A stretch of DNA of 64,000 nucleotides from Thermoplasmata archaeon (GTDB lineage Archaea > Thermoplasmatota > Thermoplasmata > GCA-020350865), in the NCBI GenBank assembly GCA_020348445.1, contig CP070751.1, positions 96,001 to 160,000 on the forward strand, written 5' to 3'. How positions within the stretch are numbered: position 1 is the first letter of the stretch; each line of letters starts with the position of its first letter. Position numbers and translations under genes: made by a program. Below the pieces are notes generated by a model, which worked only from the letters and a program-made list of their open reading frames with translations, was not told the origin of the DNA and ran no database searches. Shown here one piece after another: positions 1-64,000 of this stretch.

Positions 1-3000
1 CAATTAGCTCCTGCTCGCATTCCTGAGGGTTCTTTTTGTATTCATTGTAGGTATCGTCTATCCTTTCCATGTACAGTTTGAGTTTACCGCGCTTTCTTTT
101 TATGGACAAGAATCCAATCAAGAACACAAGAATAGATGCTAGGACCGTTGCCCCGGTGATTATGGGTTCCCAGGTCTCCCAAAAGGATTCTTTAGCCTGT
201 GCCTCTTCAACTTCTTCTTCTGTTTTGAATGTTTGATTAAATTCTTTTTCAAGGTTATTGTTTGCCAAATCTTTCGCATTTGTAGAAATTATCACAGTAT
301 ACTCGGTACCATAATCCAAAGGAAGATCAGGCTTGTATTGCACAGTCTCCCCTACCCATTTGAATTTACCCTGTACATGTGGAGTGATTGAAAAGGCACT
401 TTCAGTAACATCCTCGATCATTTCTTCACTAAATGTAATTATAATAATCGAATCAATGGGTACATCAGATCCTTCTGGTAACATGGTTGAAACGTCAGGA
501 GGTGTTGTATCCAATCCCTGGATTGCTATATCGATATCATCAAGAGTTGTTGGGGTATTCTGAACTCTTCCATTTTTACCAAAGTATGCGGTGTTTGATG
601 GTAACGAATTATCTACTGCTTTAACATAATATTCAATGAAATCTGTATCAACTGTTGCAGCAGATATTTCGGCAGAATAGATATTTTCTTCAAGGGTCAT
701 TTGAATTGATGAGTATACAACTTCATCTTGTTTTTTAAAGTATAGAGCCACACTTGCAACCCCACTATTTTCATCGGATACTGTTGCTGCAATAATTATT
801 GACGTTCCTCTATAACCGATGATAACAGGTGTATGGGTAATCACAGGTGAAGTTGAGTCGATATATACAACAATATCCTCGTCTATGTAATTTCCAACAT
901 TGTCGAATGCTCGAACAGTTATGTTATAGATGCCATCATCTTGGGGGGGTAATGTGTACGGACTTGTTTGGGTTGTAAAAGCCTCGTCATCAATACTGAT
1001 TTCATAATGATCGATATCACTTAAGCCATCAGTTGTTAAAAATGTAATCTGCGGTTGGGTATTGGAAGTCCAATCATCAGAACTAGCAGTGGGTGTAAAA
1101 CTCTCAGGACCAGTGGTATCGATATAGACGTAAACATATCCTTCAATGTAATTTCCGGCGTTATCAAATGTTCGGATAGTTATGTTATGGATGCCGTCAA
1201 CTTGGGAGGGTAATATATAGGGACTTGTTTGGGTCGAAAAAATCCCATCGTCTATCTTTACTTCGTAATGATCTATGCCACTGTCATCATCTGTTGTATA
1301 GAACGTTATTGTGGGTTGTGTGTTGTCAGTCCAGGTACTGGGATTTGCTACAGGCGTAAAGGTATTTGGTAGCGCAGCATCAATATATACATCCACAAAG
1401 CCCTCTATAAAATTCCCAGCCATATCGTAAGCTCTTACTGTTATGTTATGCATCCCATCTGACTGGGAAGGCAAAGTAAATGGGCTAGTTTGAGTGAAGA
1501 AACTTCCTTGGTCTATGCTGATATTGTAATAATCAATACCGCTGATATCGTCGGTGGTTGAAAATGAGATTACGGGCTGAGTGTTTGTGGTCCAATCATT
1601 TGGGTCTGCTGTTGGTGTGAATATATTTGGGGGAGTGGTATCAATGTACACATCCACATAACCCTCTATATAATTCCCAGCCATATCATAAGCCCTTACA
1701 GTTATGTTATGTGTCCCATCAGTTAGGGAAGGCAAGGTGAAGGGGCTAGTTTGTGTGGAGAAAACACCAAAATCTATGCTGATATTGTAATAGGCAATAT
1801 CACTAACATCATCTGTGGTTGAAAATGAGATTACAGGCTGAGTGTTTGCAGTCCAACCACTTGGATCTGCTGTTGGTATAAAAGCATTTGGTGGCGTGGT
1901 ATCAATGTACACATCCACATAGCCCTCTATATAATTCCCTACCATATCGTAAGCCCTTACAGTTATGTTATGTGTTCCATCAGTTAGGGAAGGCAATTGA
2001 TATGGGCTTGTTTGAGTGAAGAAATTTCCATGGTCTATGCTGATATTGTAATGGTCAATATCGCTAATATCATCTGTGGTTGAAAATGAAATTATAGGTT
2101 GAGTGTTTATGGTCCAATCACTTGGATCTGCGAAAGGAGTAAAAGCATTTGGAGGTGTGCCATCAATATATACATCCACATAACCTTCTACATAATTTCC
2201 AGCCATATCATAAGCCCTTACAGTTATGTTATGTATCCCATCTGTTTGAGAAGGCAATTGATATGGACTCATTTGAGAAGAGAAAACACCATAATCTATA
2301 CTTATATTGTAATAATCAATACCGCTCATATCATCTGTGGTTGAAAATGAAATTACTGGTTGAGCATTGTTAGTCCAATTACTTGGATCTGCTGTTGGTG
2401 TAAATTCATTTGGGGGCGTGGTATCGATGTACACATCAACAAAGCTGTCTATGTAATTCCCAACAACATCATAAGCCCTTACAGTTATATTATGTATTCC
2501 ATCTATTTGGGAGGGCAATTGATATGGACTCGTTCTTATTGAAAAAGGTTCACTATCAACTTTTACTTCAAAATGATCCATACCGCTATTATCATCTGTT
2601 GTATCGAATGTAATGATGGGTTGGTTATCGTTAGTCCATGTGCCAGGATTCGCCGTTGGTGTAAAGCTATTTGGAGGTGTTGTATCAATAAACACTTCCA
2701 CTGTTCCGTCCCTGAAATTCCCTGCAGAATCGTAGGCTCTGACTGTAATATTATGCACACCATCATCCTGTGAAGGAATAACATAAGGGCTAGATTGATT
2801 TGAAAAGCTATCACCATCAATACTTATCTCATAATGATCTATACCGCTCAAATCATCAGTGGTTGAGAAATTAATTTCCGGCGTTGTGATGTTGGTCCAA
2901 GTATTGGGGTCTGCTATTGGTGTAAAACTGTTAGGAGGTGTGATATCAATATAAACGTCAACATATCCATCTACAAAATTCCCGGCTGCATCGTAGGCTC

Positions 3001-6000
3001 TTACTGTAATGTTATGAATGCCATCAATTTGTGGAGGTAAGGTATAGGGGCTATCTTGCGTAGAAAATGGACCGCTGTTGATGGATACCTCATAATGGTC
3101 TATACCACTTGTATCATCTGTAGTTATGAATGTAATTATGGGTCGTGTATTATTGGTCCAATTTGCAGGATCTGCAATGGGTGTAAATGAATTTGGAGGC
3201 GTTGTATCCACTGTAAAGTTCCAGGCAATGCTGTACTGTGACCAGTCACCATCACTATCATTGGTACGCACTTTCCAGTACCAGGTACCGTCGGCAATTG
3301 TCGTGTATCCTGTGCCTGACGGGAATGGCCAAGTTGGGTTTGCAGAGCTCTGCTGCCCGCTGTCGTAGTCTATGCTGCCAAATCCGATATCATCATCTAT
3401 TACAACCTGGAAATCGGCCTGGGTGCTGTCTGAATCCATGAACATCCAATTGAAACTCAGTGTGTTAATTGTGGTTACAAGATCATTTGTAGGATCAATT
3501 AAACTGGGCGGGCCGGGAATCAAATTATATTGTATGGTCACATTATGCAAAATCGGTAAAAAGTCTGTGTCGCTTGTGCTTAAATAAGCCTTATATTGGA
3601 ACCATTGCTCTCCGTTGTGCCCCGTCCAGATATTTGTTCCTGATAATGTATAAAAGCTTAAGGAGGTCCCATCAGGCCCTACAAAGTTCTTGGTAGATAA
3701 GCCGCCTTGCGTTGCCGCGGACCTTAATTGAAATTTAATTTTCGTATTTACTGGGGTTGTCGCAATCCAGTTAATTGTCCGCCATGATGCTTCACCACCA
3801 GAATCGTACGGCTCTGATTCCAATGTACCTGATGAGAAGTTTTGTTGGTATGAGAGATTTATATTCCTGAGAACTGCTGTATCTATTCCATCAGAGGAAA
3901 AATTGACACGATAGTAAAAATTAGAACCGGACCAACCTAATGAGGTGAGATCAATGATATTAGTACCTCCTGACAAAGTATCCCACATGTTTATAGAACC
4001 TGTTGAATTGCACCAATTAATACTATCTTGTGAAAATTGCATCTTAATATCAGTTCCAGAGGGCTTAACAGCTTTGTATGTAAAATTATTGATTGATAAT
4101 GCTTTATTCCCCATAAGTAGGTTATTGGATATTATCTCACCCCATGATGAATCAATTTTAACTAGCCAGACATCATGACTACCAGCACCATAAGAACCTG
4201 TTTCACCAGTGAATATATACCCATTGTCAGTGGTTTGCTGGACTGAATAACACATTTCATGTTTACTTCCCCCGAAAAATTTAAACCATCTCTCATTACC
4301 CAAAGAATCGGTTTTAATAAGCCATGCATTAGAATAAGGTGTACCGATACCATATGAGGATGTACTACCAGCGATAATATATCCACCATCTGAGGTCAGC
4401 TGGACTGAGTGACAATAATCATTAGCACTCCCGCCAAAGGACTTGTTCCATAGTTCTTTACCCAATGAATCAACCCGAACTAGCCAACCATTAAAATAAT
4501 TTGGAGTACCGATACCATAAGATGTAGTGGTACCAGCGATAATGTAGCCGCCATCTGAGGTCTGCTGAATGGATTCACCCCGTTCACCCGCACTTCCACC
4601 TAAGGTTTCGTTCCATTCCTCTTTACCTGACGAATCTGTCTTGATTAGCCAAACATCAGGCCAGCCTGGACTAAAAGAGTCTGTCTCCCCAGCAATAATA
4701 TAACCGCCGTCAGTGGTCTGTAAGACCGAATAACCACGATCAGTCATACTGCCTCCAAAAGTTCTATTCCATTGCTCATTTCCTGACGAATCTGTTTTAA
4801 TAAGCCAAAGATTCTCCCAAGGTGGACCAAAAAATGTTCTAACGCCAGCAATAATATAACCGCCATCGGACGTTTGCTTGACTTCAAATCCTTGATCATC
4901 TCTGGTTCCTCCGAAAGTTTTATACCATTGTTCATTTCCTGATGAATCGGTTTTAATCAAATAGACATCCCATCTGCCAGCACCGTAAGAATCTGTATAA
5001 CCAACGATAATGTAACCCCCGTCAGAGGTCTGATGGACATCGAATCCTTCGTCTTCACCATTTTCTCCGAAAGTTTTATGCCATTGTTCATTACCTAACG
5101 AATCTGTCTTGACTAAAAAGACATCATTGGATACACCACGGTAAGAGCCAGTAACAATATATCCACCATCTGAAGTTTGATCCACTGCTTTACCATAATC
5201 ATAACCGCTTTCACCAAAAGGTTTACTCCAGCTCTCAACACTTCCCGAATCAACCTTTATGAGCAACACATCGTAATCACCGGCACCATACGAGTTTGTA
5301 TAACCAGTAATGATAAAACAATTATCAGAGGTTTGTTGAACTGATTGACCAAAATCACTCATAGCACCACCAAAAGTCTTATCCCAAATCTTAGCACCTG
5401 AAGAATTGGTTTTAATCAACCAGACATCAAAATCGCCAGCACCATAAGATAATGTATAACCAGCGATGATATAATCACCATCGATAGTTTGTTGAACTGA
5501 AAAACCTGCATCGCTTGAGCTGCCGCCGAAAGTCTGATTCCATTGCTCATTACCTGATGAATCGGTTTTAACAAGCCAGACATCCCAACTACCAGCACCG
5601 TAAGAGTTTGTAAGACCTGTCATAATATAGCCATCATCGGAAGTCTGCATAACTGATTTACCATATTCTGTACCAGTTCCACCGAAGGTTCTATTCCATT
5701 GCTCAATACATAATGAATCTGTCTTGATTAGCCAGAAATCAAAGCTACCACCCTTAACAGTTTCCCCCGCAATAATATAACCACCATCAGAAGTCTGCTG
5801 GACAGAATAGCCTGCATCACTTGAAATCCCGCCGAAGGTCTTGTTCCATTGCTCATTACCCGATGAGTCTGTCTTGATAAGCCATACATCATAGCCACCA
5901 GCACCGTAAGATGAAGTTTCGCCTCCAATTATATAACCACCGTCAGAGGTTTGCTGAATTGATCTGCCAAAATCCCAATTACTCCCTCCAAAGGTTTTGT

Positions 6001-7720
6001 TCCATGCCTCATTACCTGACGAATCTGTCTTGATAAGCCAGGCATCACGATTACCAGCGCCATAAGATTCTGTATACCCAGCGATGATGTAGCCACCATC
6101 AAATGTTTCCTGGGTTGAGTGGCCCTGATCGGCATTCACTCCACCGAAGGTTTTGTTCCATTGCTCGTTGCCTGAAGAATCGGTCTTAATCAGCCAGACA
6201 TCATAATCACCGGCACCATAAGACCGGGTAGAACCAATGACAATAAGGCCATTATCGGAAGTCTCCTTAACTGAAAAGCCTTGATCGCTAAGACTCCCAC
6301 CGAAGGTTTTATTCCATGTCTCAGTCTCTGGCGGATCAATCTTTATCAACCAAACATCTTTGCTGCCAGCACCATAAGAATAGGTATACCCTGCAATGGT
6401 ATATCCACCATCTGAGGTCTGCTGGACGGAAAAACCTTCATCACCTGAACTCCCTCCAAAAAACTTAAACCAATTCTCATTACCGGACGAGTCGGTCTTA
6501 ATTAGCCAGACATCATAATTTCCAGCACCATAAGATTGAGTATAGCCAACGATAATATACCCACCGTCCGAGGTCTGCTGGATGAAATTACCACCATCAG
6601 ATGAACTCCCACCGAACGTCTTATTCCAACTTTCAACACCTGACGAATTGGTTTTGATAAGCAAGGCATCTCTGAAGCTGTCCCCAGAAGAAAAAATTAC
6701 TCCAGCGATAACATACCCACCATCCGAGGTCTGCTTGACAGAACGACCATGATCACCCGAACCCCCGCCAAAGGTTTTGTTCCAACTTTCGGAACCAAAC
6801 GAATCGGTCTTGATTAACCAGATATCATAATCGCCAGCGCCATAAGATTCAGTATCTCCAGTGATAATATACCCACCGTCCGAGGTCTGCTGGACAGAAC
6901 GACCATGATCACGTGAAGTCCCGCCAAAGGTTTTGTTCCAACTTTCTGCACCAGACGAGTCGGTCTTGATTAACCAGACATCAACTGAACCGGTGCCATA
7001 AGAAGAAGTTTGTCCAACGATAATATACCCACCGTCCGAGGTCTGCTGGACAGAATAACCATAATCGCCTGAACTCCCGCCGAAGGTTTTGTTCCAACTT
7101 TCTGCACCTGACGAGTCGGTCTTAATAAGCCAGGCATCATAACTGCCAGCGCCATAAGAAGAGGTTTGTCCAACGATAATATATCCACTATCCGGGGTCT
7201 GCTGGACAGAATGACCAAAATCACCCGAACTCCCACCGAAGGTTTTGTTCCAACTTTCAGCACCTGAAGAGTCGGTCTTGATTAACCAGACATCATAACT
7301 GCCAGCGCCATAAGAATCGGTGTCTCCAGCGATAATATAACCGCCATCAGATGTCTGCTTGGCTGACTGGCTTCCATCATCTGAGCTCCCCCCAAATGTC
7401 TTATTTATCTTATTAAGTTTCACCTCACCCCCTGCAGTGTCCACAATAACATTCCGTTTATAATCGATCTTTGACTCGTCAAGAAAATCGTCTTCGATAT
7501 ATTTTGTCTGTAGAGCAAGGGTAACATTACCATCAGGTGTTACTATCACATTTGTTAGTGTTCCATTATTAAAATCTTGCTCTGTGGTCTGCATCCAGCT
7601 AGAACCTGCAGAAGCGTTCTCCATCAAAGGTTCTTTAAAAGGTATTGACTGAATGATAAACAGTATCAGCAATATCCCTATGTACCATCGAAATACTCGC
7701 TTTGCCTTTCGCCCACACAT
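1..7720 (-). CDS. Large cell-surface protein, paralog 1 of 5 (>2573 aa, 3' end outside the window): signal peptide, 21 beta-propeller blades, 9 Ig-like stalk repeats, SbsA/Big_5-like Ig domain, TM helix, conserved cytoplasmic tail
   Basis: Absent from the ORF track because no stop lies in the window. ATG at 7720 ([18 protein letters not shown]...NASAGSSW) follows a GGAGGGG RBS. The frame was spot-checked at 7420, 3610 and positions 4-2 and is consistent. It ends ...[62 protein letters not shown], matching the other four paralogs. Confidence 0.9.
860..3210 (-). repeat. Nine tandem ~87-aa (261-bp) Ig-like repeats in paralog 1
   Basis: The unit [78 protein letters not shown] was counted 9 times. 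The copies at 1641 and 1902 are near-identical at DNA level and 261 bp apart. Boundaries are approximate. Confidence 0.85.
4190..7400 (-). repeat. 21 tandem ~52-aa beta-propeller blade repeats (WNKTFGG...QTSDGGY...[11 protein letters not shown]) in paralog 1
   Basis: Counted 21 TSDGGY-type cores between about 4225 and 7345. Boundaries are approximate. Confidence 0.85.
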
Positions 7721-7785
7721 ATTAGTCCCCTCCGTGACTGTATAAATCTTGTAATTAAGATATAATATGGCTATTTAAATTTATC
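7721..7785 (-). promoter_or_regulatory. Conserved promoter/RBS cassette, copy 1 (paralog 1)
   Basis: Plus-strand AGATATAATATG-NN-TATTTAAAWTTATC at 7758-7785 (minus-strand TATA box TTTAAATA), plus a GGAGGGG RBS upstream of the ATG. Confidence 0.75.
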
Positions 7786-7855
7786 TTTATTTTTGAAATA
7801 TCTAGAGAGGATTTTAGGGAAGGCTTAATTAATGAAATTACGAGCCTCACTGCAT

Positions 7856-10800
7856 TTATTCTTCTTTACGTTCCTCTACAATATCTTCTACTTCCCCGCC
7901 AACTTCTTCCTCACCAGAAACAGGCTCAGTAATTTCCTCTTCCGACACTTCCCCTGCCTTCCCTACTTCCCCTATCTCCTCTTTTTCCATGACCGCCAAT
8001 TTCACTATATAGTCATCTATCTTTTTATCCAGAATCAGGAAATGATTTTCCTCGATCTTGCCTCTATGAACGTCTTTTTTAATATCATCTCTCAAGAGGA
8101 TTAACTCCTCCTCACAGGTCTTTGGATCTTCCTTATATTCATTGAATGTGTCTTCTATCCTTTCCATATACCGCCTGAGCTTACTCCGCTTTTTTCTTAT
8201 GGAAAGAAATCCAATCAAAAACACGATGATAGAGGCTAAAACCGTTCCACCAGTGATTATCGGCTCCCAGGTCTCCCAGAACGATCCTTCGCCCTCTTTT
8301 TCAGGTGCTTCTTCAGATTCTTTTTCGGTGGTAAACGACCAATTATGTTCTTTTTCTAAATTATTACCCACAAAATCCTTTGCATCTGTTGAAATTGTGA
8401 TAGTATAAATTGTTTTATATGATAAGGGAGAATCAGGATCAAAAATAAGATCATTACCATCCCAAGATAATTGTCCACCTACAGAAGGTTCAATTGAAAA
8501 TGCATCTTTTGTTGCGCTTTCCTTCATCCTCTCATTAAAAGTTACTGTGATTGTTGTGTCAATGGGTACTTCGATGCCCCTTGGTGAATAGTCAGTTATT
8601 GTTGGGGGAGATACATCCTGAATTGAGGTCGTGATAAATTGCCAGGTATATTCAACTTCTAAGTTATTACCAGCTAAATCCTTTACCACAGTACCAATAG
8701 TTACAGTATATGGTGTACCATACTCCAATGCATACTCCGAATTGAATATCAGTTTGTTTCCTTCCCAGTTGGTTATTCCCGTGAGTGCAGGTGTGATTGA
8801 AAATATGTTATCTGTTATAGTGGTGTCCATCTCCTCATTAAATGTTACCGAGATTATAGTGCTTACAGGAACATTGTTGCCTTCTGGGAATTTTTCGATA
8901 ACAGTTGGTGGTGTTATATCTACATCCGTTATCGTGATGATAATATCATTCTGGTCATTTGGCATCTCAGATACCTGACCACCGGCACCATAATAAGCTA
9001 TAGATTGAACTGAGGATTTATCTGCAGCTTTGATGTAATAATCCACACCATCAGTAGTGACCACATCTGCAGGGATGTCAGCAGAATAAACATAACCACT
9101 TCTAGTCATCGTTATGTTTGTATATTTTGTGTCGATAATCCTCTTATAAAACAACTCTACATAATCAACATCGCTATGATCATCTGTAACTGTGGCTGAT
9201 ATCGTTATTGCAGAACCTTCACTACCTGCTGTTACAGGCGTGTGAGAAATGGAAGGGGGTGTTGTATCAATATATACATCAACATATCTATCAATATAAT
9301 TTCCTGCCTCGTCGTAGGCTCTTACTATAATGTTGTGTATTCCATCGGCTTGTATCGGTAAAGTAAAAGGACTTGCTTGTGTCGTAAAAGATCCACTATC
9401 GATCCTAATCTCATAGTGATCAATACCGCTTGTTGCATCTGTTGTAAAGAAAGTTATCTGAGGTTGATTGTCAATTATCCAACCAATAGGTGCGCTGGGA
9501 CTGAAATCAACTGGGTCAGTGGTATCGATAAAAACATCGACATCGCTGTCTTTGTAATTCCCAGCTAAATCGAAAGCTCGCACCGTTATGGTATGTATCC
9601 CATCAGACTGTGGCGATAAAGTGTACGGGCTTGTCCGAGAGAAAAATCCTCCATAATCAATACTAACCTCATAATGGTCGATTCCACTGGTTGCATCTGT
9701 TGTAGAAAATGAAATAGTGGGCTGGGAATTATAGGTCCAGTCACTGGGATCTGCAATAGGTGTAAAACTATTTGGTGAAGTGGCATCTATGTATACATCC
9801 ACGAAGCCATCTCGATAATTACCGGCCTTGTCATAGGCTCTTACAGTTATATTGTGTATTCCATCAGACTGTGGAGGTAACATATATGGACTAGTTTGGG
9901 TAGAAAAGCCCCCAGCGTCTATTTTCACTTGATAATAATCAACGCCACTTGTTGCATCATTTGTTGAGAATGATATTTCTGGTTGGATGGTATCAGTCCA
10001 ACTGGAAGGAGTGGCAATTGGTGTAAAACTATCAGGTGGAATTGTATCAATTGTTATATTCCAGTAATTGCTGTATGGTGACCAGTCCCTGCCATCATCC
10101 ATGGTTCGGACTTTCCAATACCAGGAGCCATCAGCAATAGCAGTATAACCTGTTCCATCAGGAAATTGCCAATATGTATTTGATGAGCTTTGTTCTCCGC
10201 TATCGTAATCAACATCACCAAAGCTATTGTTATCATCGATTAAAACATGTAATCCACCTTGGATTCCATCCAAATCCAAGAAGTTCCAACTGAACAAGGG
10301 AGTACTATCATTTGTGATGATATTATTTAATGGACCAACTGGATTTGGCGCAGCTGGAATTTGATTGAAAAATATTGTTACATCCTGTAAAATAGGCGTT
10401 TGATTTCCCATACTGGTGTTAAAATATATTTTATATTGAATTATTGCGTCCAAATCATGGCCAGACCAGATATCGGTATCTGATATTTCATAATAGGTAG
10501 AGGGGGTTCCGTCAGGGCCTATAAAATCTGGTCCTGAGCTTTCGGTTTTCAATTGAAATCTGATGTCTGTATTGAGAGTTTCGAAAGAGTTCCAGCTTAT
10601 TGTAGTCCAATTAACACCAAAACCTGCATTAAAAGGTTGTGATTCCAATGTCCCGATATAGAGAAATCTATTATATGAGACATTAATATTTTGTACACTT
10701 GGTGCGCTTACATTACTGGATGTTAAATTCACTCGGTAGTAAAAGTTATCCCCCTGCCAACGCAAGTTAGATAAATCTATGGAATTGAATCCACCCGTTA

Positions 10801-12319
10801 ATAAATCCCAGCCGCCTAGAACGCCGTTTTTATCATTCCATTCAGTCATATTTTGTGAAAACTGAACTTTGATTCCAGTTTCGGGTGGTGTTTGGGTGGT
10901 GCAGTTAAAATAATCAATAGAATAAACACTCTGCCCTTCAAGCAAGTTTGTCGAGGTAAAGTCGCCATAAAAGAATTCAACAATACCAGTGTCATTTGTT
11001 TTTATCAAACTATTTTGACCGGCAACAATAAAGCCACCGTCGGAAGTCACCTTAACTGAATTACCACTTTCATAAGTATAATATCTTTGCCAAACAAGAT
11101 TGCCATTTGAATCCAATTTTATAAGTGTATTACCTTCCTCATCACCACGTGTAATAATAACATACCCGCCATCAGCAGTTCTATGCACTTCATTTCCATA
11201 GTCCTCAGAGCCGACATAGCCCCAAGTAGTATCCCATTGTACGGCACCCACGGAATCGGTTTTGATTACCCACACATCTCCGTTGCCAGGACCAAAAGAC
11301 ATTGTTAACCCAGAGATGATATAACCTCCATCGTAAGTTTGATTTACTGAGAGGCCATAATCTTCTTGCGGTCCGCCGTAAGTTTTATTCCATTCTTCAT
11401 TACCTGAAGAATCGGTTTTTATTAAATATATATCTTCTGGATCTATACCAAATGAATATGTATTCCCAACGACAATAAAACCACCGTCGGATGTCTCCTG
11501 GGCTGAGTTGCCAACATCACCCCCATCCCCTCCAAAGGTTTTACTCCATATCTCGCTGCCTGCACTATCGGTTTTAATCAGCCATATATTACTACCAGCA
11601 GGACCAAAAGAGCGTGTGAATCCTGTAATTATATAGCCACCATCAGAGGTTTGCTTGATTGAATGACCCCTATCGAGACCACCTCCCCCAAATGTTTTAT
11701 TCCATACCTCATTACCGGATGAATCGGTTTTAATTAGCCAGACATCATCAAAAGCAGCACCGTAGGAATCAGTGGTACCTGTAATCATATAACCATCATC
11801 AGAAGCCAGGCAGACAGAATTACCAATATCGTAACCACTCCCGCCGATGGACTTATTCCATTCTTCATCACCAGTAGAATTGGTTTTAAAAAGCAATACA
11901 TCAGTGTTGCCATCATAATATCGACCAGTGGCTATGTAACCACCATCTTTGGTCTGTTGAACTGAATGAAATTCGAACACCGCACCGATGTCGTACGTAT
12001 AATTAAATTTGATTAATTTGGCTTCCCCGGCAAAAGGATCAACATTTACTTTATTTTTCAAGCTAATTTTTGATTCGTTAAAAAAGTTATCTTCTACATA
12101 TTCTATTTGTAATGCAAGCGTAACATTGCCCTCAAATGTTACGGTTACATTTACTCCTGTGCCTGCTTGAAAATCCGCCTGTGTTGTCTGCGTCCAGCTC
12201 GAACCTGCTGAGGCGTTCTTTACAAATGGCCCATTAAAAGGTATTACCTGAATTACAGACATTATCAGCAATACTCCCATGAACCATCGAAGCGCTCGTC
12301 TTACCTTTTGCCCACACAT
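7856..12319 (-). CDS. Cell-surface protein paralog 2 (1487 aa): 7-blade propeller, 3 Ig stalk repeats, 2 SbsA-like Ig domains, TM, cytoplasmic tail
   Basis: ORF track. Signal peptide ending NASA|G, seven DGGY/F cores, TM ([21 protein letters not shown]), KKR stop-transfer and a conserved tail. Confidence 0.9.
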   Translation of the reverse strand: MCGQKVRRALRWFMGVLLIMSVIQVIPFNGPFVKNASAGSSWTQTTQADFQAGTGVNVTVTFEGNVTLALQIEYVEDNFFNESKISLKNKVNVDPFAGEAKLIKFNYTYDIGAVFEFHSVQQTKDGGYIATGRYYDGNTDVLLFKTNSTGDEEWNKSIGGSGYDIGNSVCLASDDGYMITGTTDSYGAAFDDVWLIKTDSSGNEVWNKTFGGGGLDRGHSIKQTSDGGYIITGFTRSFGPAGSNIWLIKTDSAGSEIWSKTFGGDGGDVGNSAQETSDGGFIVVGNTYSFGIDPEDIYLIKTDSSGNEEWNKTYGGPQEDYGLSVNQTYDGGYIISGLTMSFGPGNGDVWVIKTDSVGAVQWDTTWGYVGSEDYGNEVHRTADGGYVIITRGDEEGNTLIKLDSNGNLVWQRYYTYESGNSVKVTSDGGFIVAGQNSLIKTNDTGIVEFFYGDFTSTNLLEGQSVYSIDYFNCTTQTPPETGIKVQFSQNMTEWNDKNGVLGGWDLLTGGFNSIDLSNLRWQGDNFYYRVNLTSSNVSAPSVQNINVSYNRFLYIGTLESQPFNAGFGVNWTTISWNSFETLNTDIRFQLKTESSGPDFIGPDGTPSTYYEISDTDIWSGHDLDAIIQYKIYFNTSMGNQTPILQDVTIFFNQIPAAPNPVGPLNNIITNDSTPLFSWNFLDLDGIQGGLHVLIDDNNSFGDVDYDSGEQSSSNTYWQFPDGTGYTAIADGSWYWKVRTMDDGRDWSPYSNYWNITIDTIPPDSFTPIATPSSWTDTIQPEISFSTNDATSGVDYYQVKIDAGGFSTQTSPYMLPPQSDGIHNITVRAYDKAGNYRDGFVDVYIDATSPNSFTPIADPSDWTYNSQPTISFSTTDATSGIDHYEVSIDYGGFFSRTSPYTLSPQSDGIHTITVRAFDLAGNYKDSDVDVFIDTTDPVDFSPSAPIGWIIDNQPQITFFTTDATSGIDHYEIRIDSGSFTTQASPFTLPIQADGIHNIIVRAYDEAGNYIDRYVDVYIDTTPPSISHTPVTAGSEGSAITISATVTDDHSDVDYVELFYKRIIDTKYTNITMTRSGYVYSADIPADVVTTDGVDYYIKAADKSSVQSIAYYGAGGQVSEMPNDQNDIIITITDVDITPPTVIEKFPEGNNVPVSTIISVTFNEEMDTTITDNIFSITPALTGITNWEGNKLIFNSEYALEYGTPYTVTIGTVVKDLAGNNLEVEYTWQFITTSIQDVSPPTITDYSPRGIEVPIDTTITVTFNERMKESATKDAFSIEPSVGGQLSWDGNDLIFDPDSPLSYKTIYTITISTDAKDFVGNNLEKEHNWSFTTEKESEEAPEKEGEGSFWETWEPIITGGTVLASIIVFLIGFLSIRKKRSKLRRYMERIEDTFNEYKEDPKTCEEELILLRDDIKKDVHRGKIEENHFLILDKKIDDYIVKLAVMEKEEIGEVGKAGEVSEEEITEPVSGEEEVGGEVEDIVEERKEE

Positions 12320-12387
12320 AAGAAGCCCCCTCCGTGTTATTGTAAATCTTATGGATAAGATATAATATGGCTATTTAAAATTATCTT
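12320..12387 (-). promoter_or_regulatory. Conserved promoter/RBS cassette, copy 2
   Basis: 12321-12387 is identical over 67 bp to 22225-22291 and contains TATA (TTTAAATA on minus) and a GGAGGGGG RBS. Confidence 0.8.
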
Positions 12388-12413
12388 TTGTCTGGCCCCG
12401 GTCCCATTAAATC

Positions 12414-15400
12414 CTATTCAAAACCCCCGCCAATATCTTCTTCCTCTGAAACAGATTCGGAAACCGGTTCGGTAATATCCTCTTCCAACCCAATCCCTGC
12501 TTCCTCTTTTTCCAGGGATTTCATTTCCATTATATAATCGTCGATCTTCTTATCAAGAATCAGAAAGTGGTTTTCCTCGAGCTTGCCTTCCTTGACCTCG
12601 GCTTTAATATCTTCCCTAAGGGCGATTAGCTCCTGCTCGCACTCCTGGTAATTCTCTTTATATTTGTTGTATGTATCGTCCACCCTCTCCAAATACTGGC
12701 GAAGTTTGCTGCGCTTCTTTCTTAAGGATAGAAATCCAACAAGGAACAATAAAAGTGAAAATAGAATCGTAACACCAGTAATTATGGGTTCCCAAGTCTC
12801 CCAAAATGATGTCTCTTTTTCAGCTTCGCCTCCCGTGATAAAGGACCAATTGTGGTATTTCTGAAGAGCCCTTCCCTCTAAATCTTTTGCCTGTATCGAA
12901 ATGGTCACATTATATTGTGTCACCGCCTTTAAAGGAGAGCTGGGTGTAAAGGTAAGGGTAGCACCTATCCATTCATATACACCACCAACAGTTGGGGATA
13001 TTGTAAATGCACTTTCCACTGAATCTTGATCCATTGGTTTACTAAATGCTACAGAGATAGTGGTATCTAATGGAACATTTGAACCTTCCGGAGAATAATC
13101 AACTACGCTTGGGTAAATTGAGTCGGCTCCTGTGATCGTTATATCGATGTCATTTGACGAATCAGGTTCTGTATTTGTACTCCCAGGCGTACTAAAATAT
13201 AAAATGTTTGGAGGATTTGCCTTATCTTTTACTTCAATATAATACTCGATCCCTTCAGAGGTAACCACAGTCCCTGGTATATCTGCCGAGTAAACATTAC
13301 CATTTGCTGTCATATGGATCTGGGCGTAGGATGTCTCAGTGGGTTTCTTATAATACAATATAACATTTTCCACACCGCTTCCATCGTCTGTTACAGTTGC
13401 TGTGATGTTTATTGGATCTCCTATTGTTCCGCTTGTAACAGGTGTATGAGTAATGGTGGGCGGATCTGTATCGATATATATGTCCACATAACCATCAATG
13501 TAATTACCAGCCTCATCGAAGGCCCTTACTGTGATGTTATGGATTCCATCGATTTGGGGTGGAAACAAATATGGACTCGATTGTGTTGAAAAACCTCCTG
13601 TGCCTATTTTTACCTCATAATGATCAATACCGCTGGTTGCATCTGTTGTTGAGAAAGTGATATTAAAATTAGAATTTGAAGTCCAGCTAGCATAATCAGC
13701 AACAGGAGTAAAACTGCTTGGGGAATTCGTATCCAATTGCATGATTCCTATTCCGTAATTCAAATAATTTTTATTACCCACATTGTCTTCGAGCCACAGA
13801 TATATGTTCGTCGCACCTTCGGGGGCATTGGTAATGGTAAAGGGTTTCTCTGATGTCCATGTACCATCTGACTGGGATGAGGGAGGTGAGTTCCCTATAT
13901 AATAATATACACCTGTCTTTATTCCAGAATCATCAAAGGGTTCTGTCCAATCGATGGTAAATGAATTTGTATAAGTCCAGGTACTTGGGTTAATAGTCAT
14001 GCCTGTAGGCTCAGTTGGAGCAGAACCATCATAATATACAATTACAGAATTGTGATTGTTATAATCCACATTACCTCCGTCATCTTTTAGCCAGACATAT
14101 ATCGTATGTTGGCCGTCACCAGAAACTGTGATATCACTAATAGAACTGATGCCTGGATTTAAAACATAAGTACCATCGGTATTTGATGTCGGTGGGGAAT
14201 CTAGCTTATAATATGCACCCATGATTCCCGAGTCGTCGACGGGGTTTGTCCATGTGACTGTAAATGAATTTGTGGGTGTCCATGTGGAAGGATCAGCTGC
14301 AATACCTATTGGCAAAGATGGTGCAGTGCTATCATAATACAAGAATGTGGAATTATAGGTGGTATGATTTGTATTGCCTGCAAGATCAACTAACCAAATA
14401 TAGATCGTGTGTTGACCCTCACCAGTAACTGTAATGTCCTCGATGGAGGAAACTCCTGAACCGGGAACATAAGTTCCATCAGTATCAGATGTAGGAGGAC
14501 TGTCCAACTTATAGTAAGTCCCTGCTATTCCCGAGAGTTCGCTTGGATCTGTCCATGTAACATCGAACGAGTTCGTGGGTGCCCAGGTATCGGGAGCGCC
14601 CATCACATCTGTGGGTGTTGAAGGTGCAGTGCTATCATAATACAAAACAGTAGTGGAATACGTTGTATAATCAGTATTACTTGCGTTGTCTTTTAACCAG
14701 ATATAAATTGTATGTGCACCGTCTCCAGAAACAGTGATATCGTTTAATGAAGTTATTCCCCCTCCAGCCACATAAGTTCCGTCAGTATCAGATGTAGGGG
14801 GATTGTCCAATTTGTAAAAAGCTCCGGCTATTCCCGATAAATCGGCTGGATTTGTCCACAAAACATCAAACAAATTTGTCGACGTCCAGGAACTTGGATT
14901 TGCAGTTACATCTAATGGTGAAGATGGTGCGGTGGCATCGTAGTACAGGGTTGTCTCGTTATAAGTGGAATAATCTGTGTTACTTGCATTGTCTTCCAAC
15001 CAGATATAGATTTGATGTGCACCCTCAGTATTTACACTAATAGCGCCAATTGAATTGATCCCTGGGTCTGAGTGAGATAAATCAAAGTCAGTATTTGATG
15101 TGGGGGGTGAATCCAATTTCATATATGCGCCTGCAATACCTGAGGTGTCAAAAGGATTTGTCCAGTAAATATCAAAGTTATCGTCATTGGTCCAACTGCT
15201 TGGGACGGCAGTAATATCAATGGGAGAGGACGGGGGGATAGAATCATAATACAGAATCGTTGTGTTATAATTGGTATAATCCACATTATTTACTACATCT
15301 TTTAACCAGATGTAAATTGTATGTTCACCGTCTCCGGAAACTGTAATGCTGCTAATAGAATTCACTGCACCTGGTACGTAAGTTCCATCTGTATTTGATG

Positions 15401-17855
15401 TTGGTGGGGAATCCAGTTTATAATAGGCTCCTGCTATTCCCGATAGATCTGTAGGATCAGCCCATGTTACTTCAAAGAAATTGGTAGATGTCCAAGTTAA
15501 AGGATCTGCCCTAATTTCATCCGGTGACAAGACAGTAGTATCTATTGTAAAAGACCAATTGAGGCTGTACGGGCTCCAATCCCCATCATCATCCCTTGTG
15601 CGGACTTTCCAGAACCAGATTCCATCGGTTATTTCAGTGTAACCAGTATTTATTGGAAACTGCCAGAATTCATCTGTGGAGCTCTGCTGACCGCTGTCGT
15701 AGTCCACACTACCAAAGTTATAGTCATCATCAATTAAAACCTGAAATCCATCTTGAAATCCATCCGAATCGGAAAATTGCCACCTGAACATGGGCGTACT
15801 ATCGTTTGTGATTAAGTCGGCTGGGGGAGTATTTAAATTTGGTGCATCTGGAATAAAATTGTAAAATATTGTTACATCCTCTAAAATGGGTGAAACACTT
15901 GCATCTATGGTATCTAAATATACCTTGTATTGAATCCATGAGTCAAAATCATGACCAGACCATATATCGGTTCCCGAGAACTCATAATAAGTTGATGCGC
16001 TTCCGCCGGGGCCCACAAAATCAATTGTGCTGTCACTATTCAATTGAAATTTGATATTTGTATTAAGAGGTTCAAAAGCGGTCCAAGTTATAGTTTTCCA
16101 TTTAACATCCGAGGCAAGATTTAATTGTTGTGATTCCAACGATCCAGAATATAAATATTGACTGTATGAGAGAGCAATATTTTGAACAACTGGAGAGCTA
16201 ATATTATCTGAAGAAAAATTCATTTGGTAGTAGAATTCACCTCCTTGCCAAGCCAAATATGCTAGATCAATGAAATTAAAACCATCAGATAAAATATCCC
16301 AACCATTCAATGTCCCGCTGGAATTATACCAATTTATTGAATCCTGGGAAAATTGCATTTTGATTTCTGTTTCGGGTAATACCGAGGCAGTACATGTAAA
16401 GTTATTGATTGAGTGAGCTCTTTGGCCTGAAAGCAAATTTACTGAGGTTATTTCACCATAAAAGAAGGGCACACAACCAGTTTCATTGGTTTTAATCAAC
16501 CATACATCAGAATCGGGATCACCAAAAGAATATGTGCTTCCAGTGAGGATAAAGCCCTTATCAGAAGTTACTTGGATTGAATAACAAGTATCTGTGCTAC
16601 CCCCGCCAAAGGTCTTGTTCCATTTCTCATTTCCAGAAGAATCTGTTTTAATTAGCCAAACATCATCGCCTCCCATACCATAAGATTGTGTATGCCCAGC
16701 GATGATAAAGCCACCATCTGGTGTCTCCCGGACTGAATAACCCCTATCTGATCTATCCCCGCCAAAGGTCTTGCTCCATTCCTCAATTCCAGAAGAGTCT
16801 GTTTTAATTAGCCGAACATCATAGTGTCCAGTAAACCATGAATATCCGGTGATGATAAAGCCACCGTCGGATGTTTCCTGGACTGATCGACCAAAATCAC
16901 TATTACTCCCACCAAAAGTTCTATTCCATTGCTCATTACCTATAGAATCTGTTTTAATCAGCCATACATCATCGTTTCCAGCACCAAAGGATTCTGTATC
17001 TCCTGCGATAATAAAACCACTGTCGGATGTCTCCTGAACTGATATACCATAATCCCCTTGACTTCCGCCAAACGTTTTATTCCATTCCTCAGAACCAGAG
17101 CTATCGGTCTTTATCAGCCATGCATCAGTGCCTCCAGCTCCCCAAGAATACGTATGTCCCGCAATGATAAAGCCGCCGTCGGATGTCTCCTGGACTGATG
17201 TACCTAAATCAGTATTAATCCCGCCGAAGCGCTTTTTCCATTTCTCAACACCAGAGCTGTCGGCATTTATTAAAATTCCTTGAACATCACCTGCTTCCAT
17301 ATTCCCAGTGATGATATAGCCGCCAGTAGATATCTCCTGGACTGATGAATCCCCATATGCAAATACAACTCCGGTGAAAGTGTTATTCCACTCCTCAAAG
17401 CCAGAGCTGTCGGTTTTTATTAACCATCCCGCTGATCCAGTTTCATACGTCGACCCAGCGATTATAAAGCCGCCATCAGAAGTTTCCTGGACTGAATATC
17501 CATGATCATCCCAACCAGCAAGCCTATCAAAGGTTTTGTTAAATTTTAAAAGCCTTGCATCCCCTGAAACATTATCGACGAATATATTATTTATATAACT
17601 GATTTTGGATTCGTTTATAAAATTATCTTCGATTATTTTATCCATTAATTTGAGAGTGACATTACCTTCACTTGTAACTGTCACATTGGTCAATATTCCT
17701 GTATTGAAATCAGCCTCCGTCGTCTGCACCCAACTCGAACCTGCAGATGCATTATCCACAAATGGCCCATCAAAAGGCATTACTTGAATTGCAGTCAATA
17801 TCAGCAATATCCCTAGAGACACTCGAAATACTCGTCTTACCTTTCGCCCACACAT
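12414..17855 (-). CDS. Cell-surface protein paralog 3 (1813 aa): 7-blade propeller, six ~100-aa repeats unique to this paralog, 1 Ig stalk repeat, SbsA-like Ig domain, TM, cytoplasmic tail
   Basis: ORF track. Same N-terminal chassis and tail as its neighbours, ending GGGFE. Confidence 0.9.
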   Translation of the reverse strand: MCGRKVRRVFRVSLGILLILTAIQVMPFDGPFVDNASAGSSWVQTTEADFNTGILTNVTVTSEGNVTLKLMDKIIEDNFINESKISYINNIFVDNVSGDARLLKFNKTFDRLAGWDDHGYSVQETSDGGFIIAGSTYETGSAGWLIKTDSSGFEEWNNTFTGVVFAYGDSSVQEISTGGYIITGNMEAGDVQGILINADSSGVEKWKKRFGGINTDLGTSVQETSDGGFIIAGHTYSWGAGGTDAWLIKTDSSGSEEWNKTFGGSQGDYGISVQETSDSGFIIAGDTESFGAGNDDVWLIKTDSIGNEQWNRTFGGSNSDFGRSVQETSDGGFIITGYSWFTGHYDVRLIKTDSSGIEEWSKTFGGDRSDRGYSVRETPDGGFIIAGHTQSYGMGGDDVWLIKTDSSGNEKWNKTFGGGSTDTCYSIQVTSDKGFILTGSTYSFGDPDSDVWLIKTNETGCVPFFYGEITSVNLLSGQRAHSINNFTCTASVLPETEIKMQFSQDSINWYNSSGTLNGWDILSDGFNFIDLAYLAWQGGEFYYQMNFSSDNISSPVVQNIALSYSQYLYSGSLESQQLNLASDVKWKTITWTAFEPLNTNIKFQLNSDSTIDFVGPGGSASTYYEFSGTDIWSGHDFDSWIQYKVYLDTIDASVSPILEDVTIFYNFIPDAPNLNTPPADLITNDSTPMFRWQFSDSDGFQDGFQVLIDDDYNFGSVDYDSGQQSSTDEFWQFPINTGYTEITDGIWFWKVRTRDDDGDWSPYSLNWSFTIDTTVLSPDEIRADPLTWTSTNFFEVTWADPTDLSGIAGAYYKLDSPPTSNTDGTYVPGAVNSISSITVSGDGEHTIYIWLKDVVNNVDYTNYNTTILYYDSIPPSSPIDITAVPSSWTNDDNFDIYWTNPFDTSGIAGAYMKLDSPPTSNTDFDLSHSDPGINSIGAISVNTEGAHQIYIWLEDNASNTDYSTYNETTLYYDATAPSSPLDVTANPSSWTSTNLFDVLWTNPADLSGIAGAFYKLDNPPTSDTDGTYVAGGGITSLNDITVSGDGAHTIYIWLKDNASNTDYTTYSTTVLYYDSTAPSTPTDVMGAPDTWAPTNSFDVTWTDPSELSGIAGTYYKLDSPPTSDTDGTYVPGSGVSSIEDITVTGEGQHTIYIWLVDLAGNTNHTTYNSTFLYYDSTAPSLPIGIAADPSTWTPTNSFTVTWTNPVDDSGIMGAYYKLDSPPTSNTDGTYVLNPGISSISDITVSGDGQHTIYVWLKDDGGNVDYNNHNSVIVYYDGSAPTEPTGMTINPSTWTYTNSFTIDWTEPFDDSGIKTGVYYYIGNSPPSSQSDGTWTSEKPFTITNAPEGATNIYLWLEDNVGNKNYLNYGIGIMQLDTNSPSSFTPVADYASWTSNSNFNITFSTTDATSGIDHYEVKIGTGGFSTQSSPYLFPPQIDGIHNITVRAFDEAGNYIDGYVDIYIDTDPPTITHTPVTSGTIGDPINITATVTDDGSGVENVILYYKKPTETSYAQIHMTANGNVYSADIPGTVVTSEGIEYYIEVKDKANPPNILYFSTPGSTNTEPDSSNDIDITITGADSIYPSVVDYSPEGSNVPLDTTISVAFSKPMDQDSVESAFTISPTVGGVYEWIGATLTFTPSSPLKAVTQYNVTISIQAKDLEGRALQKYHNWSFITGGEAEKETSFWETWEPIITGVTILFSLLLFLVGFLSLRKKRSKLRQYLERVDDTYNKYKENYQECEQELIALREDIKAEVKEGKLEENHFLILDKKIDDYIMEMKSLEKEEAGIGLEEDITEPVSESVSEEEDIGGGFE
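13740..15545 (-). repeat. Six ~100-aa Ig/FN3-like repeats (PxxWTxxNxFxVxWxxPxDxSGIAGAYYKLDSPPTSxTDG...HTIYIWLKD)
   Basis: Six copies counted in the translation of paralog 3 and absent from the other paralogs. Boundaries are approximate. Confidence 0.75.
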
Positions 17856-17920
17856 GTTGGCCCCCTCCGAGTTACTGTAAATTTAATTGATTAGATATAA
17901 TATGGATATTTAAAATTATC
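17856..17920 (-). promoter_or_regulatory. Conserved promoter/RBS cassette, copy 3
   Basis: AGATATAATATG-GA-TATTTAAAATTATC at 17893-17920, plus a GGAGGGGG RBS. Confidence 0.75.
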
Positions 17921-17948
17921 TTCCTTTAAGACTAACTCCTCTTCTTCC

Positions 17949-20900
17949 CTATTCAAATCCCCCGCCAATATCTTCATCCTCGGAAACAGGCTCTGTAATG
18001 TCCGCTTCCAACACTGCCCCTGCTTCCTCTTTTTCCAGGGCTTTCATTTCCATTAGATAATCATCGATCTTCTTATCCAGAATTAGGAAGTGGTTTTCCT
18101 CGAGCTTGCCTTCCTTTACCTCGGCTTTAATGTCCTCCCTAAGAGCGATCAGTTCTTGCTCGCATTCTTGAGGATCCTTTTTATATTTATTGAATGTATC
18201 ATCTATTCTTTCAATATACTGTCGGAGTTTGCTGCGTTTCTTTCTTATAGTTAGGAACCCAATAAGAAATATAATAATTGAAGCTAGGACCGTTAGACCA
18301 GTGACTATTGGTTCCAAGTTTTCCCAGCTAAATAATCCTTTCTCTTCGGGCGCTTTTTCGGTAATAAACGACCAAGTGTGGTTACGCTCAAGACCAATAC
18401 CATCTAAATTCTTCGCTCGTGTGGAGATACTCACATTATATAAGGTTTCATATGCTAATGGAGAGCTAGGAGTAAACTCGAGAGTATGCCCACGCCAAGT
18501 GAATACCCCCTTTACACTTGGAGTTATTGAAAACGCCTGTTCAGTTTCACCCTTTATCATTTCCTCACTAAATGAAACTTCTATGGTCGTACTGACCTTA
18601 ACATCAGTACCTATTGGCGACCAAGACAAATCTACAACATTTGGGTGAGTTATACCGTTAGCTTGGGTTGTTGTAATAAATTGCCAATTGTATTCACGGG
18701 TCATATTATTACCAGCTAAATCCGTCGCATTTCTTGAAATACTCAACTCGTAGATAGTACCAACTGATAAGGGTGAACTAGGTGTAAAAGTTAGAACTGA
18801 TATCCCTTGCCATGAAAATACTCCAGATGTAGTTGGAGAAATCGAAAATGAATCTTCCACTGAGGTTCTATTCATTTCTTCACTAAATACGATGGTAATT
18901 GTTGTATCTATAGGGACATCAGAGCCTTCTGGGGAATAATCAAGTATTGTTGGCGGCCATGTATCATCTTCTGTTATGGTAATACCGATATCAGTTGAAG
19001 GAACAGGCTGTGTATCAGTTTGTCCACTTCCGCCATAATAAGCGATATTGTTCGCTTTATCCACTGCTTTTATGTAGTAATCGATACCATCCAAAGTAAC
19101 TGCACTTCCTGGTATTTCACCAGAGTATGTATTTCCATTGGCAGTCATTTGCTGTTCTGTGTATGACGGATCACTGGATTTTTTATAATACAAAAATGCA
19201 TATTCTACACCACTACCATCATCTGTCACACCTGCAGAAATAATAATTGGGGTGCCTGATGTACCACTGGTAACTGGTGTATGGGTAATTACGGGTAAGC
19301 TCGTGTCATCTGCTACTGTAATATCGATGTCATTTGATGAGATAGGCTCAATATCAATTGGGCCAAAAGCACCATAATATATGATATTGGGTGAATCGGC
19401 ATTGTCAACTGCTTTGATATAATATTCAAGTCCGTCTGTGGTAATGGCAGTTCCAGGTATTTCTACAAAGTAAGTATTTCCATCGGCGCTCATTTGCTGC
19501 TGGGTGTAGGTCGTTTCAATGGGTTTTTTAATGTACAGAAATACATCTTGGATACCGCTATCATCATCCACAACCTCTGCTGTGATATTAATTGGCACAC
19601 CTATAATACCACTGATAACAGGTGTATGGGTGATAGAAGAGGGAGTGGTATCAATATAAACATCTACATAACTTTCATAATAATTTGCAGCTTCATCGTA
19701 AGCTCTTACTGTGATGTTATGGACCCCGTCAGTCTGAGAAGGTATTGTATATGGGCTAGTCTGGGTAGAAAAACCACCACTATCGATCTTTACCTCATAG
19801 CGATTAACACCTGTGGTTACATCTGTAGTAGAGAATGTAATTACTGGTTGGGTATTGCTCGTCCAGCCGCTTGGATCAGCTGTGGGTGTAAAACTGACTG
19901 GAGGCGTGGCATCTATTGTGATGTTCCAGTAGATACTATAAGGTCCCCAGTCACCATCACTGTCTTTTGTCCTTACTTTCCAATACCAGTTACCGTCAGC
20001 AATTGGGAGGATTGGTGTGTACGATGGAGTTCCTGAAGTCCTCTCCCCGCTATTATAATTAACACTACCAAATCCGCTATCATCGTCTATTAGAACCTGA
20101 AAGCCACCGTGAGTGCTGTCTGTATCAAAAAAATTCCAAGTAAACACAGGTTTACTATTGTTTGTGAGAGTATCGTCTGCGGGACTTAACAATTGAGGTT
20201 CTAATGGAATATAATTATAAAATATTGTTATCTCTTCTAAAACAGGTGTATAACTTGTATCTGTGGTTTCTAGATATACCTTGTATTGAATCCACTGGTC
20301 AGAATCATGGACAAACAAGATATCGGTCCCAGGGATTTCATAATAACTTGCGGGAGTTCCGTCAGGACCTAAAAAATCGCCTCCTGAGCTTTGGCTTTTC
20401 AATTGAAATTTGATACTTGTGTTAGTAGGTTCTGCGCCGGTCCAACTTATAGTTGTCCAGTTTACACCATTACCTGCATCAAAAACCTGTGATATTAAAT
20501 TGCCTTCAGATAAGTATTTTGTGAATGAAACATTAATACCATGAACACTTGGAGCGTCTATAGTATCAGATGTAAAGTTCAATTTGTAATAAAAGTGAGA
20601 ACCTAGCCAACTCAAGGATGATAAGTTTATTAAATTCATACCATCATTTAGTAAATCCCATTCATTTTCCGATCCACTAGAATTATACCAATTAATATTA
20701 TTTTGGGAAAATTGTACCTTTATTTTGGTCTTGGATGGTATCGATGTATTACAAGTGAAATTGTTTATCAAATTAGCTTCTTCATCTACAATTAAATTTC
20801 TTGAGGTCAATTCACCGTAATAAAAGGGCACATAACCAGTATCATTGGTTTTAATAAGCCAGACATCAGAGCCTCCGGCACCGTAAGAGGATGTGCCCCC

Positions 20901-22223
20901 GGTGATAATAAAACCGCCATCAGAGGTCTCCCGAACCTCTTGACCATTATCACCTAAACTCCCACCAAATGTTCTATTCCACTGTTCAATTCCCGAAGAA
21001 TTGATTTTAATGAGCCATAAATCTGAGCTTCCAACACTGTAAGAGTTTGTTTTTCCAGTAACGATAAAACCACCATCAGATGTTTCTTGGACTGAATATC
21101 CCCGGTCATCATCGCTTCCACCGAAGCTCTCATTCCACAGTTCATTTCCGGAAGAATCGGTTTTAATTAGCCAGGCATTATAATTATTAGCACCAAAAGA
21201 GTTCGTATATCCTGTCATAATATAGCCGCCATCCGAAGTCTCTTGAACTGAATAACCATAGTCCGATCCTTCCCCACCGAGGGTCTTGTTCCACACCTCA
21301 GAACCTAATCCACTGACTTTTATCACCCATGCATCAGCTTTTCCTGCACCCCAAGATGATGTAGATCCAGTTATAATATAGCCTTTATCCGATGTTACCT
21401 GAACCTCCTGACCGACATCTCCAAAACTCCCGCCGAAGGTCCTATTCCACTTTAAATCACCTCCAGAATCTGTTTTAATCAACCACGCATCATTATTTCC
21501 TGCACCCCAAGATGCTGTTTGCCCGGCGATGATATAACCGCCATCGGGAGTCTGTTGGACTGAGTTTCCAACATCTCCTAAACTCCCGCCGTAGTTATTG
21601 CTCCATTCTTCAACACCAGTGTCATTGGTCTTTATCAGCCATACATCACCATCAGGACTAATAGAGTATGTAACTCCAGTAATGATAAAGCCGCCATCAG
21701 AGGTTTCTTGAACTGATCTGCCTTCATCCTCATCCCACCCTCCACCGAAGGTCGTATTCCACTCCTCATCACCCGTGCTATTGGTTTTTATCAGCCATAC
21801 ATCATAGCCACCGTAAGATAGTGTATACCCCGTGATGATATAACCTCCGTCTGATGTCTGGTTGATAGAATATCCCACATCCTCATCAACCCCACCGAAG
21901 GTCTGATTAATTTTTTTAAGTTTTATTTCACCTAATATGGTATTTATATCTAAGTTCAATTTTTCCTCGATATAATAACAATCGAAGAAATCGTCTTTTA
22001 TATAATTTGCTTGTAAATTAAGTTTCAACTCACCCGTTGATGTAACATTCAAGTCAGTCAATGTCCCGTTATTAAAATCCTGGGCAGTCGTCTGCATCCA
22101 GCTCGAACTAGCAGAAGCGTTCTTGACAAGCGGCTCATCAAAAGGTATCACCTGAAATAAGGACAATATTAGCAATACACCTATGAACCATCGAAATACT
22201 CGTCTTACCTTACGCCCACACAT
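17949..22223 (-). CDS. Cell-surface protein paralog 4 (1424 aa): 7-blade propeller, 1 Ig stalk repeat, 2 ITHTPV-type domains, 2 SbsA-like Ig domains, TM, cytoplasmic tail
   Basis: ORF track; motifs as in the other paralogs; ends GGGFE. Confidence 0.9.
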   Translation of the reverse strand: MCGRKVRRVFRWFIGVLLILSLFQVIPFDEPLVKNASASSSWMQTTAQDFNNGTLTDLNVTSTGELKLNLQANYIKDDFFDCYYIEEKLNLDINTILGEIKLKKINQTFGGVDEDVGYSINQTSDGGYIITGYTLSYGGYDVWLIKTNSTGDEEWNTTFGGGWDEDEGRSVQETSDGGFIITGVTYSISPDGDVWLIKTNDTGVEEWSNNYGGSLGDVGNSVQQTPDGGYIIAGQTASWGAGNNDAWLIKTDSGGDLKWNRTFGGSFGDVGQEVQVTSDKGYIITGSTSSWGAGKADAWVIKVSGLGSEVWNKTLGGEGSDYGYSVQETSDGGYIMTGYTNSFGANNYNAWLIKTDSSGNELWNESFGGSDDDRGYSVQETSDGGFIVTGKTNSYSVGSSDLWLIKINSSGIEQWNRTFGGSLGDNGQEVRETSDGGFIITGGTSSYGAGGSDVWLIKTNDTGYVPFYYGELTSRNLIVDEEANLINNFTCNTSIPSKTKIKVQFSQNNINWYNSSGSENEWDLLNDGMNLINLSSLSWLGSHFYYKLNFTSDTIDAPSVHGINVSFTKYLSEGNLISQVFDAGNGVNWTTISWTGAEPTNTSIKFQLKSQSSGGDFLGPDGTPASYYEIPGTDILFVHDSDQWIQYKVYLETTDTSYTPVLEEITIFYNYIPLEPQLLSPADDTLTNNSKPVFTWNFFDTDSTHGGFQVLIDDDSGFGSVNYNSGERTSGTPSYTPILPIADGNWYWKVRTKDSDGDWGPYSIYWNITIDATPPVSFTPTADPSGWTSNTQPVITFSTTDVTTGVNRYEVKIDSGGFSTQTSPYTIPSQTDGVHNITVRAYDEAANYYESYVDVYIDTTPSSITHTPVISGIIGVPINITAEVVDDDSGIQDVFLYIKKPIETTYTQQQMSADGNTYFVEIPGTAITTDGLEYYIKAVDNADSPNIIYYGAFGPIDIEPISSNDIDITVADDTSLPVITHTPVTSGTSGTPIIISAGVTDDGSGVEYAFLYYKKSSDPSYTEQQMTANGNTYSGEIPGSAVTLDGIDYYIKAVDKANNIAYYGGSGQTDTQPVPSTDIGITITEDDTWPPTILDYSPEGSDVPIDTTITIVFSEEMNRTSVEDSFSISPTTSGVFSWQGISVLTFTPSSPLSVGTIYELSISRNATDLAGNNMTREYNWQFITTTQANGITHPNVVDLSWSPIGTDVKVSTTIEVSFSEEMIKGETEQAFSITPSVKGVFTWRGHTLEFTPSSPLAYETLYNVSISTRAKNLDGIGLERNHTWSFITEKAPEEKGLFSWENLEPIVTGLTVLASIIIFLIGFLTIRKKRSKLRQYIERIDDTFNKYKKDPQECEQELIALREDIKAEVKEGKLEENHFLILDKKIDDYLMEMKALEKEEAGAVLEADITEPVSEDEDIGGGFE

Positions 22224-22291
22224 TAGAAGCCCCCTCCGTGTTATTGTAAATCTTATGGATAAGATATAATATGGCTATTTAAAATTATCTT
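22224..22291 (-). promoter_or_regulatory. Conserved promoter/RBS cassette, copy 4
   Basis: Identical to copy 2 over 67 bp. Confidence 0.8.
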
Positions 22292-22317
22292 CCTTTAAGG
22301 ATGGCTACTCTTCTACC

Positions 22318-25300
22318 TTATTCAAATCCCCCGCTAACCTCTTCTTCCTCAGAAACCGGTTCAGTGATATCCTCCTCTGGAACAGCCTCTGCCTCTCCTT
22401 TTTCCATGACCTTTATTTCTAGTAAAAAGTCGTCAATCTTTTTATCCAAAATCAGAAAGTGGTTTTCCTCGATTTTACCCCTGTGAACGTCCTTTTTAAT
22501 GTCCTCTCTCAGGAGGATTAACTCCTCCTTACAGGTCTTGGGATCTTCCTTGTACTCGTCGAAGGTGTCTTCTATCCTTTCCATATACTGTTTGAGCTTG
22601 CCCCGCTTTTTTCTTACGGCAAGGAATCCAATCAAGAACACAATAATAGATGCTAAAACTGTTACGCCAGTAATAATTGGCTCCCACGTCTCCCAAAACG
22701 GTTTTGCTGCCTCTTCGGGTCGTTTCTCAGTATAGAAACTACTCACATATTCCTCTTCCATATGTTGTCCATTCTCATTTGTGGCATCTATAGATATTGT
22801 AAGGGTATACTTTGTATCGTAATCAAGAGGTTCGCGGGGTTTAAGAACAAGATAGTCTTCTGAACCCCATTGGGGAATAAGTTCAATATATGGCTCGATG
22901 GTGATAGCACCCTCAGTTGTATCTGGATCCATATCTTGAGTGAACTTGATTTCGATTTGGATTCCAACACCAACATCCAACTCATTCTTTTCTGGATCTA
23001 TTGTCTCTACTTCCGGCCCTGTTCCAGGTTCCGGGATAGTGGTAAACTCCCATGATGTCACTGTCCCCAGGGGATTACCAAATAAGTCCTTAGCACCCGT
23101 TCCAATGGTTACATTGTAGGTAGTAAAATAAGCAAGGTCTGAATCAGGATCGAATTTTAAAGTGTTTCCATTCCAACTAAAGGCGCCAAAAACAGATGGT
23201 AAAATCGTAAATGCACTTTGCGTTAATAATTGATTCATTGGTTCACTGAATGTGACTGTTATGTTTGTGGTTACAGCCACATTTGTACCTGTCGGGGTCT
23301 TGCCCGTAATCGATGGAGGAATTATATCCTGGGTTATTTCGATATCGATGTCATTTGATCCAGTGGGTTCTGTGGTAGTCTGGCCACTGGTGCCGTAGTA
23401 GATAATATTAGGGATTTGATCAGAGGCACTGATATAATATTCAAGTCCATCTGAAGTAACTGCTGCTCCAGGGATTTCCACTGAATATGTATCTCCGGTG
23501 TCGGCATTCATTTGCAGCGCAATATAGCTTGAATCGCTCGGTTTTTTATAATAAAGTATTACCTCATCTAAGCCACTTCCAACATCTTCAACAATTGCCT
23601 CGATTTCAATAGGCTCCCCAACTTCACCACTGGTTACAGGAGTGTGGGTTATGGAAGGCAATCCAGTATCGATATAGATGTCTCTATAACCTTCAACATA
23701 ATTTCCAGCTTTGTCGTATGCTCTTACTGTGATGTTATGAATCCCATCGGTCTGAGCCGGTATTGTGTACGGGCTTGTTTGAGTTGAAAAAGCTCCTGAG
23801 TCTATCTTTACCTCATAACGATCAATTGAACTGGTCTTATCTGTTGTAGAGAAATAAATATTAAACTGAGTTTCTGAGGTCCAGGTATCATAATCGGCAG
23901 TGGGAGTAAAACTGTAAGGGGGTGTCGAATCTATCACAAATGTCCAATAGGTGCTGTAGTCTCCCCAATCAAGAACATCATTTTGAGTGCGAACTCTCCA
24001 GTACCAGGTTCCATCATCTATATCGCCTGTGATTTGCCAATGTTCATTACTAGAGGTCTGAAGATCACTATCATAGATTATATCTGAGAAAGTGTCGGCA
24101 TCACTGATTTGAACCTGAAAACCGATTTGGGAACCGATTATATCGTTAAATCTCCAACTGAACTCAGGTGTTGTATCACTTAACAAAGAACCATCGGAAG
24201 GACTGATCAAGTCAGGTGGATATGCGAGAGTGAAGTTATAAAAAATTGTTACATCCTCCAATAAGGGTGTTAAGCTTCTGTCTGCTGTTCTTAAAAATAC
24301 TCTGAACTGCATCCATTGGTCACCATTATGGCCCGGATATATCTCCTCTCCAGGTGATGTATAATACGTATCAGAGGTTCCTCCCCTACCTATATAATTT
24401 ACTAAATCTAATCCCGATTCATCAGAGGCTGTTCGAAGTTGAAATTGAAAATCCAAACCAGAAACTGTTGTTCCGTTCCACTTAATAGCTACCCATCTAA
24501 CAGGTGCAGTGGCATCAAATGATTGCGATTCAAATACGCCTAAATAGTAATATTGACTGAAAGAGAAGTTAATGTTTTGAACACTTGGGGCAGTATCACC
24601 GTACCATTGGAATATCATCCTGTAGTAGAAGTTACCTTGTGTAAAATCCAAGGATGATAGATCAATGGAATTAAAGCCATCGTTTAACAATTGCCCACCA
24701 TCCCAATTATTTAAATCTTCAGAAAATTCAATATATATGCTTCCACTGCCAGAGGTGGGGATTGATACAGTACACTCAAAGGTAGTTAATGAAACCACTT
24801 CTTGACCTTCAAGTAAATTACTTGATATCAATTCACCGTATGTAAATTCAAGATTACCTAAAGAATCGGTTTTTAACAGCCAGACATCTTCAGCACCTGC
24901 GCCATATGAATCTGTAGTACCTGTAATTATATAACCGAAATCAGACGTCTCTGATACTGAGTAACCGTAATCATCCCTGCCTCCACCAAAAGTCTTATTC
25001 CATATCTCACTGCCTGTAGAGTCAGTTTTGATCAACCATAAATCCTCCAAGCCAGAGCCGAAAGATTTGGTCAAACCAGCAATCACAAAATCTCCATCAT
25101 TTGTTATAACAACTGATTGACCTCTATCATCATCAATGCCTCCAAAGGTCTTTTTCCATTCTTCAGATCCGTTGATATCTGTTTTAATCAACCATACATC
25201 GTAATTACCAGCACCATAGGATTTTGTACGGCCAGTGATTATAAAACCACGATCCGAAGTTTCACGAACAGAAGTACCCGCATCAGAATCGGATGAAAAT

Positions 25301-26265
25301 GCACCAAAGGTCCAATTCCAATACTCATTGCCTGAGGAATCGGTTTTAAGAAGCCATAAATCCTCCCATCCAGGTCCAAAAGACCATGTGTATCCTGTTG
25401 CAATATATCCTCCGTCTGAAGTCTGTTGTACAGAATGAAATGCATCACGCATATCTTTATGATCACCGTAAGTTCTATTCCAAAGCTCGTTTCCTGATGA
25501 GGTGGTTTTTATTAACCAAGCATCCCCCTCAGTACCTCCATAGGACTCTGTCATGCCAGCAATTATATATCCGCCGTCTGAGGTCTGATGGAATGAAGTG
25601 CACCAATCAAGTCCATTCCCGCCAAAGGTCATATTCCATTCTTCATGTCCATTTTCATCAGTTTTGATCAGCCAGGCATCAGAACCACCATTACCAAATG
25701 AATTTGTATTTGCAGCAATAATATACCCAAGATCAGAGGTCTGATGAACTGATCTTCCATAATCCCAAAAACCACCACCAAAAGTTCTGTTCCACTGCTC
25801 TATTCCATTTGAATCAGTTTTTATTAACCATACATCGCCCCATACTCCATCCCCATAACTTACTGTTTCTCCCACAAGTATATACCCATCCTCAGATGTC
25901 TGCTGAACTAAAATACCATTATCATGATCATTCCCGCCAAAAGTTCTGTTGAATTTAATTAGCCGAGCTTCACCTAAAGCAGTATCCACGGTAATATTAT
26001 CTTTGTAGCTAATTTTAGATTCATCAATAAAATCATCTTCCACATAATTGCTCTGCAAAGCAAGTTTCACCTCACCAGTAGGTGTAACTGTTACATTTGT
26101 TAAGGTTCCGCTATTGAAATCTCCCGCAGTCGTCTGCACCCAGCTCTCATCTGCAGATACATTCCCAATAAACGGCTCGTCAAAAGGTATTACCTGAACT
26201 ACAGACAATATCAGCAGTACACATATACATACTCGAAATGTTCGCCTCGCCTTGTGCCCACACAT
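22318..26265 (-). CDS. Cell-surface protein paralog 5 (1315 aa): 7-blade propeller, 1 Ig stalk repeat, 2 SbsA-like Ig domains, TM, cytoplasmic tail
   Basis: ORF track; motifs as in the other paralogs; ends SGGFE. Confidence 0.9.
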   Translation of the reverse strand: MCGHKARRTFRVCICVLLILSVVQVIPFDEPFIGNVSADESWVQTTAGDFNSGTLTNVTVTPTGEVKLALQSNYVEDDFIDESKISYKDNITVDTALGEARLIKFNRTFGGNDHDNGILVQQTSEDGYILVGETVSYGDGVWGDVWLIKTDSNGIEQWNRTFGGGFWDYGRSVHQTSDLGYIIAANTNSFGNGGSDAWLIKTDENGHEEWNMTFGGNGLDWCTSFHQTSDGGYIIAGMTESYGGTEGDAWLIKTTSSGNELWNRTYGDHKDMRDAFHSVQQTSDGGYIATGYTWSFGPGWEDLWLLKTDSSGNEYWNWTFGAFSSDSDAGTSVRETSDRGFIITGRTKSYGAGNYDVWLIKTDINGSEEWKKTFGGIDDDRGQSVVITNDGDFVIAGLTKSFGSGLEDLWLIKTDSTGSEIWNKTFGGGRDDYGYSVSETSDFGYIITGTTDSYGAGAEDVWLLKTDSLGNLEFTYGELISSNLLEGQEVVSLTTFECTVSIPTSGSGSIYIEFSEDLNNWDGGQLLNDGFNSIDLSSLDFTQGNFYYRMIFQWYGDTAPSVQNINFSFSQYYYLGVFESQSFDATAPVRWVAIKWNGTTVSGLDFQFQLRTASDESGLDLVNYIGRGGTSDTYYTSPGEEIYPGHNGDQWMQFRVFLRTADRSLTPLLEDVTIFYNFTLAYPPDLISPSDGSLLSDTTPEFSWRFNDIIGSQIGFQVQISDADTFSDIIYDSDLQTSSNEHWQITGDIDDGTWYWRVRTQNDVLDWGDYSTYWTFVIDSTPPYSFTPTADYDTWTSETQFNIYFSTTDKTSSIDRYEVKIDSGAFSTQTSPYTIPAQTDGIHNITVRAYDKAGNYVEGYRDIYIDTGLPSITHTPVTSGEVGEPIEIEAIVEDVGSGLDEVILYYKKPSDSSYIALQMNADTGDTYSVEIPGAAVTSDGLEYYISASDQIPNIIYYGTSGQTTTEPTGSNDIDIEITQDIIPPSITGKTPTGTNVAVTTNITVTFSEPMNQLLTQSAFTILPSVFGAFSWNGNTLKFDPDSDLAYFTTYNVTIGTGAKDLFGNPLGTVTSWEFTTIPEPGTGPEVETIDPEKNELDVGVGIQIEIKFTQDMDPDTTEGAITIEPYIELIPQWGSEDYLVLKPREPLDYDTKYTLTISIDATNENGQHMEEEYVSSFYTEKRPEEAAKPFWETWEPIITGVTVLASIIVFLIGFLAVRKKRGKLKQYMERIEDTFDEYKEDPKTCKEELILLREDIKKDVHRGKIEENHFLILDKKIDDFLLEIKVMEKGEAEAVPEEDITEPVSEEEEVSGGFE

Positions 26266-26330
26266 ATTAGCCCCCTCCGTGGTTGTTTATATCCTCTAGA
26301 TAAGATATAATATGAATATTTAAAATTATC
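26266..26330 (-). promoter_or_regulatory. Conserved promoter/RBS cassette, copy 5
   Basis: AGATATAATATG-AA-TATTTAAAATTATC at 26303-26330, plus a GGAGGGGG RBS. Confidence 0.75.
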
Positions 26331-26373
26331 CACAAACCTACAAATAAGCCCAAAACAAGCAAAACAAATGACC

Positions 26374-27000
26374 TTAGTCTTTCCCCTCTTCCTCTTCTTC
26401 TTCTTTGACTTCCTCCTTAGTCAATTTCTCACTTCCTCCCTTCTCAATTACTTCTTCCTCCTTCTCACCTTCCTTGAATTCCTTTATAGACCCCTCGTCT
26501 TCTTTACTTTTACCTTTCGGCTCTATGTCCCCTTCACCTTCCTCTTTAGGTTCTTCATCACTTTTGCCTTCTCCTTCAACACCTTCCTTAGCCTCCTCCT
26601 CTTCCTCTTCATCTTCCTCCTCCTTCTTCCCGAACAAGGCCTCATTCAAACGCTTAAAAGACTCCACTGTTAAGGCCAATGCAAATAAATTCACCACTGC
26701 GAAAAGGAGAAAAATCTCTGCTGCAAAGAACAAATCAGTCTCAGGTAATACCTTATCCAGGCTGTAGTGTAAGAAGAATATGTTACTCCATGAGGCATTA
26801 TGGAATATTCCATCTTCCAGGAAATAATCAAAGTCAGGTATCTCAGCCCAAATCCCCCCGACAATCCCCACAATCGCTCTTTTTTTAAGAAATTCCATAG
26901 AATTTGATACCTTGATATTCTTTGTGGCAAGCCAAAAGATAAGAAGGAATATGGGTATTGTTATTGAATAGCCCCAAAAAAAATGTGCGAAAGGCCAGAT
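26374..27000 (-). CDS. Putative membrane-bound metal-dependent hydrolase (YdjM-like) with a Glu/Lys-rich tail; the start is probably upstream of the tracked ATG (26898)
   Basis: The frame stays open for 34 codons upstream, reading (ATC)WPFAHFFWGYSITIPIFLLIFWL behind a GGTGA RBS. The N-terminal His, IPDFD and later His residues match the family pattern from recall. Confidence 0.55.
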   Translation of the reverse strand: MWPFAHFFWGYSITIPIFLLIFWLATKNIKVSNSMEFLKKRAIVGIVGGIWAEIPDFDYFLEDGIFHNASWSNIFFLHYSLDKVLPETDLFFAAEIFLLFAVVNLFALALTVESFKRLNEALFGKKEEEDEEEEEEAKEGVEGEGKSDEEPKEEGEGDIEPKGKSKEDEGSIKEFKEGEKEEEVIEKGGSEKLTKEEVKEEEEEEGKD

Positions 27001-27031
27001 ATGATCACCATACCATTTTCATCTTTCTAAT

Positions 27032-30000
27032 CTAAGCTTCATCAGGAGGGGGCGGTGGCGCCCGTTTCTTAACTTCTTTTTTAGGTTCGGGCGGTGGTAA
27101 CTCTTCAGGTGGAATAGGCGGTGGTGCAGGTGGCGGTGTCTCATCTTCAATTATTTCAAATGTTTCAGAAGGAGCCTCTGGTTCAGCCTCTTGCAATGGA
27201 GGAGGAGATGGTGGTTTAGAAGGAGCTTTCTTGGCTGGAGCCTTCTTTTTCTTGGGTGGTTTGGCTCGAGGTTGAACAGGTTTTGCAGCAGCGGGGGGGG
27301 CTTCTTCTTTTGCTATGACCTGGGGTTCTTCTTGAGGTACTGTTGCCTGCATCGCAGATTGTGCCTCAAGGGCAAGCTGAAGTTGACCCCGGGCCTGATC
27401 CAAATCATTGATCCTTGTCAACAATTTCTGGTTCCTGCTTCTCTCCTTGGCAAATAGGGCACCCAAAATCACTGCCACAATTATTCCAATCAAGGCCAAA
27501 AAGAGCCATAAAACATAGGATTCATCAGAGGTTTCTTTCCATTTTGAGCTGTCCAACGGATAATCATCATTGGCATCGGACTTACCGTCGTTGTCGTCAT
27601 CCTCGTCGGTCTTGTCCCCGATACCGTCCCCGTCAGTATCCAAAGTTTCCTCAGGATCGTAGGGAAAGTCATCTTCGGAATCGATTACACCATCATCGTC
27701 ATCGTCATCATCTATGTTGTCTCCAAGACCATCTGAATCGGTATCTACCCATTCTGTGGGATTATTAGGGAATTCATCGATATCATCCGGTACGTTGTCC
27801 TGATCATCGTCAGGATCCTCGGAATCGAATAAACCATCACCATCAGAATCTATTTCTGGTTTCGCAGAGATAATATTGGACACTGATGAGCTTAAACCAG
27901 CATCGTCAACTGCCACGATAAAGTAGCTGTAGTTCTGCCCATTAATCAATCCCGAGTGATAATAGTAGGTTACGTCATGTGAAAATGTTTCTATCTTGTC
28001 ATAAACCTGCCCATCATCGCTGAAGTACAATTCGTAATGGCTAAAGTCCTCCTCAATATTTGGATTCCAGGTGATGTTCAAGGCTCCCCCTGTCTGGATT
28101 TTTGTATAGGTAAGTCCAGAAGTAGGCAAGGGAGGTGTTGTGTCCAAAACTGTGACGAACCATGAACTTGTGTTCCAATTTCCTGCAGAATCTGTTATGT
28201 TTACGGTCATGGTATATACTCCTGGATCATCATATGTATGAGTAACAACATCATCAGAGCCAAATAACTGGTTGCCATCGCCAAAGGTAAAGTGGTACGA
28301 TACAATTCCAACATTATCATCTGATTTTGATGCATTGAACTCGTACTCCACTTCCTCATGCATAGTATCCTCAAATTCAACATTCAAAGCGGGTCTCTCC
28401 TCATCCACCAACTTCACTTCTATGGCCACGGGATCGATGTTGGAGTTTCCTTGAGCGTCGTAGACTATCAGGGTTACTATGTAATTTCCAGGCTCTGTAA
28501 AAACATGTGTCGGGGAAATCCCTGTATAATCTGGATTGTTCCAATCAATGCCGTCGCTGTTATCAATGTCCCATAGGTAAGTTACGATACCAACGTTATC
28601 GTATGAGGCCGAGGCGTCGAATGTGTATGGCGTGTCCTCGTCTATAGTGTCATCTTCCCCAGCGTCTGCAAAGGGAGGCGTTATATCCAAAACCTCGATG
28701 GTAAGGGTGTTATGGTTCCAGTTGCCTGATGTATCAGTGACGTTCAAGGTGACAAGATATACCCCAGGTTCGGAATAGGTATGCAATGGCGAGCTCCCGC
28801 TGTGATCGGGATCGTCCCAATTCAAACCGTCGTTTATATCCATATCCCATGCATAGCTAAATATATCCACATTGTCGCTGGAAGCCGAAGCGTCGAAGGT
28901 ATAGGGTGACTCCTCATTCACTATGCCATCTGGTCCTGCATCGGCATTTGGAAGGGTTATATCCAAGACCGTTATTGTCACGGTGTCCAGGTTCCAATTT
29001 CCAGAGGTGTCGGTGACATTCAAGGTTACGCTGTAAGTCCCTGGCTCGGTGTATATATGATCAGGATCCCATTTGCTTGGGCCGCTTTCATCAGGATTGC
29101 TCCAATCGATGCCGTCACTCTCGTCAAAGTCCCAGGCATAACTTGCGATATCCACGTTATCACTTGAACCAGAGGCATCGAAGGTGTACGGTGATTCCTC
29201 ATCTATGGTGGTATCAGAGCCGGCATCTGCAGTGGGTTCTGTGACATCCAACACTGTAATATGAATTTCCGCCGTGTTCCAGTTTCCTTGTTCATCAGTG
29301 ACATTGAGTGTAACTGTGTATGTACCTGGTTCAGAATATTCATGACTTGGATTGGAGCCAGTGTAATCTGGTGTCACCCAATCAAGACCGTCGCTTGCAT
29401 TAATATCCCATTTGTATTCCACGACATCCACGTTATCAAATGAGGATAAGCCGTCAAAAATGTACGGTGTATCCTCGTCTACAGTGTCATCGGAGCCTGC
29501 ATCAGCAGTAGGTGATGTGACATCCAGAACTGTAATTTGGACAGTATCTGTGTTCCAGTTTCCTTCCTCGTCTGTGACATTCAATGTTATCACATATATT
29601 CCCGGCTCGTTGTATGTATGCATGGGATTCCATAAACTTGGACCTGAGTAATCGGGACTGACCCAGTCTACTCCATCGTTTTTATCTATATCCCAGGCAT
29701 AATTTACTATACCGACATCATCAGAGGATTTTGAAGCATCGAACTGATGAGGCAAATCCTCATCAATTGTTACATCATCACCTGCATCTGCAAATGGATT
29801 GCGCGCATCTATCACAGTTATGGTCAATGAATCGGTACCGCTGTTTCCTGCCTCATCAGTAACAGTCAAAACCACAATATACACACTAGGTGTGGTATAG
29901 GTATGAGACGGATTGGGTCCTGCATCGTATGCGAAGTTACCATCTCCAAATGTCCAATTGTAGAATTCGATTACGCCCGAGTTGTCTGAAGAAAGAGAGC

Positions 30001-33000
30001 CGTCAAAAAGATAGGCTGTATCGTTGTTAACAGAATCATCGGGCCCGGCATTTGCCAAAGGATCTGTTACGTCCAAAACTCTGATTGTCACGGTATCAGT
30101 TGTCCAATAGTCTGATACATCGGTGACTTTCAATGTCGCGATGTAAACACCTGGTTCCGAATATACATGAGATGGACTCACACCCAGATAGTCGGGAGTT
30201 ACCCAATCCACTCCGTCGCTTGCATCTATGTCCCATGCATAGGTGGCGATGCCCACATTGTCATCCGAGCCAGAGCCATCGAAGGTGTGAGATGTATCCT
30301 CATCTACAGTTGCATCGTCCCCTGCATGTGCAGTTGGAGGAGTCACGTCAAGGACAGTTATGGACAATGTGTCTGTGTCCGAGTTCCCTTCAGCATCTGT
30401 TACGTTCAAGGTTACAATGTATGTGTTGGGTGTCATGTATGTGTAAATCGGATTCGGTCCTGTCCGATCAGGTGTCGCCCAATCCAATCCATCACTTGCA
30501 TTCATATCCCACGCATAGTTGAAGATTCCAACATTATCTGAGGAAGCAGAGCCGTCAAAGACAACAGGTGAACCCTCATCTGTAACATTATCAGGGCCTG
30601 CATCTGCAGATGGAAATGTGATATCAATAACAGTTATCCACACGGTATCTATACCCGAATTTCCTGATAAATCCGTTACATTCAATGTAACTATATACAC
30701 ATCAGGCTGAGCATATTCATGGGAAGGTGAAGGATCGGTTCCATTGGAATAATTTCCATCTCCAAAGTCCCAGTTGTAGAATGCAATAGAACCCGAGTTG
30801 TCGTAAGAAAGAGTACCATCGAAAGTATAAGATGTATCTTCATCTACTGAATCATTTGGTCCTGCATCTGCCATAGGGGAGGTGACGTCAAATACAGTCA
30901 CATTGAGAATGTCCATACCCCATCCTCCATCTGCGTCAATCACCCTCAGTGTGACCACATAATCCCCAGGTGTATCATAAGTCCAATTTACTTCCATGCC
31001 CATTTTATCTGGAGAGCCCCAGTCCAAGCCATCTGAATCATCAATATCCCACAAATAATCGGTAATCCCAAAATCGTCCCAAGAGAGGGAGCCGTTGAAT
31101 ACTATGGGCAAATCCTCGTCTGTAGAATCGTCAAGCCCAGCATTAGCAATTGGGGGAAGGGAATCTGTCACCGTTATATTTACTATATCGGTGGCCCAGT
31201 TTCCATTGGCATCTGTGCATTTAAGTGTGGCAGTATAAAGACCAGAAAATGTGTATATATGGGTAGGGGTGATATTTGTACCGTTGTCATAGAATCCGTC
31301 GCCAAAACTCCAGTTGTACCATACTATACCCACATTGTCCCATGAGCCTGAACCGTCGAACATGTAAAGTGTGTTCTTCATTATGGAGCCGTCTAAACCT
31401 GCATCTACATGGGGTGGCTCGTTGTCCTTTACAGTGATTTGGACTACATCCGTATCTGTTATAGTGTCAGTATCAGTGATTCTCAAAGTCACATTATAGA
31501 CACCAGGTATTGTATATGTATATGAAGGTGATATTCCAGTCAAATCAGGGGGGCTGAAGTTCACACCATCACTATCGTCTATGTCCCATTCATAGATTGT
31601 TATGCCCTCAAAATCCCAAGAACCTGATCCATTGAAGTTGTAGGGTGTTCCTGCTGAGGCTGTATCATCAGGCCCGGCATCAGCTATGGGTAGATTGTTC
31701 TGGACACTGACAAGGACTGCAGAAAGCCAATTGCTGAAACCGCCGTTTGTATCCTCAAATCTCACCCTGAATTCATAAGGTCCTTCTGGTGCGCTGGCAT
31801 CGGGTGTGAAATTCACCTGCCAGAATCCAGATGGAGCTGTGCCTATATATGTCTGAGTTCCGAGATAAGTTGTATTCCATACTGAGGTACCAGGCTCTTT
31901 GTACTGGAAGTATGGGATCAAATCCTCTTCACTGTCCTCAGGATCTGAGCCGTTGGCTGTTATGTTCACCACCTGGCCACGGTAGATATCCAAGGCAGTG
32001 GAGTCGATTTCATCGGCAGTGGGCGGTCCCGACAGGTAAATTATGACCTCCCTGCTCATATTCATTGTGGCATCTCCAGAGCCGAATGCTGTGCCGTTTT
32101 CTGCATCTATATGATGAGGAGTATAGTAAGTTGTTCCACCTGCGGTCCTGTTGAATTCCTTAACCTCCAGCCATCTAATCCAACCGTTGTTTCCCACGCC
32201 AGTACTAAGAGGTTGAGGAACTGGAGGATCAGGATTTCCGTACCAATCGTCTATCCACACATCTGCATTGTCCACACCACCTCCCATTTGCATGATTCTT
32301 ACGTGGAGGTAATTTTTCACATCTAAAAACGAATCAGCGTCTTCAACCACTGCTGAAGTTGTAGAATTATCGAAGGTGGTGTTGAGGAAAAAGACTGAGG
32401 GTGGATTACCGTAATTATCTTCGACTCTGACATCAACATCCCCTGGATTGGAGCTTTTTTCAAGGGTGCAATTTGTGATATATACATTATCGGTTGCTTC
32501 AACCCAGATATTTCTGTCATTTCTTGCTATTAAGCCACCGTCAATCAGTATCTGGCTCACCACTTCCAGATAGTACCCAGAGCCTGTATTGGCACTGTTG
32601 TGATTGTCTCTAACCTCGTTATCATAACAATAGATAAGACCAAGGGCCCACCACGAACCCACTGCGAAATGGATTCCATGCCCATCTGACGACCCTCCTC
32701 CATTGTCATAGACTACATTATCATAGACATATATGTTGTGGACCGCCGTAGCTCCAAAAATGGTATCCACGCCGAACAACCTAATTCCATCCACATTGTT
32801 GGAATAGATTTCATTATCGTAAATAAAGATGTACCGGACAGCTGAGGGACCATTTCTTCCTTGAAGCCAGATACCGTTTTCGTTGTTCAATATTTCATTC
32901 TCATGGATATCGCACAATAGAACATTGACATCTGATATATCCCCATTTATGAAGACACCCAAATTATGATTGTCTATTGTGTTGTTGAATACATCATGCA

Positions 33001-33823
33001 TTATCCCGCCATCGAGGGTGATTCCATAGGCATTTGGACTATCGATAACGTCATTGTAGGAGATATTGAGATAGGTACTGGCATAGAAATACATGCTGAA
33101 GTTCTGAATGTTTGATACCGTGTTGTCCATAAAATAGCAGTATGTGACATTATTCGTATACACCCCGATATTGTCGATTTTTTCTATTACATTGTTTTGA
33201 ACTGTTACATTATTGGTATCCCTAACAATTATACCTCGATAGCAATCTGCAATATGATTTCCCTCGATCAATGAATACTCAGAAGCGATCATAAGACCCA
33301 AATCCCGCCAATAAGTGCCTGCGGAATATCCGCAGTAATGCAACTCGCTGTTTCTCATCTCGAATGTTGAGCTTGCACCGTAAACACCGAAGCTATACCT
33401 TAAATTAGGATCCCAACTCGTAATGTTCGAGGCGTCATCTTTGGTTAACGGATCAAGGTCAGTATCCCGTATAATGAAAGTTCCGCCATTTTGAACCACG
33501 ATTGCGAACTCACCATCGGAAGATACATTGATTTTTAATGTCACATTTATCAATGTTAAAGAGCCTGTGCCATCAACAGTCAAGTCTCCGTTAACGATAA
33601 TAGTCTTGTCCTGATGAACGATAGTGTCGCCATCAACTATATCCCAAGAACCGTTGGTGTTCCATATATTATCCCCAGCTATGGGATCCATTCCAGTTCC
33701 GCCATCCCAAGGCTCATTTGTCTCGGCCTCGGAAGGTGAGGGTATATTTACTATCCCAGCAAACAAGGCTGATATCAGTAGCAAACAAAGTATAGGGTTT
33801 GTGATTGTCCTTTTCATATCCAA
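27032..33823 (-). CDS. Giant surface protein (2263 aa): signal peptide, parallel beta-helix (NosD/PbH1-like), 13 PKD domains, FN3-like domain, thrombospondin type-3 Ca-binding repeats, TM, Pro/Lys/Glu-rich cytoplasmic tail
   Basis: ORF track. Asn-rich IxxNxI beta-helix repeats; 13 PxAxAGxD...FDxSxSxD...Y..PGxYxVTLxVTD units; DSDGDG/DTDSDG repeats; LWLFLALIGIIVAVILGALF TM. Confidence 0.9.
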   Translation of the reverse strand: MDMKRTITNPILCLLLISALFAGIVNIPSPSEAETNEPWDGGTGMDPIAGDNIWNTNGSWDIVDGDTIVHQDKTIIVNGDLTVDGTGSLTLINVTLKINVSSDGEFAIVVQNGGTFIIRDTDLDPLTKDDASNITSWDPNLRYSFGVYGASSTFEMRNSELHYCGYSAGTYWRDLGLMIASEYSLIEGNHIADCYRGIIVRDTNNVTVQNNVIEKIDNIGVYTNNVTYCYFMDNTVSNIQNFSMYFYASTYLNISYNDVIDSPNAYGITLDGGIMHDVFNNTIDNHNLGVFINGDISDVNVLLCDIHENEILNNENGIWLQGRNGPSAVRYIFIYDNEIYSNNVDGIRLFGVDTIFGATAVHNIYVYDNVVYDNGGGSSDGHGIHFAVGSWWALGLIYCYDNEVRDNHNSANTGSGYYLEVVSQILIDGGLIARNDRNIWVEATDNVYITNCTLEKSSNPGDVDVRVEDNYGNPPSVFFLNTTFDNSTTSAVVEDADSFLDVKNYLHVRIMQMGGGVDNADVWIDDWYGNPDPPVPQPLSTGVGNNGWIRWLEVKEFNRTAGGTTYYTPHHIDAENGTAFGSGDATMNMSREVIIYLSGPPTADEIDSTALDIYRGQVVNITANGSDPEDSEEDLIPYFQYKEPGTSVWNTTYLGTQTYIGTAPSGFWQVNFTPDASAPEGPYEFRVRFEDTNGGFSNWLSAVLVSVQNNLPIADAGPDDTASAGTPYNFNGSGSWDFEGITIYEWDIDDSDGVNFSPPDLTGISPSYTYTIPGVYNVTLRITDTDTITDTDVVQITVKDNEPPHVDAGLDGSIMKNTLYMFDGSGSWDNVGIVWYNWSFGDGFYDNGTNITPTHIYTFSGLYTATLKCTDANGNWATDIVNITVTDSLPPIANAGLDDSTDEDLPIVFNGSLSWDDFGITDYLWDIDDSDGLDWGSPDKMGMEVNWTYDTPGDYVVTLRVIDADGGWGMDILNVTVFDVTSPMADAGPNDSVDEDTSYTFDGTLSYDNSGSIAFYNWDFGDGNYSNGTDPSPSHEYAQPDVYIVTLNVTDLSGNSGIDTVWITVIDITFPSADAGPDNVTDEGSPVVFDGSASSDNVGIFNYAWDMNASDGLDWATPDRTGPNPIYTYMTPNTYIVTLNVTDAEGNSDTDTLSITVLDVTPPTAHAGDDATVDEDTSHTFDGSGSDDNVGIATYAWDIDASDGVDWVTPDYLGVSPSHVYSEPGVYIATLKVTDVSDYWTTDTVTIRVLDVTDPLANAGPDDSVNNDTAYLFDGSLSSDNSGVIEFYNWTFGDGNFAYDAGPNPSHTYTTPSVYIVVLTVTDEAGNSGTDSLTITVIDARNPFADAGDDVTIDEDLPHQFDASKSSDDVGIVNYAWDIDKNDGVDWVSPDYSGPSLWNPMHTYNEPGIYVITLNVTDEEGNWNTDTVQITVLDVTSPTADAGSDDTVDEDTPYIFDGLSSFDNVDVVEYKWDINASDGLDWVTPDYTGSNPSHEYSEPGTYTVTLNVTDEQGNWNTAEIHITVLDVTEPTADAGSDTTIDEESPYTFDASGSSDNVDIASYAWDFDESDGIDWSNPDESGPSKWDPDHIYTEPGTYSVTLNVTDTSGNWNLDTVTITVLDITLPNADAGPDGIVNEESPYTFDASASSDNVDIFSYAWDMDINDGLNWDDPDHSGSSPLHTYSEPGVYLVTLNVTDTSGNWNHNTLTIEVLDITPPFADAGEDDTIDEDTPYTFDASASYDNVGIVTYLWDIDNSDGIDWNNPDYTGISPTHVFTEPGNYIVTLIVYDAQGNSNIDPVAIEVKLVDEERPALNVEFEDTMHEEVEYEFNASKSDDNVGIVSYHFTFGDGNQLFGSDDVVTHTYDDPGVYTMTVNITDSAGNWNTSSWFVTVLDTTPPLPTSGLTYTKIQTGGALNITWNPNIEEDFSHYELYFSDDGQVYDKIETFSHDVTYYYHSGLINGQNYSYFIVAVDDAGLSSSVSNIISAKPEIDSDGDGLFDSEDPDDDQDNVPDDIDEFPNNPTEWVDTDSDGLGDNIDDDDDDDGVIDSEDDFPYDPEETLDTDGDGIGDKTDEDDDNDGKSDANDDYPLDSSKWKETSDESYVLWLFLALIGIIVAVILGALFAKERSRNQKLLTRINDLDQARGQLQLALEAQSAMQATVPQEEPQVIAKEEAPPAAAKPVQPRAKPPKKKKAPAKKAPSKPPSPPPLQEAEPEAPSETFEIIEDETPPPAPPPIPPEELPPPEPKKEVKKRAPPPPPDEA
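28150..31700 (-). repeat. 13 tandem PKD domains
   Basis: Counted in the translation. Boundaries are approximate. Confidence 0.8.
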
Positions 33824-34028
33824 TCCCCTAAAGCAAATGAAATGGGGGGTATAAGAAACCTTTGATTATGGGATAACTTCTAGATAATCGAAAGTAAAGG
33901 GCAAATCCCCCAAATTGTCCGTTCTATCGTACAATGCGAAATTGCGGGTTTTGTTAAAACTTTAAATAGAAAGGAGTTGATTCTACGTTTACTTTAGCAA
34001 GCGGAAAAATCCCGCTGGGGGAGGACAT

Positions 34029-34553
34029 TTGAAAGATTATACCTCACTATGCAGAATTGATAAAGACCAAAATGGAGTGGAGGGGATACCACTAAAACTG
34101 ATCATAGTACTTGTTATTTTGGCCATCACGCTTCCCTTAATATGGAAGGGGCTGGAAAGTTATGACCGCTCACAAACCGAAAGCAATTTGATTTCTGAGA
34201 TCGAGTTCTTATCAATCAATATAAAACAGGTATATCTCAACGGAATGGGCAACGCCGTCGATGTAAATGTGGATTTCGCAAATGGTATGATGACGAAGAT
34301 CGATTGGGTAAAAATCGGCGACTCCATTCAAGGTATATGGTCCAGCATTCAATACAAGCTCAGTTATAAAAGCAGTGATTATGTCCTAATCAAAGACCCT
34401 AACATCCCCTTCGGGAACATAAGCAACAGCGTATTCGGACCTCTGAGGGTTGCATCAGGCAAGCATACCATCCATCTTGAATGTAAAGAGGGTATCGATT
34501 TCGATTCTGATGGCACCGAGGATATGTACGTCGAAGTTTCCAGGGTGGAGTGA
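34029..34553 (+). CDS. Type IV pilin-like protein (possible class III signal peptide)
   Basis: TTG start after a GGAGG RBS. NG|VEGIPLKLIIVLVILAITLP is a Gly followed by a hydrophobic helix, then a soluble domain. Confidence 0.5.
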   Translation: MKDYTSLCRIDKDQNGVEGIPLKLIIVLVILAITLPLIWKGLESYDRSQTESNLISEIEFLSINIKQVYLNGMGNAVDVNVDFANGMMTKIDWVKIGDSIQGIWSSIQYKLSYKSSDYVLIKDPNIPFGNISNSVFGPLRVASGKHTIHLECKEGIDFDSDGTEDMYVEVSRVE

Positions 34554-35047
34554 GATTGTTCGATTTCTTAACCTCGAAATTGGCAATGATGATTGCAGCG
34601 ATTATCATACTGGTTTCAGTTCTTGGAATTTATGCTTTCCAAAGAGAGCAGGCAAAGGATCTAGAGCTCAATAATATAGCAGATAGGATATCTGGGACCA
34701 TCGATAACTTCAACTCACTTTCTGGTGAGTCAAAGATCAATGTCACATTCGAAAGGGGAAAGGAAGGGACCTATGTCAAACCCACTGTAAATGGAGAAAG
34801 ATATGAAATAGTGATCACTCGAATTAAGGTCTTCGTAACATTGGAGGAAAGAAGAGCCGTAAGCAACCTCATTGCTCCCATACATCTTTGGGCTCCCCAG
34901 TCAAATATCTACAATCAATGGCAAATCGAGGAAAATGATGGTGATCACAAAATCCTGGAATTTATGTCTGGAGAGGATTTTAAAGTCGAAAGAAAATTAC
35001 TGGAGATAGACCAAGAAAATGAGTACAGGACCTTTGTTTATGTTTGA
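34550..35047 (+). CDS. Pilin-like/membrane-anchored protein, translationally coupled to the previous gene
   Basis: GTG start overlaps the upstream TGA (GTGA). Single N-terminal hydrophobic helix (LAMMIAAIIILVSVLGIYAF). Confidence 0.55.
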   Translation: MRLFDFLTSKLAMMIAAIIILVSVLGIYAFQREQAKDLELNNIADRISGTIDNFNSLSGESKINVTFERGKEGTYVKPTVNGERYEIVITRIKVFVTLEERRAVSNLIAPIHLWAPQSNIYNQWQIEENDGDHKILEFMSGEDFKVERKLLEIDQENEYRTFVYV

Positions 35048-35073
35048 ATTTTTTAATGATTGGCGTTTTTTAT

Positions 35074-36798
35074 TTACATCTCATCTGGTGCTTCAATCCC
35101 CAAGCAGAAAAGCGAATTCTTGAGCACAATCCTCCCCGCGTCCACCAATGCCAGTCTCATCTTCCTGAGGGCGTCATCCTCACATGCAAGAACAGGGCAG
35201 TCCCTGTAGAACTGGTTGAAAATGGTTGCGCAAGCGTATGCGTGTGCCGCCATGGTGTGCGGGCTTCTTCTTTCTGCACATTCTTTAACTGTCTCGGGAA
35301 ATGATGCCATCTCTTTTACAAGGGAAATCTCTGAAGGGTGCTCAGAAAGGGTGGGATCATAATTTTCATAACCCTCAATCCCTGCCTCTTTGGCCTTCCT
35401 TAAAATGCTGCTCGCCCTTGCATGGGAGTACTGTATAAAAGGAGCGCTTGCTCCCTCGAAGTTCAAAGCGTCCTCCCATTTAAATACTATCTTCTTTTCA
35501 GCCTGGACCCTCGCTATATTGAACCTTATGGCGCCGATTGCGACTTTCTCGGCAATTTCCCTGACTTTCTCCTCAGAAAGTTCCTCTCTGCGCTTTTTTA
35601 CCTCGGCTTTTGCTCTTTCTATTGCCTCATCAATAAGATCCTCGACAAAGACAACCTTGCCTTTTCTTGTGGACATCCTCCCTTCGGGAAGCGAGACAAA
35701 GGAATAGAATATTACCTCAGGCGCCTTCTCTAAACCCATGATCTTCAGCCCCACTGCCACATACTCGGACTCCAGTTTATGATCCTCGCCTAGGATATTG
35801 ATGGCATCATCGCAGTGCTCATACTTCCAAAGATGATAGGCTATGTCCCTTGTTGCATACAATGAAGTGCCATCGCTTCTTTGGAAAAAGAACTTTCCTT
35901 CTTCTTTTCTTTCTCGAAACGGCATTAAATCAATAAAATACGCGCCCTCCTCCTCATCGCAATGCTGACTTTCTTTTAGGCCTGCAATTACCTTGTCAAC
36001 ACTACCGTCAAGCACGAATTGCGATTCATAGACATACTTGTCCACAGCCACATTTATCCTGGAAAGTGAAAGAAAGATATCCTCATCCATGACCCTCGCA
36101 CATGCCGATCTTACCTTGTCAGTAATCTCAGGCTCACCTTTCTCCAGCTTCTTTAGCCAATCGTCTCTTGTAGTCTCCATCTCCTTATTCTCGGAAACTG
36201 CCTTGCTTGCATACTGATACGGTCCCAGGGAATCGTCATCAGCAGGCCTTTTATCCCATATCTCTATTCCATAAGCCAGGGTAACTGCTTGCTTTCCCAT
36301 GTCGTCCACATAGTACTGGGTTTCCACCGTAAATCCAGCTTTTCTTAATATTCTAGCAAGGGAGTCACCAATAATTGGGTTCCTCGCCCTTCCAATGTGG
36401 AGTTTGTCAGTAGGATTGGCGCTTGTGTGCTCTAAAATTATTTTTCTATCAACTTGCGGCAAACACCCATAATCATCCCCCAACTCCAAAACACCTTTTA
36501 ACGTCATCTCAGCCAATTTTTTCGAATTGAAATGGAAGTTAACGTATGGACCCGAGCTTTCGCATTTCTCAATTATTTCCCCGAAAGATATTTTATCGGC
36601 AATTTCCTCTGCAATCTTCTGGGGGGTCTTCTTTGCAAGGGGGGCCAAAGAAAAGCATGAAAAGGCGATATCCCCGAGGTTCTCAGGGGGAGTATCCAAG
36701 GTGATTTTTACATCATCATAACCTAAACCCGCAAGTACCTTAGCAAGGGAGGTCATAACCTCTTCTTTGCATATCCCCAACGGGTTTAGGGTTCTCAT
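35074..36798 (-). CDS. argS: Arginyl-tRNA synthetase
   Basis: HIGH-type motif SANPTDKLHIGRARN, KMSKS-equivalent MSTRKG, Y.QY.HAR..SIL and a C-terminal M. The exact start is uncertain. Confidence 0.97.
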   Translation of the reverse strand: MRTLNPLGICKEEVMTSLAKVLAGLGYDDVKITLDTPPENLGDIAFSCFSLAPLAKKTPQKIAEEIADKISFGEIIEKCESSGPYVNFHFNSKKLAEMTLKGVLELGDDYGCLPQVDRKIILEHTSANPTDKLHIGRARNPIIGDSLARILRKAGFTVETQYYVDDMGKQAVTLAYGIEIWDKRPADDDSLGPYQYASKAVSENKEMETTRDDWLKKLEKGEPEITDKVRSACARVMDEDIFLSLSRINVAVDKYVYESQFVLDGSVDKVIAGLKESQHCDEEEGAYFIDLMPFRERKEEGKFFFQRSDGTSLYATRDIAYHLWKYEHCDDAINILGEDHKLESEYVAVGLKIMGLEKAPEVIFYSFVSLPEGRMSTRKGKVVFVEDLIDEAIERAKAEVKKRREELSEEKVREIAEKVAIGAIRFNIARVQAEKKIVFKWEDALNFEGASAPFIQYSHARASSILRKAKEAGIEGYENYDPTLSEHPSEISLVKEMASFPETVKECAERRSPHTMAAHAYACATIFNQFYRDCPVLACEDDALRKMRLALVDAGRIVLKNSLFCLGIEAPDEM

Positions 36799-36844
36799 GT
36801 CCTCACATTCAAATTATTTACGACTTTCTTATTTAAAATTTACC

Positions 36845-38080
36845 TTAAGTCATCTCCACTCTATATCTGGTTACCCCTCCAAGACCGCCGAATGCCCTAA
36901 GGAACATCTCTCCTTCCTCGGAATCTGAGGAGATCAACTCAACGTTGGTGCCGTAGGTCTCTGCGACCTTGATCAGTTCTTCAATAATATCTGAATTCTC
37001 CATCACATTCAGGGAGGATTGACAATTTGGGCAGTCTTCTGATGTTACATGCTCCTCTGATGTGGTTTTTTCCTCCAGATAACCACATCTTTGACATGAT
37101 ACTTTTATTCTTCTTTTTCTCATGGCTTCAGAGACCAGCAAGGTATCTATTGCACCCAGTTTAAGGGCATTTAAAACCTCCTCCTCACCGTAAACAGCCA
37201 AACCTCCGTCAGGTTTTCTTATTTCGTCGATAAATCTTTTGAGCAGGTTCTTTTCTTTCATGAGTTCGATTCCTGACAATCTTTCCCTGGCCTTTTCTGT
37301 GAGCTCCTTTAGACCATACTCGTCGGTATAACCAGTGTCGAACGAGTCAACCACCTTCTTCTTAAGTTCATGATGTAGGTAATCCCGCTCCATGAAAAAC
37401 ACCTTGGTGGAGCCGGGGCCGCCTACCAATATTCCCTTCAAATCCTTTTCCTCTAAAAAGGAGTCGTTTGCCAGATCGCCAACCTTCTTGAAAAATTCAT
37501 GGGCCGCAATCTCTATCAATCTTTCAAACCTCCTTTGGGATTGTCCTCCCCTTCCATGCTTGCTTGGAACAAGGGATTGAACGTTCTTTACAGTGATTAT
37601 CCTCTTGCCCCTTAAAAAACCGATTGTGGCTTCGCTTCTGTCTATCACCAGAAGGCCGTAAACGTCCCTTTCTGCGAGCATATCCTCCAAGGGTTCGAGA
37701 TAAAACGATGAATCGCACCTGTAGAGGAATGTGTTTATCTTATCTGGAGGCTCTATGATATGACTTACCATATCAGTTTGATCCCCTGCTATGGCCGTGT
37801 GTCCCACGAAGAACACCATGCCGTTCTCAGGTGGGCGTTTGAAGGCCTTCAGCCTGTTCATTATAGATTCGATTGCAGCCATCACGTTCTTTCTCGTGCT
37901 TTTGGACTTTATATTTGAGGATTGGGAATACTCGTTGCGCAGGTATGAAACAACCTCATGAATCTGTCTGGTGGGCGGGATGTAAAGGGATATGAGCTCT
38001 GTAGCTCTTCCGGAATGCGAACTAAGCTCCTCGAGCTTTCGCCTGAATTCGTACCTTGCCAATGCTTCTTTTTCCACCAT
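36845..38080 (-). CDS. prf1: Peptide chain release factor aRF1
   Basis: NIKS (SSNIKSK), GGQ (HGRGGQSQRRF), YxCxxxF (YRCDSSF) and a C-terminal CxxC...CxxC insert. Start moved to MVEKE (38080). Confidence 0.97.
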   Translation of the reverse strand: MVEKEALARYEFRRKLEELSSHSGRATELISLYIPPTRQIHEVVSYLRNEYSQSSNIKSKSTRKNVMAAIESIMNRLKAFKRPPENGMVFFVGHTAIAGDQTDMVSHIIEPPDKINTFLYRCDSSFYLEPLEDMLAERDVYGLLVIDRSEATIGFLRGKRIITVKNVQSLVPSKHGRGGQSQRRFERLIEIAAHEFFKKVGDLANDSFLEEKDLKGILVGGPGSTKVFFMERDYLHHELKKKVVDSFDTGYTDEYGLKELTEKARERLSGIELMKEKNLLKRFIDEIRKPDGGLAVYGEEEVLNALKLGAIDTLLVSEAMRKRRIKVSCQRCGYLEEKTTSEEHVTSEDCPNCQSSLNVMENSDIIEELIKVAETYGTNVELISSDSEEGEMFLRAFGGLGGVTRYRVEMT

Positions 38081-38315
38081 GTTCTTTTCTCCAAATTTCA
38101 ATTTAGGCTTTCGCAAGGATATTATAATACAAAACCTATAACACCCTTAGCCCTTATGTATATTGTGGATTTAACGGCAATCATGAATGGGTTAATAAAG
38201 ATTTGCTATTGGAAAAAGTAGAGCCAAATTCAGAATCCCTTCCATAATTATTATGGGCGGGTGGAGGGAGGTTGGTGGTGGGCATCATATAAAAATAGGG
38301 TATTGAGGCGATCTC

Positions 38316-38996
38316 ATGGATTCGGTTGTCATATCGATAGGAGGTTCTGTGCTAGTTCCCAACGAAAACGATGCTGATTATTTGAAAACGCTTGCTGGCC
38401 TTCTTTCGCGGATCTCCTCAATTCATAAATTATATATTGTCACTGGTGGGGGAAGAATTGCACGGTATTACATCACGTCAGGCAGGGTATTGGGTGCTTC
38501 TGAGAAAAATTTAGATGAGTTTGGTATCGAGGTGACGAGATTGAATGCCAGGCTATTGAGTACAGCTCTGGGCGATCTTGCCAATCCGAAACCTGCTTTG
38601 AATATTGACGAGGCCACTGAACTAGGCAAAAACCATCAGATCGTGGTTATGGGGGGCACGGAACCCGGCCACACAACTGATGCCGTTTCCGCGATGCTGG
38701 CTGATAAGATTGGTGCAGCAAGGCTAGTGAATGCAACTTCTGTGGATGGAGTTTATGACTCAGATCCCAAGAAAAACAAGGACGCGAAGAGGTTCAAAAG
38801 GGTGTCCCATGAAGAGCTGGTTGCCCTGACTTCCGAAATTAAAGGCATGGCAGGACCTACTGTGATATTTGATCCAAAAGGCTCTGAGATCATCAAAAAC
38901 GCCAAAATTCCCCTCTATGTATGTCATGGAAGGGACTTAGGGGCATTAGAAAATGCTGTATTGGGTAAGGATTTCGACGGTACGATAGTGGATTGA
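38316..38996 (+). CDS. pyrH: UMP kinase
   Basis: VISIGGSV, GGGRIAR, GGTEPGHTTDAV and NATSVDGVYDSDP motifs. Confidence 0.95.
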   Translation: MDSVVISIGGSVLVPNENDADYLKTLAGLLSRISSIHKLYIVTGGGRIARYYITSGRVLGASEKNLDEFGIEVTRLNARLLSTALGDLANPKPALNIDEATELGKNHQIVVMGGTEPGHTTDAVSAMLADKIGAARLVNATSVDGVYDSDPKKNKDAKRFKRVSHEELVALTSEIKGMAGPTVIFDPKGSEIIKNAKIPLYVCHGRDLGALENAVLGKDFDGTIVD

Positions 38997-39100
38997 GGGT
39001 TAAATTTTCAGAAATATTTTTCTTTGGGGATCCAAAATAAACAGGTATTTATATCATTATTCTCATTTAACATCCAAAGTTGCAGAGAGGGGTAATATAT

Positions 39101-40048
39101 ATGGGAATCTGTCCCAGATGTAATATTGAGGTTATGGGTACTATTTGCCCAAGATGTGGGGGGAGTCTTGTTCAAGCAACTACTCAACCATACCCGCAAC
39201 AATTATATCAACAACCTTATCAACAGCCAGTCCCAAGACCTTTGCCTCCAAAAGGAAAAGCTGCCTTGGTGTTGGCAATTATCTCGGTGATTATGTTATT
39301 TATTACCGGGGCAATAGGATGGTGGTCCATGTCCTATGAATATGAACGGATTCACGAGTTTATGGAGGAGGAAGATGTAACTCAAAGTAAAGTTAAAGTA
39401 GATTTCACTTTGGAAGAGATGATTGCCGAAGTAGAAACAATATCAGATGGAGAAACTGATACTATTGATGGGGATGTTGATTTATCAAGTGACATGGAGG
39501 ACGTTGCTGACATTACCGGCCTTCTTTTGTTATTGGGAGCAGTGATGAGTATTCTTGTGATCATTTTAATTGGATTGATATTGGGTATAATTCAAACAAG
39601 AAGCAGAATGATGGCTATGTTTACCAAGTTATTTAAGAATCTAGCTTTATTATTTGCACTATTGGCAGTAATTTTTGTTCTGATAGCTCCTATTTACTAT
39701 ATGTTCACATGGCCAGAAGCAACCGAGGATCAAATGGGCACTTTATTTTTTGGTTCGGATGAGAAAATTTATGATGGCACCTTTATGGGCTCGGATAGTT
39801 TTGAGCATGAAGAAGATTGGGGAGCCACCTATAAGGGTGACATCAGTTGGGGTCCCAGTTTTGGGTGGTATCTATCATTTATTTGCGTTTTTCTATTAGT
39901 GATCACCTTTTTCCTCGTAAAACTCGCTGGTGATGAAGCCATGATCCTAGCCCCTGCTCCACTGCCCAGATATTGGCCCCAATATACTCCGCAACCACCA
40001 CAACCTAACCTGCCACCGCCGCCTCCAAATCCACCACCACCCCCATAA
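39101..40048 (+). CDS. Zinc-ribbon membrane protein 1: N-terminal CxxC-CxxC, Pro/Gln linker, 4 TM, Pro-rich tail
   Basis: MGICPRCNIEVMGTICPRCG and four hydrophobic segments. Start moved to the ATG after the GAGGGG RBS. Confidence 0.8.
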   Translation: MGICPRCNIEVMGTICPRCGGSLVQATTQPYPQQLYQQPYQQPVPRPLPPKGKAALVLAIISVIMLFITGAIGWWSMSYEYERIHEFMEEEDVTQSKVKVDFTLEEMIAEVETISDGETDTIDGDVDLSSDMEDVADITGLLLLLGAVMSILVIILIGLILGIIQTRSRMMAMFTKLFKNLALLFALLAVIFVLIAPIYYMFTWPEATEDQMGTLFFGSDEKIYDGTFMGSDSFEHEEDWGATYKGDISWGPSFGWYLSFICVFLLVITFFLVKLAGDEAMILAPAPLPRYWPQYTPQPPQPNLPPPPPNPPPPP

Positions 40049-40266
40049 TTTTAACAATATAATACGTACGGAAACATGTGAGCAAAAGACTATTTTGGAT
40101 GCCCAATTAACAAAATATGAAATCCATAATAAATAGGAAATTCTCGCCACAATAAGGGAATTTAAGGGCAAATCCTCAAAATATTTTTTAGATGCCGAAA
40201 TAAAAATCTATTTATACCTTTAGTAACATCTCCCCTCAATAAGTCGCTTGCAAGGAGGTAAAAGAT

Positions 40267-41184
40267 ATGGCAATTTGTCCTAACTGTAATGTTGAAGTAC
40301 AAGGTAATTTTTGTCCGCTCTGCGGTATGAGTGTCCCCCAGGGTCCACAACCGCCTGCACAAGCCCCTGGCCAACCGCCTGCTCAGGCGCCCATGCCGGC
40401 TCCTGCACCTGCACCGTATGGACCACCACCACCAACAGCACCAGCTGGGCCAATGCCGGTAAAAGCTGTGGCGGCCTTGGTTTTAGGCATCATAGTGGTG
40501 ATAATACTTCTTATTGCTGGAGCAATGCCATGGTTTTCTGCAAATATAAAGAATGGTGATGAGACCCAAGTTGATTTTACGTTTAAAGAGGCAATAGCTG
40601 ACACTGACGGTACCGAGGACGAGAAGGATCTGGATGACATGGAAGGTGATGTTGACGATGTTGCAGGAACCACAAGTCTCCTACTCTTAGTAGGTGTCAT
40701 GATGATCTTTATTGTTATCATATTGGTGGGCCTTATTGTCGGGATGTTTTACATGAGAATGCACAAGTTCCACAAGTTATTTGGTAATTTAGCCCTCCTA
40801 TTCTGTTTCCTGGCCCTGATATTCACCCTTATTGCTCCAATCTATTATATGGCTGCCTGGCCAGATGAAGTAGATAAAGCTGCTGAGGGAGAAGGATGGC
40901 CATTTAAAATCGATTCTTTTATAGGCTCGGATTCAACTGGTGGGTATAAAGCTGAATGGGGCCCCGGAGTGGGATGGATCTTGGCCATAGTCGGTTTTGT
41001 ATTGATACTGGTTACCCTTATTATTGTAAAACTTGGTAACGATGAGGTACAGAAATTGGCTCCATATGCACCACCTATACCCCAACAGCCGTACATGCCA
41101 CCACCACAGTATCCACAACAGCCCCCACAATATCCTCAGCAACCTCCACAATATCCCCAGCAACCCCCACAATATCCACAGTAA
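40267..41184 (+). CDS. Zinc-ribbon membrane protein 2, paralog of the previous gene (4 TM, PPQYPQQ tail)
   Basis: MAICPNCN...CPLCG; shares APIYYM..WP and WGP..GW.L motifs with 39101..40048. Confidence 0.85.
   Translation: MAICPNCNVEVQGNFCPLCGMSVPQGPQPPAQAPGQPPAQAPMPAPAPAPYGPPPPTAPAGPMPVKAVAALVLGIIVVIILLIAGAMPWFSANIKNGDETQVDFTFKEAIADTDGTEDEKDLDDMEGDVDDVAGTTSLLLLVGVMMIFIVIILVGLIVGMFYMRMHKFHKLFGNLALLFCFLALIFTLIAPIYYMAAWPDEVDKAAEGEGWPFKIDSFIGSDSTGGYKAEWGPGVGWILAIVGFVLILVTLIIVKLGNDEVQKLAPYAPPIPQQPYMPPPQYPQQPPQYPQQPPQYPQQPPQYPQ
41101..41181 (+). repeat. Four 21-bp coding tandem repeats (PPQYPQQ)
   Basis: Seen directly in the DNA and the translation. Confidence 0.9.
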
Positions 41185-41385
41185 CTCCGATAATAAAGAT
41201 GTGGCAAAATATGCAGTGGTCCGTCATTTGAGGACCATGTTGGATTCTACCAACTAATGACCAGAACGAAGTAAGCCAATAGATATCTGTTCAATATATT
41301 AAAGTATTTAAGATGGGATAATATAAGATAACAAAGTCTTATATTGAATCACATAATGAAGTCGATTAAAGGAAAGGTGAGAAAA

Positions 41386-42501
41386 ATGGCGTTTTGTCAA
41401 AATTGCGGAAGTGTTGTAATGGGTGAATCTTGCCCGAATTGCGGCCAAGCAGTTGCTCAAACACCAAATCAACCACCAGCTCAACCTGCACAGCCACAAA
41501 AGCAGAACAGCAAAAAAATAGGTGTGATCATCGCAATAATCATTGTGATTGTTGTGATTCTGGCGGCCATGATCTTCGTTTTTTCAGATTCCAAGGACTC
41601 AGATAACGGAGTCTTTACAGAGAGCCTAACAATAGAGATGAACGATACAGAGCATATGAAACTGGAGTATAAGATAGAAGGGGCTGGTAATAAAACAAAA
41701 GAAATACGGGATACAATCGATGATGATGAATACGGTGAAGAAGATGGAGAGGTCACATCAGATGAAGTCGAGAAAGTTGTAGAGGTATTTGAAGATCTAA
41801 AGGGAGTAACTTCATATGGCTATACGATAGATGATGAATTAGGGGAATATATTGAATTCAACGTATCATTAAAGGGTGCTGAAGGGAAAGTTGATAGTGA
41901 AAAACCAATTACATTTACATTGACTATAGAAATCGAGTGGGATTTATCAGATAAAGACCAGGACTATTACAGGCTTGAAATACTGAGATTTCTACCTTTT
42001 GTTGGGGATTTAACATTTACATGTCCGTCAGGATATGAGGTATATGAAGTCTATGGATTGAAGGACGACATAACATCAGGCCAGACCACTATCACGGGTA
42101 CCATGGAAGAGGATGCAGAATATATTAACATAATGATAAAGAAAACAGGCGTCGTAATTGGCGACGAGGAAGCAGAACCTAATGATAGTATAAGTAATGC
42201 AAATCCAATTTCCAGTGGCGTTGATATGTCAGGCAGTTTAGAAGAGGGTACCGACGAAGATGATTGGTATTATATTTACTTTGAATACGATGATACAGTA
42301 GAAATCGATTTATCGGGACCAAGTGGCACAGATTTTGATATATTTTTATATGATTCGCTCAGTGCAGAAAAGAGTTCCAGTTCAGAATCTGGTAGCCAAG
42401 AAAATATCATTTATGTTGTGACTTCGTCTGAATATTATTACGTAAATGTCAAATCCGCAAGTGGAAGCGGCAGTTATACATTAAGCGTGGATATTACTTG
42501 A
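41386..42501 (+). CDS. Zinc-ribbon single-pass membrane protein with an acidic extracellular domain and a C-terminal PPC-like domain
   Basis: MAFCQNCG...CPNCG, one TM, and EPNDS...DDWY..Y...LSGPSGTDFDIFLYD...YYVNV...GSYTLSV (PPC pattern). Start placed after the GGTGA RBS. Confidence 0.8.
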   Translation: MAFCQNCGSVVMGESCPNCGQAVAQTPNQPPAQPAQPQKQNSKKIGVIIAIIIVIVVILAAMIFVFSDSKDSDNGVFTESLTIEMNDTEHMKLEYKIEGAGNKTKEIRDTIDDDEYGEEDGEVTSDEVEKVVEVFEDLKGVTSYGYTIDDELGEYIEFNVSLKGAEGKVDSEKPITFTLTIEIEWDLSDKDQDYYRLEILRFLPFVGDLTFTCPSGYEVYEVYGLKDDITSGQTTITGTMEEDAEYINIMIKKTGVVIGDEEAEPNDSISNANPISSGVDMSGSLEEGTDEDDWYYIYFEYDDTVEIDLSGPSGTDFDIFLYDSLSAEKSSSSESGSQENIIYVVTSSEYYYVNVKSASGSGSYTLSVDIT

Positions 42502-42634
42502 ATATTTTATACATTAAAAAGCCAGGTAATAACAAAGTTACCTGGTTCTAGGTTCTTTAAATCTCATTATAGAGGGCAAGCTATTTATATCTCAAATAAC
42601 TTATAGATAATAACTTTGAGGGAAGGTGATAAAT

Positions 42635-43477
42635 ATGGCATTTTGTCAAAATTGCGGAAGCCCAGTTGTTGGGCAGTTTTGCCAGAATTGTGGTCAAGCA
42701 GTGGCTCAGACTCAAGCTCCACCTCAGCCACCACCCCAGCCTGCGCCTGGTCAAGTGGCACCTGGCCCACCTACGCCAGGCCCACCAGCGCCCGCTCCAC
42801 CACCAAAGGGAGGTTTTGGAAATATGGGCATAATTATCGCTATAATAGTGGTGGTTGTTATAATCTTAGCTGCTTTGCTCTTAGTTTTTATGGGCTCTCA
42901 GAATGATGGTAATGGAGGTGTCTCGAAGGGGCTAACAGTAGAAATGACTGATACCGATGAAATGGAATTGCATTATAAATGGGAAGAAACAGGTAATGAT
43001 GCAGAAGAGATGCGAGAAGATATCGATGATGATGCATTTGGTGATGAGGATGGAAGGGTCACTTCAGAGGAAGTCGAGAATCTTGAAGAGGTGTTTGAAA
43101 ACTGGGAAGGGGAATACTCGGTCATATATTTAAGTGGGAAAAAATATTTTGAATTTGGAATAGATGGATGGCGCGGAGAATTTACTGAGATTTCCGTGTC
43201 AATAACGGGTGCTGAAGGTGATGTTGATAGCGACAGACCTATCACCATTACTATTTCTTTTAAGGTCAAATGGGATTCGTTAGATATCAATAAAGACGAA
43301 TATGAACTTTATTTATACTCACGTGGTGGAGATGGTGAGGATTTTTCTTTTACCTGTCCGTCAGGGTATGAGGTGTCTGATGCTGATGGATTGGAAGACA
43401 ATATCAAATCCGGTGAGACTAGGATAAGGAGCACTATGGATGATGATACTGTTCAGATAACCATAAGCAAGAAATGA
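42635..43477 (+). CDS. Zinc-ribbon single-pass membrane protein, C-terminally truncated paralog
   Basis: Same N-terminus and extracellular domain as its neighbours; stops just before the PPC domain. Confidence 0.8.
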   Translation: MAFCQNCGSPVVGQFCQNCGQAVAQTQAPPQPPPQPAPGQVAPGPPTPGPPAPAPPPKGGFGNMGIIIAIIVVVVIILAALLLVFMGSQNDGNGGVSKGLTVEMTDTDEMELHYKWEETGNDAEEMREDIDDDAFGDEDGRVTSEEVENLEEVFENWEGEYSVIYLSGKKYFEFGIDGWRGEFTEISVSITGAEGDVDSDRPITITISFKVKWDSLDINKDEYELYLYSRGGDGEDFSFTCPSGYEVSDADGLEDNIKSGETRIRSTMDDDTVQITISKK

Positions 43478-43652
43478 TCCAAGATTAGTGCTGGGGACGA
43501 AGAACCTAATAATAGTATAAGCCAGGCAATGAAATTACCGATAAAGATACAATATCAAGCACCATTGAAAATGATACCGGCCAAGATGACAGGCTTTGGA
43601 CTCCCCAAAGACCAAATGCGGCCCATATATTTTACGGTTGAGTTATCCCGAT
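43478..43652 (+). pseudogene. Decayed PPC-domain remnant behind the stop of the previous gene
   Basis: In frame after the TGA it reads SKISAGDEEPNNSISQA. After a 1-nt shift it reads EITDKDTISSTIENDTGQDD, which aligns with GDEEAEPNDSISNANPISSGVDMSGSLEEGTDEDD of 41386..42501. Confidence 0.65.
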
Positions 43653-43746
43653 AAAGGAGATGATATCTTAAGATATTCATATCTATGACGACAGTTTTTT
43701 ATATAACTATAGCATATCCAGATATACATTGAGGGATGGTGAAAAA

Positions 43747-45459
43747 ATGGCGTTTTGTCAAAATTGCGGAAGCCCTGTAAGCGGGGATGTATGCCAAAAT
43801 TGTGGTCAAGCAGTAACTCCGGTGGAGGCTCTAACTCAGCAAGAGGCACAATCTATGCCCGGCCAAGAGCCTAAGGGAAGTGGTGGTAAAATCGCTGCCA
43901 TTGTCGCTTTGGTGGTCATTATAATAGTGATATTGGCGGCAATGTTGTTCATGTTCCCTGCCTCCAAGGATTCGAATGGAGGGCCGGAAGAAAATTATGC
44001 TGTCACGATGACAGATGTAAAAACAATGGAAGTGCATATTAGTGGAGAATTTACCGACGACACCGCAGAAGTTGTGCGGGAGGTTATCGATGAAAAATTT
44101 GGTGATGAAGATGATAGGGTCACTTCTGATGAGATTAGGGATTTTGAAGAGGAATATGGAGACATGGAGGATGAACACTCCAAGGGATTTACCATGAATT
44201 CAGATGAAGGGAAATATTCCGAAGTTTCAATAATATTAAGGGGTGCTCAGGGGGATACAAATAGCGAAAACACGATTCCATTCACCATAACCGCGACAAT
44301 TGAATGGAAATCATTAGAAACTGACAAGGATTTCTATTTTATTATGCTGCCATTGTATTCCATCTTTGAGAATAATATGTTTAAATACGATAATATCGAG
44401 AAATTCAAATTCACAGCCCCCTCAGGATATGATGTACACGATATCGATGGTTTGAAGGAGGATATTCAAAGCGGCCAGACTCCTGTAACTGGCACCGTGG
44501 ATGATGACTTTGAATATATATATATATCCCTATCTAAAAAAGACAGTAGTGTTAAACCAGGGGACATTACAGTCGATATGACTGGTACAGATATGATAAA
44601 GCTATACGTCAAAGGAGAAGAGACAGGTGATGATGCGGAAGCTGGGCGCGAGGAGATCGACAATTATTATGGTAATGGAGATGACACAGTTACTCCTGAA
44701 GAAGTGGAGAATTATATAGAATATACCGAGGAAAGACGTGTAAGTTCATATTATGATGCTTCAAGCGGTTATGAGATTGATTTCAACACAGGGGAATATT
44801 CTGAATACAGTCTTTCATTTTTTGGTGCGGAGGGGGATGTAAAAAGCTCCCGCCCCATCGCTTATGCTATAGCTGCAACTATCGAATGGGATTCGATAAA
44901 TACCACTAAAGATTTCTATATCATAGGAATCTCGGCATCTGATCAAGGTGGAGAGCAATTTACTTATATTTCTCCATCTGGATATGAGATAGTTCGTGTT
45001 GACAAATTAGTTGAGGATGTTGCTTCCGGTGCAACATCTGCCTCAGGAACCATAGAAGATGATGCTGTTAATGTTTATGTCACCATAGTTAAGAAAGGCA
45101 GCGATGCCGGTTCTGCTGATAGCGAGCCCAACGGTGGAACTGACACTGCAAATTCCGTATCCAGTGGAGATGAAATATGTGGTGGCCTAGAGGAGGATAA
45201 CGACGATGATGATTATTATAAGATCGATTTGAACCACTATGATTATTTAACCGTCTATTTAAATGGACCCGATGAAGCTAACTTTGATTTGAGATTGTAC
45301 AGACCGAATGGTGACGAAGTGAGATCAAGTACAGGTAGTGGAAGTTCTGAAACTGTTTGGGATTATATCTCTTCTTCAGAGCCGGAAGGGAATTATTTCA
45401 TAAGGGTGGAATGCTATGAAGGAAGTGGCCCTTATACTTTAGAGATAATTGTATCTTAA
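43747..45459 (+). CDS. Zinc-ribbon single-pass membrane protein with two copies of the extracellular domain plus a PPC-like domain
   Basis: ORF track; start moved to MAFCQNCG after the GGTGA RBS. Confidence 0.85.
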   Translation: MAFCQNCGSPVSGDVCQNCGQAVTPVEALTQQEAQSMPGQEPKGSGGKIAAIVALVVIIIVILAAMLFMFPASKDSNGGPEENYAVTMTDVKTMEVHISGEFTDDTAEVVREVIDEKFGDEDDRVTSDEIRDFEEEYGDMEDEHSKGFTMNSDEGKYSEVSIILRGAQGDTNSENTIPFTITATIEWKSLETDKDFYFIMLPLYSIFENNMFKYDNIEKFKFTAPSGYDVHDIDGLKEDIQSGQTPVTGTVDDDFEYIYISLSKKDSSVKPGDITVDMTGTDMIKLYVKGEETGDDAEAGREEIDNYYGNGDDTVTPEEVENYIEYTEERRVSSYYDASSGYEIDFNTGEYSEYSLSFFGAEGDVKSSRPIAYAIAATIEWDSINTTKDFYIIGISASDQGGEQFTYISPSGYEIVRVDKLVEDVASGATSASGTIEDDAVNVYVTIVKKGSDAGSADSEPNGGTDTANSVSSGDEICGGLEEDNDDDDYYKIDLNHYDYLTVYLNGPDEANFDLRLYRPNGDEVRSSTGSGSSETVWDYISSSEPEGNYFIRVECYEGSGPYTLEIIVS

Positions 45460-45556
45460 ATGGTGATTCTTTTCTCTTGAGGAGAACGAGTATAGACAGA
45501 TAGATATTTATATCTGTATCTCGTAATCAAACTGATTTTGAGGGAAGGTGAGAGAT

Positions 45557-46666
45557 ATGGTTTTCTGTCAAAATTGCGGAAGTCCTGTGGTAGGTGAAAT
45601 TTGTCCGAATTGTGGCCAAGCAGTTGCCCAAATTCCAGAACAACAACAAGCTCAGCCTATGCCCGGTCAGCCACCAAAGAGCAATACCGTAAAAATAGTA
45701 ATGATCATTGTTGTGGTTGTTGCGGTGATTGTGATTTTAGCGGTTTTGTTTTTATTTTTACCGGGCTCGAAGGACTCCAAGGAGTCCGATGGTGATAAAC
45801 CTGAAGGATATGTATTTGAAATGACAGATACAGATACTATGGAAGTTGATGCAAAAGGAGAGGTTAAAGGTAATAAAGCAAAGGAGTTCAGAGAAGTGAT
45901 TGATGAAGTGTATGGTGATGATGATGGTGAGGTAAGTTCCAGTGAGGTAAACAATTATGAAAAGGAGATTAAAGACCTGTTAATTGGAAGACATTCTAGC
46001 CATGAAATAAATGACTATACAGGAAAATATACGCACTATAACGAAAAAATAACTGGTGCGGAAGGGAATATCGATAGCGATGATCCCATACAAGGGGAAT
46101 TCACGGCAACTATCTTCTGGTCATACATAGATACCGATGAATATTCCTACGATATAGAACTATACGTATCATCAAATTTGACCGATGATTTCAAATTCAT
46201 ATCTCCACCAGGTTATGAAATAGATTATATTGATGGATTGGATGATGAAGAATATAGTGATGGTAGCACTATTGTAGAAGGTAAATTAAGTAAGGAAGTC
46301 ATACAAATAACCATTGTTAAGATCGGGGAATCAAATTCCACACCTAGGGGCAGCTTGACCGCTTCAATAGACCCAACCGTCGCAAACAGATACAAGCTGA
46401 GTTTCGAGGGAAAGGTAAATAATGCCGAAATCACTATTTCCCTCTACGATGAAAGCCAAGGTGCAACAGTGATTATGGATACACCAGAGGATGGAGATAG
46501 TGTTTCGATATCAGGCGGGGCTTATCTAAACTACACAGACGTTTCTGTCCAAGGATTTCTGGACTCCAGTGACACGTTGATACTTGAGGGTGGCGGGACA
46601 GGCGATATAATCAGGATCACTTATAATGCCACTGGTGAGACCGTTGCCGTAGTAACAATAGAGTAA
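45557..46666 (+). CDS. Zinc-ribbon single-pass membrane protein with the extracellular domain plus a different C-terminal beta domain
   Basis: MVFCQNCG...CPNCG, one TM, IDEVYGDDDGEVSSSEV motif. Confidence 0.85.
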   Translation: MVFCQNCGSPVVGEICPNCGQAVAQIPEQQQAQPMPGQPPKSNTVKIVMIIVVVVAVIVILAVLFLFLPGSKDSKESDGDKPEGYVFEMTDTDTMEVDAKGEVKGNKAKEFREVIDEVYGDDDGEVSSSEVNNYEKEIKDLLIGRHSSHEINDYTGKYTHYNEKITGAEGNIDSDDPIQGEFTATIFWSYIDTDEYSYDIELYVSSNLTDDFKFISPPGYEIDYIDGLDDEEYSDGSTIVEGKLSKEVIQITIVKIGESNSTPRGSLTASIDPTVANRYKLSFEGKVNNAEITISLYDESQGATVIMDTPEDGDSVSISGGAYLNYTDVSVQGFLDSSDTLILEGGGTGDIIRITYNATGETVAVVTIE

Positions 46667-46760
46667 GGGATTTTTTCCATAGTTTTTTATATTTTCCAGC
46701 CTCCCCCACAAAACTTATATGTATCCAAACCACAATATCAAATAAACTGGAGAAGAAATA

Positions 46761-47663
46761 ATGAGAAAGATAAAAAGTGGTGTTGTGGGATTGGATTCTC
46801 TGGTGGACGGGGGCATCAACGAGAACTCCACAACCGTGGTCATTGGCACCTCTGGCGCCGGGAAAACCACATTTGCCACCCAGTTTCTAAGAAGGGGCTT
46901 GGAAAGGGGAAACGACGCTCTCTTCGTGAGCCTGGACGAGAACCAGGAACAGATCATCAAAGAGGCCGTGGAAATGGGATGGCCAGACATCTATGGCTAT
47001 CTTGAGGATGGCTCCTTGGTGTTCATCGATGCAAGTGGAAAGAAATTCTCAAAGTTCATAAGACACGAGCTGCCGACATTCGTGGATGAATGGAAGGGCT
47101 CTGAATCTAGAATAGCTGTAGATCCCCTTACACCTGTTATTTGGTCTACAGAAGGAAGGTACGAACAGCGCGAACTTCTAATGCTGCTTTTAAAAGAGAC
47201 AAAAAAAATCGGCACTGTTGTATGTACCTTGGAGGAGCACGGGACAAGAGGGGATCTTTCAGGGAACGAGATCGTCATCCCGATGTATCTGGCGGATACC
47301 GTAGTTCATCTCAAATACACTCGGAAGGAAGGCGCCATTTCCAGAATTCTAGAGATCGTGAAATGCAGAAACTCAAGGCACAGCAAACTGTCCCATCCCT
47401 ATACCATAGCAAAAGGATTTGGGTTGCTGGTGCAGGGAAGAACCAGCCCTGAAACCAAAACAAACAAGGCTCCAGAGGAGTTAAAAAGAAAGTTGAAGAA
47501 TTACGAGAAATCTTTCTCGAAAAGGGTATGGGATAACATTTTAACGTCTTTGGACAATCTTAATGACTCGGATTTTGCAGATGTGGATCTCGACCAACTG
47601 ATAAACGACCTTGTCATGACATACAGTGAGGAAAAGGATCTGGATGCCAAGAAGAATGGTTGA
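46761..47663 (+). CDS. KaiC-like (RecA-superfamily) ATPase with a helical C-terminal extension
   Basis: IKSGVVGLDSLVDGG, Walker A GTSGAGKT, SLDE, TLEE, ADTVVHL and R.LEIVKCR.S.H motifs. Confidence 0.9.
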   Translation: MRKIKSGVVGLDSLVDGGINENSTTVVIGTSGAGKTTFATQFLRRGLERGNDALFVSLDENQEQIIKEAVEMGWPDIYGYLEDGSLVFIDASGKKFSKFIRHELPTFVDEWKGSESRIAVDPLTPVIWSTEGRYEQRELLMLLLKETKKIGTVVCTLEEHGTRGDLSGNEIVIPMYLADTVVHLKYTRKEGAISRILEIVKCRNSRHSKLSHPYTIAKGFGLLVQGRTSPETKTNKAPEELKRKLKNYEKSFSKRVWDNILTSLDNLNDSDFADVDLDQLINDLVMTYSEEKDLDAKKNG

Positions 47664-48366
47664 TGCCTTTAAAAAGGAGATCGAGGAGGATAAAGAGGCC
47701 CCGAAAGGCCCTGCCGAACCTATAAAAGAAACTCTGACAATGAATCCAAGAAGGCAGGAGATTCTGCAATACCTGTGTAGATATCCATGTTCCCGGCTTT
47801 CCAAGATAGCCAAGGACCTGGAATTGAGCAACGCAGCAACAAAATGGCATCTCGAAAGACTCTCTGAAAAGGATTTTATCACAAAGGAAGTTGTGAATAA
47901 AGATACAGTATTTTATCCAACGAACTTGATAGATCAAAGAGATGTGGTGACCTTTTCTGCCATGAATCATGAACGTGCAATTCCTATCCTGCGAAGAATT
48001 ATTTCCAACTCAGGTATCACACAAAAGGTTCTTCTGGAAGATGTACAGTTGAACCAGAGGACGGTGGTTCGGCATGCATCTGAATTGGAGAAAGTGGGTT
48101 TGATAGAGATCATTCAGGATGGTAAATTCAGAAGGTATTACCCCACCGAACTCATCGATATGATGGAGATAGATTATAGAAAACGGGTAAAGAAGTTCAG
48201 AAAGCAAATACTCAAAATGTTGAAGAATGATGGAGTCAATCCAAAGGTGGTAAGAGCCACGGATTCTGCCCTGCACGTGAAAATCACATCAGGTGAGAAA
48301 ACAAATGTTTTGGAGCTGGGCACCCAGCCTTTTACTTCTGTTTTGGAGACATATAAGGGGCTATAG
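47656..48366 (+). CDS. Winged-helix (ArsR-like, tandem HTH) transcription regulator
   Basis: RRQEILQYL..YP...LSKIAKDLELSNAATKWHLERL, plus a second HTH-like segment. The ATG at 47656 overlaps the KaiC stop. Confidence 0.75.
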   Translation: MVDAFKKEIEEDKEAPKGPAEPIKETLTMNPRRQEILQYLCRYPCSRLSKIAKDLELSNAATKWHLERLSEKDFITKEVVNKDTVFYPTNLIDQRDVVTFSAMNHERAIPILRRIISNSGITQKVLLEDVQLNQRTVVRHASELEKVGLIEIIQDGKFRRYYPTELIDMMEIDYRKRVKKFRKQILKMLKNDGVNPKVVRATDSALHVKITSGEKTNVLELGTQPFTSVLETYKGL

Positions 48367-48448
48367 ATGGTTTGAAAGGGGAAAATCATCCAGATTCTTC
48401 ACCAAAAACTAAAAATATCCAGACCCTTATTTATATTAAGGTGATTCA

Positions 48449-50152
48449 ATGGGGGCCTATAATAGGATTCTTGTATTCACAGCTGTTTTCATCTTGATTC
48501 TGTCAGTGATACCCATGAGCCTCGGGGAGGAAGGCGAAGGTGCCTTGGCCCAATGGACATTCATGGTCTATCTGGACTGCGATAATAATTTGGAACAAGC
48601 TGGAATAGAGGATATAAATGAGATGGAAGCAGTGGGTTCCACAGATGATGTGAACATCATTGTTCAAATGGACCGTTGCGCCACAGACGGATACGATGAA
48701 TCCAATGGTGACTGGACAGGAGCAAAGAGGTTCTATGTGACAAAGGATGAGGATGAAAATACAATCGGCTCTGATGAAATCGAGGATCTAGATGAGGTCA
48801 ATATGGGAGATCCGCAAACCCTGGTACAATTTGTAAAATGGACAATTGACAACTACCCTGCAGAAAAATACGCGTTGGTGCTGTGGAACCACGGGGGCGC
48901 TTTTTGGGGTGTGTGCTGGGACGAGGATGATGATGAAGATTGTTTGACTATGCCCGAATTGAAATGCGCCTTGGAAAATATAGAGGATTACCTGGGAAGG
49001 GATCTTGACCTAATTGGCTTTGATGCCTGTCTTATGGCACAGATGGCTGTGATGTACCAGATAAGAAACAGCGTGGATTATGCTGTCGCATCGGGTTACA
49101 CTGAGCCTAACGATGGCTGGCCGTATAAAAAAATCCTTCCATATTTGGTATCGAATCCCCAGATGGGCCCTGTAGAATTGGGCACTGTCATAGCAAATGA
49201 GTATGTGGAGTCTTACACTGATTGGGAATCAGATCCTGAAGATACTTTAGCAATTACACAGGCAGTTTTCGACCTGGAAAAATTTGATGAGCTGGCATAT
49301 CAGATCAATTTCCTTTCCATGGTCCTTTCCACGAAAGCAGGTTACGCCTTCGAAGGCGGTCATAATGGGCAGATATGGCTTGCAAGGGATGATACCAATA
49401 GTTATGATTACGGCACACAGTACCTACCAGGAAACAATGCCCCAATTGATCCCACTGGGTATTGTATGTACGACGTTATTCACCTTATGGAAAACCTACC
49501 AGAGAAAATTCTCCTTGACTCGGAAATACGGTCAGCTGCAGAGGCTGTAAAAACAGTTGCAAATGAAGCCATCGTTTACTTTGCTGTGGATGAGCCTCAT
49601 GAACAAAAAGGCGCCCATGGATTGACCATATATTTCCCAGATGGAGAATACACCTTTTACGATGGTGATTTCGATGAATTGGATTTTGCCCAGGATATCT
49701 ACTGGGATGATTTTCTCCATTACTTTCATAATACCGAAAATGCCCAAGATACACCACCTGGAGTTTTCATCACAACACCAGTGGATGACGATGTTATTGA
49801 TCTTGGCAAAAATAACAAAATCAGGATACAGGGAACAGCCTTTGACGTGCAGGACCAGGTTTCCCTCATTGAAATAAAAATCGACGATGGGGAATGGATA
49901 CCTGTGGGGGCCTCGACGCAGTGGAACCACGAGCTCTCATCTTCTGGATTGGAAAACGGAAACCACATCATTTATGCAAGATCCTTTGATGGAAAGGAAT
50001 ATTCTGCAGAGGATAGTGTAGAATTTTCTATAATAGGCAGTGGATCCAAATCTGATGAAACCTTATCCCCGCTGATTATTCTTTTATTGATAGTGATTGC
50101 AATCGCGGTATTATCGGGCCTCTTCTTTTATAAAAAACGAAAATCCAGTTAG
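48449..50152 (+). CDS. Clostripain-family (C11) cysteine peptidase with an Ig-like domain and a C-terminal TM anchor
   Basis: WTFMVYLDCDNNLE, catalytic LWNHGG and GFDACLM, signal peptide, C-terminal TM followed by KKRK. Confidence 0.9.
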   Translation: MGAYNRILVFTAVFILILSVIPMSLGEEGEGALAQWTFMVYLDCDNNLEQAGIEDINEMEAVGSTDDVNIIVQMDRCATDGYDESNGDWTGAKRFYVTKDEDENTIGSDEIEDLDEVNMGDPQTLVQFVKWTIDNYPAEKYALVLWNHGGAFWGVCWDEDDDEDCLTMPELKCALENIEDYLGRDLDLIGFDACLMAQMAVMYQIRNSVDYAVASGYTEPNDGWPYKKILPYLVSNPQMGPVELGTVIANEYVESYTDWESDPEDTLAITQAVFDLEKFDELAYQINFLSMVLSTKAGYAFEGGHNGQIWLARDDTNSYDYGTQYLPGNNAPIDPTGYCMYDVIHLMENLPEKILLDSEIRSAAEAVKTVANEAIVYFAVDEPHEQKGAHGLTIYFPDGEYTFYDGDFDELDFAQDIYWDDFLHYFHNTENAQDTPPGVFITTPVDDDVIDLGKNNKIRIQGTAFDVQDQVSLIEIKIDDGEWIPVGASTQWNHELSSSGLENGNHIIYARSFDGKEYSAEDSVEFSIIGSGSKSDETLSPLIILLLIVIAIAVLSGLFFYKKRKSS

Positions 50153-50153
50153 C

Positions 50154-50744
50154 TCATTTTGTGATCTCAGTATCCTCGGGAATGCTGTCTGAGAACGCTA
50201 TCCCGAACCATTCGAACTCACCGTCAGGTGTTGGTTCATAGTACGTGTAGAGCACGTTCTTATCTATAAGATATGATAGAGATTCAGTTATCTTTGTCCT
50301 ATCGAGTTTAATATCCTGGCGAATTTTATCAGCCATGTCATCCAAGCCCTTTTCCCTCTGGTTCTTGTGAGCCGAGACGCGGTACTTCCCATGAATCAAC
50401 TGGCTCGCTATATATTGACCGATTCTCAAATGGGTGGTATCATAGTATATATTGTTACCTTTTCTTAGGAAATTTCCATAGTAAAATCCACATGCAGGGC
50501 ATCTGTAAAGAGGCGGCTTTCCTTCATCACTCACGTTCTCCAATTCTGCATTGCTGCACATCTCACATTGAATTTTCTGTGTTTCTTTTTCAACCAGCTC
50601 AACTGTTACCTCCTCTGGCAAGGTCTCGTCTATCATTTTGGGGGTATCTCCCTCAGTTGGTACCTTGCTATCCTGTTTGGCTCCGCATTTTTCGCAGAAG
50701 TTCGCCTCGTCTGATATATCGGCACCGCAGTTGGAACAAAACAT
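50154..50744 (-). CDS. Zinc-ribbon domain protein
   Basis: MFCSNCG...FCEKCG plus a second CEMC...CPACG pair. Confidence 0.75.
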   Translation of the reverse strand: MFCSNCGADISDEANFCEKCGAKQDSKVPTEGDTPKMIDETLPEEVTVELVEKETQKIQCEMCSNAELENVSDEGKPPLYRCPACGFYYGNFLRKGNNIYYDTTHLRIGQYIASQLIHGKYRVSAHKNQREKGLDDMADKIRQDIKLDRTKITESLSYLIDKNVLYTYYEPTPDGEFEWFGIAFSDSIPEDTEITK

Positions 50745-50843
50745 ATTATCAGCTTCCTTATCATGTCTTAATCATTTCAGATTTATATCAGGTGGGTGAA
50801 TGGCATTTTTAGGATAAGAATATTGTTACCGAACACCATCTAC

Positions 50844-51845
50844 TCAATTTCTTAAACTCGATATATCCTCTGCAGTTATGATCCCTTTTTCAGTGATATA
50901 GCCAGTTACATATTTTTTGGGTGTGACATCAAAGGCAGGATTTCTGGCCCTTGTTTGGTCAGGAGCGATGTTCCTTTGGCCGATTATCAACACTTCTTCT
51001 TGTCCTCTTTCTTCTATTGGGATATCCTTTCCGTTTTCTAAAGAAAAGTCGAAAGTTGTGATGGGGGCTGCAACATAGAAAGGGATGTTGTTCTCGTGTG
51101 CCAAAACCGCTTTCTCATACGTCCCGATCTTGTTGGCGAAATCACCGTTATTTGTTATTCTATCGGCACCTACGATCACCAGGTTTATTTCACCTTTTTG
51201 CATGAAATGGCCTGCTGCATTGTCCGCGATCAAAGCATGTGGTATACCCTCGTTTTGCAGTTCCCAGGCAGTAAGTCTGGCACCCTGCAATCTCGGTCTT
51301 GTTTCATCAACGAAGACAAATATCTTTTTACCGTTTTGGTGAGCCAATCTTATGGGTGATAAGGCGGTTCCAAAATCCACTGTGGCCAGAGCCCCGGCAT
51401 TGCAGTGTGTAAGAATTTTATTTTCATTTTTAATCAATTTTTCGCCGTGCTCGCCGATTTTTTGGCACTTATTGAGAATCGAATTAACGTACTCCTCTGC
51501 CGAATTTTTTAATTTTGCTCCCTTGCTTATCTCACCCAACATATAATCCACAGCTGTAAAAAGATCCTGGGCCGTGGGTCTTGTGGCCTTCAGTTGTGAT
51601 GCAGCCTCATTTAAATCCATCTCAAGCAAACTGGCCTGTGCCATGCCGTATGCAGCTGCGGCTCCTATTGCAGGTGCGCCCCTTACCACCATGTCCTTGA
51701 TTGCGTATGCCACATCCTCAAGGGCCTGCGCCAAGAAGAATTCGAGCTTGAGGGGGAGCTGTCGCTGGTCAATAAACATGATTTTGGTTTCCTCCATCCA
51801 GACGGAGCGCATGTCCTTGGTTTCACCATTAATGTTTACCTTCAT
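50844..51845 (-). CDS. mtnA: S-methyl-5-thioribose-1-phosphate isomerase
   Basis: MVVRGAPAIG, RPTA, LTHCNAGALAT, DETRPRLQGARLTAWEL, NKIGTY and NPAFDVTP. Start moved to MKVNING. Confidence 0.92.
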   Translation of the reverse strand: MKVNINGETKDMRSVWMEETKIMFIDQRQLPLKLEFFLAQALEDVAYAIKDMVVRGAPAIGAAAAYGMAQASLLEMDLNEAASQLKATRPTAQDLFTAVDYMLGEISKGAKLKNSAEEYVNSILNKCQKIGEHGEKLIKNENKILTHCNAGALATVDFGTALSPIRLAHQNGKKIFVFVDETRPRLQGARLTAWELQNEGIPHALIADNAAGHFMQKGEINLVIVGADRITNNGDFANKIGTYEKAVLAHENNIPFYVAAPITTFDFSLENGKDIPIEERGQEEVLIIGQRNIAPDQTRARNPAFDVTPKKYVTGYITEKGIITAEDISSLRN

Positions 51846-51994
51846 GGGGCCACCGAATGCCGCAATCTCTAGTGTAAACAATGTTTCCAGTTTTAAGTGT
51901 TATGATATTGGGGAGTTTAGCAAATAACCAGGATTCCCAAAAAATAGATATACTATACTTTTCTTCTAATGCGTGAAAGTAATGGGGGACATAT

Positions 51995-52744
51995 ATGACT
52001 GAGATAAAAGATAAAATCGCGTTAATCACTGGTTCTTCAAGGGGTATAGGTAGAGCAACCGCTTTAGAACTTGCAAGGGAAAAGGCCAAAGTCGTGGTAA
52101 ATTATGTGAAAAACAAAGAAAAGGCCGAGGAAGTTGTTTCTTTAATCAAAAATGAAGGCGGGGAAGCCATTGCAGTTTACGCAGATGTCTCAAACCCCCA
52201 AGATGTGGAAAATATGAAGGCCACCATAGGCCAGCTGATGGGAGAGGTGAACATACTCGTTAACAATGCTGGGATTCACCAGCATCTCAAAAGCTGGGAG
52301 CTTTCATCAGATGACTGGAACAGGGTAATAGGAGTCAATCTCACAGGGGTTTTCAACTGCTCAAAGACCTTTTCAAAGGACATGATCTCAAGGAAATGGG
52401 GCAGAATCGTGAACATCTCCTCCATCATAGCAGATATCGGGACAGACCATGAAGTCCATTACGCTGCCTCAAAGGGAGGGGTACTCTCAGCTACCAAATC
52501 CCTTGCACTGGAATTGGCACCTTACAACATCACAGTGAATGCTGTCTCCCCTGGCTATATAAAAACTGACATGACCAAGTTCTCCAGTGAGGAAGAAAAA
52601 CTATACTATCTCGGGAAGATACCATTAAAAAGACTTGGGCATCCATCCGAGATCGCGGATTCTGTGGTGTTCCTGTGCTCAGATAAGGCCTCTTATATAA
52701 CAGGGCAGGTTTTGCATGTGAACGGGGGATTGGCGTTCCCTTAA
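51995..52744 (+). CDS. Short-chain dehydrogenase/reductase (FabG-like)
   Basis: TGSSRGIG, NNAG, YAASK and VNAVSPG motifs. The substrate cannot be determined. Confidence 0.9.
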   Translation: MTEIKDKIALITGSSRGIGRATALELAREKAKVVVNYVKNKEKAEEVVSLIKNEGGEAIAVYADVSNPQDVENMKATIGQLMGEVNILVNNAGIHQHLKSWELSSDDWNRVIGVNLTGVFNCSKTFSKDMISRKWGRIVNISSIIADIGTDHEVHYAASKGGVLSATKSLALELAPYNITVNAVSPGYIKTDMTKFSSEEEKLYYLGKIPLKRLGHPSEIADSVVFLCSDKASYITGQVLHVNGGLAFP

Positions 52745-52884
52745 TTGCTATTTCGAGAGGGGGAGATGGACTAATGGGGGAAAAATACCAAAAAATACTT
52801 AAGAACCAAGACTATTGTATCTTGAAAGAAATATGCAGTTCAAAGGTAAAAATTAGACTATAAAATAACAAGGGGGAGTAGGGT

Positions 52885-53598
52885 TTGGTATCTATAGAAA
52901 TCATGGAAAATATCGACCTGGAAGAGGGAAAGATCCGAATAAAGGGGAAGTGGTTAACGGAGGACGAGATCAGATATGCTATTAAGATGAAGGTCTCCTC
53001 TGATGACTACAATGTCGCCGATTTGGCAGTAGCCTTACAAACTCTAATAACCGAGATGAACAAAAGCACTGTTCTAAAGGTGAGAGTGCCAAAGACATTG
53101 GCCGAGGAATTCGAGAATATCGGCAAAGAAAGGGATGAGACGGTAGAGACGGTGCTTAGAAACATACTCATGGATTATATCAGCGGAGAGGGGGAAGAAT
53201 CCGAGAACCCCTATGAGGAGGAAGAAACAGAAGTCTACGAAGAGGTTGAAGTTGAACCATCCAGTGAGATAGTCCGGGGTGTTGTCGTTGATGAGGTGGT
53301 TGAGAGCGAGCCAGAAGAATACATATCTGATGATAGGGACGAGGAAATCGAAATCGGAATCGATGAAGATGAAAGGGACGAGGAGCTTTTACATTTAGAG
53401 AATACGGATGAAGATACCGAATTAGAGGATATCGATATAGAAGAGGATTTGGGGGTTGAAGATCTCCCAGAGTTCCAATCTACTCAAAATAAGGCAAAAG
53501 AGAAAATGGATGAGGTAGTTGGAAGTCAAAAGAAAAAGAAAGCAGCCAAGAAAAAAACCATTATCAGAAGAAAAAAACTGAGACAAAAAATACGCTGA
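52885..53598 (+). CDS. Hypothetical protein: folded N-terminal half with a possible ribbon-helix-helix segment, highly acidic middle, basic C-terminus
   Basis: ORF track; GGGGGAG RBS; composition bias seen directly. Start is either TTG 52885 or ATG 52903. Confidence 0.7.
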   Translation: MVSIEIMENIDLEEGKIRIKGKWLTEDEIRYAIKMKVSSDDYNVADLAVALQTLITEMNKSTVLKVRVPKTLAEEFENIGKERDETVETVLRNILMDYISGEGEESENPYEEEETEVYEEVEVEPSSEIVRGVVVDEVVESEPEEYISDDRDEEIEIGIDEDERDEELLHLENTDEDTELEDIDIEEDLGVEDLPEFQSTQNKAKEKMDEVVGSQKKKKAAKKKTIIRRKKLRQKIR

Positions 53599-53612
53599 TG
53601 CTCTAGAATCTA

Positions 53613-54113
53613 TTGGTTGATATTATGCCCATCCGCCTGAAGAAAAGGCACAGGCTCAGAAAAAAAGAAATTAAAGCAATATCTGAGCATTTTGTCTCGA
53701 TTTTTTTAAAACCGTGCATATCAGTATACGAAACCGTGGATAGGGCTGATGTTGGGAAATTCGATGTGATTCTAGTAAATGGTGAAATCCTGGGTATGGT
53801 CCTAAACGACATGCCTTTTTTAACGGTGAAAGGGCTTTTAAAGTACCATCCTGAAAAACTTTATGTAACTGTGGACATGGGCGCCGTTAAATTCGTTTAC
53901 AACGGAGCTGATGTAATGGCACCAGGCATCGTGGATGCGGATTCTGGCATCTCATCTGGCGATCTTGTATGGATAAGGGATGAAAAAAATTTAAAGCCCC
54001 TAGCTGTAGGCAAAGCATTGATGGATGGTTCTGAAATGATTCATTCAAACAAAGGTAAAGCTGTCATATCCATCCACCATGTGGGTGACGACATATGGAA
54101 CCATGAAACCTGA
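53613..54113 (+). CDS. PUA-domain RNA-binding protein (MCT-1/Tma20-like)
   Basis: RHRLRKKE, PFLTVKGLL, VTVDMGAVKFVYNGADVMAPGIV and IHHVGDDIW. Confidence 0.9.
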   Translation: MVDIMPIRLKKRHRLRKKEIKAISEHFVSIFLKPCISVYETVDRADVGKFDVILVNGEILGMVLNDMPFLTVKGLLKYHPEKLYVTVDMGAVKFVYNGADVMAPGIVDADSGISSGDLVWIRDEKNLKPLAVGKALMDGSEMIHSNKGKAVISIHHVGDDIWNHET

Positions 54114-54190
54114 ATCTTGCATTTTTTAACCTGGGTACATTAATCATAATGATAATAAAAAAAATTGGGGATGTTCGATGCTGATTGTTA

Positions 54191-54577
54191 TTAATACGGT
54201 CCCTTGATCTTTGCCCTATCGATTTTCACTCCCTCAGGCGTAACGATAAGAAGATTCTTACTTACACCTGCAAGATCTCCCCCTACATCCCGTGAGACAG
54301 CCTTCAGTTCATTGGTTATCCGCCTTAGTGCAAGGTTATCTTTGGCTATGGGAGTAAAATCCAAAAGTAGGATGTTACCGCCGTAAACATACGATGTAAG
54401 GTCACCCAAATCTTCATATCTATGTAATTCCGCGACTTTCACGTTCATTTTTGCGGGGAAAGCTCCAATATCCTCCCCTTCCATGTACAATTCACCTAGG
54501 TCTATATACTTCTCAGGTTCACCTGGTGGTGCCTCGCTTTTAAACTTTTTAAATGGTCTCTTTACCACGTACAACAC
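54191..54577 (-). CDS. sepF: Cell division protein SepF (archaeal)
   Basis: YIDLG...VKVAEL...DL......Y.GNILLLDF....RRITNEL......GGDLAG....LIVTPEGVKIDR pattern. Confidence 0.85.
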   Translation of the reverse strand: MLYVVKRPFKKFKSEAPPGEPEKYIDLGELYMEGEDIGAFPAKMNVKVAELHRYEDLGDLTSYVYGGNILLLDFTPIAKDNLALRRITNELKAVSRDVGGDLAGVSKNLLIVTPEGVKIDRAKIKGPY

Positions 54578-54799
54578 CTCTTCTTGCTCTCTGTATCGGT
54601 AACCATTTATATAAATATAAGCTTTTTTGATGGTTCTTTGGGAAACTGAACTACATGAAAATTACAAATTAAGATATTTGTATTGTCCCAAATAAATACC
54701 TATTAAACACCAAGTTATCACCCTCAGAATAAATAAAATAAGGTCATTAAATGTAGGAAAGGTTTATAATCGATGTTACAAATAATGGTCCTCGGTTGA

Positions 54800-55018
54800 A
54801 TGGCAGAAGAGAATCTAAGGGAGCTAGATATGAGAGTATATCAGTACATAAAGCTCAACGATTTCGAGACTAACAAATGGTCCACATCTGAGGCAGCTAA
54901 ATCTTTGGGTGTTGACGAGAGTGAGATATACGAATCGCTGGCCAATTTATCGAAGCACATGAAGGACAAGGTTTGGATATATTATAAGGACGGTGGGTTG
55001 AGGATCGCGGCGGAGTGA
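54800..55018 (+). CDS. Small winged-helix-like protein (72 aa)
   Basis: ORF track; WSTSEAAKSLGVDESEIYESLANL is HTH-like. It ends 6 nt before tRNA-iMet. Confidence 0.7.
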   Translation: MAEENLRELDMRVYQYIKLNDFETNKWSTSEAAKSLGVDESEIYESLANLSKHMKDKVWIYYKDGGLRIAAE

Positions 55019-55024
55019 TCTTGT

Positions 55025-55152
55025 AGCGGGGTGGGGTAGCCAGGAAATCCCGAGGCATCTACCATAACCTCTTCGTATCATGCCTTGAGGCCTGATATCC
55101 CGACGGGCTCATAACCCGTAGATCGATAGTTCAAATCTATCCCCCGCTACCA
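55025..55152 (+). tRNA. tRNA-iMet (CAT) with a 50-nt intron in the D-loop (55047-55096) and encoded CCA
   Basis: A1-U72 acceptor AGCGGGG/CCCCGCT; anticodon stem ACGGG/CCCGT with three G-C pairs; loop CTCATAA; T arm GATAG-TTCAAAT-CTATC; CCA end. Removing 55047-55096 gives a normal 78-nt archaeal initiator tRNA. Confidence 0.93.
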
Positions 55153-55271
55153 ATTATTTATTTCTTATAATCATCCTGTTTCTAATGAAATGTTGTTGGA
55201 AGACAAAATAATTTCTTAAACTTTGAAGGGATGAAAGGCAATTTTAAATCACCCATATTCTCCTTTCATCC

Positions 55272-55329
55272 GAGTGCGAAGTTATAATTAGACGTCGAAT
55301 GGTTCTTAAGCTTCGCACTCCCCCGCTAC
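55272..55329 (+). repeat. tRNA-linked hairpin unit U1
   Basis: GAGTGCGAAG-TTATAATT-N13-TTCTTAAG-CTTCGCACTC followed by CCCCGCTAC (the tRNA-iMet 3' end). Confidence 0.85.
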
Positions 55330-55364
55330 TATAATCATTATATAATTAGAATCGCAGCGTGTCA

Positions 55365-55418
55365 GTCGATGTTAAGTTGGTACGTTAGTTGATTCTTAAG
55401 CATCGACATCCCCCGCTA
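55365..55418 (+). repeat. tRNA-linked hairpin unit U2
   Basis: GTCGATG-TTAAGTTG-N13-TTCTTAAG-CATCGAC, then ATCCCCCGCTA (the tRNA-iMet 3' end). Confidence 0.85.
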
Positions 55419-55429
55419 TCTTCAATAAT

Positions 55430-55467
55430 TTCTTAAGATTCACGATCCTCCTCTACTATAATCATTA
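55430..55467 (+). repeat. Degenerate half unit
   Basis: TTCTTAAG-N10-CTCCTCTA-CTATAATCATTA, with the same spacing and 3' flank as U1. Confidence 0.65.
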
Positions 55468-55857
55468 AAACTGATTGGTATCAAGATTTAATGATTCGTC
55501 ATCTGGGTCGATTCTGTGAAGTACGTTTTTCCATACAATTTCAGATACGATCTCTGGTTTCAAATTTCCACTGGCCCAGCGCTCAATATCTTCTAAAGGA
55601 GGCTTGTACCCATAATATTTCTCTGCAACGTGAATCAGATCATTGAGCATTTGGTTCACAAAAAACTCACTGGTAATCACGATTTCGCATTCTGAAAGCA
55701 TCTCAATGGGCGGTTTTCCCTTTTCCCGGGGGACGGAAGTTGCCAAACTCTCAAATAAAAATCTAATCCTGCCTTTTTCAAAGGTGCTGACCTTAACAGC
55801 CGAAGGATATATTACCCTAAAGATAGGACTTCTTTTTGTATCCAATTTTATCTCCAT
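55465..55857 (-). CDS. Hypothetical protein (130 aa)
   Basis: ORF track; GGTGA RBS upstream; no recognised motif. Confidence 0.7.
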   Translation of the reverse strand: MEIKLDTKRSPIFRVIYPSAVKVSTFEKGRIRFLFESLATSVPREKGKPPIEMLSECEIVITSEFFVNQMLNDLIHVAEKYYGYKPPLEDIERWASGNLKPEIVSEIVWKNVLHRIDPDDESLNLDTNQF

Positions 55858-55900
55858 TAAATCACCTACTCCACATTCTTTTATCGCTTTATGTATGTTT

Positions 55901-56104
55901 CTATCTTGGTCTATACTTCTCCATCCTATTAAGTAATATTCTAAGATCGGTTTTTAAGGGTGTGTCTGATTTGGCCATCAAATCATTTACAGCCACAACC
56001 AATCCTTCTATACTATTTTCCTTATGCCCATCCAGGAATTCCTTGATCGTCTTCGGATCGGAAAGATAGGGTAAAACCTCTTCATACAAATCATCTACGT
56101 TCAT
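55901..56104 (-). CDS. Hypothetical small helical protein
   Basis: ORF track; ATG at 56104 (MNVDDLYEEV) with plausible composition. Confidence 0.6.
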   Translation of the reverse strand: MNVDDLYEEVLPYLSDPKTIKEFLDGHKENSIEGLVVAVNDLMAKSDTPLKTDLRILLNRMEKYRPR

Positions 56105-56149
56105 GACACCCACAACCAACCCGATTTACCTTGCCAGACTTCCTTTAAA

Positions 56150-57577
56150 TCAACTCCCATAGAATGCATTATATCCCTGGTGAGTTGCATACAAATCGGC
56201 CTTGCTCGCGATCTCAAATGGGGCATGGAGGCTGAGCACGGCAGGACCGCAGTCCACTACCTCCATGTTGTGCTCTGCCAGGAATTTCGCGATGGTTCCA
56301 CCACCACCCTCGTCTACCTTTCCCAGCTCTCCGGTTTGCCACGGAACCTTTTTCTTGTTGAAAAGGCGCCTTATCTCGCTGATATATTCTGCGTTGGCAT
56401 CGTTTGACATGTATTTCCCTCCAGAACCAGTGAATTTCGTAATAACAAGGCCATAGCCAACTTTGGGCGCGTTTTTGATCTCATGGACATCCTTGTAATT
56501 GGGATTCACACCCCCGGTAACATCTGAGGACAGGGCTTTGGATTTGGACAGGGCCTTTCTAAGCATACTGTATCTATAATCGGGATCTTTCAATTCCATG
56601 AGTTCACCGATTAGGGTTTCCAAAAATCGGGAACGAACAGCGGTATTGCCTTCGCTTCCTATCTCCTCCTTGTCAAAGAAAAGAGCTATTGCTGTCCTCT
56701 TCGGCTTCTTTTGTGCAGCTATTGCGGTCATGGAAGCATAGGCACAGATTCGGTCATCCTGGCCATAAGCTCCGATCATGCTTTCATCGAAGCCGATATC
56801 TCTGGGTCTTCCTGCTGGTACGATTTCCAACTCTGCGGTTGTGAAATCCTCTTCAACGATTCCGTATTTCTTGTTAAGATGATCAAGCACCCACAATTTG
56901 ATCTTCGATTTTGCTTTATCATCCTTTACAGGAACGCTTCCTACGAGCACGTTCAGTTCCTCTCCTTTTATCCCTTCCGACAGTCTTCTTTTGGCCTGTT
57001 TCCCTCGATAAAGATGCGGTTCCAAGTCTGTTATTGTAAAGGCTGGTTCATCTGGATCTTCACCGATTATTATATCCACTGCCTTGCCATTCCCCTTTAC
57101 AATATGACCGTGCACAGCCAAAGGCTGATTGACCCATTGATATTTTTTTATGCCGCCGTAGTAATGGGTTTTAAATAAAGCCAGCTTCGTGTCATCATCC
57201 TCATATAGAGGATTCTGTTTAAGGTCCAGGCGAGGTGCGTCGATATGAGAGGCTATGATGTTAATGCCGTCTTCTATGGGCTCGGAACCCAAAACAATTA
57301 ACGCGATGTTCTTGTTGCGGTTGGTGATGTAGATCTTGGTTCTTGGTTTGGAGCCTTTGATCTCATCAATGCTCTTAAAACCGTTTTTTTCGGCGAATTT
57401 TATGATCTCTGCCACGGCCTCCCTTTCGGTTTTAGCCTTGGCAAGAAAATCCTTATAGCCTTTTGAAAACTCGAAAACTGTTTTCTTCTCCTTCTGGCTG
57501 AGTTTGTCCCACACCAGCTCATGTTTTCTGGTCAGCTTCTCCTCTAACTTGGATTTTTTATCGTTCTTTTTAGCCAT
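56150..57577 (-). CDS. M18-family aminopeptidase (aspartyl aminopeptidase-like)
   Basis: SHIDAPRLDLK, YYGGIKKYQW, QDDRICAY, DKEEIGS, SSDV and LHAPFE metal-ligand motifs. Start moved to MAKKND. Confidence 0.93.
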   Translation of the reverse strand: MAKKNDKKSKLEEKLTRKHELVWDKLSQKEKKTVFEFSKGYKDFLAKAKTEREAVAEIIKFAEKNGFKSIDEIKGSKPRTKIYITNRNKNIALIVLGSEPIEDGINIIASHIDAPRLDLKQNPLYEDDDTKLALFKTHYYGGIKKYQWVNQPLAVHGHIVKGNGKAVDIIIGEDPDEPAFTITDLEPHLYRGKQAKRRLSEGIKGEELNVLVGSVPVKDDKAKSKIKLWVLDHLNKKYGIVEEDFTTAELEIVPAGRPRDIGFDESMIGAYGQDDRICAYASMTAIAAQKKPKRTAIALFFDKEEIGSEGNTAVRSRFLETLIGELMELKDPDYRYSMLRKALSKSKALSSDVTGGVNPNYKDVHEIKNAPKVGYGLVITKFTGSGGKYMSNDANAEYISEIRRLFNKKKVPWQTGELGKVDEGGGGTIAKFLAEHNMEVVDCGPAVLSLHAPFEIASKADLYATHQGYNAFYGS

Positions 57578-57715
57578 TTTTGCCCCCCTTGGTGCTAAGG
57601 GCAAAAGTTGTTGGATATTAAGTAATTTTCTATATTGTTATCCAGAAAGATGGTGAGGACTTGCCAAGTACAAATCTTTAAAAAAGCGGATAGCAATTAC
57701 CTTTGGGGTTTTAAA

Positions 57716-57898
57716 ATGAAAAAGATTGCATTGGGTGAAACGTTGCCCATTGAGATTACCGAGGTTACGGAGGTTGAGGGAAAAGATAAGTTCAAGGTCG
57801 TATTCCAAGATGATGATGGTTTTGAGGGGACTCTTTATCTCGATGTGGAACTCCCTATAGGTGCGGCCGAGCTTAAGATCGTCCATAAGGAAGAGTGA
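57716..57898 (+). CDS. Small hypothetical protein (60 aa)
   Basis: ATG at 57716 within the tracked ORF; beta-rich, protein-like composition. Confidence 0.55.
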   Translation: MKKIALGETLPIEITEVTEVEGKDKFKVVFQDDDGFEGTLYLDVELPIGAAELKIVHKEE

Positions 57899-57962
57899 TT
57901 CAAGGAAAGGGTGGTGAAAAGAAAGATTTAAAAGTCCCTATGGCTATAATAAGGTGATAAAT

Positions 57963-58130
57963 ATGGCTGATAGCGAATTCACAGGTAAGATCTTGATTAA
58001 CGATGGTAAAAAGACGGTGACTGTCAATATAACTGGAAAATCAGAGGAAGAGCTTTACGAAATCTTCACATTCATGAGAAAGATGAAAAAAGATCCAGGA
58101 AACTACTCGATAAATCTTAAAATCGATTGA
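57963..58130 (+). CDS. Small hypothetical protein (55 aa, below the ORF-track cutoff)
   Basis: MADSEFTGKILINDGKK...SINLKID*, preceded by a GGTGA RBS (AAGGTGATAAAT-ATG). Confidence 0.6.
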   Translation: MADSEFTGKILINDGKKTVTVNITGKSEEELYEIFTFMRKMKKDPGNYSINLKID

Positions 58131-58341
58131 TATCAGAGCTTGTTTAAAGCTCACACTGTTTTGAAAAGTTTTATCTATCATATTAGATATCATGCTGGAT
58201 ACGAAACTTGTTTGATTCATATAGAGTCGCACATTTGCTATGTAGCAATGTGTGATAATCGCAAATGTGTCCTACCGTGGCAGGCAAGCTGCCACTTAGT
58301 CGCATAATTGCTATGCGATAATATGATATAATCGCAATTAT

Positions 58342-58436
58342 GCTCCCGTAGTGTAGCCCGGCCAATCATTTTGGCCTCTCGCGGTCTTTTCGGCTGGAGA
58401 AAGCCAAGGACACGGGTTCAAATCCCGTCGGGAGCA
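58342..58436 (+). tRNA. tRNA-Glu (CTC) with a canonical 20-nt intron at 37/38 (58382-58401); CCA not encoded
   Basis: Acceptor GCTCCCG/CGGGAGC; anticodon stem TTGGC/GCCAA; T arm ACGGG-TTCAAAT-CCCGT; strict BHB with central helix CTCT/GGAG and bulges CGC and AAA. Confidence 0.95.
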
Positions 58437-58461
58437 CTTATATTTAATTTTGATTTGATAC

Positions 58462-58534
58462 GTGCTCCCGTCTCGTGTTTGAGTTATAATTTCATAATGC
58501 TGAGTTCTTAAGCTCAAACACCCGTCGGGAGCAC
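58462..58534 (+). repeat. tRNA-linked hairpin unit U3
   Basis: GTGCTCCCG-TCTC-GTGTTTGAG-TTATAATT-N13-TTCTTAAG-CTCAAACAC-CCGT-CGGGAGCAC; the right arm contains the tRNA-Glu 3' end. Confidence 0.88.
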
Positions 58535-58735
58535 CCTATATTATGTAATTTTCGAGCGGGCGTAGGGGAGGTTTCTTTTTAACCCATTTTTTTCTTTGCC
58601 GACCCGAAGCCATCGTGGTGGACAGGAATTAAATTTAAGAGATACCTGTCCTCCACTAGGTAGTGGAAAACATTTATAATATCAAGGGGAATGTTTCCAC
58701 AACAGCGAAGAAAATTACCTCAAAGAAAAAAACGG

Positions 58736-58767
58736 AGCTCAAACACCCGTCGGAAGCACTTATATTT
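58736..58767 (+). repeat. Third copy of the tRNA-Glu 3' end (attR-like direct repeat)
   Basis: 58746-58767 matches 58424-58445 at 21/22 nt, including the non-tRNA flank CTTATATTT. 58736-58759 matches the U3 right arm at 23/24 nt. Confidence 0.85.
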
Positions 58768-58927
58768 TCTTCAAAGAAGAAAGCAAAATTTATATCACAA
58801 ACAATAAAAAAATCGCACCACAACTGCTTTATATAATGCCAGACAATATAAATTAATTAATTAATAGGTAGGTAATTATAAAAATATAGACCCCAAAATT
58901 GCATATTAGGAGGGGGGAACTGACACA

Positions 58928-61900
58928 ATGTGGGCTAAAAAGTCAATTTACGTGTCCAACCAATCAATGAAAATTCGGAAAAAAAGTGCTTTAAGACCAT
59001 CAAAAAAGAGAACAAATTTTAAACATCGAATTTTTTCAATATTCACTATACTGGCCCTGATGTTGGGGGGAATGGCCTCTATTTTCCCGATTCTCATCCC
59101 GGAAAGCCTGCCAAGCGCAAGTGGTACGATCATCAGAAGTATCTTTTTCGACGATATGGAGGCAGGAGGCCCAGCGGCCCTAGGACAATGGCGCACTCAA
59201 GATGCACTTCTTGTGAGGCCTTCTCAACCAAGTGCAAGCCAATGGGAACTGGGAACACCAACGCCACCACCTAATGCCTATTCACCTACAATTTGCTGGG
59301 GTACCGAATTGGGAGGGGCGTATTATAGTCCTTCTGAATATCTATTAATAACTCCAACCATCGATTTGACTACAGAAGCAATATTGAGTGCACAATTATC
59401 CTTCTGGCATACCTATTCCTTCTTCCAAAATGATGGAGGTTGGGTAGAAGTAAACCCTATGGGCTTCATGGTCGGAGATATCATCCATCCTGAGGGTGGT
59501 TACCCTGGTCACGTTTTCAGTCCACTAGGGATGGGGGGCTCAGGATATAACGGTTCAAATAGTGGATGGGAGCAAGCCATATTTGATCTATCAGAATATA
59601 TAGGCCAAACGATAAGAATTGGATTTAGATTCTGTGGCTATAGCGGAGATATGATTTCCCGAGGATGGTACATCGATGATGTATCAGTGGATAATGAGTG
59701 GTTCGACGGACCAAAGATTGGGCCAGATCAAACCAAAGCCGGATTTGGAGGAGATACCCTATCATACACCCTTACAGTCACCAATTACAACATTGTAGAC
59801 GACTATATTGATACCCATTACACGGACACAAATAATTGGCAGGTACGTATACTCAATGCCACAACCCTTCTTCCACTACAGGATAAGGGGGGTACACTTG
59901 GATTGCCTGACGTATATCTATCTCCCATGGAATCAGAGAATATAATTGTACAAGTTACGATTCCAGCAACCATAGATGATTGGGATATATCTGATACGAC
60001 CATAATATATGCTATTTCATTTGATAATCCCATGAACCAGGACACAGCAGAACTGATCACCAAAACTCCATGGCCCGATGTTGGTATCAGCAAAATCGCA
60101 TTACCCAGTATAAAAAAAGTTGGCGATACGATAAACATCATCGTCACAGTAAAAAACTATGGGGATTGGACAACTTCTTTCAATGTTGAGGGTTTACTAT
60201 CTGCCATGCTGATCACTCCACCCTCCACGCAAGAACCTACATTACAATACATATCAAATCTCAAACCCAACGAGACCATTGATTTACAATGGAGTTTTAT
60301 ACCTACTGTCTCATGTGAGTACACATTTTCCGCAACAACGTTACTTGACATCGATCAATTTGTTTATAATAACAAATCCGTAAAAAGCATACTGGTTCAA
60401 GAGATGCTGTGGATGGATGACATGGAAAGTGGGGGAGATGCCGCCAATGGATTATGGACCCACTTCATCGATTCCGGCTCTTCCTCCACAACGGATTGGG
60501 AATTGGGAGTACCGACATGGCTCTCTGGCCCCTCTCCCAGCAGTGTGCCCTCACTGCCGAATTGCTGGGGCACCGATCTTAGCTATGCATATGCGGAGGA
60601 TACTGATTGCTACCTATTCACCCCTGCATCGTCAGCATTCGATTTTAGAGGATTTGACGAGATAGTCTTGGCTTTCTCTCACTGGTGGAGCCTACAATCC
60701 ACCACCACTCACGGTGAAGATGTTGGAATGATCGTTTATACATTCGATGCAGATCCAATTTCCACCATGTACATCACAGGAATTGAATTTAATACGAATT
60801 CAAATGATTGGGAGCGCGAGGAAATCGATATGACACCTTTTGTAAAGGATGAACCATATGTGAGATTCGGCTGGAGACTTTTCGAAGATATAGGGGGTAA
60901 TAAATTCGAGCATGGGATATGGCCTGGATGGTATATGGATGATGTTGCGGTATGGGCCAAGCCTGCCAGGCCTGAAATCATTATTACCGAATTAATGGAC
61001 AGCGGAGGTAATGAATATTTAGAGGTTTTCAATTGCGGATCCCAACCTGCAATTCTTAGTGAGTACGGTATAACTCTTGATATGGGTAGCACATGGTTGT
61101 CCTCAGGCACTTGGGGTGCTCCTTTTCTTTCACCTAATGGCCACACTTACTACAATATTCCTGCAGGTCTCGATGATCTCGATAATCAAGGTGAGACAAT
61201 CAGCATAGTAAATAGATCCATTATTGAAGGATTGATAACTGACCAGATATCATACGGTCAGAAGGGCACCGTTCCTGATCCATTACCAGGGGAAAGTGCG
61301 GCAAGATATTGGGACGGAAGTAAGTACAAGAACGAGTGGGCCAGGGATAGCTCCCCAACCATTGGTTTTCAGAACGATGGGCAGGGCGAGGTTGACTTCA
61401 AATATGTCGTTCTAAACGAGGTTCTCTATAATCCCGGGATAATTGAGGCTTTCATTGAATTAAGATATGTGGGTTATCCAGGAAATGAACCTGATATCGA
61501 TGTTTCTGACTGGATTTTAGTTGTGGGTGATTCTGTATTTACAATACCTGCTAGTCCATTCAGTACGATACTCAACTTAAAGAATCCATTTTATGTGGTG
61601 AACGAAGGTATGTTCCCGGGTTTATTTGGTACTACTGATGTCGATGGCGACAACATTTATCTTTACACTGACTCAGGTTTATTTGTAGACGAGGTTGGAT
61701 GGAACCTCCCGCATGCACCTGATACTTCCATCTCAAGGGTCCCTGACGGATTTGGCGTGAAGCTGGGTTTTAAACAACATGGCCTCATGGGATATGACGA
61801 TCCAAGTTCCATTGCAGCAGGTTGGCAATTCGGAAGGACACCCAGCATGTCTATAGTTGCAATCGAGGCAGATCAAAATGGAGTGGGAGATGCAGAATGG

Positions 61901-64000
61901 ACCGTGATTTATGATCTAAACGTCACCAACCATCAGGATGTTGCTGATTATATAGATCTAATTTTCACACCCCCAAGTCCCGGTTGGATCATTGAGTTCT
62001 ATGCTGCAGACAATGTTACATTACTGTTAGACAATGATGGGGATGGGGTAATAGACACTGGCCTTCTTCCCGCGAACTCAATTATGTGGATCAAGGTAAA
62101 GATAACACTCCCTGCTGAGCATATCGGTGATTTTGAAAAAACTGTAATCACGGCACGATCATCACAGAACCTAAATGGTTGGGATACAGTTACCCTTATC
62201 ACTGAAACTTATCCCCATATCGAGGTAAATAAATCATCAAGCAGAAATGAAATTTGGCTTAATGGAACGGGTATGTTTCCACAATCTACAACAATCGAGC
62301 TTGAAATCAGGGGTTCGGGACTTGCCCAATCTATTACGTTTCCCCAGGATGTCGTCTTCTGTATTGACAGTTCCGGCAGTATGGCCCAGAACGACCCAAA
62401 AGATTTACGCAAAGATGCCGCCAAGTCCTATGTGGATGATATGAGAATTCCTGATAGAGGTGCTGTGGTTGATTTCGATGATAATGCTATATTGGTAGGA
62501 AACGACCATTTGGATTCTAATTACGTTCAAATAAAGAACAACATAGATAAAATCGATTCCGTAGGTGGGACAGCCATTGGTGCTGCTTTGAAGCTGGCAA
62601 ATGATGAGCTCATAGCAAATGGTGATCCCACACATATCTGGATTATTATTCTCATCACAGATGGTTTAACTGGGGATGAGGCCCTATGTTACGCAGAAGC
62701 GGATAGAGCAGCTGAAAATAACATAAAGATATACACCATCGGTTTGGGGAATATGGTGGACGAAGACCTCCTTACGGACATCGCTGAAATCACTGGGGGT
62801 AAGTATTATCCCGCACCTACTCCTGAGTACCTTGCGGGCATATACTACGACATTAGAACCCAAACATTGAACATTGCGGGAAAAGACTTGGTTGCTGGTG
62901 ATAACGTCTATTTTGTTAGGGATGTACTACCTCCATGGATAGATCTTATTCCTGGAACCTTCAATGTCGTTCCAGATAACATTACCGTTGATACAAATGG
63001 GTATACTATAATGGAGTGGGAGGTGGAAAGGGTTTTTATTGGCGATACCCTGACCTACAGTTTTGAGGTGGTATCCAACCTCCCAGGTCTTGTGCAAACC
63101 AACTTCGTTTCAGGTTCAAGGGTTAGGTATGTCAAATGGACTGGTTCCGAAGTTGAGGAACTTTTCCCTGAGGTTTTGGTGAATGTTTTGCTGGGACCAG
63201 CAATGCCACCTCGGCTTTCTGCAAGGGCGCAGGGAGATGATGTTCAGCTTTATTGGATTCCTCCACAGACAACTGGAATCCATCATTATCTCATCTATAA
63301 GAGTCCAACACAAACCGGCTTTGATTTCTCAGATGTTTGGGTGAACACATTACAACTTGATGATAATGGCATAATACCCACCCGAACCACCTGGAACATT
63401 ACGAATGCAACACGAGGACTTTACCCAAAAGAGGAGTACTACATCATAAGAGCTGTAAACCAAATAGGAGAAAAGAGTGTGACAAGTAATACCGCGGGAA
63501 AATGGACAAAAACATTCTACCAGGGAGTGAACACATTCTCATTGCCTTTAGAGCCATCCGAGATTAAAACAACGGAGTGGTATACAAATAATATTCCAAA
63601 TTGCAAATACATTAAATGGATGGATGAAACCACACATACTTGGATCAAACACGATCTTGGAGAGGGATTAGGTATAGATGACTCTGAAATTGTTGTGGGG
63701 AAAGGTTATGAAATCTCTGTAGCATCAAATAGTGTATATACATTTTGTGGATACCCAGGCGCTCATATTAGGTATACCGAGGAGGAGCTTCCTGCTCCAT
63801 CCAATTTTGCAGTAAATGTAATCAACGATTTTGGAGATGTAGAACTTACATGGGATCCAGTACCTGATGCTGATCATTACATCATTTACAAATCAGGCAC
63901 CAGGAATGGGCTAAATGATCTTACCCTATTTCCTTTATGGGAGACCACATACGGCGATCCAATGGATACCTCTTTTATAGATTATAATGCCGCCTACTTC
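58928..64000 (+). CDS. Large surface/adhesin protein (>1691 aa, runs off the window): two MAM/cleaved-adhesin-like beta-sandwiches, CARDB-like Ig, two lamin-tail-like domains, vWA domain, FN3-like domains
   Basis: Not in the ORF track (no stop in the window). ATG 58928 follows GGAGGGGGG; the frame is consistent at 62363 and 63962. Motifs: WELGTP..CWGT and GWYIDDV (twice), IIITEL and VLNEVLYNP, MIDAS IDSSGSM...GGTAIG...ILITDG...IYTIGLG. Confidence 0.88.
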   Translation, partial: MWAKKSIYVSNQSMKIRKKSALRPSKKRTNFKHRIFSIFTILALMLGGMASIFPILIPESLPSASGTIIRSIFFDDMEAGGPAALGQWRTQDALLVRPSQPSASQWELGTPTPPPNAYSPTICWGTELGGAYYSPSEYLLITPTIDLTTEAILSAQLSFWHTYSFFQNDGGWVEVNPMGFMVGDIIHPEGGYPGHVFSPLGMGGSGYNGSNSGWEQAIFDLSEYIGQTIRIGFRFCGYSGDMISRGWYIDDVSVDNEWFDGPKIGPDQTKAGFGGDTLSYTLTVTNYNIVDDYIDTHYTDTNNWQVRILNATTLLPLQDKGGTLGLPDVYLSPMESENIIVQVTIPATIDDWDISDTTIIYAISFDNPMNQDTAELITKTPWPDVGISKIALPSIKKVGDTINIIVTVKNYGDWTTSFNVEGLLSAMLITPPSTQEPTLQYISNLKPNETIDLQWSFIPTVSCEYTFSATTLLDIDQFVYNNKSVKSILVQEMLWMDDMESGGDAANGLWTHFIDSGSSSTTDWELGVPTWLSGPSPSSVPSLPNCWGTDLSYAYAEDTDCYLFTPASSAFDFRGFDEIVLAFSHWWSLQSTTTHGEDVGMIVYTFDADPISTMYITGIEFNTNSNDWEREEIDMTPFVKDEPYVRFGWRLFEDIGGNKFEHGIWPGWYMDDVAVWAKPARPEIIITELMDSGGNEYLEVFNCGSQPAILSEYGITLDMGSTWLSSGTWGAPFLSPNGHTYYNIPAGLDDLDNQGETISIVNRSIIEGLITDQISYGQKGTVPDPLPGESAARYWDGSKYKNEWARDSSPTIGFQNDGQGEVDFKYVVLNEVLYNPGIIEAFIELRYVGYPGNEPDIDVSDWILVVGDSVFTIPASPFSTILNLKNPFYVVNEGMFPGLFGTTDVDGDNIYLYTDSGLFVDEVGWNLPHAPDTSISRVPDGFGVKLGFKQHGLMGYDDPSSIAAGWQFGRTPSMSIVAIEADQNGVGDAEWTVIYDLNVTNHQDVADYIDLIFTPPSPGWIIEFYAADNVTLLLDNDGDGVIDTGLLPANSIMWIKVKITLPAEHIGDFEKTVITARSSQNLNGWDTVTLITETYPHIEVNKSSSRNEIWLNGTGMFPQSTTIELEIRGSGLAQSITFPQDVVFCIDSSGSMAQNDPKDLRKDAAKSYVDDMRIPDRGAVVDFDDNAILVGNDHLDSNYVQIKNNIDKIDSVGGTAIGAALKLANDELIANGDPTHIWIIILITDGLTGDEALCYAEADRAAENNIKIYTIGLGNMVDEDLLTDIAEITGGKYYPAPTPEYLAGIYYDIRTQTLNIAGKDLVAGDNVYFVRDVLPPWIDLIPGTFNVVPDNITVDTNGYTIMEWEVERVFIGDTLTYSFEVVSNLPGLVQTNFVSGSRVRYVKWTGSEVEELFPEVLVNVLLGPAMPPRLSARAQGDDVQLYWIPPQTTGIHHYLIYKSPTQTGFDFSDVWVNTLQLDDNGIIPTRTTWNITNATRGLYPKEEYYIIRAVNQIGEKSVTSNTAGKWTKTFYQGVNTFSLPLEPSEIKTTEWYTNNIPNCKYIKWMDETTHTWIKHDLGEGLGIDDSEIVVGKGYEISVASNSVYTFCGYPGAHIRYTEEELPAPSNFAVNVINDFGDVELTWDPVPDADHYIIYKSGTRNGLNDLTLFPLWETTYGDPMDTSFIDYNAAYF

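Follow-up and report, generated by a model that had tools for sequence, protein, structure and literature searches.

According to Fujishima et al. (2011; PMC3239211), splicing endonucleases (EndA) of the alpha4 and alpha2 architectures require a strict hBHBh' motif, and according to Kaneta et al. (2018; PMC5829648), relaxed motifs are cut efficiently only by those (alpha-beta)2 and epsilon2 enzymes that bear a loop. Both the alpha'2 enzyme of Archaeoglobus fulgidus and the loop-less EndA of Methanopyrus kandleri poorly removed the HBh' intron found at position 20b/21 of M. kandleri tRNA-Glu (PMC5829648). However, BHL-like motifs are considered cleavable by homodimeric enzymes by Tocchini-Valentini and Tocchini-Valentini (PMC8707768), and, as this contrasts with the two former sources, the published position on alpha'2 enzymes is not uniform.

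The locus described here is an archaeal initiator tRNA-Met (iMet) gene of an uncultured Thermoplasmata archaeon (genome G000), located at positions 55025-55152 of the window, that is, the whole 64,000-nt stretch of DNA that was analyzed. Its interest lies in a mismatch between enzyme and substrate: an essential, apparently single-copy tRNA needs the removal of an HBh' intron, while the sole detectable EndA is of a type reported to act on strict motifs and has none of the loops connected with broad specificity. The intron can serve as a test case for the co-evolution of EndA architecture and intron motif, involving one protein and one transcript, and the same arrangement of enzyme and intron recurs in four Thermoplasmata families.

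The gene and all its parts discussed below are on the plus strand. Exon 1 (55025-55046) contains the acceptor 5' strand, the D-stem 5' strand, and the D-loop up to A20a; it is identical to positions 1-22 of the intron-free orthologues and is invariant in the alignment of five congeners. The 50-nt intron of the HBh' class (55047-55096) occupies the D-loop site 20a/21, the insert being placed between A20a and A21 by the Rfam alignment, and is missing from the congener G004 and from most Thermoplasmata orthologues. Exon 2 (55097-55149) comprises A21, the D-stem 3' strand, the anticodon arm (anticodon CAU, GGG/CCC stem), the T arm, the acceptor 3' strand, and A73, and is followed by an encoded CCA (55150-55152). 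The terminal pair A1:U72 is present (A at 55025, U72 at 55148), with A73 next to it, and the anticodon arm reads ACGGG CUCAUAA CCCGU, including the CAU anticodon and three consecutive G:C pairs, 29-31:39-41.

In silico splicing of this gene, with the cut made after the second base of each bulge, yields a 75-nt tRNA plus CCA with the predicted junction ..CCAGGAA^AUCCCGAC.. (core GGAA^AUCCC). The product is identical in 75 of 75 positions to the uninterrupted gene of G004, which scores 60.8 bits against the Rfam tRNA model, aligned over the full model. Given the spliced sequence, ARAGORN reported tRNA-Met(CAU), the cloverleaf being complete once the insert was removed. An earlier note on this DNA had described an iMet gene with a 50-nt D-loop intron and had claimed that cutting after the second bulge base would give a normal iMet; all the features it named were found where it had placed them, and the spliced product agrees with the second claim. 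The unspliced gene is not called by ARAGORN with default settings and is miscalled as tRNA-Gly(ACC) when introns are allowed. It is also missed by Rfam at the gathering threshold, the E-value mode giving a partial match of 28.7 bits, which is below the threshold. In such genomes the initiator and about a dozen further tRNAs escape the standard finders, which distorts the tRNA counts of these MAGs.

The central 4-bp helix H, present in the MFE fold, is formed by the D-loop bases CAGG (55041-55044; C17, A17a, G18, and G19) and the intron sequence CCUG (CCTG in the DNA; 55091-55094). The 5' cut is predicted between 55046 and 55047, within a clean 3-nt AAA bulge (55045-55047) closed by the intron hairpin h' (55048-55090), in which 55048-55058 are paired with 55080-55090 with one C.A mismatch. 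This junction is fixed by the intron-free genes, a cut register moved by one base giving an identical product. The 3' cut is predicted between 55096 and 55097, within the trinucleotide AUA (55095-55097), which is not a bulge: it lies opposite A14-G15-C16 in a 3x3 internal loop, between helix H and the D-stem. Since C16 faces U74, no exon-side helix is formed (H=4, h=0, h' of at least 2), the 3' cut site falls in an internal loop, and the motif belongs to the HBh' (BHL-like) class. The strict hBHBh' class is defined by an exon-side helix of at least 2 bp at the 3' bulge. A strict BHB reached through alternative pairing was considered and rejected, as no register puts an exon-side pair beside the 3' bulge. 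Hence the relaxed, BHL-type motif with a non-strict outer side, as read in the earlier note, is confirmed and can be assigned to HBh'.

The splice motif exceeds chance: of 200,000 trials with shuffled introns, 0.29% produced all four central pairs together with an in-register flanking helix. According to fold energies, which are predictions only, the MFE fold (-50.1 kcal/mol) has the D-stem extended over the 3' cut site, which is thereby buried, and the BHB-type fold is less favourable by 4-7 kcal/mol (-46.0 kcal/mol with the helix forced and both bulges unpaired, -42.8 kcal/mol in a hand-built model). Reading of the intron sequence for a C/D-box guide RNA revealed no C box, and the sole CUGA belongs to the splice motif.

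The order to which this genome belongs was sampled by six species-level genomes. Within the genus, the iMet site holds introns of 50 nt in G000, 48 nt in G001, 48 nt in G002, and 30 nt, of largely different sequence, in G003, and none in G004. Across the five congeners the iMet exons are invariant while the intron varies in sequence and length, and the upstream region is conserved and syntenic. The iMet gene of G002 (L010, G002:C3) has two introns, the D-loop one and another of ~46 nt at 37/38. In the same genome a perfect 31-nt copy of the 3' part of iMet is found on another contig (G002:C166:3817-3847) and looks like an att-type duplication.

The survey of the class used an even sample of 201 genomes, a D-loop interruption being scored when the BLAST match started at position 20 or 21. 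The iMet D-loop site was interrupted in at least 23 of ~173 Thermoplasmata genomes with a match, representing four families; both counts exclude genome G097 and are lower bounds. Thirteen orthologous introns from four families were inspected base by base. Their lengths are 28-50 nt and their interiors are unrelated in sequence. In all 13 an AAA 5' bulge and an intron helix, built of different sequences, occur at the equivalent place and the class is HBh'; the exon-side helix is present in none (h = 0, with C16 or U16 facing U22). The central helix has four of four pairs in 12 introns and three of four in the remaining one. Moreover, three introns, those of both f21 genomes and of G062 from family f23, show the compensatory replacement of CAGG/CCUG by UAGG/CCUA (C17-G to U17-A). 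The retention of the motif, with compensatory change, across the 13 introns indicates that selection maintains it, and this conservation is the strongest available evidence for splicing of the iMet intron.

In L033 (G036:C117, 1372-1500), a complete iMet gene that has an intron at 37/38 is immediately preceded by a truncated iMet copy. The copy comprises exon 1, ~77 nt inserted into the D-loop at the site discussed here, the D-stem 3' strand, and the anticodon arm, and ends just past the anticodon loop; it may have been left behind by a tandem duplication or an integration.

The G000 intron opens with the same seven bases, AUCCCGA (55047-55053), as exon 2 (55097-55103), and it also has an internal inverted repeat. 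This would be expected of a MITE-like element that had entered the D-loop with a 7-bp target duplication and was tolerated because it is excisable. We give this explanation very little credence, as no other copy of the intron was found in the genome by blastn-short, and the seven-base repeat, already imperfect in G001 and G002, is lacking in G003 and in the other families, where an intron still occupies the same site. The seven-base repeat may instead mirror the origin of the intron or an alternative fold, since the intron start could pair as a substitute for the D-stem 3' strand.

The existence of another initiator gene has to be considered in view of the state of the assembly. The "single contig" of 5.16 Mb is made up of 353 pieces with 100-N spacers between them, and these pieces form two series that differ in their order; the description of G000 as a complete 5.16-Mb single contig was therefore rejected. 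The genome is thus a MAG of possibly inflated size, with a completeness of 82% and a contamination of 3.8%, some of it bacterial. Such an assembly could lack a further EndA subunit or another iMet gene.

If the interrupted copy were disrupted and non-functional, being a pseudogene or an insertion scar, another, intron-free initiator would have to serve. The incompleteness of the MAG leaves room for such a gene, and a CAU tRNA that has no intron and has GGG/CCC in its anticodon stem is indeed encoded outside the window, at G000:C1:2412747-2412823 (L043). However, in this tRNA C1 is unpaired with position 72 and the pair A11:U24 is present, which we take to be hallmarks of bacterial tRNA-fMet. 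The gene lies at the very edge of a piece of 9.2 kb, with 3 nt beyond it, and a sigma-54 activator (enhancer-binding protein) is encoded on the same piece; no orthologue of the tRNA was found in the congeners. It was accordingly rejected as a second initiator and assigned to a bacterial contaminant. The earlier note had named a second intron-free iMet as the observation that would speak against its reading; a search for one in G000 yielded this bacterial contaminant and no archaeal candidate. Nor was any other archaeal-type iMet found in G001 or G003, where the interrupted gene is the sole iMet found. Together with the perfect conservation of the iMet exons and the retention of the motif in 13 genomes of four families, this makes a non-functional iMet highly improbable.

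A 72-aa ORF (54800-55018, plus strand), conserved in the congeners with codon-like third-position variation, ends 6 nt before iMet, and an AT-rich, TATA-like stretch (~54977-54989) lies inside its 3' end. As the ORF is conserved and varies in a codon-like manner, either the iMet promoter is inside it or the ORF and the tRNA are co-transcribed; the TATA-like stretch is a candidate promoter, from which iMet transcription would possibly start. On the other side, ~80 nt 3' of the tRNA, there is a 10-bp inverted repeat, GGATGAAAGG ... CCTTTCATCC (55231-55271, plus strand), with no copy of the tRNA tail.

The iMet intron is not the only one of its kind in the genome. In a motif-free census, compact tRNAs of a class relative, G028, were spliced-aligned to G000, and each spliced product was checked by ARAGORN. 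D-loop introns were found in at least seven tRNA genes, iMet, Arg(CCG), Arg(UCG), Lys(UUU), Val(UAC), Val(CAC), and Leu(UAG), and T-loop introns (~59/60) also in at least seven, elongator Met, Glu(UUC), Gly(CCC), Arg(GCG), Arg(CCG), Val(CAC), and Lys(UUU). The D-loop introns of iMet, Arg(CCG), Arg(UCG), and Lys(UUU) were classified as HBh' by script and that of Val(CAC) by hand. The automated BHB classifier failed on the D-loop introns of Val(UAC), Val(CAC), and Leu(UAG), because the boundaries from the spliced alignment were off by more than 4 nt, and the two Val genes were read manually; by this manual reading, the Val(UAC) intron may have a weak 2-bp h. The T-loop introns resolved by the classifier, a set that does not include the Lys(UUU) one, are hBHBh' or hBH, the T-stem acting as h.

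Two tRNA genes have three introns each (D-loop, 37/38, and T-loop), tRNA-Lys(UUU) (G000:C1:4095243-4095475), about two thirds of which is made up of introns, and tRNA-Arg(CCG) (679350-679500). A strict intron is also present in the window itself: tRNA-Glu(CUC) (58342-58437, plus strand) has an hBHBh' intron at 37/38 with H=4, h=7, and h'=4, which is in line with the strict canonical intron ascribed to it in the earlier note. Elsewhere in the genome (G000:C1:4640570-4643566), ~25 tRNA genes are packed in 3 kb; several of them have unusual sequences, introns are predicted in some by ARAGORN, and the array may be of viral, mobile-element, or contaminant origin.

Given the many D- and T-loop introns of G000, the iMet intron does not stand alone. 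As a BHB-type tRNA intron at a non-canonical site that is already on record, it represents a known kind, and one common in the lineage. The earlier note had named membership in a lineage where such introns are routine as an observation that would refute its reading, and in the genomic sense they are routine, D- and T-loop introns being common in this genome and the iMet site being occupied in four families. A limited literature search revealed no published description of multi-intron tRNA genes or non-canonical tRNA introns in Thermoplasmata.

A single EndA gene was identified in G000, encoding a 362-aa ORF (G000:C1:548043-549128, minus strand). Each of the domains PF01974 and PF02778 matches this ORF twice, in the order N-C-N-C, and neither has a match elsewhere in the MAG. 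The tandem repeats are 33% identical to each other. The Tyr/His/Lys catalytic triad, at the Y/H/K positions of the M. jannaschii enzyme, is complete only in the C-terminal repeat, the N-terminal one having Phe for the catalytic Tyr and Lys for His. The catalytic repeat aligns without gaps to M. jannaschii 1A79, and gaps appear exactly at the CSL/ASL inserts of A. pernix 3P1Z_B, S. tokodaii 2CV8, and ARMAN-2 4FZ2, as well as at the Tyr-His insert of the ARMAN-2 protein; by alignment, none of the specificity loops CSL/L1, ASL/L2, and L3 is present. The best PDB match is an engineered beta-alpha fusion of M. kandleri EndA (5X89, E = 5e-39). From its sequence the enzyme is of the alpha'2 (two-repeat) type, lacking L1, L2, and L3, and is predicted to assemble as a homodimer. 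RtcB is also present in the genome.

The four congeners have the same single EndA gene (77-84% identity), split over two contigs in G004. In total, the five genus genomes and most of 40 class relatives yielded one EndA homologue apiece, the second matches that were inspected being fragments of the same gene. A lineage-specific insertion in EndA was sought and rejected, since no indel sets the genus apart from 29 other Thermoplasmata EndAs. The earlier note had expected an (alpha-beta)2 or epsilon2 endonuclease, which is not supported by this sole EndA of the two-repeat type with no specificity loops. Separate alpha and beta genes or a three-unit gene, in combination with a lysine-bearing loop inserted in the catalytic unit, are the marks of a broad-specificity EndA, whether (alpha-beta)2 with CSL/L1, epsilon2 with ASL/L2, or alpha4 with L3, and the gene found here has a different organization. 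The predicted broad specificity is still implied functionally, but it is not provided by any known architecture.

Taken together, these data suggest, with good confidence, that 55025-55152 is a functional and apparently the only archaeal iMet gene of this genome, the precursor of which would be spliced by the alpha'2 EndA and RtcB. In the most likely pathway, a homodimer of the single two-repeat EndA would cut both iMet sites, and RtcB would then join the exons, giving a normal D-loop and a 75-nt tRNA with the encoded CCA. Two ways in which the enzyme could cope with the 3' site may be proposed. First, the alpha'2 EndA of this lineage could be intrinsically more tolerant than that of A. fulgidus. 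Second, and more speculatively, the folded tRNA body (the D-stem, with A14 and G15 in tertiary pairs) could stand in for the missing helix h.

It is also conceivable that the intron is real and the loop-embedded 3' site is handled by something else, such as an extra EndA subunit missing from the assembly, a cofactor, or another nuclease. The poor in vitro performance of an alpha'2 enzyme on the M. kandleri counterpart of this substrate (PMC5829648) would fit such a helper. Every genome of the order is an incomplete MAG, which also leaves space for a missing subunit; however, the recurrence of a single EndA homologue, with no lineage-specific insertion, in the genus genomes and in most of the class relatives argues against it. 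We know of no alternative enzyme for BHB-type introns, and this was likewise counted against an additional factor, which we regard as unlikely. We lean, with some reservation, towards the view that the loop-less alpha'2 EndA routinely removes HBh' and hBH introns from D- and T-loops, including that of the sole iMet, in several uncultured Thermoplasmata lineages. If so, these archaea would represent a broad natural exception to the accepted co-evolution of relaxed or non-canonical tRNA introns with (alpha-beta)2 or epsilon2 enzymes or with loop insertions, and the structural features behind substrate tolerance would have to be others, residing in the enzyme or in the folded tRNA body.

Compared with the known systems, the 362-aa protein matches the alpha'2 EndAs of A. 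fulgidus and Thermoplasma acidophilum (1R0V, 2GJW, and 2OHC), which likewise have a degenerate N-terminal and a catalytic C-terminal repeat. Unlike these solved enzymes, which are shorter (289-305 aa), it has an N-terminal repeat of full length, and its implied in vivo substrates include relaxed motifs. On the side of the introns, the likeness is to Thermoproteales, Nanoarchaeota, and ARMAN (PMC3239211; Hirata et al., 2012, PMC3488258), which also have BHB-type introns in the D-loop and at 59/60, up to three per gene, of the HBh' and hBH classes. However, the EndA of those groups is an (alpha-beta)2 or epsilon2 enzyme with a lysine-bearing loop, whereas the one found here is alpha'2 and has no such loop. 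The closest parallel is the 20b/21 intron of M. kandleri pre-tRNA-Glu(UUC) (PMC5829648), also from the euryarchaeal side, directly 5' of position 21, and of the HBh' class, in a host whose EndA also has no CSL, ASL, or L3 loops. The two cases differ in the host tRNA, which is the initiator tRNA-Met here and tRNA-Glu in M. kandleri, and in the enzyme, which is a fused two-repeat alpha'2 protein here and a loop-less (alpha-beta)2 heterotetramer there. Finally, M. kandleri has a single relaxed intron, whereas the intron described here is one of many in D- and T-loops and recurs in four families.

Follow-up and report, generated by a model that had tools for sequence, protein, structure and literature searches.

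In E. coli, the tyrT gene is followed by tandem repeats of 178 bp, each of which contains the last 19 bp of tRNA-Tyr. Classical tRNA-integrating elements, which are kilobases long and carry their own integrase, cross over in the T-loop or anticodon loop of a tRNA gene. The incoming DNA restores the tRNA, displaces the old 3' end as a direct repeat and can accrete in tandem, leaving direct repeats of the tRNA 3' part on either side of the insert.

We analyzed a window of 64,000 nt from an uncultured Thermoplasmata archaeon (the whole stretch CP070751.1:96001-160000 of assembly GCA_020348445.1, one strand, 5' to 3') in which short hairpin units follow tRNA genes. These units form an undescribed repeat family that occurs in one genus and is tied to tRNA 3' ends. 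Like the tyrT repeats, they stand in tandem downstream of a tRNA, are not themselves tRNAs, and close with a copy of that tRNA's 3' end; the tyrT repeats, however, are known from one locus of one species and have neither a hairpin family shared by many tRNAs nor an inverted copy. The restored tRNA, the displaced old 3' end and the tandem accretion of classical integration recur here, with junctions at the boundary of T-loop and T-stem, but the module is only ~85 nt long and gene-less, and it holds an inverted copy of its target together with a conserved hairpin.

Hairpin units behind the initiator tRNA-Met and tRNA-Glu genes

The module is non-coding, ~85-100 nt in full, and has a constant order: the tRNA 3' end (T, made up of the 3' strands of the T-stem and acceptor stem), a 24-nt AT-rich spacer, an inverted copy of the tRNA end (T'), CTTT, a stem, a 29-nt loop, the second stem strand (stem'), and a direct copy of the tRNA end (T2). 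An earlier note on this DNA had described three units, U1 to U3, and their positions and sequences proved correct, each unit lying after an intron-containing tRNA gene (Table 1).

Table 1. Features of the two tRNA loci, with positions counted from the first nucleotide of the window
Feature	Position	Strand	Composition and evidence
Initiator tRNA-Met (iMet) gene with intron	55025..55152	+	aragorn with introns (mislabelled); Rfam tRNA 55089-55149, 28.7 bits; direct repeats
Remnant of unit-loop 3' end, stemless	55208..55219	+	ATAATTTCTTAA; identical to 55425-55436
'Type B' hairpin	55228..55271	+	GGGATGAAAGG, 23-nt loop, CCTTTCATCC; abuts U1
U1	55272..55329	+	10-bp stem GAGTGCGAAG 55272-55281, 29-nt loop 55282-55310, second stem 55311-55320, then iMet 3'-end copy CCCCGCTAC; 45.6 bits
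U2	55365..55419	+	7-bp stem GTCGATG 55365-55371, 29-nt loop, CATCGAC 55401-55407, then ATCCCCCGCTAT; 49.5 bits
Half unit	55430..55456	+	loop end TTCTTAAG, right-arm-like ATTCACGAT, degenerate tRNA-end copy CCTCCTCTAC; direct repeat, 84% to 55303-55340
tRNA-Glu(CUC) gene with intron	58342..58437	+	Rfam 48.1 bits; T is the 3' end CCCGTCGGGAGCAC
AT-rich spacer, 24 nt	58438..58461	+	22/24 identical in G001
T' and left bubble side TCTC	58462..58474	+	T' GTGCTCCCG 58462-58470; inverted repeat; T' folds onto the end of the tRNA itself
U3 inner hairpin	58475..58521	+	GTGTTTGAG 58475-58483, 29-nt loop 58484-58512, CTCAAACAC 58513-58521; TTA/TAA pairs, one bulged G; 61.7 bits
T2, direct copy of tRNA-Glu 3' end	58522..58534	+	CCGTCGGGAGCAC; direct repeat
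Hairpin-rich non-coding insert, ~200 nt, from T2 to third tRNA-end copy	58535..58735	+	inverted repeats
Third copy: right arm and tRNA-Glu end	58736..58759	+	AGCTCAAACACCCGTCGGAAGCAC, 23/24 to U3; direct and inverted repeats

At the iMet locus, the last ~11 nt of the tRNA (ATCCCCCGCTA) is the sequence copied in the units. U1 has a DNA-fold z of -2.5 and shares its downstream flank (TATAATCATTA) with the half unit, and the nearest match to the U2 stem is the sole iMet unit of G001, a complete genome of the same genus. G001 keeps the 'Type B' hairpin at its orthologous iMet locus, and this hairpin also follows tRNA-SeC, tRNA-Gly(GCC) and one more tRNA. At the tRNA-Glu locus, T' complements the tRNA 3' end, its discriminator and the C just beyond, and the third copy of the tRNA end runs into TTATATTTT, the start of the spacer that follows the tRNA itself. 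Orthologues of U3 have the same stem in G001 and one compensatory change in G004.

A repeat family of one genus

A covariance-model scan for further copies, as the earlier note had proposed, found 67 matches in this 5.16-Mb genome (G000), 27-46 in each of four genomes of the same genus, and none in 146 genomes from 65 other genera of the class. Among ~185,000 species genomes the exact consensus pattern is restricted to metagenome-assembled genomes of this lineage, and a search of 2.9 million viral contigs gave no match. The claim that the family is new held up: Rfam models gave matches to tRNA alone and none to the units, both at gathering thresholds and at E<=1, the R boxes of attC are absent, and our literature searches found no description of such elements (papers on Aloposons mention tRNA-site integration beside giant genes, with no such hairpins). 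The combination of loop and stem is not due to chance. A strict genome scan returned eight copies, seven of them beside tRNAs, and a relaxed scan yielded 55 stems among 789 loop-pattern matches, compared to 12 among 1948 in the reversed genome (~5 expected).

The tie to tRNA 3' ends was likewise upheld, with 42 of the 67 matches lying no more than 700 nt downstream of dispersed tRNAs (~0.45 expected by chance). Units follow 26 of the 49 dispersed tRNA genes, share the orientation of the tRNA in 38 of the 42 cases, and in ~20 cases the first of them begins 31-39 nt past the tRNA; ~12 C-type copies lie away from any tRNA. Unit strands are mostly + between 0 and 2.3 Mb and mostly - between 2.5 and 4.8 Mb, following tRNA orientation, and the GC skew of the genome gave no usable origin or terminus.

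The inner stem is 9-12 bp long with a bulged G, and the 29-nt loop begins and ends with an invariant TTA...CTTAA, its termini being identical across all 49 aligned copies. The spacer has the family consensus TTAAnTTTTATATTAAATTnATAC. The right arm, CTCGAACAy, is T-loop-like and adjoins T2, which starts at the T-loop/T-stem boundary at all loci. The inner helix is 95.6% paired, a figure that is partly by construction because the relaxed scan itself demanded stems. Of 441 stem pairs, 412 (93%) are Watson-Crick, with three G.T and ten A.C. Double-sided changes occur at 8 of the 12 pairs. The stems have a consensus, rTGTTCGAG/CTCGAACAy, and vary less freely in sequence than the earlier note suggested. 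Four loops are inverted in place, with the consensus on the opposite strand, while the spacer and flanks hold their orientation.

T' is an exact reverse complement that covers the final ~10 nt of T together with 1-4 bases of flank, and the matched segment (9-11 nt) is distinct for each of at least 26 tRNAs. Its pairing extends beyond the discriminator into the non-tRNA flank, and the G3.U70 pair of tRNA-Ala becomes A-T in T'. The perfect helix averages 9.3 nt for T':T versus 6.3 nt for T':T2, the upstream partner being better in 15 cases, equal in four and worse in none. Because T' matches T better than T2, we interpret T2 as a displaced relic under decay. For the same reason, the two-armed rod that the earlier note saw rebuilding the acceptor stem describes U3 but is not the general fold. 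T and T2 recur at the 12-mer level, 80-470 nt apart, at ~30 tRNAs; the tRNA-end duplication spans 11-16 nt, and the ends of the module insert are not inverted repeats.

Turnover, origin and candidate enzymes

Arrays at one tRNA hold 1-6 units, varying by genome, and T2 follows each species' own tRNA variant. The integrity of the hairpin (model score) does not drop with distance from the tRNA, by unit order, and a simple model in which the newest unit lies beside the tRNA is therefore unsupported. At tRNA-Glu there is one unit in G000, one in G004 and none in G002, whereas G001 has one unit plus another hairpin insert, accompanied by a duplication of 22 nt; synteny stops at this array in every genome compared. 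The orthologous tRNA-Glu site of G002 is empty. The nearest sequences to G000 are only ~85% identical, and no strain-level pair shows a clean empty and filled site with both flanks conserved. No free, circular, plasmid or viral copies of the module were found in the data searched. In L067, a related genome, a tRNA-Pro-like gene carries, from the T-loop onward, a tRNA-Trp 3' end, a Trp-type spacer, T' and a unit, and its own 3' end sits after the right arm, with junctions at the T-loop/T-stem boundary; this chimera is a single case from a metagenome assembly.

In our preferred reading, to which we give about even weight, each unit is a copy of a non-autonomous DNA module, specific to the genus and free of coding sequence, that uses folded single strands to recombine at the 3' part of tRNA genes or to insert there. 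We favor a DNA-level reading over a tRNA-mimic RNA because of the Watson-Crick stems, the flipped loops, the differences in copy number and the Trp-type module in a non-cognate tRNA. Folded-DNA recombination had been the hypothesis of the earlier note; these stems, loops and module, and the empty orthologous site, speak for it, but no recombinase could be linked to the units. Changes in array size could also come from unequal crossing-over, without transposition, and the retention of a first unit by the same tRNAs across species with just ~75% identity could instead point to a host function.

On one reading of this kind, which we consider unlikely, the module functions as RNA, either on its own or within the 3' trailer of the pre-tRNA, with arrays arising by tandem duplication; it might signal processing or termination, regulate by pairing with the acceptor 3' strand, or yield an independent small RNA whose promoter lies in the AT-rich spacer. 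Co-orientation with the tRNA, the near-fixed distance and persistence of the first unit and the invariant loop ends would all suit such a role, as would the conservation of spacer and unit at tRNA-Glu (93% identical between G000 and G001, compared to 73-77% for neighboring genes). Judged from sequence alone, the spacer consensus TTTTATATTAAATT also resembles a T-run terminator combined with a TATA box of archaeal type, and this putative box would place a start near CTTT or the first stem base. Such a role sits poorly with a helix that is rich in double changes yet nearly without G.U pairs, with the reach of T' past the tRNA end and the lost G3.U70 of tRNA-Ala, with the consensus of inverted loops on the other strand, and with the free decay of T2, an expected part of the RNA. 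Moreover, the tRNA-Glu of G002 and 23 of the 49 dispersed tRNAs of G000 have no unit, ~12 C-type copies lie away from tRNAs, and Rfam offers no match. A tRNA-mimic small RNA, the alternative that the earlier note had offered, is thus disfavored. A promoter within the loop was rejected as the main reading, since 30 of the 49 loops begin with TTATG, a poor TATA box; a bulge-helix-bulge splice motif was likewise set aside, as the 3x3 or 4x4 internal loop does not, by eye, fit the 3-4-3 geometry.

The direct repeats of tRNA 3' parts that bracket inserts, and the breaks in synteny at arrays, would also be expected if the units were attL-side leftovers of large tRNA-integrating viruses or plasmids (double-strand att sites, tyrosine integrase) whose bodies have been deleted. 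C-terminal integrase fragments (PF00589) lie beside two other tRNAs of G000, full integrases are present in sister genomes, and one unit with a 16-nt copy of the tRNA-Val end is separated from tRNA-Val by 3.8 kb that include ABC-transporter genes. We nevertheless judge this origin improbable. About 20 loci share one compact layout with a spacer of 23-25 nt, which independent random deletions would not yield; both integrase fragments are at unit-free tRNAs and no integrase adjoins a unit; the pattern is absent from the viral contigs; and a target-matched, inverted T' is foreign to classical attP arms. The suggestion that the units are scars of larger elements therefore fits poorly.

The persistence of the first unit at many tRNAs in all five species, together with DNA-type pairing, is also compatible with a host cis-acting DNA element, itself immobile and spread by gene conversion between tRNA loci. 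It might form a cruciform barrier or bind a protein, and so protect tRNA genes against integrating elements, or might organize replication or transcription there. The two tRNAs with integrase fragments are free of units, but a count of two is tiny, no candidate binding protein is known, and units in a non-cognate tRNA, half units and orphan copies resemble by-products of recombination, not a maintained device. We hold this reading, too, to be improbable.

Under the preferred reading of a recombining module, its active form would be folded single-stranded DNA in which a CTTT/CCCN bubble connects two stacked hairpins, T:T' and arm:arm. An enzyme that recognizes the hairpin may cut beside the bubble and join the module to the tRNA gene, which would leave the tRNA intact and displace its old 3' end downstream, giving rise to arrays. 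T' may be a guide that pairs with the target, or template switching may keep it matched to the tRNA end, which is under constraint. The enzyme would most likely be either a tyrosine recombinase or a Y1 HUH transposase akin to RAYTs or to those of IS200/IS605. Neither a tyrosine recombinase nor an HUH nuclease could be tied to the units: among ORFs within 3 kb of the 67 matches there was no integrase, HUH or other recurrent protein family, and although Y1_Tnp genes are present in all five genomes of the genus, no unit adjoins any of them.

Three further candidates were rejected. A 342-aa Y1-HUH protein with an HTH domain, near tRNA-Leu(UAA), was considered as mobilizer but is unconserved in the genus and missing from G001. 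A casposon-type or retro-element origin was dropped, as neither Cas1 nor reverse transcriptase was found in G000 (~35 kb of the genome being masked). Lastly, the idea that the hairpin is a very small MITE whose parent was a longer element with identical ends was discounted, since TTAT...CTTAAN arm pairs 36 nt to 30 kb apart are not in excess of chance.

If the module is mobile, tRNA genes serve as landing sites in a new way: the incoming element, ~100 nt long and gene-less, would supply both a substitute tRNA end and its target in inverted copy. The length of its target-matched segment, and the variety of that segment from tRNA to tRNA, would make it a naturally occurring case of re-programmable archaeal DNA insertion directed by pairing. 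Should it turn out to be a host device or an RNA, over half of the dispersed tRNA genes in a poorly known sediment lineage of Thermoplasmata are still marked by it. The modules also break assemblies at tRNA loci and explain why synteny ends there.

Comparison with folded and guided DNA elements

Like integron attC and CTX-phage attP(+) sites, the module is an imperfect palindrome with a bubble and an extrahelical base, its structure is conserved above its sequence, and its arrays accumulate at one chromosomal site; as in CTX-phage attP(+), the folded site mimics the chromosomal target. The differences are substantial. In attC, RYYYAAC/GTTRRRY boxes occupy the outer ends of the palindrome, whereas the module has no such boxes: its outer helix (T'/T) is specific to each tRNA and its conserved motifs (TTA...CTTAA) lie at the loop end. 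Its target is a tRNA gene, not attI or dif. Integron arrays adjoin an integrase gene and attI, and an ORF is usual in their cassettes; the module's 'cassettes' are mostly 85-100 nt and without an ORF (one possible cargo measures 3.8 kb), no integron integrase lies beside units, and no link to Xer was shown. With casposons (Cas1, terminal inverted repeats, 14-15-bp duplication) the module has in common only a similar length of duplication. A tRNA-like or acceptor-minihelix RNA copies the 5' strand of the tRNA and leaves the discriminator and tail free, whereas T' complements the 3' strand and pairs with both discriminator and flank.

IS200/IS605 ends, their miniature derivatives (PATEs) and REP/REPIN sequences, which Y1 HUH transposases (RAYTs) mobilize, resemble the module as ~100-nt non-coding hairpins in tens of copies, and as strictly DNA-type palindromes with a bulged base. 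It differs from them locally in that the end hairpins of the resident IS200 copy are unlike the unit and no RAYT-like gene is flanked by units. IS200/IS605-type elements insert 3' of a fixed 4-5-nt target and produce no target duplication, whereas the module duplicates the tRNA end. In IS200/IS605, a segment 5' of the hairpin foot pairs with a target ~20 nt upstream, an arrangement comparable to T, 24 nt, T', CTTT and hairpin, but their guides are 4-5 nt long and uniform, in contrast to the longer, tRNA-specific segment of the module. We regard as doubtful the stronger proposal that T' is a 9-11-nt guide beside a protein-binding hairpin in a base-pairing-guided system for inserting single-stranded DNA. 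T' would then pair with the exposed 3' end of the tRNA gene and so bring in an HUH or tyrosine enzyme for cleavage and joining, having been naturally re-set to each of its tRNA targets. Archaea would thereby have a DNA-borne counterpart to the short guides used by IS200/IS605 and by bridge-RNA recombinases.

Hairpin units in the window

The coordinates that an earlier note had assigned to three hairpin units in the window (U1 and U2 downstream of an initiator tRNA-Met gene, U3 downstream of tRNA-Glu) proved exact on re-inspection of the sequence. Their stems are 10, 7 and 9 bp long, respectively, and all are perfectly paired; each encloses a 29-nt loop that starts with TTA and finishes with TTCTTAAG, and each right arm leads, as that note had claimed, straight into a repeat of the upstream tRNA's 3' end. 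The window also holds pieces absent from the original list, namely a second kind of hairpin ('type B'), a half unit and a third copy of the tRNA-Glu end. Type B hairpins form a family of their own, with an outer helix built of T-loop/T-stem sequence (GGGATTCG/CGAATCCC). A giant ORF begins 170 nt past the tRNA-Glu array, at a place where the genes differ in every sister genome.

Coordinates of features in the window and elsewhere
Feature	Coordinates (strand)	Remarks
Window
Initiator tRNA-Met	55025-55152	intron-containing
Type B hairpin, GGGATGAAAGG/CCTTTCATCC	55228-55271	abuts U1
U1	55272-55329
U2	55365-55419
Half unit	55430-55456
CCGTGG...CCAC hairpins	58225-58342	with 45-nt direct repeat (58225-58269 / 58298-58342)
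tRNA-Glu	58342-58437	intron-containing
U3, inner hairpin	58475-58521
Third copy	58736-58759	right arm + tRNA-Glu end
Giant ORF	58928-64000+	>1690 aa, open at window end; VWA, lamin-tail, MAM-like domains
Genome
~45-nt T-loop intron sites	668238-668392 (-); ~2879700-2879860 (+); 5100360-5100440 (+)
tRNA-Val(GAC) to distant unit (L084)	1266097-1270151
Near-duplicate of L084 unit-bearing segment	3594900-3595150
Tyrosine integrase C-terminal fragment	1864225-1864380 (+)	at tRNA-Leu(UAA)
Tyrosine integrase C-terminal fragment	2412539-2412649 (-)	at tRNA-Met
IS200-like copies	2860309-2860969; 3338969-3339629	661 bp, identical; masked sequence (N) after each
Paired adjacent Y1 (IS200-like) transposase genes (L104)	4214534-4215446	adjoin PIN-domain gene
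Dense tRNA block	4640570-4643566 (-)	outside window
Related MAG, CBDUXN010000034.1
Chimeric tRNA (L067)	~4800-5000

Size of the family and its link to tRNA genes

A strict scan of the 5.16-Mb genome that holds the window (G000) returned eight copies, seven of them just 3' of a same-strand tRNA. A relaxed scan gave 55 stems among 789 loop-pattern matches, compared with 12 among 1948 in the reversed genome, a rate at which ~5 chance stems are expected. When 49 copies were aligned, the invariant columns were TTA and CTTAA; the inner helix was 95.6% paired, a figure partly built in because the scan itself demanded stems, and double-sided changes occurred at 8 of 12 pairs. A covariance model of the kind the earlier note had proposed, here built on this alignment, found 67 matches in G000, 27-46 in each of four same-genus genomes, and none in 146 genomes that represent 65 further genera of the class. 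Across ~185,000 species genomes, the only matches to an exact consensus pattern were in MAGs bearing the label Thermoplasmata or Methanomassiliicoccales archaeon, all of the same genus as G000; the pattern also occurred in 15 metagenome contigs, frequently at their ends, and in no viral contig. No Rfam family matched the units, an assignment that would have spoken against a new family, and literature searches found no description of them.

The suspected link to tRNA 3' ends extends genome-wide: 42 of the 67 matches lie ≤700 nt downstream of a tRNA, spread over 26 of the 49 dispersed tRNA genes (~0.45 expected by chance), and in ~20 cases the first unit starts 31-39 nt past the tRNA. Several 'orphan' units actually follow intron-rich tRNAs missed by tRNA finders, and the link recurs in the complete same-genus genome G001. 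The block of ~21 tRNAs at 4.64 Mb contains no hairpin unit. This block covers most amino acids and may be an imported tRNA array from a virus or large mobile element.

Two further tRNA-associated sequences were encountered. Conserved (CC)GTGG-N6-22-CCAC hairpins lie ≤120 nt upstream of 11 of 50 tRNAs genome-wide (22% versus 2% background) and are found inside T-loop introns too. A near-identical ~45-nt intron (GCCCGTGG...CCAC...GGCTCGG) breaks the T-loop in three separate tRNAs or copies of tRNA ends, a recurrence that suggests a mobile tRNA intron; tRNAs that carry it escape default tRNA finders.

Module layout, pairing and DNA-like character

Comparison of all loci reveals a regular order: tRNA 3' end (T), spacer, inverted copy of T (T'), pyrimidine bubble CTTT, left arm, 29-nt loop, right arm, and a second, downstream direct copy of T (T2). 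The spacer is 23-25 nt long and AT-rich, with its own consensus (TTAAnTTTTATATTAAATTnATAC). The right-arm consensus, CTCGAACAy, resembles the T-loop (TTCRAAT), and T2 begins at the T-loop/T-stem boundary. The same order recurs in some 12 'C-type' copies that lie apart from tRNAs (X, GTGGCCTAT, 23 nt, ATAGTCCAC, CTTT, hairpin, X'). At their two ends these retain no more than a direct repeat, 9 nt long and C-rich, which puts the crossover immediately 3' of the right arm.

T' reverse-complements the final ~10 nt of T rather than copying the tRNA 5' strand: the G3.U70 pair of tRNA-Ala becomes A-T. The pairing extends over the discriminator and 1-4 non-tRNA flank bases. T' fits the upstream tRNA end better than it fits T2 (mean longest perfect helix 9.3 nt versus 6.3 nt; 15 loci upstream-better, 4 equal, 0 downstream-better), and the DNA fold of 58424-58540 consists of two adjacent hairpins, T:T' and arm:arm. 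The rod rebuilding the acceptor stem that the earlier note described therefore stands for U3, where T2 is intact, but not as a conserved feature; T2 behaves like a decaying relic. Because the paired segment is 9-11 nt long and different for each tRNA, two explanations suggest themselves: targeting directed by pairing, or ongoing correction of T' to match a constrained tRNA end.

Among 441 stem pairs, 412 were Watson-Crick, 3 G.T, 10 A.C and 16 other mismatches, in a scan that counted G.T as a pair and so should have favoured finding it. G.U pairs should abound in a helix that had passed through many double changes as RNA; with only three G.T, the unit helix looks like a DNA palindrome. Four loci carry a loop turned round with respect to the tRNA, with spacer and flanks unflipped and the loop fully consensus on the other strand. 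Such flips are the expected outcome in DNA of recombination, or of template switching, across inverted arms, and an RNA motif would not survive them. Polarity does matter, as a 38:4 bias in unit orientation relative to the tRNA shows. We consider a functional RNA or trailer element unlikely. When orphans are included, units lie on the + strand in 18 of 22 matches between 0 and 2.3 Mb and on the - strand in 33 of 45 beyond 2.5 Mb; GC skew of the whole genome revealed no clear replication origin.

Turnover, candidate enzymes and known systems

Synteny upstream of tRNA-Glu is kept in all four sister genomes (~75% identity) and stops downstream of the tRNA-Glu array in each. At the orthologous tRNA-Glu, G001 carries a U3 orthologue with 93% identity across 117 nt, spacer included, and an additional hairpin insert framed by a 22-nt duplication that starts in the T-loop; G004 has a U3 orthologue with one compensatory stem change and a T2 matching its own tRNA variant; G002 has no unit at the orthologous site. 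The initiator tRNA-Met locus holds one unit in G001 versus two and a half in G000, and arrays at the same tRNA vary between genomes from one to six units.

The chimeric tRNA L067, the most informative case, has the body of an intron-containing tRNA-Pro-like gene, followed from the T-loop onward by a tRNA-Trp 3' end, a Trp-type spacer, T' and a unit. The gene's own displaced 3' end comes after the right arm; next in line is an intact tRNA-Pro(GGG) that has an array to itself. At L067, then, a Trp-type module lies within a tRNA that is not its cognate, and both of its junctions fall on the T-loop/T-stem boundary; mis-assembly is unlikely, because the junctions share only ~10 nt and both flanks are Pro-type in context. 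The reading with most support, which we rate at roughly even odds, takes the units as a non-autonomous DNA module recombining at the T-loop/3' end of tRNA genes via folded single strands. Such a module would supply a replacement tRNA 3' end and displace the old one. A non-mobile host DNA device seems very improbable.

At L084, a unit that ends by repeating 16 nt of the tRNA-Val(GAC) 3' end lies 3.8 kb from that tRNA; a MacB/FtsX-type permease and an ABC ATPase are encoded between the two, in what is possibly a cargo-carrying version of the module.

The co-occurrence with a specific tyrosine recombinase or HUH nuclease raised in the earlier note did not emerge: no enzyme could be linked to the units. 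Phage_integrase (PF00589), with 2-7 genes in sister genomes, is represented in G000 by only two C-terminal fragments. Both directly adjoin a tRNA, in the arrangement that SSV-type integrases, which split on integration, leave behind, and neither of these tRNAs has units. Beside the tRNA-Leu(UAA) fragment lie an rve-type integrase-core ORF and a 342-aa Y1-HUH+HTH ORF; the latter, an unusual protein, was discarded as a candidate since it is not conserved in the genus. Y1 HUH transposases are present in all five genomes (5-17 matches), none of the Y1 genes is flanked by a unit, and the end hairpins of the resident IS200 copy are unrelated to the unit. In G000, of which ~35 kb is masked, no protein family recurs near the 67 matches, and neither Cas1 nor reverse transcriptase was found, the masking leaving their absence unproven. 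The Y1 gene pair L104 has equivalents in G001-G003 and, in G000, no recognisable IS ends.

Like the module, the IS200/IS605 left end comprises a target, a ~24-nt linker, a complementary segment and a hairpin foot. Its short guide, located next to the hairpin, base-pairs with the site of cleavage, whereas the module's paired segment spans 9-11 nt and is tRNA-specific; a guide-directed reading of the module is, in our estimate, rather unlikely. Classical tRNA integration has in common with the module the T-loop crossover and replacement of the tRNA end, but the module carries no gene. We judge relics of ordinary large integrative elements to be quite improbable. Closest in working are attC/CTX attP and IS200/IS605-REPIN elements, yet the family fails the defining tests of each. 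Given these failures, and a gene-less makeup unlike classical tRNA integration, we file the family among structured palindromic miniature elements.
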